From positions 47,127 through 79,126 of the forward strand of contig JAZKCA010000070.1 of the NCBI GenBank assembly GCA_040388275.1: a stretch of 32,000 nt of DNA. The letters are read 5' to 3'. Source of the stretch: Pseudomonadota bacterium (GTDB lineage Bacteria; Pseudomonadota; Gammaproteobacteria; Burkholderiales; Burkholderiaceae_D). The position numbers and the translations under genes were made by a program. Below the pieces are notes generated by a model. That model ran no database searches, was not told the origin of the DNA, and saw only the letters and a program-made list of their open reading frames with translations. Positions 1 through 32,000 of this stretch are shown here, one piece after another; the first letter of the stretch is position 1; every line of letters starts with the position of its first letter.

Positions 1-397
1 TGACGGCGTAGTCGCCGGTCACGGTCATGTCGTAGACCGCCGACAGCTCCACCGTGCTGGTGTGCGAGGCGCCCGGTTTCAGTACGTAGTAATCCTTGGC
101 CGTCGGTGCGCCGCGCTTGTAGTGGCGGCCCAGGTAAGGCACGGCCACGCCATCGCGGGTCACTGCGAAGATACTGTCTTCGATGCCGTTGAACGGGGTG
201 TGCCACTTCAGCACATATTGCGGGCTCGACGAGGTATTCGTGATGGTCACGCGCATGCGCACGTCGTCATCTTGTTTGAGCGAATTCTTTTCAGGGGCGA
301 TGCTGACCGTCACGCCGTTCGAGCCGGCGTGGGCGGAAAAACAAGCTGCCAGGGCGGCAATCGATACACCAGCTTTGACCAATTTATTCAAGTTCAT
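1..397 (-). CDS. Secreted M35 (aspzincin-type) metalloprotease paralogue, N-terminal part only; the 3' end runs off the window
   Basis: Hand translation of the minus strand from the ATG at 397-395 (GGAG about 7 nt upstream): MNLNKLVKAGVSIAALAACFSAHAGSNGVTVSIAPEKNSLKQDDDVRMRVTITNTSSSPQYVLKWHTPFNGIEDSIFAVTRDGVAVPYLGRHYKRGAPTAKDYYVLKPGASH... It is collinear with and clearly similar to the N-terminus of the 744..1808 protein, with a signal-peptide-like start. It is absent from the ORF track because no stop lies inside the window. Confidence 0.75.
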   Translation of the reverse strand, partial: MNLNKLVKAGVSIAALAACFSAHAGSNGVTVSIAPEKNSLKQDDDVRMRVTITNTSSSPQYVLKWHTPFNGIEDSIFAVTRDGVAVPYLGRHYKRGAPTAKDYYVLKPGASHTSTVELSAVYDMTVTGDYAV

Positions 398-694
398 TTC
401 TGCTCCGTGAGTAAGTGTTTGGTTTTTGTATGCCGAGTTCCCTCATGCCTGTTTCGCATGCCTAAAAGCGAGCTCAACAACTTCATCGTCACATACATAT
501 AGGCGCTTCGTAAACGTTGAATGTTCGGTAATTTTGTCAAATAGCAGAATGTTGAATGTTTCTGACTTTTGTTGGTTCCACATGGAAATTTTCCATGACC
601 TCCTCTGAAGTCAAGCTTGGCACGCGTGCATCTTGCTGGTGCATGTGTCAATGGACTGTTAAATTCTGAACATTTTGCTGCGAGAGCGAGCCCG

Positions 695-728
695 AAAAAA
701 AACCCATCGGCATCCGATGGGTTTTTTG
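695..728 (-). terminator. Rho-independent terminator (bidirectional shape) downstream of the 744..1808 peptidase gene
   Basis: Perfect 9-bp stem ACCCATCGG (702-710) / CCGATGGGT (714-722) with a 3-nt loop. It is flanked by an A-run (695-701) and a T-run (722-727). It starts 16 bp past the TAA at 744-746. Confidence 0.8.
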
Positions 729-743
729 GTCCGCCTGGCCGGA

Positions 744-1808
744 TTAGTTCAGGCCTGGGGTGTTCTCGCCAAAATATTCATGCGAGTCGGCGTTGTCGGT
801 TGCCTTGTTCGGATCGCTGATGGCCAGGCTGGCCGCGCCCGACTGACCGTAGACCCAGTCGTCGGTGCCGGCAACGGCGTTGAAGTGGCTCATCTCATGC
901 ACCAGCGTGCCGCCCTTCGAGTCGGTGCCGGTCATCGGCGCCGTCCAGAATGCCTTGCAGACGTAGATCTTGTACGGCTGGGTCGGGTAGACGTAGGCGA
1001 AGTAAGTCTTTTTGCAGCCGCAGTCGACCGTGATCGGCTTGTTGGCGAAGGCATCCTTGATGGCCGCAAAGTTGGCCGTGACCTTGGCCTTGCGGGCGCC
1101 GTCGGCGGCGCCGAACCACTTGGCATAGCGCGCGCCCATGGTGCCGGCCATGTAGGCGTCGGCGCCATTGGCCATATTGCCCGCCGCTGCCAGCGCGCTG
1201 ACGATGGTGCTTTGCTGGGTCGTGGTGCACTTGCTGAACGCCAGGGCGCCTGCCATCGTGGTTGGCGGATCGATTGCCTTGGCGGCGGCTGGATCGGAGA
1301 TGCTGCCGCGCGGCAGGCGGCCATCGATCCACAGGGAAGCGCCGGCCGACTTGATTTCGCCGACTTGCTTTTCGTTGGTGCCGAACAAATTCATCGACTT
1401 GGCGCTATAGGCAACCGTGTACTGGCCGGTGATGCTCATGTCGTACATGTCCGACAGTTCCACCTTGACGGTGTGCGACGCGCCCGGCTTGAGCAGGTAG
1501 TAGTCGGACGCCTTCGGCGCACCGCGCTTGTAGTGGGCGCCCAGGTACGGCACCTTGACGCCGTCGCGGGTGATTTCGAACAGCGACTCTTCGACTTCAG
1601 CGAAAGCGGTGTGCCACTTGAGCATCATCTGCGGCTGGCCAGAGTTGTTAGTGATGGTCAGGCGCACCGTGACGTTGTCGTTCTTGTTCAGCGAAGATTT
1701 CTCAGCGGCCACCGACGCCGAGATACCCTTCGATCCCGCCTGCGCGCCAGCGCAGACCGCGACTGCCATGATTGCAACACCGACTTTGGCTACGTGTGTC
1801 AAATTCAT
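744..1808 (-). CDS. Secreted M35 family metalloendopeptidase (aspzincin; peptidyl-Lys endopeptidase / AsaP1-like) with signal peptide and N-terminal pro-region
   Basis: The C-terminal region carries HEMSH (885-899) followed by GTDDWVYG (846-869), i.e. the HExxH + GTxDxxYG aspzincin signature. The N-terminus MNLTHVAKVGVAIMAVAVCAGAQA is signal-like. The ORF track starts at 1820, but the ATG at 1808 has GGAGAA 6 nt upstream, so 1808 is preferred. Confidence 0.85.
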   Translation of the reverse strand: MNLTHVAKVGVAIMAVAVCAGAQAGSKGISASVAAEKSSLNKNDNVTVRLTITNNSGQPQMMLKWHTAFAEVEESLFEITRDGVKVPYLGAHYKRGAPKASDYYLLKPGASHTVKVELSDMYDMSITGQYTVAYSAKSMNLFGTNEKQVGEIKSAGASLWIDGRLPRGSISDPAAAKAIDPPTTMAGALAFSKCTTTQQSTIVSALAAAGNMANGADAYMAGTMGARYAKWFGAADGARKAKVTANFAAIKDAFANKPITVDCGCKKTYFAYVYPTQPYKIYVCKAFWTAPMTGTDSKGGTLVHEMSHFNAVAGTDDWVYGQSGAASLAISDPNKATDNADSHEYFGENTPGLN

Positions 1809-2105
1809 TGTCTTCTCCATCCGATTGATAGTGTGTATGCCGTATCTTCCCGCGCGCCGGTTTGTGGCCGGAGCAAGGTGTACAGCCTTTTATGTATAAG
1901 TTTCCGTAATAAAATATTACTTGTCTATACCGGAAACTCATCCATCAATACTCACGGATTCACACAAGGAAGTAAAGTTGATTTGAATAATGTGTCAATC
2001 TTGTTACGCAACGTGGACAGTCGCGCATTTATTCAACGGTGTGCTGGAATTTTGTGCAGCGCCATGCTATGCGCGCATCACGCACGGCAAAACGGCCGCG
2101 CATCA

Positions 2106-2151
2106 ATTCGAGGTCAGACCTGAATCGGCGAAATCAGGTCTGACCTCGAAT
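2106..2151. repeat. REP inverted doublet (REPIN-like): 18-bp perfect arms, 10-bp spacer
   Basis: ATTCGAGGTCAGACCTGA (2106-2123) and TCAGGTCTGACCTCGAAT (2134-2151) are exact reverse complements. The core GAGGTCAGACCTGA is the same one repeated around the RAYT gene at 26.4-27.4 kb. Confidence 0.85.
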
Positions 2152-2178
2152 GGGGGGACTTCGAATGGGGGCGTACGG

Positions 2179-2203
2179 CAAAACGGCCGCGCTAGGCGGC
2201 CGT
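2179..2203 (-). terminator. Candidate flgN terminator hairpin (weak U-tract)
   Basis: 8-bp GC-rich stem ACGGCCGC (2183-2190) / GCGGCCGT (2196-2203) with a 5-nt loop. It begins 22 bp past the flgN stop. On the minus strand it is followed only by TTTTG. Confidence 0.4.
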
Positions 2204-2224
2204 CAGGGGCGGGACGGGAAAGTG

Positions 2225-2698
2225 CTAGCCGACGACCAGGCGGCGTTTGCCGGTGACCGCCGTGGCCTGGCCGCTGGGTCCGTAAAAGCCGGTATCGGCC
2301 GCGCCGGCCGGCTGGCGCATGGCGTTGATCAGGGCCTGGTTGTGGGCCAGTTGCTTGTTGATCAGCATGCCGTTGACGCGGTTCAGCTCCTTGGCGTCGG
2401 CGGTCCTGGCCAGCACCAGCTGCCAGTTGGCGCTGATGCTTGGGTCGCTCATGCGGACCACCCAGGCGTTCATTCCGGTTTCGGACGCGGCAAAGCCGTC
2501 GTTCGCCAGGCATTGGTGGCGCTGCACGGCGAGCGAGGCAAGTTGATCGACCAACTGGGTTTTCAGCGGCGTGAGCGTGTCCAGCCCGTCCGAGTTGGCG
2601 GCAACCAGGAACTGCTGTTCCTGCTTCATCAGGTCGATCAGGCAATTGATCAGTTTCAGTTCGTCTTGCAGCGTGGTGTGCGCACTAGCTGTTGCCAT
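2225..2698 (-). CDS. flgN: Flagellar export chaperone FlgN (for FlgK/FlgL)
   Basis: 157 aa, helical, Gln/Leu-rich (LINCLIDLMKQEQQFLV..., ...NRVNGMLINKQLAHNQALINAM). It lies immediately downstream of flgM, as in the classical flgAMN unit. Confidence 0.88.
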   Translation of the reverse strand: MATASAHTTLQDELKLINCLIDLMKQEQQFLVAANSDGLDTLTPLKTQLVDQLASLAVQRHQCLANDGFAASETGMNAWVVRMSDPSISANWQLVLARTADAKELNRVNGMLINKQLAHNQALINAMRQPAGAADTGFYGPSGQATAVTGKRRLVVG

Positions 2699-2725
2699 GA
2701 TGAAAAGCTCGCCTTTATCGCTCGA

Positions 2726-3031
2726 TCAGCGTTTGCGAGAGTGCAGCAGGTCGCGAACTGTTTCCAGCAAGCCATCTGCGACTTTCTCTGAATTGACGTT
2801 GAACTGGCCATCGGCGATCGCCAGCTTGATGCGTTCGACCTTTTTGGTGTCGAACACGGAATTGCTGCTGCCCACGGCCGCGGCCATGGCCTGGCCCTGC
2901 GAGGACAGGCGTACGCTGTCGGTGCTGGCCGGTACTGCGGCGCCAGCCTTTTCAGCCGTCTTGGCCCCGGCCGCCGGCGTATTTGCCGCCGGCAGGGGGG
3001 TATTTCCTTTAAGTGGCTCGTTAATTTTCAC
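2726..3031 (-). CDS. flgM: Anti-sigma-28 factor FlgM
   Basis: 101 aa with a disordered Ala/Pro-rich N-half and the typical C-terminus KVERIKLAIADGQFNVNSEKVADGLLETVRDLL. GTG start at 3031 with AAGGA 8 nt upstream. Confidence 0.9.
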   Translation of the reverse strand: MKINEPLKGNTPLPAANTPAAGAKTAEKAGAAVPASTDSVRLSSQGQAMAAAVGSSNSVFDTKKVERIKLAIADGQFNVNSEKVADGLLETVRDLLHSRKR

Positions 3032-3080
3032 GGCATCGTCCTTTTCTGCTCGGAGTGGGAAACTCCATGGTCTGCACTCT

Positions 3081-3107
3081 GTAACGGCCTTGTGGCCAGA
3101 AACTTTA
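3081..3107 (-). promoter_or_regulatory. Sigma28 (FliA) class-III type promoter for flgMN
   Basis: The minus strand reads TAAAGTTT-ctggccacaag-GCCGTTAC. The -35 is exact, the spacer is the canonical 11 nt, and the -10 matches 6 of 8 against the enterobacterial consensus TAAAGTTT-N11-GCCGATAA. The -10 lies about 50 nt upstream of the flgM GTG, in the flgA-flgM gap. Confidence 0.75.
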
Positions 3108-3137
3108 GCGCGACCCGCAGGTCCTTGTTCATTCTGC

Positions 3138-3833
3138 CTAGAATACCACTTCTACCAGCCCGCCGGTCCTGGCGACGCCGCTGAGGATGGCGCCGCCCGG
3201 GGTGCGCACCTGCACCACCTGGCCTTCGCCGGCGCTGCCGATGGCGCGCGCCTCGGCCGACACCCGAAAGCCGGCGCCGGACGAGACTACCCGCACCGCC
3301 TGGCCTTGCTGCACCACGGGTTTACTGCGCAACAGGTCGGCGCGCAGCGGCGCGCCCGACGCGAGCGACATGCTGCTGGTCTTTCCCACGGCCTGGGCCG
3401 GGTCGGTCAATACGCCGTTCGGCAGCGCGGCCAGGTCGCCTTCGACCATCACCAGCTGGGAAGCGTCGATGGTCTGTCCCTGGACCAGCGGCACGGCGGC
3501 GGCCACGTAGGCGGCCTTCACGCTCACCTGGGCCTGGATATAGATGGTCCACGGGGTCGGCGCGCCGCAGCGCACGCCCACGGTGGTCTTGCCCCAGGCG
3601 CGCGCGCCCGGCTGCTGGAACGCTTGCGGCGCCGCGCAGGCGGCCAAATTCATGCGCTGGTCGAGCGCGCCGACCGTGATGGTCGCCGGGCCGGGCAAGC
3701 CCGCGCTCTGGGCCTGTAAATATTGCTCGGCCACGGCGCGCAAGGCGTCGAGGTCCTGGCGCGGGGCGGCCTGCTGCGCCAACGCCAGCGCGCTGAGCAG
3801 GGAGAGCAGGAAGATCAACAATGTATTTTTCAT
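3138..3833 (-). CDS. flgA: Flagellar P-ring assembly chaperone FlgA
   Basis: 231 aa. Signal peptide MKNTLLIFLLSLLSALALA. The C-terminal SAF-like region is ...VVQQGQAVRVVSSGAGFRVSAEARAIGSAGEGQVVQVRTPGGAILSGVARTGGLVEV. It is divergent from flgB. Confidence 0.9.
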   Translation of the reverse strand: MKNTLLIFLLSLLSALALAQQAAPRQDLDALRAVAEQYLQAQSAGLPGPATITVGALDQRMNLAACAAPQAFQQPGARAWGKTTVGVRCGAPTPWTIYIQAQVSVKAAYVAAAVPLVQGQTIDASQLVMVEGDLAALPNGVLTDPAQAVGKTSSMSLASGAPLRADLLRSKPVVQQGQAVRVVSSGAGFRVSAEARAIGSAGEGQVVQVRTPGGAILSGVARTGGLVEVVF

Positions 3834-4016
3834 CAGGGCGGCCTTTCGAGTGCATCCATCTTAGGCCTCGCGCGCGCCGTCCGAAACCCTGAATAGCCGC
3901 GTTTTACGGTGGCTTATCGCCCGATCGCCGCCAGCCCGACCCCCGTATCATCGATCCTGTCATAAAGGTCAATGCCCCACATCCGGCGGCAGAGGCTGAT
4001 GAATACGGAGCCTCAC

Positions 4017-4439
4017 ATGATTGGCAAACTCGACGAATATCTGCGCTTTAACGAAACCGCCCTGAGCATGCGTGCCCAGCGCCAGGAGTTAATCGCGTCC
4101 AACATCGCCAACGCCGACACCCCCAATTACAAGGCCCGCGACATCGATTTCGCCAGCGCGCTGCAAGGTGCGCTGACCCGCAACACGCCGCCGGCAGGCG
4201 TGCCCACCCGCAGCGCCCCGGGCCATCTGCCGGGACTGGGGCAGGGCGGCGACTTCCTGGCCAACGGCACGCCGGTCCTGTACCGCGTGGCCGCCCAGGG
4301 CAGCGCCGACAACAATACGGTGGACATGGATGTCGAGCGCAACCAGTTTGCCGACAACGCCCTGCGCTACGAAGCGGGCATCACACTGATCAACGCACAG
4401 ATCCGCGGCATGATGACCGCGATCCAGGGAGGCAGCTAA
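4017..4439 (+). CDS. flgB: Flagellar proximal rod protein FlgB
   Basis: [42 protein letters not shown]... carries the rod-family ANxxTxGYK-like N-motif. The ATG at 4017 has GGAG 7 nt upstream. The ORF-track start at 3972 is a likely over-extension. Confidence 0.92.
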
Positions 4440-4441
4440 TC

Positions 4442-4843
4442 ATGTCGCTATTTAATATATTCAATGTGTCCGGTTCGGCCATGAGCGCCCAGGCCCAGCG
4501 CCTCAACACCGTCGCCTCGAACCTCGCCAATGCCGACAGCGCCACCAGCGCCAGCGGCGAAGCCTACCGCGCCAAGCAGGTGGTGTTCGAGGCCGTGCCC
4601 ACCAATGGCGCCGGCACTGCGGTGCGGGTGCAGCAAGTGATCGAGGATGCGTCCCCGCTCAAGCAGGTCTACAACCCCAAGCACCCGCTGGCCGACGACA
4701 AGGGCTATGTGGCCATGCCGAACGTGAACGTGGTCGATGAAATGGTCAACATGCTGTCGGCCTCGCGCTCTTACCAGACCAACGTCGAAACCATGAACGC
4801 AGCCAAGACGCTGCTCAACAAAACCCTGACCCTCGGTCAGTAG
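4442..4843 (+). CDS. flgC: Flagellar proximal rod protein FlgC
   Basis: 133 aa: [33 protein letters not shown]... and the C-terminal [23 protein letters not shown] rod-family signature. Confidence 0.95.
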
Positions 4844-4857
4844 GAAGAGAAGCCGCC

Positions 4858-5571
4858 ATGTCCACCGTTCAAGCCGCAGTGCCGTTCGTCTCGCAAGACT
4901 TGCTCAATTCCGTCAACGCCAAGAAGAAGGAAGTGGTGGCCGGCAGCGTCGAAGCCGATACCGACAAGTTCATGACCCTGTTGATCACGCAGATGAAGAA
5001 CCAGGATCCGATGAACCCGCTCGACAATGCCCAGATCACCAGCCAGCTGGCCCAGTTGTCGACCGTCACCGGCGTGAACAAGCTCAATACGACGCTCGAA
5101 TCGCTCAAGGCCAGCTACCAGTCGTCCGAAGCGCTGCAGGCGGCCAATATGATCGGCCGCGGCGTGCTGGTGGCCGGCGGCAAGGTCGGCCTGTCCGAGG
5201 GCAAGGCCATCATGGGCGTCGAGATCGTCAGTCCTGCCGACCAGGTCGAACTGATCATCACCGACCCGTCGACCGGCAAGGATGTGCAATCGATCAAGCT
5301 GGGCCCGCAACAGCCCGGCGTGGTGCCGATCGCGTGGGACGGCGTGCCCGACCGTACCAAGCTGGACGCGGCCGGCAAGCCGATCACGCTCAAGGACGGC
5401 AACTACCTGATCCGCGTGGTCGCCACTCGCGGCGACGAAGTACTCAAGGACGCCAAGTCGCTCGCTTTCGACAGCGTGGCGTCGGTGACCACCAGCGCCA
5501 AGGACGGCGTGAAATTGAATTTGCCCACCCTGGGCGTGGTGTCCATGGCGGACATCAAACAAATCTTGTAA
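4858..5571 (+). CDS. flgD: Hook capping/scaffold protein FlgD
   Basis: 237 aa with the conserved FMTLLITQMKNQDPMNPLDNAQITSQLAQLSTV motif. It sits between flgC and flgE. Confidence 0.93.
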   Translation: MSTVQAAVPFVSQDLLNSVNAKKKEVVAGSVEADTDKFMTLLITQMKNQDPMNPLDNAQITSQLAQLSTVTGVNKLNTTLESLKASYQSSEALQAANMIGRGVLVAGGKVGLSEGKAIMGVEIVSPADQVELIITDPSTGKDVQSIKLGPQQPGVVPIAWDGVPDRTKLDAAGKPITLKDGNYLIRVVATRGDEVLKDAKSLAFDSVASVTTSAKDGVKLNLPTLGVVSMADIKQIL

Positions 5572-5607
5572 GCGCAGCCGCATTTACTTTTTTATCAGGA
5601 GAACACC

Positions 5608-7125
5608 ATGTCTTTCCAACAAGGACTTAGCGGCTTGAACGGCGCTGCAAAATCACTCGACGTTATCGGCAACAACATCGCCAACGCCAGCACCGTCGGT
5701 TTCAAGGGATCGCAAGCCCAGTTCGCGGACGTGTACGCCAACTCGCTCAACGGCGCCGGCGGCAACCAGGCGGGTATCGGCGTGAAAGTCTCGCAGATCG
5801 CCCAGCAGTTCACCCAGGGTAATATCGAAGCGACCAGCAATCCGCTCGACATCGCCATCAACGGCGGCGGCTTCTTCCGCACCACGGTGTCGGGCGCCAC
5901 CCAGTATTCGCGCAACGGCCAGTTCTCGCTCGACAAGAACGGCTTCATGGTCAACGCCCAGGGCGCCCAGCTGACCGGTTTCCGGGCCGGCCCGACCGGC
6001 TCCATCCTGGCCGGTTCGCCGTCGCCGATCCAGATCAACACGGCCGACCTGAAGCCGGTCGCCACCACCCGCGTCGACACCGAAATCAACCTCGACTCGG
6101 GCAGTCTGGTGCCGGCCACGTCGCCGTTCAACGCGGCCGACCCGACCACGTACAACAAGCAGACCCCGATCGACGTTTTCGACAGTCTGGGCAATGCGCA
6201 CGTGATGTCGACCTTTTATGTGAAGACCGCCGGCGGCGAGTGGGATGTCTACAGCGCCATCGACGGCGTCGAAATCACCAACCAGGAAGTGGCCGCCGCG
6301 GCCCAGACCGACCCTGCCTCGCAAACGGCGCGCGACAATTTCCAGGTCGCCGCCACCACGCCGCCGGGCAACACCGGCCCGGAAGCGATCGCCTACGCCA
6401 GCGCGGCCGGCAATGCGGTGCGCAATGCGGCGGCGGCCGCCGGCGCCACCCCGGCCACCCAGCTGGCGATCCAGAACGCGGCCAACAGCGCCGGCACCAC
6501 GGTCGGCATCACCCCCGACGAAATCGACCTGCTGATCGCCGCTGCCGTGAGCGTGCCTGCGGTGCGTACCGGCTACCTGCGCTTTGACACCAGCGGCGCC
6601 CTGAGCTCGGCGGCGATGGCGCCGCAAACCTTGCCGCTGTCGATCGACCTGCCGATTTTCCCGCCGACCGGTTCGCAAGCGCCGCTGACGGTGCTGCTCA
6701 ACTTTGCCAATTCGACCCAGTTCGGTTCGCCCACCAGCGAAAAGAAAACCACCCAGGACGGCTACACCGCCGGCAGCCTGCAGCGCTTCGCTGCCGGCTC
6801 GGACGGCATCATCCTGGGCCAGTACAGCAACGGCCAGTCGCAGGCGCTGGGACAAATCGTGCTGGCGAACTTCGCCAACCCGAACGGCCTGTCGCCGCTC
6901 GGTAACAATGCCTGGGCCGAAACCTCGAACTCCGGTTCGCCCCTGGTTGGCACGCCGAACTCGGGCAGCCTGGGCGTGCTGCAATCGTCGGCGGTGGAAA
7001 ACTCGAACGTCGACCTGACGGCCGAGCTGGTCAACATGATCACGGCGCAGCGGGTGTATCAGGCCAATGCGCAGACCATCAAGACCCAGGATTCGGTCCT
7101 GCAGACGCTGGTCAACCTGCGTTAA
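5608..7125 (+). CDS. flgE: Flagellar hook protein FlgE (enlarged, 505 aa)
   Basis: N-terminus MSFQQGLSGLNGAAKSLDVIGNNIANASTVGFK and C-terminus LEASNVDL-like ...VENSNVDLTAELVNMITAQRVYQANAQTIKTQDSVLQTLVNLR. It carries an Ala-rich insertion at about residues 221-320. Confidence 0.95.
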   Translation: MSFQQGLSGLNGAAKSLDVIGNNIANASTVGFKGSQAQFADVYANSLNGAGGNQAGIGVKVSQIAQQFTQGNIEATSNPLDIAINGGGFFRTTVSGATQYSRNGQFSLDKNGFMVNAQGAQLTGFRAGPTGSILAGSPSPIQINTADLKPVATTRVDTEINLDSGSLVPATSPFNAADPTTYNKQTPIDVFDSLGNAHVMSTFYVKTAGGEWDVYSAIDGVEITNQEVAAAAQTDPASQTARDNFQVAATTPPGNTGPEAIAYASAAGNAVRNAAAAAGATPATQLAIQNAANSAGTTVGITPDEIDLLIAAAVSVPAVRTGYLRFDTSGALSSAAMAPQTLPLSIDLPIFPPTGSQAPLTVLLNFANSTQFGSPTSEKKTTQDGYTAGSLQRFAAGSDGIILGQYSNGQSQALGQIVLANFANPNGLSPLGNNAWAETSNSGSPLVGTPNSGSLGVLQSSAVENSNVDLTAELVNMITAQRVYQANAQTIKTQDSVLQTLVNLR

Positions 7126-7134
7126 AAATCGGCA

Positions 7135-7162
7135 CGTCGTCCTCGCGCACGCGGGGACGACG
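7135..7162 (+). other. Strong intercistronic stem-loop between flgE and flgF
   Basis: 12-bp stem (CGTCGTCCTCGC / GCGGGGACGACG, one G-U pair) with a 4-nt loop. It starts 10 nt after the flgE stop. No U-tract follows. Confidence 0.45.
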
Positions 7163-7190
7163 GGTCGGTTGGTTCGCCACGGGGAAATTT

Positions 7191-7934
7191 ATGGACAAAC
7201 TGATCTACACGGTCGGCAGCGGCACCAAGCACATCCTGGACCAGCAGGCCACCACGGCCAACAACCTGGCCAACTTGAACACGACCGGGTTCCGGGCCCA
7301 GATCGATTCCTTCCGCGCCGTGCCAATCCTGGCCGAAGGCACGCTGCCGACCCGCGCGCTGGTGGTCAACACCGAGGCGGGCACCGACTTTTCGACCGGC
7401 CCGCTGCAAGCGACCGGGCGCGACCTGGACGTGGCGGTGCGCGGCAAGGGCTGGATCGCGCTGCAGATGCCTGACGGCAGCGAGGCGTATACCCGCCACG
7501 GCGCCTTGAAGATGAACGAAAACGGCTTGCTGCAGTCGGCCCAGGGCTTGACGGTGCAGGGCGACGGCGGACCGATTTCGATCCCGCCTGAAGTCTCGGT
7601 CGCCATCGGCGGCGACGGCACCATCTCGACCATCGCCACCACCACCAAGCCGGGCTCGCCCACGGTGCTGGGACGGCTGAAACTGGTCAACCCGCCCGAG
7701 CGGGACCTGGTGCGCGGCGACGACGGCCTGTTCCGCCTGCGCGACGGCGCGCCCGCCCCGGCCGACCCGCTGGTGTCGGTGGCCGGCGGCGCCCTTGAAG
7801 GCAGCAACGCCAGCCCGATCGACGCGATGGTGACGATGATTTCGCTGGCGCGCTCCTTCGATCTTCAGATGAGCCTGATGAAGAATGCCGAGAACAACGC
7901 GGCGAAAGCTAGCCAGATCCTCGCTTTGAGTTAA
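7191..7934 (+). CDS. flgF: Flagellar proximal rod protein FlgF
   Basis: 247 aa: MDKLIYTVGSGTKHILDQQATTANNLANLNTTGFRA... and C-terminus LEGSNASPIDAMVTMISLARSFDLQMSLMK. It lies upstream of flgG. Confidence 0.93.
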   Translation: MDKLIYTVGSGTKHILDQQATTANNLANLNTTGFRAQIDSFRAVPILAEGTLPTRALVVNTEAGTDFSTGPLQATGRDLDVAVRGKGWIALQMPDGSEAYTRHGALKMNENGLLQSAQGLTVQGDGGPISIPPEVSVAIGGDGTISTIATTTKPGSPTVLGRLKLVNPPERDLVRGDDGLFRLRDGAPAPADPLVSVAGGALEGSNASPIDAMVTMISLARSFDLQMSLMKNAENNAAKASQILALS

Positions 7935-8007
7935 GCCCCTGGCGTGCATACTGTCTTCATCGATCGGTGTATGGCGGTAATCGCGGGCACCGTAACTGGA
8001 GAAGACC

Positions 8008-8790
8008 ATGATTCGTTCCCTGTACATCGCCAAGACCGGCCTGGAAGCACAGCAGACCCAGCTTGACGTCATCACCAACAACCTGGCCAACGTCAGCACC
8101 AACGGCTTCAAGCGTTCGCGCGCGGTGTTCGAGGACTTGCTGTACCAGAACGTGCGCCAGCCGGGCGCCCAGTCTTCGCAGCAGACCAACCTGCCTTCGG
8201 GCGCGCAGATCGGTACCGGCGTACGCAGCGTGGCCATCGAACGCATCCACACCCAGGGCAATCCCCAGTCGACCGGCAACTCGAAAGACGTGATGGTCAA
8301 CGGCGCCGGCTTCTTCTCGGTGCTGCTGCCCGACGGCACCGCCGCCTACACCCGCGACGGCTCCTTCCAGAGCGATTCGAACGGCCAGCTGGTCACCTCG
8401 TCCGGCTTCGTGGTGCAGCCTGCCATTACCGTTCCCGCCAACGCGCAGTCGCTCACCATCGGGCGCGACGGCACCGTGTCGGTCACCGTGGCCGGCCAGA
8501 GCGCGCCGTCGCAGATCGGCACCTTGCAGCTGACCACCTTCATCAACCCGGCCGGCCTCGAGTCCAAGGGCGAAAACCTGTATGTGGAAACGGGCGCTTC
8601 GGGCAGCCCCAGCACCAATACGCCCGGCACCAATGGCGCCGGCGTGGTCATGCAGGGCTATGTGGAAACCTCGAACGTCAACGTGGTCGAGGAAATGGTC
8701 AACATGATCACCACCCAGCGCGCCTACGAAATCAACAGCAAGGCCATCACCACGTCCGACCAGATGCTGGCCAAGCTGTCGCAGCTGTAA
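8008..8790 (+). CDS. flgG: Flagellar distal rod protein FlgG
   Basis: 260 aa: [47 protein letters not shown]... and C-terminus [42 protein letters not shown]. Confidence 0.96.
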
Positions 8791-8804
8791 TCCTGGAGCC
8801 TTTG

Positions 8805-9458
8805 ATGAAAACCCTTATGTCCGCCCTGGTCCTGCTGGCGCTGCTTGGCTGCTCGGCCACCCCCAGCTCGATCGTGCAAAAGCCGACCAGCGCGCGCCCG
8901 CTGTACACCGAGCCGCCGGTCGCCCAAAACGGCGCGATCTACCAGGCCGCCCACTACCGGCCCCTGTTCGAAGACCGGCGCGCGCGCCACATCGGCGACA
9001 TGCTGACCATTGCCATCGTCGAGAAAACCTCGGCCGACAAGACCGGCGCCAGTTCGGGCAACAAGAACGGCACGGCCAGCTTCGGGCTGCCGGGCGCGAA
9101 GGCGATCCGCAAGGTGTTTGGCAATACCGTCTCGACCGATGCGTCCACCGAATTCTCCGACGGCGACAAGCAGAGCGCCAGCAATACTTTCACCGGCACC
9201 ATCACGGTCACCGTGACCGAGGTGCTGTCGAACGGCAACCTGATCGTGGCCGGCGAAAAGCAGGTCGCGCTGAACAAGGGCGTCGAGTTCGTGCGTTTCT
9301 CGGGCATGGTCAGTCCGGACAATATCGGCGCGGGCAATACCGTCGCCTCGTCCTCGGTGGCCGACGCGCGCGTCGAATACCGTACCAACAGCCAGATCGA
9401 CCGCGCTGAAATGACGGCCATGGTGTCGCGTTTCTTCCAGTCGCTGATTCCTTTCTGA
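8805..9458 (+). CDS. flgH: Flagellar L-ring lipoprotein FlgH
   Basis: Lipobox LALLGC|S. Conserved motifs are LFEDRRARHIGDMLTIAIVE and NGNLIVAGEKQVALNKGVEFVRFSGMV. The ATG at 8805 has GGAG 6 nt upstream. The track start at 8802 is a TTG one codon earlier. Confidence 0.93.
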   Translation: MKTLMSALVLLALLGCSATPSSIVQKPTSARPLYTEPPVAQNGAIYQAAHYRPLFEDRRARHIGDMLTIAIVEKTSADKTGASSGNKNGTASFGLPGAKAIRKVFGNTVSTDASTEFSDGDKQSASNTFTGTITVTVTEVLSNGNLIVAGEKQVALNKGVEFVRFSGMVSPDNIGAGNTVASSSVADARVEYRTNSQIDRAEMTAMVSRFFQSLIPF

Positions 9459-10582
9459 TGGGAACGACCATGCGCCGCTGCTTCCACCTGTCTTTCGCCT
9501 GTGCGCTGTGCCTGGCGATCCTGGCCCCGCAATTGGTGATGGCCGAACGTCTCAAGGACCTGGCCTCGATCGCCGGCGTGCGCCAGAATCAATTGTCCGG
9601 CTACGGCATCGTGGTGGGCCTGGACGGTAGCGGCGACCAGACCACCCAGACCCCGTTCACCGTGCAATCGATCGTCTCGATGCTGCAGGCCAAGGGCGTG
9701 AACATGCCCCGCGGCACCAGCTTGCAACTGAAGAACGTGGCCGCGGTCATGGTCACGGCCTCGCTGCCAGCGTTTGCCCAGCCAGGCCAGACCATCGACA
9801 TCACCGTCTCGTCGATCGGCAATGCCAAGAGCCTGCGCGGCGGCACCCTGGTGATGACGCCGCTGCAAGGCGCCGACAACCAGGTCTACGCCATGGCCCA
9901 GGGCAATGTGCTGGTGGGCGGCGTGGGCGCGGCGTCCGGCGGGTCCCAGGTCCAGGTCAACCATTTAAGCGTGGGCAAAATCCCGGCCGGCGCCACCGTC
10001 GAGCGCGCGGTCGCGTCCAGCCTGGGCGAGAACAACCAGATCCGGCTTGAACTGAACAGCACCGACTTCGCCACCGCCAGCCGCGTGGTCGAGGCGGTCA
10101 ACAACCATTTCGGCGCCGGCATCGCCACCGCCCTCGACGGGCGCGTGATCCGGGTCCGCTCGCCATCCTCGTCCGACCAGCGGGTCGCCTTCATCGGCAT
10201 CCTCGAATCGCTGGAAGTGGACCGCGCGCGCCAGGCGGCCAAGGTGATCATGAATGCGCGCACCGGCTCGGTGGTGATGAACCAGAGCGTCACGCTGGAC
10301 AGCTGCGCCATTTCGCACGGCAACCTGTCGGTGACGATAGGGGGCGAGCCGGACGTGTCGCAGCCGGGCCCGTACTCGGGCGGCCAGACCGTGGTCACCC
10401 AGAAGTCGTCGGTGGAAATCAAGAAGGATCCGGGCAAGGTGGTGCTGGTCAAGGGCGGCGCCTCGCTGGCCGAGGTGGTCAAGGCGATGAATGCGATCGG
10501 CGCCTCGCCGCAGGACCTGCTGTCGATCTTGCAAGCGCTCAAAGCGGCCGGTTCCTTGCACGCCGACCTAGAAATCATCTAA
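9458..10582 (+). CDS. flgI: Flagellar P-ring protein FlgI
   Basis: The signal peptide ends ...LVMA|ERLKDLASIAGVRQNQLSGYGIVVGLDGSGD, and the C-terminus is ...IGASPQDLLSILQALKAAGSLHADLEII. The ATG at 9458 overlaps the flgH stop (TGATG). An alternative ATG lies at 9470. Confidence 0.92.
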   Translation: MGTTMRRCFHLSFACALCLAILAPQLVMAERLKDLASIAGVRQNQLSGYGIVVGLDGSGDQTTQTPFTVQSIVSMLQAKGVNMPRGTSLQLKNVAAVMVTASLPAFAQPGQTIDITVSSIGNAKSLRGGTLVMTPLQGADNQVYAMAQGNVLVGGVGAASGGSQVQVNHLSVGKIPAGATVERAVASSLGENNQIRLELNSTDFATASRVVEAVNNHFGAGIATALDGRVIRVRSPSSSDQRVAFIGILESLEVDRARQAAKVIMNARTGSVVMNQSVTLDSCAISHGNLSVTIGGEPDVSQPGPYSGGQTVVTQKSSVEIKKDPGKVVLVKGGASLAEVVKAMNAIGASPQDLLSILQALKAAGSLHADLEII

Positions 10583-10592
10583 GGACAATCCC

Positions 10593-11492
10593 ATGATCGG
10601 CCCAGCGAACGACTTATCGACCAAGCTTGCCTTCGATGCCAAGGGCATGAGTGAGCTGAAACAGTCGGCGCGGGCCGGCTCCCCGGACGCGCTGAAAGGC
10701 GCGGCGACCCAGTTCGAAGCGATGTTCATCAATATGATGATGAAAAGCATGCGCGACGCCAGCCCCAGCGAGGGCGGGCTGGACGACAACCAGCAGCACA
10801 AGATGTTTACCTCGATGCTGGACCAGCAGCGCAGCCAGGACATGGCCAAGAAGGGCATCGGCCTGGCCGACATGCTGATCCGCCAGTTGTCGTCGCAGGC
10901 GGCCAGTGCGCAGGCGCTGGCGATCGGCGCCGAGCCGGGCGCGGCGCCGGCCCTGCCGTCGCCGCTGCGGATGATGGGCATGCCAGCCACGCCGGCGGTG
11001 CCGGACGGCGTGCCCGGTCCGGCCAGGACCCAGGCGCCGCATGTGCGCGCGTTCCAGGAAAAACTGGCCAGCCACGCCGCCGAGGCCGAACGCAGCACCG
11101 GTATCCCCGCCAAGTTCATGCTCGGCCAGGCCGCGCTGGAAACCGGCTGGGGCAAGCGCGAGATCCGCAACGCCGACGGCAGTTCCAGCCACAACCTGTT
11201 CGGCATCAAGGCCGGACCTGGCTGGAAAGGCAAGGTTGCCACCGCCACCACGACCGAATACGTGAACGGCGTGCCGCAGACCCGGGTCGAGCGATTTCGT
11301 GCGTACGATACGCCAGCCGACAGCTTTAAGGACTATGCTAAGTTAATTACGAACAACCCACGCTACGACAAGGTGCTGGCCAATGCCAAGGATGCCAGCG
11401 GTTTCGCGCACGGCTTGCAAAAGGCGGGCTACGCCACCGATCCGCTGTATGCGGCCAAGCTGACCCGCATCATCCAGCGCAACCTGGCCTAG
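10593..11492 (+). CDS. flgJ: Rod-cap / peptidoglycan hydrolase FlgJ (rod-binding N-domain + glucosaminidase C-domain)
   Basis: The N-terminal part carries AATQFEAMFINMMMKSMR. The C-terminal part carries FMLGQAALETGWGK...SHNLFGIKAG..W.G...TTEY, typical of the FlgJ muramidase domain. AAGGA RBS. Confidence 0.92.
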   Translation: MIGPANDLSTKLAFDAKGMSELKQSARAGSPDALKGAATQFEAMFINMMMKSMRDASPSEGGLDDNQQHKMFTSMLDQQRSQDMAKKGIGLADMLIRQLSSQAASAQALAIGAEPGAAPALPSPLRMMGMPATPAVPDGVPGPARTQAPHVRAFQEKLASHAAEAERSTGIPAKFMLGQAALETGWGKREIRNADGSSSHNLFGIKAGPGWKGKVATATTTEYVNGVPQTRVERFRAYDTPADSFKDYAKLITNNPRYDKVLANAKDASGFAHGLQKAGYATDPLYAAKLTRIIQRNLA

Positions 11493-11537
11493 TCGTTCAG
11501 CTTTCATGCAGTCGTAGCAATGTTTCTCAGGTGAAAG

Positions 11538-11564
11538 TCAAGTTTCCGGATTTTCTGCCGTAGA
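11538..11564 (+). promoter_or_regulatory. Sigma28 (FliA) type promoter for flgKL
   Basis: TCAAGTTT-ccggattttct-GCCGTAGA against the consensus TAAAGTTT-N11-GCCGATAA: 7/8 and 6/8 matches with an exact 11-nt spacer. The -10 ends 32 nt before the flgK ATG, in the flgJ-flgK gap. Confidence 0.7.
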
Positions 11565-11595
11565 CAGGGATATACCAAAGAAAGTACCCCATATC

Positions 11596-13557
11596 ATGGC
11601 GAACCTCCTCAATATCGGCAAGACGGGCCTGTTTGCAGCGCAAGCTGGACTGGCAACCACGGGCCACAATATCGCCAACGCGAATGTGGCTGGCTTTAGC
11701 CGTCAGCAAGTCATCCAGGGCACCGGCGCCGGGCAGAACACGGGCAGCGGCTTCATGGGTAGCGGCACCACGGTGACCGACATCAAGCGCTATTCCGACA
11801 CTTTTCTGACCAACCAGGTGCGCACGGCGACCTCGGCCAACAGTTCGCTGAGCGCCTTCAACGCCCAGATCAGCCAGGTCGACAACTTGCTGGCCGACCC
11901 CTTGTCGGGCCTGTCGCCGGCGCTGCAGGACTTTTTCAAGGGCGTCCAGGACGTCGCCGCGAATCCCGGTTCGACCGCTTCGCGCCAGGCCATGCTCTCG
12001 AGCGCCAATTCGCTGACCTCGCGTTTCCAGGGCATCAACGGACGCTTGCAGGAAATCCGCGACGGCGTGAACGGCGAAATTGGCGCCAAGGTCACCCTGA
12101 TCAATTCCTATGGCGACCAGATCGCCGCGCTCAACGAGCAGATCGCCGGCGCCAGCACCGCGGGCGGGCAAATGCCGAACGACCTGCTCGACGCGCGCGA
12201 CCAGCTGGTGCTCGAATTGAACAAGCAGATCAAGACCAGTGTCGTGGCCGGTGAAAACAATAGCGTGACCGTGTCGATCGGCAATGGCCAGCCGCTGGTG
12301 GTGGGCAAGCGTTCCTTCGACCTGGCCGCCGTCAGTTCGCCGACCGACCCGACCCGCATGGAAGTGGCGTATATGACAGGCGGCAAGCCGATGATCATGG
12401 CCGAGTCGTCGCTGAGCGGCGGCGAGCTGGGCGGCCTGTTCGAATTCCGCGCGACCAGCCTGGACCGTGCACAAAATTCGCTGGGCCGGATCGCCATCAA
12501 TATGGCCGACGCCTTCAACGACCAGCACCAGCTCGGCGTGGACGCCAGCGGCCAGCCGGGCGCCGCCTTCTTCACCATGGGCGCGCCCCAGGTCTCGGCC
12601 AGCCGCGACAACAGCGCGGCCGGCACCGGCGTCGTAGGCGCGACCATCAGCGACCCGAAGGCGCTCACGCAAAGCGATTACAAGGTCGGCTTTGACGGCA
12701 GCAATTACAGCGTCACGCGCCTGTCCGACAACCAGGTCACCACCATCAATCCGTATCCGCAGACGGTGCCGCAGACCATCGACGGCGTCGATTTCGCGGT
12801 CTCCGGCACGGCCGTCGCTGGCGACAGCTTCGTGGTGCGCCCGACCATCAATGGCGCGGCCCAGATGAATGTGGCAGTGACCGACCGCAACAGGATCGCG
12901 GCCGGCGCGCCCATCGTCACGGCCACCCCGATCACCAACACCGGCAGCGGCACCATCAGCGCGGGCAGCGTCAACGCCGCCTACCTGACGCCGGGCAATG
13001 CCCTGGTCGCGCCGCTGACGCTCACGTACGACACGGCCACCAGCGGCCTGACCGGCTTTCCCGCGGGCCAGGCGGTGACCAGCACCCTCAATGGCGTGGC
13101 CACGGTCTACCCGGCCGGCACCACCCCGATTCCGTTCACGGCAGGGGCCAGCTACGCCTTTGGCGGCGTGGAAGTCACGCTGGCCGGCGTGCCGGGCAAC
13201 GGCGACAAGTTCACCATTGGCCCGAACGCGAGCGGCGTGGGCGACAACCGCAACATGGCCCTGTTGGGCAAGCTGCAGACCGACGGCTTGCTTGACGGCG
13301 GCAAGTCGAGCCTGCAAACCTCGTACGCCGAGCTGGTCAGTTTTATCGGCAACAAGACGCGCGAAGTGCAGGTCAACGGCCAGGCCAGCGAAGCCCTGCT
13401 GAGCCAGGCGACCGACGCCCAGCAAAGCGTGGTCGGCGTCAACCTCGACGAAGAGGCCGCCAACCTGCTGCGCTACCAGCAAGCCTACCAGGCCGCCGGC
13501 AAGGTCATGCAAATTGCCAGTACGCTGTTCGACACCTTGCTGTCGCTCGGTCGCTAA
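11596..13557 (+). CDS. flgK: Hook-filament junction protein FlgK (HAP1), 653 aa
   Basis: N-terminus MANLLNIGKTGLFAAQAGLATTGHNIANANVAGFSRQ and C-terminus GVNLDEEAANLLRYQQAYQAAGKVMQIASTLFDTLLSL. Confidence 0.93.
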   Translation: MANLLNIGKTGLFAAQAGLATTGHNIANANVAGFSRQQVIQGTGAGQNTGSGFMGSGTTVTDIKRYSDTFLTNQVRTATSANSSLSAFNAQISQVDNLLADPLSGLSPALQDFFKGVQDVAANPGSTASRQAMLSSANSLTSRFQGINGRLQEIRDGVNGEIGAKVTLINSYGDQIAALNEQIAGASTAGGQMPNDLLDARDQLVLELNKQIKTSVVAGENNSVTVSIGNGQPLVVGKRSFDLAAVSSPTDPTRMEVAYMTGGKPMIMAESSLSGGELGGLFEFRATSLDRAQNSLGRIAINMADAFNDQHQLGVDASGQPGAAFFTMGAPQVSASRDNSAAGTGVVGATISDPKALTQSDYKVGFDGSNYSVTRLSDNQVTTINPYPQTVPQTIDGVDFAVSGTAVAGDSFVVRPTINGAAQMNVAVTDRNRIAAGAPIVTATPITNTGSGTISAGSVNAAYLTPGNALVAPLTLTYDTATSGLTGFPAGQAVTSTLNGVATVYPAGTTPIPFTAGASYAFGGVEVTLAGVPGNGDKFTIGPNASGVGDNRNMALLGKLQTDGLLDGGKSSLQTSYAELVSFIGNKTREVQVNGQASEALLSQATDAQQSVVGVNLDEEAANLLRYQQAYQAAGKVMQIASTLFDTLLSLGR

Positions 13558-13574
13558 CTTTACGGGATAACATC

Positions 13575-14792
13575 ATGCGTATCAGCACCAATTCCATGTA
13601 TGCCGCCGGCTCCAGCCAGCTCAACACTTTGCAAAGCAATATCGCAAAGACCCAGATGCAGCTGTCGACCAACCGCCGCATGCTCTCGGCCGCCGACGAC
13701 CCGATCGCCTCGGCGCGCGCGCTCGAAGTGACGCAGTCGCAATCGGTCAACGCCCAGTACGCGGTGAACCGCCAGAACGCGCGCAGCTCGCTGACGATGG
13801 TCGAGCAGTCGCTCGGTAACGTCACCAAGACCATCCAGGATGTGCAGGAGCTGGTGGTGCGCGCCGGCAGCGGCGCGCTCTCGCCCGCCGACCGCGTCAC
13901 GCTGGCCAATGAAGCGCAGGGCCACCTCGAGACCATGATGGGGCAGGCCAACGCCAGCGACAGCGAAGGCTATCTGTTTGCCGGCTTCAAATCGAAGACC
14001 GCGCCTTTCGTGCAGACCGCGACCGGCGCCCAGTACCTGGGCGACCAGGGCGAACGCAAGTTGCAGGTGGCGTCGGCCCGCAATTTTTCGATCAGCACGC
14101 CGGGCAGCGCCGTGTTCGAAAACAATATGACCGGCAACGGGACCTTCGTCACCAGCGCCACCACGACCAACAACGGCAGCGGGGTCGTCTCGGGCGGCGC
14201 GGTGGCCAATCCGGCCGCGGTCACCGGCCACGATTACGACATCACCTTTTCCGGCGTGGCGCCGACCAGCACCTTCACCGTGCTCGACAAGGTCACCAAT
14301 TTGCCGCCGCCAGGCTTGGTCGGTCCGCAGCCCTTCGTCAGCGGCCAGCAAATTGCGTTTGACGGCATCACGCTCGATATCCGCGGCGCCCCGCTCAACG
14401 GCGACAGCTTCGCGATCGACCCGTCCGAACGGCAATCGGTGTTTACCACCCTGACCGACCTGATCGCCACCTTGCGCGCGCCGCCCAACGGCGAGCCGGG
14501 CAAGGTCGCCATGACCAACGGGCTGGCCAAGGCCAGCAGCAATATGGCGTCGGCACTCGACAATGTGCTGAGCGAACAGGCGTCGGCCGGCGCCAAGCTC
14601 AAGGAGCTGGACGAACTCGACAGCACCGGGGAAGACTTGAACATCCAATATGCGGACACCCTGTCGAAGCTGCAAGACCTGGACCTGGTGGCCACGATCT
14701 CGAAATTCACGCAGCAGCAGTTCACGCTGGAAGCGGCGCAAAAGTCCTTCAAGTCCTTGTCGGGCCTGTCGCTGTTCAACTACATCGGCTAA
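13575..14792 (+). CDS. flgL: Hook-filament junction protein FlgL (HAP3), 405 aa
   Basis: Flagellin-like N-terminus MRISTNSMYAAGSSQLNTLQSNIAKTQMQLSTNRRMLSAADDP. The C-terminus is LQDLDLVATISKFTQQQFTLEAAQKSF. It follows flgK. Confidence 0.9.
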   Translation: MRISTNSMYAAGSSQLNTLQSNIAKTQMQLSTNRRMLSAADDPIASARALEVTQSQSVNAQYAVNRQNARSSLTMVEQSLGNVTKTIQDVQELVVRAGSGALSPADRVTLANEAQGHLETMMGQANASDSEGYLFAGFKSKTAPFVQTATGAQYLGDQGERKLQVASARNFSISTPGSAVFENNMTGNGTFVTSATTTNNGSGVVSGGAVANPAAVTGHDYDITFSGVAPTSTFTVLDKVTNLPPPGLVGPQPFVSGQQIAFDGITLDIRGAPLNGDSFAIDPSERQSVFTTLTDLIATLRAPPNGEPGKVAMTNGLAKASSNMASALDNVLSEQASAGAKLKELDELDSTGEDLNIQYADTLSKLQDLDLVATISKFTQQQFTLEAAQKSFKSLSGLSLFNYIG

Positions 14793-15607
14793 GGCGGCGC
14801 CGCTGGCGTCAGCGGCGCGGTGCGCGCCGCGGCGCTGCGCGGGATGCTGCGGGACGCCTCGATTCCCTGGTTAAACAGGTTCTGGAACGGCATGCCCAGA
14901 TAGGGCAGGGTCTGGCTGATGACCAGCAAGCCCACGCCGAGCGAGACCGGGAAGCCGATCCCGAAGATATTGAGCTGCGGCGCTGCGCGCGTCAAAATCC
15001 CCAAAGCAATATTGGTAATGAGCAGTGCCGCCAGGATCGGCAGGGCCAGCTGCAGGCCGGCGCTGAAGATGGTCGCGCCCCAGCGCACCATCTGGTAGGG
15101 CGCGTTGGCCGAGATCGGCGTGGCTGAAATCGGCAGGCTGATGAAGCTGTCGGCCAGCGCTTCGATCAGGATCAGGTGCCCGTTGACCGAGAGGAAGGCC
15201 ATGGTGGCGATCAGGGCCAGGAACTGGCTGACCGCCGACGAACGGCCCTTGGTCTGCGGATCGAACACGCTGGCGAAACCGAGGCCCATGGTCAGGCTGG
15301 CCACTTCGCCGGCCATTTCGACGGCCGCGAACACGATGCGCATCGAAAACCCCATGGCCACGCCGATCAGCATTTCCTGCAGCAGGATCAGCACGCCCGC
15401 CAGCGACAGCGGATCGAGCGCCGGCCCGGCCGGGATGGCCGGCGCCATGATCATGGCCAGCATCACGCCCAGCAGCACCTTGCCGGTCCTGGGAAAGCTG
15501 CCGTTGCCGAACAGGGGGGCGGAAGTGATCAGGCCGAGGATGCGCGACAGTGGCCACAAGAGCGCTGCGATCCAGGTGTGCATTTCGCCGCTGGTCAGGG
15601 TCAGCAT
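14789..15607 (-). CDS. fliR: Flagellar export-gate protein FliR
   Basis: 272 aa polytopic membrane protein (…WIAALLWPLSRILGLITSAPLFG…), upstream-to-downstream order fliP-fliQ-fliR. Its stop codon overlaps the flgL stop codon. Confidence 0.92.
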   Translation of the reverse strand: MLTLTSGEMHTWIAALLWPLSRILGLITSAPLFGNGSFPRTGKVLLGVMLAMIMAPAIPAGPALDPLSLAGVLILLQEMLIGVAMGFSMRIVFAAVEMAGEVASLTMGLGFASVFDPQTKGRSSAVSQFLALIATMAFLSVNGHLILIEALADSFISLPISATPISANAPYQMVRWGATIFSAGLQLALPILAALLITNIALGILTRAAPQLNIFGIGFPVSLGVGLLVISQTLPYLGMPFQNLFNQGIEASRSIPRSAAARTAPLTPAAPP

Positions 15608-15620
15608 GGCGCCGGCAATC

Positions 15621-15890
15621 TCAACCGATCAGGCCGGGAATGCCGGTAAACACCTGGCGCATATAGTCGAGCATGACCGCCAGCATCCACGGCCCGGCCA
15701 CCACCAGCGCGACAAAAATGCCGACCAGCTTGGGGATGAAGGACAGGGTCGCTTCATTGATCTGGGTGGCGGCCTGGAAAATACTGACGATCAGGCCGAT
15801 GATCAGCGCCACCAGCAGCATGGGCGCGGCCACCATCAGGCACACTTCCATGGCCGTGCGGCCCAGGGTCATCACGCTTTCGGGAGTCAT
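15621..15890 (-). CDS. fliQ: Flagellar export-gate protein FliQ
   Basis: 89 aa: MTPESVMTLGRTAMEVCLMVAAPMLLVALIIGLIVSIFQAATQINEATLSFIPKL... Confidence 0.95.
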   Translation of the reverse strand: MTPESVMTLGRTAMEVCLMVAAPMLLVALIIGLIVSIFQAATQINEATLSFIPKLVGIFVALVVAGPWMLAVMLDYMRQVFTGIPGLIG

Positions 15891-15899
15891 GCGGCGTCC

Positions 15900-16652
15900 C
15901 TAATAAAAGCTTTGCGAGAGCGAGCCGAGGATCAGCTGCCAGCCGTCGACCAGCACGAACAGCATCAGCTTGAACGGCAGCGAAATGACGGCCGGCGACA
16001 TCATCATCATCCCCATCGACATGAGCACGCTGGCCACCACCATGTCGATGATCAGGAAGGGAATGAAGATGGCAAAGCCGATCTGGAACGCGGTTTTCAG
16101 TTCGCTGGTGACGAAGGCGGGAATGAGCACGCGCAGCGGAATATCCTCCGGTCCCTGCAGCGCCGGGCTGCGCGAGAGCTTGACGAACAGGGCCAGGTCG
16201 CCCTGGCGGGTCTGGCGCGTCATGAAGTCCTTGAGGGGAGCGATGCCCTTGTCCATGGCTTCGCTCATCTGGATCTTGTTTTCCTGCAGCGGCTGGTAAG
16301 CGTCGACATAGATCTTGTCGAACACCGGGCCCATCACGAACAGCGTGAGGAACAGCGCCAGTCCGACCAGCACCTGGTTGGGCGGCGACGATTGCGCGCC
16401 CAGCGCCTGGCGCAGCAGCGACAGCACGATGATGATGCGGGTAAAGCTGGTCATCATCAAGAGCGCCGCCGGCAAAAAGGACAGCGAGGTCATCAACAGC
16501 AGGGTCTGGACCGGCAGCGAATACGCGGTGCCCCCGCCCGGCGCCGGGGCGCTGGTAAAGGCCGGGATGCCGGGCGCGGCGAAGCAGGCCAGCGGCGCCA
16601 GCAAGGCGGCAAGCAGCAGGGCGCGGCGCGGGGTGATCAGTTTATTTGGCAT
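15900..16652 (-). CDS. fliP: Flagellar export-gate protein FliP
   Basis: 250 aa with a signal peptide plus the conserved [35 protein letters not shown] and [22 protein letters not shown] motifs. Confidence 0.95.
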
Positions 16653-17169
16653 TGCGCTGGTCGATCGTCTGTTTCAGCCAGGCGGCAAACGAGCCGGCTG
16701 CGGGAAAGTCGGGGTGCGCGGCCGCGGCCGTGACGGGTGCGCCTTCGGGGCGCGGCAGCGTCGCCAGCGCGTTGACGCGGCCGGGCGAAGCGCCCACCAC
16801 GATCCACTGGTCGCCCACTTCGAGCACCATGATGCGTTCGCGTCCACCGAGGTTGAGCGCGCCGACGATGCGCAGCACGCCGGCGCCGGGGCCGCCGCGC
16901 GGGCCGAAGCGCTTCATCAGCCAGGCCAGTCCGGCCAGCAGGCCGAGCACCAGGGTCAGCGCGAAAATGGTTTGCAGCAGGCCGCCGGGCGAGGGCGCGC
17001 CGGGGATGGGCTGCGCCGCCGGCACTGGCGTGGCCGGCCTGCCTTGCAGGACCGGCGCGGCGGGCGCGCTGGCGACAGGGGCGGGCGATGAGGCGACGGC
17101 TTGCGCGTGGGCGCAGGCCGCAGCGAGCGCGCACACCAGCAGCAGGGCGGAAAGCCAGCGCCCCATCAT
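16642..17169 (-). CDS. fliO: Flagellar export protein FliO (extended Ala/Pro-rich N-region)
   Basis: 175 aa with a single TM segment ([25 protein letters not shown]) followed by [24 protein letters not shown], typical of FliO. It sits between fliN and fliP, overlapping fliP by 11 nt and fliN by 4 nt. Confidence 0.82.
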
Positions 17170-17582
17170 TTGTTGAGTTTTCGAATCCGTTCGGACGGCG
17201 TAATGATGTCCGTCAGGCGAATCCCGAACTTGTCGTTGACCACCACCACCTCGCCCTGGGCGATCAGGCAGCCGTTGACCAGCACGTCCATCGGCTCGCC
17301 GGCCATGCCGTCGAGCTCGACAACCGAGCCCTGCGCCAGTTGCAGCAGGTTCTTGATGGCGATCTTGGTGCGGCCCAGTTCCACCGTCAGCTGCACCGGG
17401 ATGTCGAGGATGAAGTCGATATCGTTGGGGGTCTCGTTCTTGGTGCCCTTGTTCGAGAAATCCTTGAACACGGCGGCACTGGCGGCCTGGGTTTGCAGCG
17501 CGTCGGCCTCGGCCTTGGCCTGCTCGGCAATGGCCGCGCCCCAGTCGTCGTCCATGCTCGTATCATCTTGGTTATCGGACAT
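17166..17582 (-). CDS. fliN: Flagellar C-ring / switch protein FliN
   Basis: 138 aa from MSDNQDD... (AGGGG RBS). The SpoA domain reads DIPVQLTVELGRTKIAIKNLLQLAQGSVVELDGMAGEPMDVLVNGCLIAQGEVVVVNDKFGIRLTDI. The ORF-track extension to 18071 overlaps fliM and is rejected. Confidence 0.93.
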   Translation of the reverse strand: MSDNQDDTSMDDDWGAAIAEQAKAEADALQTQAASAAVFKDFSNKGTKNETPNDIDFILDIPVQLTVELGRTKIAIKNLLQLAQGSVVELDGMAGEPMDVLVNGCLIAQGEVVVVNDKFGIRLTDIITPSERIRKLNK

Positions 17583-17593
17583 CTCGCACCCCT

Positions 17594-18571
17594 TTATTTG
17601 ATTTCTGCACTTGCTAGCAATTTTTCGACCTTGAGCGCGTACTGGCCGTTCAGGACGCCGTACGTGCAATCCATCACGGGCACCCCGTCGACGGTCGCTT
17701 GAATTTGTTCGGATACGACCAGCGGGATGATATCGCCGACCTTGAAATTGAGGATGTCGTCGAAGGATGCGCGCCCGGTGCCCAGCGTGGCCACCAGTTC
17801 GACTTCGGCGATCTGGATCTGCTGGGTCATCAGGCGGATCCAGCGCTTGTCGATCTCCAGCGCCTCGCCCTGCAGGCTGGAGGTGAGGGCGTCGCGGATC
17901 GGCTCGATCATCGAGTACGGCATGCAAAAGTGGATCTGGCCCGACACCGAACCGAGTTCCACCGTGAAGGTCGACGACACCACCACTTCGTTGGGGGTGG
18001 CGATGTTGGCGAACTGGGTGTTCATTTCCGAGCGGATGTATTCGAACTCGACCGGGAAGACCGGCTCCCACGACTTGGTATAGGCTTCGAACACGATGTC
18101 GAGGATGCGCAAGATGATGCGCTGCTCGGTCTGGGTAAAATCGCGGCCTTCGACCCGGGTGTGGAAACGGCCGTCGCCGCCGAACAGGTTGTCCACCAGC
18201 AGGAACACCAGGCCCGGATCGAACACCATCAGGGCGGTGCCGCGCAGCGGCTTCATGTGCACCAGGTTCAGGTTGGTAGGCACCACCAGGTTGCGGATGA
18301 ATTCGCTGTACTTGGAGACCCGCACCGAACCGACCGAAATTTCCGCGCTGCGGCGCAGGAAGTTGAACAGGCCCACCCGCAACAGGCGCGCGAAGCGCTC
18401 GTTGATGATTTCCAGGGTCGGCATGCGGCCGCGCACGATCCGTTCCTGGGTGGCCAGGTTGTAAGTACGTACCCCGGCCGCTTCCTCCGGCGCGGCGGCG
18501 TCGTCCTGGTCGCCGTTGACGCCCTTGAGCAGGGCATCAACTTCTTCCTGGGAAAGGAAATTATCGGCCAT
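17594..18571 (-). CDS. fliM: Flagellar C-ring / switch protein FliM
   Basis: 325 aa. The N-terminus MADNFLSQEEVDALL is a CheY-P binding LSQxEIDALL-type motif. Also ...RMPTLEIINERFAR... Confidence 0.95.
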   Translation of the reverse strand: MADNFLSQEEVDALLKGVNGDQDDAAAPEEAAGVRTYNLATQERIVRGRMPTLEIINERFARLLRVGLFNFLRRSAEISVGSVRVSKYSEFIRNLVVPTNLNLVHMKPLRGTALMVFDPGLVFLLVDNLFGGDGRFHTRVEGRDFTQTEQRIILRILDIVFEAYTKSWEPVFPVEFEYIRSEMNTQFANIATPNEVVVSSTFTVELGSVSGQIHFCMPYSMIEPIRDALTSSLQGEALEIDKRWIRLMTQQIQIAEVELVATLGTGRASFDDILNFKVGDIIPLVVSEQIQATVDGVPVMDCTYGVLNGQYALKVEKLLASAEIK

Positions 18572-18577
18572 GGCAGG

Positions 18578-19060
18578 TCACTGGATGATAAAGGAGGTAA
18601 ACAGCACGTCGGTGACCTCTTGCGGCGGTCCCTTGTCGACGAAAGGCAGGCGCACGGCGGCGATGATTTCCTTCGACAGCACGCCCTTGCCCTCGACCGT
18701 GGTCAGCTCGGACGCCTTCTTGGCCGACAGCAACAGCAGCACGCGGCTGCGCACGCGCGCCATGTTCACCTTGATCAGCTCGACCTGTTCCAGGCTGGAC
18801 ACCTGCAGCGTGAACTGGATTTGCAAATACTGTTCACCGTTTTCCGGCTGCAGGTTCACGGTGAACGGTTCGATGACGACGAATTCGGGCTTTTCGAGCT
18901 TCTTGGCCGGCTTGTGGTTGGGGTCCGATTTGGCGCCCAGGAAATACCAGGCCGCACCGCCGCCACCGCCGAGCAGCAGCACGGCCGCCAGGCCGATCAC
19001 CAGCATTTTCTTGCTTTTCGCAGGTGCCGGTGCGGGTGCCGCTTTCGGGTCAGCCTTCAT
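18578..19060 (-). CDS. fliL: Flagellar basal-body-associated protein FliL
   Basis: 160 aa with a single N-terminal TM segment (MLVIGLAAVLLLGGGGG) and a periplasmic domain with FTVNL.....YLQIQFTL. It is the first gene of the fliLMNOPQR unit. Confidence 0.9.
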   Translation of the reverse strand: MKADPKAAPAPAPAKSKKMLVIGLAAVLLLGGGGGAAWYFLGAKSDPNHKPAKKLEKPEFVVIEPFTVNLQPENGEQYLQIQFTLQVSSLEQVELIKVNMARVRSRVLLLLSAKKASELTTVEGKGVLSKEIIAAVRLPFVDKGPPQEVTDVLFTSFIIQ

Positions 19061-19207
19061 AATGGGTCGCTTTCAAGTTGCATGGGTCGTTTCGTCATTA
19101 TGTCATTATCGCGAATAAGTGCGCGGCCGCATGTATTGAAAAGAAGGAAGAATCGGAGCCAACTCGTGGCTTGCGGCACACATTCATGCGAAAGCCGCGG
19201 ACTAAAC

Positions 19208-20584
19208 TCAGGCGAAGGTGTCGACCAGGCCCGGCGATTCGCCCGTGCGCGGGGGCCGCGCGGCGACCCGTGCCTCGGCTTCGGCGGCGCTGCCGCTCGG
19301 GCCCTGCCCGGGTGCGCCGCCGTTGCGGCCTTGCGCTTCACCCTGGGCTTGCTGCTGGCCGCTGCTGCCGTCATGCACGCTGGCGTTGCCCAGCGCGATG
19401 CCATTCTCGCCCATCATCTCGCGCAGCTTCGGCATGGCGTCCAGCAGCGCCTGCCGGACCTCGGGCTGGGCTGCCGCGAAGGTGACGGTGGCTTGGTCGT
19501 TGGTCACGCTCAGCACCACTTGCATCGGTCCCATGTCGGGCGGGTTCAGGGTCAGGGTGGCGCTTTGTTCCTTGCCGGCCACCATCCAGACGATCTTTTG
19601 CGCGACCTGGTTGTCCCAGGCCGGTGTGCCGACGCGCGCGGCGATCCTGTCGGCGGCATCTGCAGCGGACGAGCCTTGCAGCGGGGCAAAGGCGGCCGCC
19701 TGCAGTGGCGTTGCGGCCACGGCCGCGAGCGGCACTTCCTTGGCCGCCAGCGGCTCGGGCAGCACGTCGCGCACGACGGCGACGGCGGGGGCGGCCAGGT
19801 TGGGCTGCACGGCAGGCTTGGCGTCGGTGCGCAGCGTTTGCTCGAGGGGGGCGCGTTCTTGCGGCACGCCCTGGGCGGCGGCGGACGGCGCGCTGCGCGG
19901 CTGGGCCAGGGCGGCGGCAGCGGCCTCCAGGCCCGCTTGCATGGCGCCGTCGACCTTGCCCATCATGTTGGAAAAGGCCGTCTCGGGGCCTTGCGCTGCG
20001 ACCGGTACGGCGGCGCCGGCAGGGCCGGCCGGCAGGGCCGGGGCCAGCAGGCGCGCGCCGCCTCCCTGGGCCGCTGCGGGAAGCTCGGCCAGCGCCGGCA
20101 GGGCGGCTGCGCCCGGCAGCCGGTCGCTGCTCGCCGCTGCCGCCGCGGCGACTGCCGCGGCAATCGCCTGGCCAACAGCGCTCACGGGCGCCGGCTGGTT
20201 GAAGCTGGCCACCATGGCCATCAAGTCGAGCAGGGGATTGGTGGCGGCAGGGTCAGTCGCCACAGCGCCGTCGGCGGCATCCTCGGCCACTGCGCTGGCG
20301 CTGGTGGCCTCGTCGGACGCAGCGGCCTTGGCCGGCGCCGCCGGCTCGGCGGCCTTGTCTTGCTGCGCGGGCTTGGCCGCTGGCTGGGGTGCGGCTGCCT
20401 TGGCCGGCGGGTTGGCCTTGGCCGGCGCCTGCGGCTTGGCCGGCGCGCCCTGCTGCTGGTGCATCTCGCGCGACAGGGCCTGGCTGAACTGGGCGCCGCC
20501 ATCGGCGTTGCCCGACTGGTTGCGTGGAGCGGCAGGGGCGGGCGCGGCGCTGGTCAGCTGGACGGGAAGTGGAGGGCTTTGCAT
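19208..20584 (-). CDS. fliK: Hook-length control protein FliK
   Basis: 458 aa. It has an Ala/Pro-rich central region and the C-terminal domain ...QSATLTLNPPDMGPMQVVLSVTNDQATVTFAAAQPEVRQALLDAMPKLREMMGENGIALGNASV (FliK C-terminal pattern). It follows fliJ. Confidence 0.88.
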   Translation of the reverse strand: MQSPPLPVQLTSAAPAPAAPRNQSGNADGGAQFSQALSREMHQQQGAPAKPQAPAKANPPAKAAAPQPAAKPAQQDKAAEPAAPAKAAASDEATSASAVAEDAADGAVATDPAATNPLLDLMAMVASFNQPAPVSAVGQAIAAAVAAAAAASSDRLPGAAALPALAELPAAAQGGGARLLAPALPAGPAGAAVPVAAQGPETAFSNMMGKVDGAMQAGLEAAAAALAQPRSAPSAAAQGVPQERAPLEQTLRTDAKPAVQPNLAAPAVAVVRDVLPEPLAAKEVPLAAVAATPLQAAAFAPLQGSSAADAADRIAARVGTPAWDNQVAQKIVWMVAGKEQSATLTLNPPDMGPMQVVLSVTNDQATVTFAAAQPEVRQALLDAMPKLREMMGENGIALGNASVHDGSSGQQQAQGEAQGRNGGAPGQGPSGSAAEAEARVAARPPRTGESPGLVDTFA

Positions 20585-20604
20585 GATGGTTGCTCGATTC
20601 AGTG

Positions 20605-21048
20605 TCAGCGTTTTTTGTAGTAAGCCTGGCGGGCCGCGTGTTCATCCATCTGTTTCTGGTCCAGCTTGTTCTCCAGGCGCAGCGCTTCGGTCGCGGCGCG
20701 CTCGCTCAAGGTCCGGTACGACAGGCGCTTGCGTTCGGCGGCCTGCCACAGCGTTTTCTCCATCGCGCTCTTGTGCTGCGCATGCTTGATGACGTCGCGC
20801 TGGCCATTGATGGCGATGTCCAGCTTGTCCATGAAGGCGACAAAATTGCGGTAGGCCATCGGCGTGATGCCCGCCACCTGGGCCGCATCGAGCCGGTTCG
20901 CGTAATCGTCGCGGTAGCCCAGCAGCATGGTCAGCTTTTGTTCGCACTCGTCGACCGCTTTGAGCGCCGCGCCCAGGCGCTTGGCGGCGTCGTCGGTGTC
21001 GCGCTGGGCCAGTTCGATCAGGGTATCAAGCGCGGTCGATTTGGCCAT
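20605..21048 (-). CDS. fliJ: Flagellar export apparatus stalk/chaperone-escort protein FliJ
   Basis: 147 aa coiled-coil (…KLTMLLGYRDDYANRL…YRNFVAFMDKLDIAINGQ…), located between fliI and fliK. Confidence 0.88.
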   Translation of the reverse strand: MAKSTALDTLIELAQRDTDDAAKRLGAALKAVDECEQKLTMLLGYRDDYANRLDAAQVAGITPMAYRNFVAFMDKLDIAINGQRDVIKHAQHKSAMEKTLWQAAERKRLSYRTLSERAATEALRLENKLDQKQMDEHAARQAYYKKR

Positions 21049-21083
21049 GGTGAGTCATTATAGGATCGGCCCGGGCGGCTCAA

Positions 21084-22481
21084 TCAGTCGAATAGCGTGG
21101 TAAGTTGGCCCAAGCTCTCGAGCATGCCGACCCGTTCGGTGATTTCCTGGCATAGGAAAGCCTCGATTTTCTCGTTCTTGGCAATGGCCAGGTCAAGCAC
21201 CGGGTCGCTGCCGGAGGCGTACGCGCCGACGCTGATCAGGTCGCGCGAGCGCTCATAGCGCGAATACAGCTGCTTGAGCTTGCGCGCGGCCATCTGGTGG
21301 GCGGTGCTGGTGATGCCGTGCATGGCGCGGCTGATTGACTGTTCGATATCGATTGCCGGGTAATGGCCCGCTTCGGCCAGGCGCCGGTTCAGCACGATGT
21401 GCCCGTCCAGGATGGCGCGCGCCGAGTCGGCGATCGGATCCTGCTGGTCGTCGCCCTCGGTCAGTACCGTGTAGAAGGCGGTGATCGAGCCGCCCCCTTC
21501 GAGCCCGTTGCCGGCCCGTTCGACCAGCACCGGCAGCTTGGCGAACACCGACGGCGGGTAGCCCTTGGTGGCGGGCGGCTCGCCGATGGCCAGCGCGATT
21601 TCGCGCTGCGCCATCGCATAGCGGGTCAGCGAATCCATGATCATCAAGACATTCTTGCCTTGATCGCGGAAGTATTCGGCGATGGTGGTGGTGTAGGCGG
21701 CGCCCTGCAGGCGCATCAGGGGCGGGGTGTCGGCCGGCGCGGCCACCACCACCGAGCGCGCCAGGCCCTCGGGGCCCAAAATCTGTTCGATGAATTCCTT
21801 GACCTCGCGGCCTCGTTCGCCGATCAGGCCGACGACGATCACGTCGGCCGTGGTGTAGCGCGCCATCATCCCCAGCAGCACCGACTTGCCCACGCCGGAA
21901 CCGGCGAACAGGCCCAGGCGCTGGCCGCGCCCGACCGTGAGCATGGCATTGATGGCGCGGATGCCGACGTCGAGCGTGTCGACGATGGGGGCGCGGTCGA
22001 GCGGGTTGGCGGGGCGTACATTGATCGGGGCGCTCTCGTCGGAGTCGAGCGGGCCGAGGGTATCGAGCGGACGCCCGGCGCCGTCGAGCACGCGGCCCAG
22101 CAAGCCCCAGCCGACCGGCAGGTGGCGCGCGCGGTCGCTGGGACGGCGACGCGGGTGCGCCACCGAACCGGGGCGCGGGATCTGGGTTTCGACCGGAAAG
22201 ACGCGGGTGCCGGGCACGATCCCTTCGACGTCCGACTGCGGCATCAGGAACAGGCGCTCGCCGTCGAAGCCGACCACTTCGGCTTCGACCCGGGCCCCGT
22301 TGGGCATGGGGATGGTGCAGGCGCTGCCGACGGCCAGGCGCAGGCCCACGCATTCCATGACCAGCCCCGCCACCCGCGTGACGCGCCCCGACACCAGCAT
22401 CGGGTCGACGAAGCCAGTGACGGCGGTGCAGTCGCGGATGTAGGAACTCCAGCGGGCGCTGTGGCGGTCGGCGGCTTTCAC
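21084..22481 (-). CDS. fliI: Flagellum-specific ATPase FliI
   Basis: Walker A GSGVGKS and Walker B-region [18 protein letters not shown] proposed GTG start at 22481, 1 nt after the fliH TGA, gives [15 protein letters not shown]..., which aligns to the enterobacterial FliI N-terminus. The track's upstream extension to 22613 overlaps fliH. Confidence 0.92.
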
Positions 22482-22482
22482 G

Positions 22483-23133
22483 TCAGGGGACCAGCCATTC
22501 GATGTTGTTCTTGCCCAGCGCCGCGGCCAGGCGCTGCCAGCGCGAAGCGGCCTGGGCGTCGATCTGGTTGCTGGCGGTATCGATCTTGCAGCCGCCGCGC
22601 GCGATTTGCGCATCCTCGACCAGGCGCCAGCCGCCCTTGTCGAGTTCTTCGCCCATGGATGCGCGCACGATCTCGGCGTCGGCGGGATTGAGCTGCAGCA
22701 GGGCTGGCTGCTGCAGCACCGGCAGGTAGCCGATCGCTTCGCGCACGATCGGGATGATCAGTTCGGGTTTGACGTCGAGCGCGCAGCGCAGCATGCCCTT
22801 GGACAGCTGCAGCGCCAGTTCCAGCAGGTCGGCCGCGATGGCCTCGTCTGCCGCGGCCAGCGCCTGGCCGAAGGTGAGGGCGAGCGACTGCAGGTGTTCG
22901 AGTTCGGCGGATGCCGCGGCGCGTCCGATGGCCAGGCCGTCGGCATAGCCGGCCGCGTGGCCTTCGTCGTAGCCGATCAGGCGCGCCTCTTCCTGGATCC
23001 CGGCCACCAGGTCGGGGGACGGCGCTTGCGGCGCCTGGGGACGCTTGGCCACGGCGCTCGGGCGCTCGTCGCCGAACGACTGCATTTCCCAGCGCTGGTA
23101 GGCGCTTTGCTGTTCTTTCGGGATCTCAGACAA
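22483..23133 (-). CDS. fliH: Flagellar export ATPase regulator FliH
   Basis: 216 aa, located between fliG and fliI. Typical features are the W..W/..F N-terminus and the C-terminus ...[27 protein letters not shown] start at 23133 preceded by GGAGGA. Confidence 0.88.
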
Positions 23134-24121
23134 AGGAATCCTCCCCTTTGCCGCCCAGGACGATCTGGCCTTCGTCGGACAGGCGGCGCACGATCTGCAG
23201 GATTTGCTTTTGCTGCGCCTCGACCTCGGACAGGCGTACCGGACCCTTTGAATCGAGGTCTTCGCGCATCATCTCGCCGGCCCGCTGTGACATATTCTTG
23301 AAAATCTTTTCGCGCAGGTCCTGGGACGCGCCCTTGAGCGCGATGATCAGCATCTCGGACTGCACTTCGCGCAGCAGCAGCTGGATGCCGCGGTCGTCGA
23401 TGTCGATGATGTTATCGAACACGAACATCTCGTCCATGATCTTCTGGGCCATGTCGTTGTCGTAGTTCTTGATGTTGTCCATGACCGAGCCTTCCTGCTC
23501 GCCGCTCATGAAGTTGAGGATTTCGGCGGCCGCGCGCACCCCGCCCAGCGAGGACTTCTTGATGTTCTCGTTGCCCGACAAGAGCTTGGTGAGCACGTCG
23601 TTCAGTTCGCGCAGCGCGGCCGGCTGCACGCCGTCGAGGGTGGCGATGCGCAGCACCACGTCGTTGCGCAAACGGTCGGTGAAATTGCCCAGGATTTCGC
23701 AGGCCTGGTCGCGCTCGAGGTGGACCAGGATGGTGGCGATGATCTGCGGGTGCTCGTTGCGGATCAATTCCGAAACCGAGGCCGCGTCCATCCATTTCAG
23801 GCTTTCGATGCCCGAGGCGTCCTTGCCGCCCAGGATGCGCGAGAGCAGCACCGACGCCTTGTCGTCGCCCAGCGCCTTGGTCAGCACCTGGCGGATGTAT
23901 TCGTCCGAGTCGAGGCCCACCGTCGAATTGAGTTCGGTCTGTTTGCGGAAGGCGTCGAGCACGTCGACCACCTGGCCGTGCTGGACCGCCTTCATGGTGG
24001 CCATGGCCGCGCCCAGCTTGAGCACTTCGCGCGGGCCGAGGAATTTCATCACTTCGGCCGCCTCGACTTCGCCCAATGCGAGCATCAGGATCGCCGCCTT
24101 CTGGATGCCGTTGTCATTCAT
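23126..24121 (-). CDS. fliG: Flagellar rotor/switch protein FliG
   Basis: 331 aa: GIQKAAILMLALGE..AAEVMKFL... and the C-terminal torque-helix region LLREV....LIIALKGAS..LREKIFKNMSQRAGEMMREDL. Confidence 0.96.
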   Translation of the reverse strand: MNDNGIQKAAILMLALGEVEAAEVMKFLGPREVLKLGAAMATMKAVQHGQVVDVLDAFRKQTELNSTVGLDSDEYIRQVLTKALGDDKASVLLSRILGGKDASGIESLKWMDAASVSELIRNEHPQIIATILVHLERDQACEILGNFTDRLRNDVVLRIATLDGVQPAALRELNDVLTKLLSGNENIKKSSLGGVRAAAEILNFMSGEQEGSVMDNIKNYDNDMAQKIMDEMFVFDNIIDIDDRGIQLLLREVQSEMLIIALKGASQDLREKIFKNMSQRAGEMMREDLDSKGPVRLSEVEAQQKQILQIVRRLSDEGQIVLGGKGEDSFV

Positions 24122-25775
24122 TGGTGCCTACCCATGCCTTGACCACGTTGGCGACCACGCGCGGGTCTTCCTTGGCCAGCTTCTTGGCCATGTTCAGGTT
24201 GTCGCGGTAGCCGTCGCCCTGGGTCGATTCCATTTCCTGCAGCGCGGCCTGGGCCTGCGCCTGCTCGGGCGTGACCGGCACGCGCACCGGCGCTTCGGGC
24301 ACCGAGGAGATTTCGTCGAGGCGGCGAAACAGGGGGCGCAGCAGGGGACGCAGCACCTTGAACCAGACGATCGCCAGCAGGATCAGGCCGAGCAGGATGC
24401 GCCCGTAATGCTTGGCCGACGCGATCAGGTCGGGATCGGTCCACCAGCCCGGCACCACGACCGCGTCGACCGGCTTGCCGACGCCGTCGAAGGGCGCGTT
24501 CCTGACCGTCATGGTGTCGCCGCGCTCTTTCGAAAAGCCCATCGCCTCGCGCACCAGGTCATTGATCTGGGCCACTTCGGCGGCCGTTAGCGCGGCCACC
24601 GTGACCTTGCCGGTTTTCGGGTCGACGATGCGGCGGTAGTTGACCAGCACCCCGACCGACAGGCGCTTGATGCCGCCCATCGGCTTTTGTTCGTAGCGAA
24701 TGGTCTTGTCGACTTCGAAATTGGTGGTCGCATCCTTGCGTGTGGCGCCGCCGGCGGTGGCGCCGCCGGCCACGGGAGCGCCGCCGCCGACAGGGGCGGT
24801 GGCCGCGCCCGGAGGCTGGTTCGACAGCGCGCCGGGCACGCCCACGGCCGGCGCCGCCGGGGCGCCCGCCTCCGAGGTCTGGGTGCTGCGGATCGCCGAC
24901 GGCTCGGGCGGCGAATTGGGCTTGTAGGTTTCGGCGGCCGTGTCGACCTGGGCGAAATCGATGTCGGCGGTCGCTTCGGCGCGCACGTTGCCCGGGCCGA
25001 CCAGGGGCGTGATCAGGGACTCGACCTGGCGCACGATGCCCTGCTGGATCGCGGTGACGTATTTGAGCTGGTTCGGGTCGAGCTGCTTGGCGCCGGCCTT
25101 TTCGCTGGTGTCCGACAGCAGGTTGCCGTTCTGGTCGACTACCGTCACGTTCGACGGCGGCAGTTCCGACACGCTCGAGGCGACCAGGTGCACGATGGCG
25201 CTCACTTGCGAGCGGTCCAGCGTGCGTCCGGTCTGCAGGTTGAGCAGGACCGACGCGGTCGGCTTTTGCTGTTCGCGCACGAACACGGTCGGTTTCGGCA
25301 GCGCCAGGTGCACGCGCGCCGAGCCGACCGCCGCCAGCGACTGGATCGAGCGCGCCAGTTCGCCCTCGAGCGAGCGCTGGTAGTTGATCTGTTCGTGGAA
25401 CTGGGACACGCCCAGCTTCTGGTTTTCCATCAGCTCGAAGCCGACGTTGCCGCCCTTGGGCAAGCCCTGGGAGGCGAGCTTCAGGCGCGCGTCGTGGACC
25501 CGGTCGGCCGCGACCATGATGGCGCCGCCGCCTTCGGAGAATTTGTAGGGGATGGCCATCTGATCGAGCGAGGCGGTGATGGCGCCGCCATCCTGGTCGC
25601 TGACGTTGGCAAACAGCACGCGGTACTCGGGCTGCTGGCTCCACATCCACAGGCCGGTCATGATCGCCAGCACGATCGCGATGCCGACCCCGAGGATGAA
25701 ATTGCGCCCCATCGGCGTCTGCGCGAACGACAGCGGCCTGTTCTGGGTGTCGAAATCTTCGGTAGCTGCTGCCAT
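24114..25775 (-). CDS. fliF: Flagellar MS-ring protein FliF
   Basis: About 553 aa from MAAATEDFDTQNR..., with two TM segments. Conserved motifs are YRVLFANVSDQDGGAITASLDQMAIPYKF and VHLALPKPTVFVREQQKPTASVLL. The track start at 25856 is a likely over-extension. Confidence 0.92.
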   Translation of the reverse strand: MAAATEDFDTQNRPLSFAQTPMGRNFILGVGIAIVLAIMTGLWMWSQQPEYRVLFANVSDQDGGAITASLDQMAIPYKFSEGGGAIMVAADRVHDARLKLASQGLPKGGNVGFELMENQKLGVSQFHEQINYQRSLEGELARSIQSLAAVGSARVHLALPKPTVFVREQQKPTASVLLNLQTGRTLDRSQVSAIVHLVASSVSELPPSNVTVVDQNGNLLSDTSEKAGAKQLDPNQLKYVTAIQQGIVRQVESLITPLVGPGNVRAEATADIDFAQVDTAAETYKPNSPPEPSAIRSTQTSEAGAPAAPAVGVPGALSNQPPGAATAPVGGGAPVAGGATAGGATRKDATTNFEVDKTIRYEQKPMGGIKRLSVGVLVNYRRIVDPKTGKVTVAALTAAEVAQINDLVREAMGFSKERGDTMTVRNAPFDGVGKPVDAVVVPGWWTDPDLIASAKHYGRILLGLILLAIVWFKVLRPLLRPLFRRLDEISSVPEAPVRVPVTPEQAQAQAALQEMESTQGDGYRDNLNMAKKLAKEDPRVVANVVKAWVGTNE

Positions 25776-26040
25776 GTATGGTTTTCCGGGGCCCGCGCCC
25801 AACGATGTTGTTCGCCCAATCGATGCGACTCGCGGCGCGAATTGGGGCTCAAGCACAAGTATGCGGCCATGCGGGCGCGCTCAATCGTTGAAACAGAGGC
25901 GGTTTTCGCCGCTTGCTCCTGCGAAATTATGGCGCAGCCGCTGGTATTCTGGCAGCCTGACGTCGCTTGTGCATCCATTGTACTCGCGCAACAGGCGCAC
26001 GATGGCGTGCCTGGGGACGTGCAGCAACAGGAGAACCGGA

Positions 26041-26400
26041 ATGAATATTGGAGCGATCGACGGCGGGCGCATCGAAGCGATGATCGCCCAGCTAAAGGCG
26101 GCCTCGACCAAGCCAGGCACGGAGGTGGCGACCGCCGCGCCGGGGCAGAGCGTGGGCGGTCCGGGCGGGGTGGCGAAGGTCAACTTCGCCGATGCGCTGA
26201 AGCATTCGATCGAGGAAGTGAGCGACGCCCAGCTGGCCGCAGGCGCCAAGGGCAAGGCCTTCCAGATGGGCGACGACTCGGTCAGCCTGTCGGACGTGAT
26301 GATCTCGATGCAGAAAGCGAGCATCGGCTTCCAGGCCAGCGTACAGGTGCGCAACAAGCTGGTATCTGCTTACAACGAGATCATGAACATGCAAGTCTAG
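26041..26400 (+). CDS. fliE: Flagellar hook-basal body complex protein FliE
   Basis: 119 aa from MNIGAIDGG... (AGGAGAA RBS). The C-terminus is SLSDVMISMQKASIGFQASVQVRNKLVSAYNEIMNMQV. It is divergent from fliF. Confidence 0.92.
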   Translation: MNIGAIDGGRIEAMIAQLKAASTKPGTEVATAAPGQSVGGPGGVAKVNFADALKHSIEEVSDAQLAAGAKGKAFQMGDDSVSLSDVMISMQKASIGFQASVQVRNKLVSAYNEIMNMQV

Positions 26401-26406
26401 TCCAGC

Positions 26407-26549
26407 CGACATCGAGGTCAGACCTGAATCGCGACATCGAGGTCAGACCTGAATCGCGACATCGAGGTCAGACCTGAATCACGTGAATCGCGTCGTTTAG
26501 GTCAGACCTGAATGACTGACCAAGATGGCATCTTCGAGGTCAGACCTGA
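26407..26549 (+). repeat. REP array: five same-orientation copies of core GAGGTCAGACCTGA, including three tandem 25-bp units
   Basis: CGACATCGAGGTCAGACCTGAATCG occupies 26407-26431 and 26432-26456. The third unit, 26457-26481, differs only in its last base (A). Further cores lie at 26499-26513 and 26534-26549. The array starts 7 bp after the fliE stop. Confidence 0.9.
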
Positions 26550-26659
26550 TACGCGGCAGGTCCTCAAGTCAGGTTATCTTGCGCACAGTTGACGCCGCAC
26601 CGCAAAGGAGAAAACTTAAAAGATATCGTGAAGGTCGGTCCAATCGTCCTTCTTTTTCC

Positions 26660-27343
26660 ATGAGCAACCATCCACGCCTCGTTCTAAAAAATGTTCCGCT
26701 TCATATCGTTCAGCGGGGAAATAATCGTAATCCCTGCTTCTTCTCGAGAACCGATTACCTGGTCTACCTCTCGATGTTGGCTCAGGCCGCTTCTGAATCC
26801 GGCTGCCGCGTGCACGCCTACGTGCTCATGACAAATCACGTGCATATTCTCGCTTCGCCAGATGAAGTGACGTCGCCCGCGGGGATGATGAAGGGCCTGG
26901 GGCAGCGCTACGTAAAATATGTGAACCGGCGCTATGGCCGTAACGGTACCTTGTGGCAAGGGCGTTACCGATCTTGCCTGGTGGACAATGAATACTATTT
27001 TATGGTCTGCCAGCGTTACGTGGAACTAAACCCTGTGCGAGCTGGACTAGCGCGGGATCCGACGGAATATGAGTGGTCCAGCTACCGGTCCAATGCTTAC
27101 GGTTCGATCAACCGGACTATCACGCCGCATTGCATCTACACCGGACTTGGTGGACAGGAACTCGAACGGCAGTCGAATTATCGGGCGCTCTTCATGGAGG
27201 CAATTCCCGAATCGTCGCTTGCGCAAGTGCGGGATGCGACCAATCGCAACAGCGCGTTTGGTTCAATGCATTTTCTTGATGAAATCGAGAAGACTTTTGG
27301 CCGCGACCTGACTCGTCGAAATCTCAAGCGTAAGCGCGATTGA
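26660..27343 (+). CDS. rayT: REP-associated tyrosine transposase (RAYT; IS200/IS605-type Y1 HUH transposase family)
   Basis: 227 aa from MSNHPRLVLKNVPLHIVQRGNNRNPCFF. The HUH motif is in YVLMTNHVHILA and the catalytic-Tyr helix is QRYVELNPVRAGL. The gene is flanked by REPs. The track start at 26525 would run through the REP array. Confidence 0.85.
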   Translation: MSNHPRLVLKNVPLHIVQRGNNRNPCFFSRTDYLVYLSMLAQAASESGCRVHAYVLMTNHVHILASPDEVTSPAGMMKGLGQRYVKYVNRRYGRNGTLWQGRYRSCLVDNEYYFMVCQRYVELNPVRAGLARDPTEYEWSSYRSNAYGSINRTITPHCIYTGLGGQELERQSNYRALFMEAIPESSLAQVRDATNRNSAFGSMHFLDEIEKTFGRDLTRRNLKRKRD

Positions 27344-27370
27344 CAATGACGCCATTGCTCATAGAGATAT

Positions 27371-27427
27371 GGTCGACCTCAAAATCAGGTCTGACCTGGA
27401 ATCCAAGAATCAGGTCTGACCTCGATG
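27371..27427 (-). repeat. REP copies in reverse orientation downstream of rayT
   Basis: ATCAGGTCTGACCTGG (27384-27399) and ATCAGGTCTGACCTCGATG (27409-27427) are reverse complements of the upstream REP core. A degenerate GGTCGACCTC lies at 27371-27380. The repeats sit between the rayT stop and the ycgR stop. Confidence 0.85.
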
Positions 27428-27434
27428 TGGAAAC

Positions 27435-28193
27435 TCAGGCCAGGCCGGCGAGGCGGGCGTTGCGTTCGCGCTCGAGCTTGGTGATGTAGCGTTGCACCTG
27501 GGCCAGGCCGCCACGCGTGAGGTTGACGAATTCCATCCCCAGGCGCCGGTTCGGCTTGCCGTTGAGCAGGGTCAGGTCGAGCGAGTTGCGCACCTGTAGC
27601 GTCATCGGCACCGGGCCGATCTCGGGCAGGTCGAGCCGGCAGCCGAGGTAGTTCAGGCCGATCGTGTTGTCCAGTTCCATCTTGGCGTCGAGCAGGGCGA
27701 TGCCGCCGCAGCTGATGTCGGCCAGCGGGAACACGGCAATGCCGCCGCCTTGCTGCGGCGGCATGGTCAGCGATACCCGCACCGGGTTGCTGACCGGGGT
27801 GTCCATCCGGTAATACTCGCGCCGCTGCAGGCGCACCATGGTTTGCGGAATCGGCATGCTGAACGCCGCGCTGCCCTCGAACATGCTGGCCTCGATGCCA
27901 GGCCCGGCAAACAAGATGCGGATCTTGTCGAGCGTGGTCTCGAAACGCAGCCCGCTCGCCGCCAGCGCCCGCAGATTTTGTTCCTTGTTGATCGAGCAAT
28001 CGAGAATCAGCTGGTCGCCGTCCGCGTCGACCTCGAGGATCGAGGTGACGCACACGTCGGCCTCGCCATGGATCAACATGCGGATCAATTGCTTTTTTTC
28101 GCCGATGGCGCGCAGCAAGGCGATGATTTCGCGGCGCGAGACGATTTCGAAATCGTGCCAGTTCTCTAATGTTGCATCGTGAATTGGTTGCAT
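27435..28193 (-). CDS. ycgR: c-di-GMP-binding flagellar brake protein YcgR (PilZN + PilZ)
   Basis: 252 aa. The PilZ signatures RREYYR (RxxxR) and DISCGG (DxSxxG) fall at 27702-27824. The N-terminal YcgR-type domain reads FEIVSRREIIALLRAIGEKKQLIRM. Confidence 0.88.
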   Translation of the reverse strand: MQPIHDATLENWHDFEIVSRREIIALLRAIGEKKQLIRMLIHGEADVCVTSILEVDADGDQLILDCSINKEQNLRALAASGLRFETTLDKIRILFAGPGIEASMFEGSAAFSMPIPQTMVRLQRREYYRMDTPVSNPVRVSLTMPPQQGGGIAVFPLADISCGGIALLDAKMELDNTIGLNYLGCRLDLPEIGPVPMTLQVRNSLDLTLLNGKPNRRLGMEFVNLTRGGLAQVQRYITKLERERNARLAGLA

Positions 28194-28209
28194 CTGAAGC
28201 GCGCTAGTC

Positions 28210-28545
28210 CTAAGGTTCGATCAACAAAGCCGTGTCCGGCGGGGGCGGCGGGGTGCCATGCGAACGTTGCGCGGCTTCAACATGATATAGCCATGCCAGC
28301 AGTTCCGCAATTGCCCGATACAGGGCCGGCGGGATTTGTCGGTCGAGGTCCACATCCATCAGCAGCGATACCAGTTCCTTGGACTCGTGCACGAACACGC
28401 CGGCTTCGCCAGCGCGCTTGATGATCTGTTCGGCGATCAGCCCCTGGCCCTTGGCCACCACCTTGGGCGCGCCTTCGCCGTCGCGGTAGGCCAGCGCCAC
28501 GGCCGACAGCTTGCGGCGCGGCAGGGGGCGCGGGGTCTCGCTCAT
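28210..28545 (-). CDS. Stand-alone FlhB C-terminal-domain-like protein (EscU/YscU/FlhB switch-domain family, no TM region, no NPTH site)
   Basis: 111 aa from MSETPRPLPRRKLSAVALAYRDGEGAPKVVAKGQGLIAEQIIKRAGEAGVFVHESKELVSLLMDVDLDRQIPPALYRAIAELLAWLY. It is collinear with the FlhB region that follows the NP|TH cleavage site (E. coli ..NPTHYAVALQY..APKVLAKGAG...IPATLYAAVAEVLAWVY). The ATG overlaps the upstream stop (ATGA). Confidence 0.85.
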   Translation of the reverse strand: MSETPRPLPRRKLSAVALAYRDGEGAPKVVAKGQGLIAEQIIKRAGEAGVFVHESKELVSLLMDVDLDRQIPPALYRAIAELLAWLYHVEAAQRSHGTPPPPPDTALLIEP

Positions 28546-29777
28546 GCGTCGGCGTCGGCGGCGCGGATGGTCAGCCCCGCCAGCGGCGTGCCGGCCGCGT
28601 CCAGCGACAGGCCGAGCGCGCCGGCGTGCTGGCGCAGCAGCGCGCCGACGGCGCCGTCGCCGGCATCGATATGGATCTGCAGGCGCTGCCCCGACAAGGT
28701 GACGCGGGCGTCGATCTGGCCCAGCGCGGCGAAGCGCAGGCGCACGCTGCTGTGCCACGCGGGCTCCGGCTCGGCGTCGCCGGAAGCGCCGCTGTCGGGC
28801 TCGGGGTCGTCGCGCGCGATGTCCCAGGACAGGTCCTGGCCCGGCCAGGCCTGGCCCTGCCAGGCCACGCGGTGCTGTTCGTGGGTCTGCAGTTGCAAAT
28901 CGATCAATTGGGCGGTGGCCGGATCGGCCAGCGCCGCCGGCAGGCGCGTACCGTCCGGGGCCGGGGCAGCCGGCGGGCGCTGCATCTGCGGTTCCTGGCC
29001 AAGTTCGGCCCGGCTGCGGGTGCCGCTGGCCCATTCGGCCAGGTGCGATTCGTAGAACAGGCCGCTCTTGCCGAGCACGTCCTTGAGGGCGGCGGCCAGC
29101 ATCTCGGGCGCCAGCGGCGGCCCGGTCAGCAGCGGCGCGCGTCCCAGCAGGGCGGTCGGCGCGGCGCCGCCACTCAGCTGCGAGGCGCCCAGCACGCTGC
29201 CGAGGATCTTGCCGGCCGCCGACAAGGTGGCCGGTTCGGTGCCCGCGCCCAGCGCCGGCAGCTGGCCGGCCGGGGTCAGGGGCGCCTTGGCCAGCAGCGC
29301 CGCCGCGTGCGCGCTGCTGCCGACATTGGGCGCGCTGGCGCCGTCGGCGGGGGCGGCCAGCCGTGCTTCGGGCGGCGCCACGCGGGCCGCGCGCGCGCCG
29401 GCCAGGGCCGGCTCGGGCAGCGCCGGGCGCGCCGTCTCGCTCGCCAGTTCGGGGCGCGCTTCGGCGTAGGCGCGCATGCCTGGCTGGGAATGGACTTCGA
29501 AAGTGGGACGCGGCTCGAGCGCGACCAGGGTCAGCGCCACCTGGCTGCCGACCTGGGTCGCGACCGGCAATTGCATGCGGGCGGTCGCGCCCGCGACCTT
29601 GACCAGGAAGCTGCCGTCGGTGAATTTGGAGAGTATGTCGGCCGGCATCGACTTGCCCAGCATGGTGGCAAGCGAGCGCTGGAACGCTTCCTGGCGCGCA
29701 TCGGTGGCGCCCTCGACCGCGGCCGTGGACGCAATGCGCCCGACCGCAGCAATGCTCAGGTCGTTGCGCGGCAGCAT
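28542..29777 (-). CDS. FliK-like protein (second hook-length-control-type protein; Flg_hook-like C-terminal domain)
   Basis: 411 aa with a long Ala/Pro/Gly-rich linker. The C-terminus WHSSVRLRFAALGQIDARVTLSGQRLQIHIDAGDGAVGALLRQHAGALGLSLDAAGTPLAGLTI follows the same L.L.P..LG...V.L......V.F.A pattern as the FliK C-domain at 19208..20584. The assignment is by pattern only. Confidence 0.65.
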   Translation of the reverse strand: MLPRNDLSIAAVGRIASTAAVEGATDARQEAFQRSLATMLGKSMPADILSKFTDGSFLVKVAGATARMQLPVATQVGSQVALTLVALEPRPTFEVHSQPGMRAYAEARPELASETARPALPEPALAGARAARVAPPEARLAAPADGASAPNVGSSAHAAALLAKAPLTPAGQLPALGAGTEPATLSAAGKILGSVLGASQLSGGAAPTALLGRAPLLTGPPLAPEMLAAALKDVLGKSGLFYESHLAEWASGTRSRAELGQEPQMQRPPAAPAPDGTRLPAALADPATAQLIDLQLQTHEQHRVAWQGQAWPGQDLSWDIARDDPEPDSGASGDAEPEPAWHSSVRLRFAALGQIDARVTLSGQRLQIHIDAGDGAVGALLRQHAGALGLSLDAAGTPLAGLTIRAADADA

Positions 29778-29787
29778 GGCCTAGCGC

Positions 29788-30117
29788 TTAGGCGCCGTAC
29801 GCGTCTGCCAGGCGCCGTTCGGCCCCGCAGCTGTTGATCAGGGTGGCCAGTTCCGCCATCCAGGGCGTGGTCAGGTCGCGGATTTCGCGGTCGTGCGCGA
29901 GGATCTGGTGGATCATGGCGACCTTGCGCGCGCGCAGCGCCGGCGGCAGCGCGGCTGCGGTTTCGTTTTGCTGCAGCGTGGCGACGTGGTCGGCGCAATG
30001 CGCCTCGAGCTCGGCCAGGTTTTCCCAGTCGCGCACGCGGGCCGCGGCCAGCATTTGCCCGGTCAGGTCCGACATGGCCTGGTACACATTGATAACTTGT
30101 TCACTATTCATCATCAC
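29788..30117 (-). CDS. fliT: Flagellar chaperone/regulator FliT
   Basis: About 107-109 aa helical protein directly after fliS: ...VINVYQAMSDLTGQMLAAARVRDWENLAELEAHCADHV...DREIRDLTTPWMAELATLI. The start is GTG at 30117, or ATG at 30114 or 30111, overlapping the fliS stop. Confidence 0.72.
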   Translation of the reverse strand: MMMNSEQVINVYQAMSDLTGQMLAAARVRDWENLAELEAHCADHVATLQQNETAAALPPALRARKVAMIHQILAHDREIRDLTTPWMAELATLINSCGAERRLADAYGA

Positions 30118-30590
30118 GCGCTCACAAAGCTGGCCGCGCGCGGCGCCAGGCTGTCGTAGGCCGCGGCCCGGCGCACCGGCTCCGCTGCGGGGGCGCTGAC
30201 CTTGTTGCCGATCTCTTCCCAGGCGCTCTTGATGTCGGCCAGCAAGCCGTGCACTTCGGTCAGGATGGCCTGGTCGTTGGAAATATTGGCCAGCAACAGG
30301 CGCCGTCCCATGTAGTCGTACAGCGAATCGAGGCTGGTGGCGATCTCGCCGCCGGCTTTCTTGTCGAGACTGGCGCGCATGCCGTTTTCGATGATCATGA
30401 TGGCTTTCGAAATGGCATTGCCCTTCTTTTCGATCTGGCCGGCCTGCATGTGGGCCGCGGCGGCCGTGATGGCCGCCATCGCGCCCTCGAGCAGCATGAG
30501 GATAAGCTTGTGGGGACTGGCTGCCACCACGCCGGTTTCGAGGCCGACCTTGGCGTAGGCGTTGGCGCCATTATGCGACGATCCAAACAT
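30114..30590 (-). CDS. fliS: Flagellin-specific export chaperone FliS
   Basis: 158 aa: AYAKVGLETGVVAASPHKLILMLLEGAMAAI...IEKKGNAISKAIMIIENGMRASLD...GGEIATSLDSLYDYMGRRLLLAN. AGGA RBS. Confidence 0.93.
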   Translation of the reverse strand: MFGSSHNGANAYAKVGLETGVVAASPHKLILMLLEGAMAAITAAAAHMQAGQIEKKGNAISKAIMIIENGMRASLDKKAGGEIATSLDSLYDYMGRRLLLANISNDQAILTEVHGLLADIKSAWEEIGNKVSAPAAEPVRRAAAYDSLAPRAASFVSA

Positions 30591-30619
30591 GGGTGTTTCC
30601 TTTCAGGTTAGTAGCGTTC

Positions 30620-32000
30620 TTAACCGCTGATCATGCTGCTCAGTTGCGACAATTGCTGCGTCAAGAAGCTGCTGGTGGTATTCATCTTGCTGATGGTCAG
30701 GTCGAGCGCGGTGAACTGCGCGCGGTAGCGCTTTTCCACGACGTTCAGGCGCGCCGTCAAATCCTGCTGGGTCTTGGTCAAGCCCTTGATCGAGGCGGAA
30801 ATACCGTCGGTGCGCGCCAGCAGCGAGCCGCTGGTGCTCAGGATCGAGGTGGCCAGGGTGTCGAACTGGTGCGCATAGCCTTGCGAGTAATTGACCGTGC
30901 CGCGCGTGCCCAGGGCGCCGCCGGCGACCGTCATCGCCAGTCCGGCCGAGTTGCCGCTGCTGCTGGTGAGCACCTGGCCGTTGCCGGTGGCCGGCAAGCC
31001 GTTGATGGTGCCGCCCACGTCCAGCCCGGTCAACACGCCGGGGCCCGTGGTGTCGAAATTCAGGTTGGCCTGGCCGTTGCCGCCGGTAATCGCAATGGTC
31101 GATGCCGAGCCAAATTTGTTCGACATCATCGACAGCACGCCGCCCGATTCGGTGACCGCCACCGCCGAGCCTGGCGCCGAGAACAGGACGTTGCCGTTGA
31201 TCTTAGATTGCACTTCGGCCGCCAGCGCGGCCGCGTTGGCATAGGTTTTCTGGCTCAGCGTGATGGTGGCGGTGATGCCGTTGAGCTTGACTTCGAGCGT
31301 GTCGTTGGTGGCGTCGACCGCCAGGCCGGCCGGCGCGGTGCCGGTCGAGGTACCCTTGGTGGCCAGCTGCGACACGTCGATCGCGTAAGCGCCCGGCTTG
31401 GTGGAGGCGGAAAAGCCCTTGTAGCTGACCAGGCTGTCGCTGCTCTTGCCGACCGAGGCGAACAGGCCGGCGAAATCGGCGAAGTTGTTGGTGATTGCAT
31501 TGCCCAGCTTGGTCGCGTCGACCGCCAGCGAGCCATCCTTCTGGATCGCCACGCCGATGTCGGACAGGCGCGAAAACGCGCTGGCGCCGCCGGCGACCGG
31601 GGCCGCCAGCACGGCGCGCACCTGGCCTTGCATGCCGCGCACCGACGCTTCGCCATTCAAAATGGCGGCTTGCTTGGTGCTGGCGTTGTAGGCGGTGGCG
31701 TCGACGAAGTTCTTGCTGATCTCGTTGTAGGCCTTGACGAAGTCGTTGACCGCGGTGGTGACCGCGGCGGTGTCGCGCGCGATGGTGACCATGGTCGGGT
31801 CGGCGTTCAGTTTGAGCAAATTGAGCGTGACGCCGCCGATCACGTCGGTCACGCTGTTGCTGGCCTTGGAAATGGCGATGCCGTCGACCGTGAATTCCGA
31901 ATTTTGCGCGGCCGCTTTTTGCGCCAGTCCCTGGGTGCCGGCCGGGTCATGGTTGAGCAGGGTCGACAGGCCGGTATCGGGCGCCGTATCGGCGACCGAA
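30620..32000 (-). CDS. fliD: Filament cap protein FliD (HAP2), 5' end outside the window
   Basis: The C-terminus is ...LTARLNVVEKRYRAQFTALDLTISKMNTTSSFLTQQLSQL. The frame stays open upstream of the track's GTG at 31852. By hand translation it reads ...NSEFTVDGIAISKASNSVTDVIGGVTLNLLK, the classic FliD motif, up to the window edge. Confidence 0.92.
   Translation of the reverse strand, partial: SVADTAPDTGLSTLLNHDPAGTQGLAQKAAAQNSEFTVDGIAISKASNSVTDVIGGVTLNLLKLNADPTMVTIARDTAAVTTAVNDFVKAYNEISKNFVDATAYNASTKQAAILNGEASVRGMQGQVRAVLAAPVAGGASAFSRLSDIGVAIQKDGSLAVDATKLGNAITNNFADFAGLFASVGKSSDSLVSYKGFSASTKPGAYAIDVSQLATKGTSTGTAPAGLAVDATNDTLEVKLNGITATITLSQKTYANAAALAAEVQSKINGNVLFSAPGSAVAVTESGGVLSMMSNKFGSASTIAITGGNGQANLNFDTTGPGVLTGLDVGGTINGLPATGNGQVLTSSSGNSAGLAMTVAGGALGTRGTVNYSQGYAHQFDTLATSILSTSGSLLARTDGISASIKGLTKTQQDLTARLNVVEKRYRAQFTALDLTISKMNTTSSFLTQQLSQLSSMISG

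Follow-up and report, generated by a model that had tools for sequence, protein, structure and literature searches.

The flagellar models of E. coli and Salmonella are, to our knowledge, without the fliK2-flhX gene pair. Rod and hook subunits, and FliK as well, carry a gate-recognition motif (GRM, Fxxx-phi) that docks into a hydrophobic pocket of FlhB-CC (PMC4183434, PMC8983047). FlhB-CC holds the export gate in its early mode, and in a model put forward in June 2026 the switch comes about when FliK drives FlhB-CC out of the gate, with the last residues of FliK essential (PMC13344023). Proteins consisting of FlhB-CC only were given the name FlhX in 2005 (Pallen 2005), and Helicobacter pylori FlhX (HP1575) is reported to be a functional ‘spare part’ for FlhB-CC that allows flagellar export when FlhB-CC is deleted (Wand 2006); an earlier statement made on the present DNA, that FlhB-C-only proteins are without an established function, is outdated to that extent. 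In Pseudomonas putida KT2440, PP_4328/PP_4329 have been named fliK2-flhX, and the two genes are co-transcribed, FliA-dependent and thus late, part of the flagellar regulon, and conserved across the genus (Leal-Morales et al., bioRxiv 10.1101/2021.08.29.457346). A ‘flhX-fliK’ pair is also on record for Nitratiruptor.

Within the window, the whole stretch of 32,000 nucleotides that was analysed, positions 28210-29777 almost certainly hold fliK2 and flhX, which together make up a conserved accessory module of the flagellar system. The pair was taken for a newly noticed oddity in the initial annotation, but it is annotated across hundreds of genomes and named in the literature, and the locus itself is one more copy of a widespread, already named pair and is not new as a discovery. 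The genes and landmarks of the locus, with the canonical fliK for comparison, are:

30620..32000, minus strand: 3' part of fliD (ORF; the gene extends past the end of the window)
30114..30590, minus strand: fliS (Pfam FliS, E=1e-37)
29788..30117, minus strand: fliT (Pfam FliT, E=3e-25), the upstream neighbour of fliK2
28542..29777, minus strand: fliK2, a 411-aa ORF with a C-terminal FliK-type T3S4 domain
28542..28545, minus strand: ATGA overlap, in which the fliK2 TGA shares bases with the flhX ATG
28210..28545, minus strand: flhX, a 111-aa ORF for a soluble FlhB-CC homologue, first residues MSETPRPLPRRKLSAVALAY
28288..28503, minus strand: core of FlhX (aa 15-86), which aligns with FlhB 274-347
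27435..28193, minus strand: ycgR (Pfam PilZN+PilZ, flagellar brake), the downstream neighbour of flhX
19208..20584, minus strand: canonical fliK (Flg_hook, E=1.4e-23) in the fliF-fliR unit, with fliJ upstream and fliL downstream

The product of flhX matches Bac_export_2 (PF01312; E=1.8e-17, 64 bits against a cut-off of 24.4) over residues 15-86 and at profile positions 262-335 of 335, which corresponds to the CC part only, and it matches the Salmonella FlhB-CC chain 3b0z_B (E=3e-12) over an aligned FlhB span of 274-366. The best NCBIfam model is TIGR00789 (flhB_rel), with 83.3 bits, under the 117.35-bit cut-off of that model. No transmembrane segment is present (the maximum Kyte-Doolittle 19-residue mean is 0.93), there is no CN segment in the protein, which has 14 residues ahead of the homology, and the NPTH motif is absent, with RKLS at the aligned positions and no such motif conserved among 46 family members. 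The homology begins at residue 15, equivalent to Salmonella FlhB S274 and four residues past the N269|P270 bond, so that FlhX has a non-homologous leader of 10-14 residues and does not start exactly at the cleavage point. The resemblance to FlhB-CC and the lack of a membrane segment had both been claimed beforehand and are upheld, while the claim of a start precisely at the cleavage point is not.

FlhX residues A26, P27, A80 and L83 are identical to the aligned FlhB residues A286, P287, A341 and L344, which Evans et al. 2013 reportedly assigned to the GRM-binding pocket. Amongst 46 diverse FlhX sequences A80 never changes and conservation reaches at least 90% at P27 and L83, and A26 is invariant only in an 11-sequence alignment of closer relatives. 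The homologues of FlhX number 5082. Median identity is 70% for FlhX versus 39% for the T3S4 domain of FliK2, and at the level of sequence FlhX is under a much stronger constraint than FliK2. By homology, FlhX is a stand-alone copy of the cleaved FlhB-CC sub-domain of the export gate; unlike FlhB-C in Salmonella, it lacks an NPTH site and is untethered from the gate in the membrane. With H. pylori FlhX/HP1575 it has in common that it is a stand-alone soluble FlhB-CC homologue without a TM region or an autocleavage site, though the H. pylori protein has experimental support as an FlhB-CC substitute (Pallen 2005; Wand 2006; Smith 2009), whereas the present FlhX is known from its sequence. YlqH of Bacillus and other Firmicutes (TIGR00789 flhB_rel) shares the domain and the size of FlhX, but the context of the Firmicute ylqH is housekeeping and non-flagellar (rplS-lepB-rbgA-rnhB-(ylqG-like)-ylqH-yraN-comM), and its upstream partner, where present, has no Pfam Flg_hook match.

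FliK2 matches Flg_hook (PF02120; E=1.2e-10, 41.5 bits against a cut-off of 29.8) over aa 336-408, in line with the FliK-type C-terminal domain first proposed for the ORF, and PF02120 is present in all 640 FliK2 homologues. With the AF2 model, Foldseek ranks first the switch domain of PscP (5cuk, prob 1.00) and the C-domain of FliK (2rrl, prob 0.99), and no match was found in a sequence search of the PDB with FliK2. The pair has in common with Salmonella FliK and FlhB-C a T3S4 domain partnered with an FlhB-CC fold. From the N-terminus, the parts of FliK2 are:

29670..29684, minus strand: FQRSL, aa 32-36, an Fxxx-phi motif
29448..29690, minus strand: N-terminal beta domain, aa ~30-110, six strands with pLDDT 87-96 (AF2)
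29118..29447, minus strand: disordered Ala/Pro/Gly-rich linker, aa ~111-220, pLDDT <50
28980..29066, minus strand: middle helix motif SGLFYESHxAEWxxGxRxxxxLxxEPQMQ, aa 238-266, conserved in homologues
28563..28880, minus strand: T3S4 (switch) domain, aa ~300-405, from Pfam, AF2 and Foldseek

The first ~25 residues are disordered in the AF2 model. In the Fxxx-phi motif that follows, the phenylalanine is kept in 48/56 homologues and the leucine in 49/56, and in the flanks R28 and G41 are invariant and Q29 and R34 near-invariant; the resemblance of FQRSL to the GRM of early flagellar substrates may be regarded as a lead. The N-terminal domain has a set of invariant residues (D54, G55, V59, R67, L70, P71, G77, P89, R90, P91 and F93) and only weak, OB-fold-like matches in Foldseek. 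The long linker that had been noted is evident as a composition of 52% Ala/Pro/Gly over residues 96-215, and its length ranges from 81 to 169 residues among 56 homologues. Invariant positions in the middle motif, across 56 sequences, are S238, G239, F241, Y242, E243, S244, W249, G252, R254, L259, E262 and P263; the K2_mid HMM matches all scanned loci with the fliK2 middle region on the contig, and SGLFYESH is absent from the canonical FliK of the same window.

Relative to canonical FliK, FliK2 adds a folded N-terminal domain and the SGLFYESH motif; its T3S4 domain holds, in a low-probability hhalign alignment, an 18-residue acidic insertion, and the tail is missing. Three to six residues separate the end of the FliK2 T3S4 domain from the stop, with a family median tail of ~3 residues, as opposed to a 46-residue tail behind Flg_hook (aa 329-412 of 458) in the canonical protein. 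The two proteins of the window have no significant BLASTP match to each other, and when the FliK2 family is compared by hhalign with the canonical FliK, the T3S4 domain falls on residues 322-406 with a probability of 2.4% and E=0.019. Describing the pair as ‘paralogous’ is apt for profile and fold only.

The setting of the pair is flagellar and, by its neighbours, late. The placement among late genes that had been read from the ORFs, with ycgR 16 bp on, is borne out by Pfam matches for FliT, FliS and YcgR, as is the canonical fliK by its Flg_hook match. The ATGA overlap is seen in the sequence and is conserved among related loci. A matching contig (L001) has a complete 671-aa FliD, with flaG before fliD. 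The gap from the fliT stop (29788) to the fliK2 ATG (29777) is 10 bp and that from the flhX stop (28210) to the ycgR ATG (28193) is 16 bp. The fliT-fliK2 gap has no terminator-like and no sigma-70-like site, no sigma-28 -10 box (<=1 mismatch) occurs on the coding strand from 29778 to 30700, and the promoter search for fliK2 gave no match to TAAAG-N-GCCGATA. From these searches a promoter of its own for fliK2 appears unlikely, and the fliK2-flhX transcript is, judging from the DNA, probably read-through from fliDST; its position in the operon would imply late expression of the pair at this locus. Compared by description, the locus shares with P. putida a FliK C-domain protein immediately upstream of an FlhB-CC-only protein in a flagellar setting, but here the pair lies inside a fliDST-fliK2-flhX-ycgR block typical of Betaproteobacteria, without promoter space of its own, while the P. 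putida pair stands apart, as a two-gene operon bordering the cluster.

The adjacency of the two genes is conserved across the Betaproteobacteria, and it also extends beyond them, with a FliK2 homologue directly upstream of flhX in 79 of the 80 genomes scanned, a recurrence that places the pairing far beyond chance. As the alignment of 46 FlhX sequences proved too diverse a seed for scanning genomes, an 11-sequence subset was used, with the result that the 80 loci are skewed to the Beta- and Gammaproteobacteria. Amongst related loci, fliT is directly upstream of fliK2 in 52/59 and ycgR directly downstream of flhX in 67/78, and flhX overlaps the 3' end of fliK2 by 1-35 nt in ~70/75, a count that is biased toward overlap, since the start codon closest to the stop of fliK2 was the one used. 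Away from flagellar clusters, six distant FlhX genes each follow a protein ending in a T3S4-like domain, and the pair stands there also as an isolated two-gene unit, for example at L082, L088, L086 and L087, where the upstream proteins score above the Pfam Flg_hook cut-off; distant members of the FliK2 family range from ~450 to 740 aa. A candidate natural fusion (P0303, 410 aa, with both Flg_hook and Bac_export_2) was rejected, as its FlhX part opens with ~25 degenerate residues; it is most likely a frameshifted metagenomic gene and is discounted as Rosetta-stone evidence.

A role for the pair is proposed tentatively, as a possibility that falls somewhat short of probable, in which a late cytoplasmic FliK2:FlhX complex acts on the export-specificity switch. 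With their overlapping stop and start codons, FliK2 and FlhX would be co-made in roughly equal amounts and would form a cytoplasmic complex copying the contact between FliK-C and FlhB-CC, with a possible second contact in which the Fxxx-phi motif of FliK2 occupies the hydrophobic pocket of FlhX. As fliK2-flhX would be transcribed with fliD, fliS, fliT and ycgR, the complex is proposed to appear after hook completion and would then buffer the switch in export specificity. With the docking pocket for rod and hook substrates and for FliK retained, FlhX may take up residual early substrates and excess FliK off the gate, and FliK2, which has an FlhB-CC-binding fold without the destabilising C-terminal tail, would hold and regulate FlhX and not eject it. 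Cells would in this way commit more sharply, and irreversibly, to the export of filament-type substrates. An AF2 model of FliK2 residues 215-411 concatenated with FlhX, from an unpaired alignment, was of low confidence (pLDDT 62.7, pTM 0.34) with no usable interface, and speaks neither for nor against a complex.

The same fold and placement can be read in terms of repair or reset of the gate, with FlhX docking on FlhB-CN at gates that lack their own FlhB-CC and restoring the docking of early substrates, and with FliK2 delivering or removing FlhX; the uses proposed are repair, continued export of FliK and hook-type substrates, and gates with premature loss of FlhB-CC. We consider this rather unlikely, even with the precedent of H. 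pylori, where HP1575/FlhX reportedly permits export with FlhB-CC deleted (Wand et al. 2006); an FlhX is thus able to function at the gate, a point in favour of a spare part over a pure decoy. In Salmonella, moreover, FlhB-CC physically leaves the gate at the switch, and early export ceases without it (PMC13344023), the CC fold and pocket-aligned residues are kept in FlhX, and the high conservation of FlhX is as expected of a part needing to fit the gate. Re-installing an early-mode lock during late gene expression would, however, oppose filament assembly, and FliK2 is without the C-terminal tail, on which ejection depends in the 2026 model (PMC13344023).

Export of FliK2 itself as a second ‘ruler’, the function suggested in the initial annotation, now appears quite doubtful. 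FliK2 would in that case be secreted like FliK and measure another structure or condition, and FlhX would be a receptor in the cytoplasm reserved for it; the T3S4 domain, the long disordered Ala/Pro-rich middle region, and the disordered start of ~25 residues followed by Fxxx-phi at aa 32-36, the usual position of the GRM in early substrates, are all in keeping with such a protein. Against it, the N-terminal domain is confidently folded (pLDDT >90) where the FliK ruler is disordered, the linker varies in length in close relatives and total length varies in distant ones, the C-terminal tail is absent, there is no BLASTP similarity to FliK, and the canonical FliK is present and intact. It is extremely improbable that the two genes are decaying duplicates without function: the far divergence of FliK2 from FliK in both BLASTP and hhalign and the score of FlhX under the TIGR00789 cut-off would suit decay, but both ORFs are intact at nearly all loci, the synteny holds in 79/80 genomes from many families, the median identity of FlhX is high, FliK2 retains invariant motifs, and the homologues number in the thousands. 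A relic or pseudogene is effectively refuted by these conservation data.

With the FliK2:FlhX complex as a buffer on the switch remaining the preferred reading, a late soluble copy of FlhB-CC together with a tail-less T3S4 protein is an obvious candidate modulator of FlhB-CC ejection, and the pair offers experimental handles in the FlhX residues aligned to the reported pocket, the Fxxx-phi and SGLFYESH motifs of FliK2, and the missing FliK2 tail. A broader reading, which must be counted as unlikely, is that FliK2 and FlhX form a soluble switch pair of ancient origin, complete in itself, that has spread between phyla as one unit and acts on the proposed ejection of FlhB-CC. Such a unit would span the Beta- and Gammaproteobacteria, unplaced lineages in which the pair is outside flagellar clusters, and possibly the YlqG-like/YlqH proteins of the Negativicutes; FlhX would serve as a replaceable FlhB-CC, either catching early substrates by their GRM or filling gates that have been emptied, and FliK2, a T3S4 protein without a tail, would be dedicated to holding and regulating it. 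If true, the early-to-late transition in export would have, through the soluble switch pair, a further and so far unrecognised level of control in most flagellated bacteria other than the enteric models.

Every gene of the locus that contains fliK2 and flhX lies on the minus strand, with the end of fliT 10 bp upstream of the fliK2 start and the start of ycgR 16 bp downstream of the flhX end.

29777 to 28542, minus strand: fliK2, 411 aa, FliK-type switch domain (T3S4) by Pfam
28545 (ATG within the overlap 28545-28542) to 28210, minus strand: flhX, 111 aa, Bac_export_2 (PF01312) by Pfam
19208..20584: canonical fliK, Flg_hook (PF02120) E=1.4e-23, fliJ and fliL on either side

The initial annotation had assigned a FliK-type C-terminal domain to the 411-aa ORF and homology with an FlhB sub-domain to the 111-aa ORF, and both assignments hold in Pfam searches, with Flg_hook matching FliK2 residues 336-408 (E=1.2e-10; 41.5 bits, above the curated cut-off of 29.8) and Bac_export_2 matching FlhX residues 15-86 (E=1.8e-17, above the curated cut-off) over profile positions 262-335 of 335 only. 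The TGA of fliK2 and the ATG of flhX share an ATGA at 28545-28542, as had been described. Because the Pfam domain calls, the neighbours (FliT, FliS, and YcgR, all upheld by Pfam), and the canonical FliK agree with the annotation, the underlying observation is confirmed. A second, independent assembly of this organism (L001) also has the gene order flaG-fliD-fliS-fliT-fliK2-flhX. BLASTP detected no similarity between FliK2 and the window's canonical FliK, and a profile comparison was marginal.

Several other elements occur in the same region. A REPIN-RAYT element is inserted in the flagellar region (26383-27446), with a REP-associated tyrosine transposase (RAYT) gene between fliE and ycgR (26525..27343, plus strand; Y1_Tnp E=1.3e-14; NCBIfam REP_Tyr_transpos). 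Arrays of the palindromic unit AGGTCAGACCTGA lie on both sides of this gene, with five copies at 26383-26558 and two, inverted, at 27383-27432. An Aspzincin_M35 (lysine-specific metalloendopeptidase) gene (358 aa, 744-1820, minus strand) adjoins flgA at the margin of the flagellar cluster. A putative 213-aa ORF (2150-2791, plus strand) lies between the protease gene and flgA in a GC-rich stretch where many ORFs overlap, and has no Pfam match at E<=0.01.

A MAG labelled ‘Pseudomonadota bacterium’ is the recorded source of the exact FliK2 and FlhX proteins, and the closest relatives with a name are the Oxalobacteraceae genera Massilia, Telluria, Janthinobacterium, and Pseudoduganella. A word-index search returned 5082 FlhX homologues; among the best 150 of 3794 representatives (50% clustering), almost all are stand-alone proteins of 70-180 aa. 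One genome per species was scanned and annotated with phmmer and FliK2-family HMMs, yielding 80 loci from taxa that include the Oxalobacteraceae, Nitrosomonas, Nitrosospira, Thauera, Azoarcus, Dechloromonas, Azospira, Methylophilaceae, Sulfuricella, Hydrogenophilales, Acidithiobacillus, and one Methylococcaceae MAG. Adjacency is thus conserved in the Betaproteobacteria and beyond, with a FliK2 homologue immediately upstream of flhX in 79 of the 80 loci, fliT directly upstream in 52 of the 59 loci with enough sequence, and ycgR directly downstream of flhX in 67/78. The flhX start overlaps the fliK2 end in about 70 of 75 pairs, a count biased toward overlap as the start codon nearest the stop was taken. 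The sole exception, Candidatus Accumulibacter phosphatis NC_013194 (L081), has no fliK2 upstream of flhX; it retains flhX-ycgR, preceded by ORFs resembling transposases and by a 597-aa ORF on the opposite strand (3000-6300 of that locus), a layout that suggests disruption of the fliK2 site by a mobile element. A 410-aa metagenomic protein (P0303) appears to fuse the two proteins (Flg_hook 207-279, Bac_export_2 324-379); since the first part of its FlhX moiety is degenerate, it is probably the product of a frameshift across the overlapping stop and start rather than a true fusion.

Six more distant FlhX homologues (38-46% identity) were examined, and in four of these loci (L082, L086, L087, and L088) the upstream protein passes the Flg_hook cut-off in Pfam. 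Both genes of L082 and L088 lie among unrelated housekeeping genes and the pair therefore moves independently of the remaining flagellar cluster; the partners in these two loci repeat the whole FliK2 architecture, with a segment rich in beta-hairpins at the N-terminus, a GLF/LYE motif, and the T3S4 at the end. As such, fliK2-flhX is a self-contained module. In the Negativicutes, flhX occurs in the ylq context (rplS-lepB-rbgA-rnhB-X-flhX-yraN-comM), where gene X is missing from L090 and present in L089 (3133-4008) and L084 (802-2922). The X proteins of the latter two loci had no match in a Pfam search and have a C-terminal domain in common (BLASTP E=8e-18), which appears T3S4-like by eye; the L084 protein weakly matches the FliK2 T3S4 HMM (domain E=8e-4). 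Judged from sequence, these YlqG-like proteins may be cryptic relatives of FliK2, a lead rather than a result.

FlhX can be aligned with residues 274-366 of Salmonella FlhB and with the crystallised CC chains 3b0z_B and 3b1s_B, has no hydrophobic segment by hydropathy, and has no NPTH autocleavage site in its sequence. The likeness to the cleaved C-terminal sub-domain of FlhB (FlhB-CC) that had been proposed is upheld, but the protein does not begin exactly at the cleavage site: residue 15 aligns to Salmonella S274, four residues past the N269|P270 bond, and as FlhB homology begins there, FlhX has a short unrelated leader. FlhX A26, P27, A80, and L83 are identical to the aligned FlhB residues A286, P287, A341, and L344, which Evans et al. 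in 2013 are said to have described as the hydrophobic pocket for the gate-recognition motif (GRM). Conservation among 46 diverse family members is at least 90% for P27 and L83 and complete for A80, while A26 is invariant only in a closer set of 11 sequences. FlhX is far better conserved than FliK2: over 72 pairs, median identity is 70% for FlhX, 39% for the FliK2 T3S4, and 53% for the FliK2 middle motif. At the C-terminus of FlhX, a helix and a Pro-rich tail, PPPPPDTALLIEP (aa ~96-111, 28210-28260), have the highest pLDDT (80-92) in an otherwise low-confidence AF2 model of a fused construct; the tail lines up with the Salmonella FlhB-CCT segment, which is likewise Pro-rich.

The anatomy of FliK2 was derived from an alignment of 56 homologues and an AF2 model (mean pLDDT 66.5, domains confident).

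Residues 1-25: disordered start (AF2 model)
Residues 27-37: helix with F32-Q-R-S-L36 (AF2 model)
Residues ~43-107: beta domain of six strands (pLDDT 87-96), with many positions invariant in the alignment
Residues 111-220: disordered linker, 52% Ala/Pro/Gly, family length 81-169 residues
Residues 238-266: helices with the invariant motif SGLFYESHxAEWxxGxRxxxxLxxEPQMQ (56-homologue alignment)
Residues ~300-405: T3S4 domain (AF2, pLDDT 74-94)

For the T3S4 domain, the best-matching structures are 5cuk, the switch domain of PscP (prob 1.00, rmsd 1.9 Å), and 2rrl, FliK-C (prob 0.99). Compared to the canonical FliK of the window, FliK2 has a folded N-terminal domain, the additional SGLFYESH middle motif, and, within the T3S4, an acidic insertion of 18 residues, DDPEPDSGASGDAEPEP (aa ~323-340, window 28700-28800), found across the family with variable sequence in the alignment. 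Further, the tail after the T3S4 has a median of ~3 residues in the FliK2 family, whereas that of the window's canonical FliK has 46. F32 and L36 (conserved in 48/56 and 49/56 sequences) form an Fxxx-phi pattern ~30 residues from the N-terminus and resemble in form and position the GRM of rod and hook subunits and FliK (PMC4183434, PMC8983047).

The initial annotation implied that the pair was new and stated that FlhB-C-only proteins lack an established function. In P. putida, PP_4328 and PP_4329 are already named fliK2 and flhX and form a FliA-dependent, bicistronic operon of class IV that is conserved genus-wide, with FliK2 described as uncharacterised and the name FlhX credited to Pallen et al. 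2005 (bioRxiv 10.1101/2021.08.29.457346). That study attributes to Wand 2006 and Smith 2009 the finding that H. pylori FlhX partly replaces FlhB-CC. Comparative studies routinely count FlhX among the components of the flagellar T3SS, and an ‘flhX-fliK’ pair has been mentioned for Nitratiruptor. Given this literature, the pair is not a new observation and the statement on function is only partly right.

FlhB-CC holds the export gate in the early mode and is required for early-substrate export, while FliK ejects FlhB-CC, for which its last residues are essential (PMC13344023). We tentatively propose a late cytoplasmic FliK2:FlhX complex, in which FlhX would bind left-over GRM-bearing early substrates and FliK, and FliK2 would bind FlhX and retain it with no destabilising effect, so that the early-to-late switch would be sharpened and locked. 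This possibility follows from the pairing of two folds that are in mutual contact in the canonical system, an adjacency that can be termed obligatory (79/80 loci) with overlapping stop and start, placement with late genes, the reported pocket residues, the tail-less FliK2, and the ejection framework; the fused-construct AF2 run for the complex was of low confidence and uninformative.

The main alternative, that FlhX is a spare part that resets gates without FlhB-CC by re-occupying them, draws support from the H. pylori result but fits late expression and a tail-less FliK2 less well, and we consider it rather unlikely. That FliK2 acts as a second ruler, the label used in the initial annotation, is improbable, as such a role sits poorly with a folded N-terminal domain, a linker free to vary in length, and the lack of a tail. 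Conservation excludes the pair being a relic.

Overall, the anatomy and the conserved coupling in the initial interpretation stand, while its ‘ruler’ label and its suggestion of novelty fall. The locus adds a member, in an arrangement typical of the Betaproteobacteria, to a known, named, and functionally uncharacterised module, and given the 2026 ejection model, the fliK2-flhX class merits experimental work.
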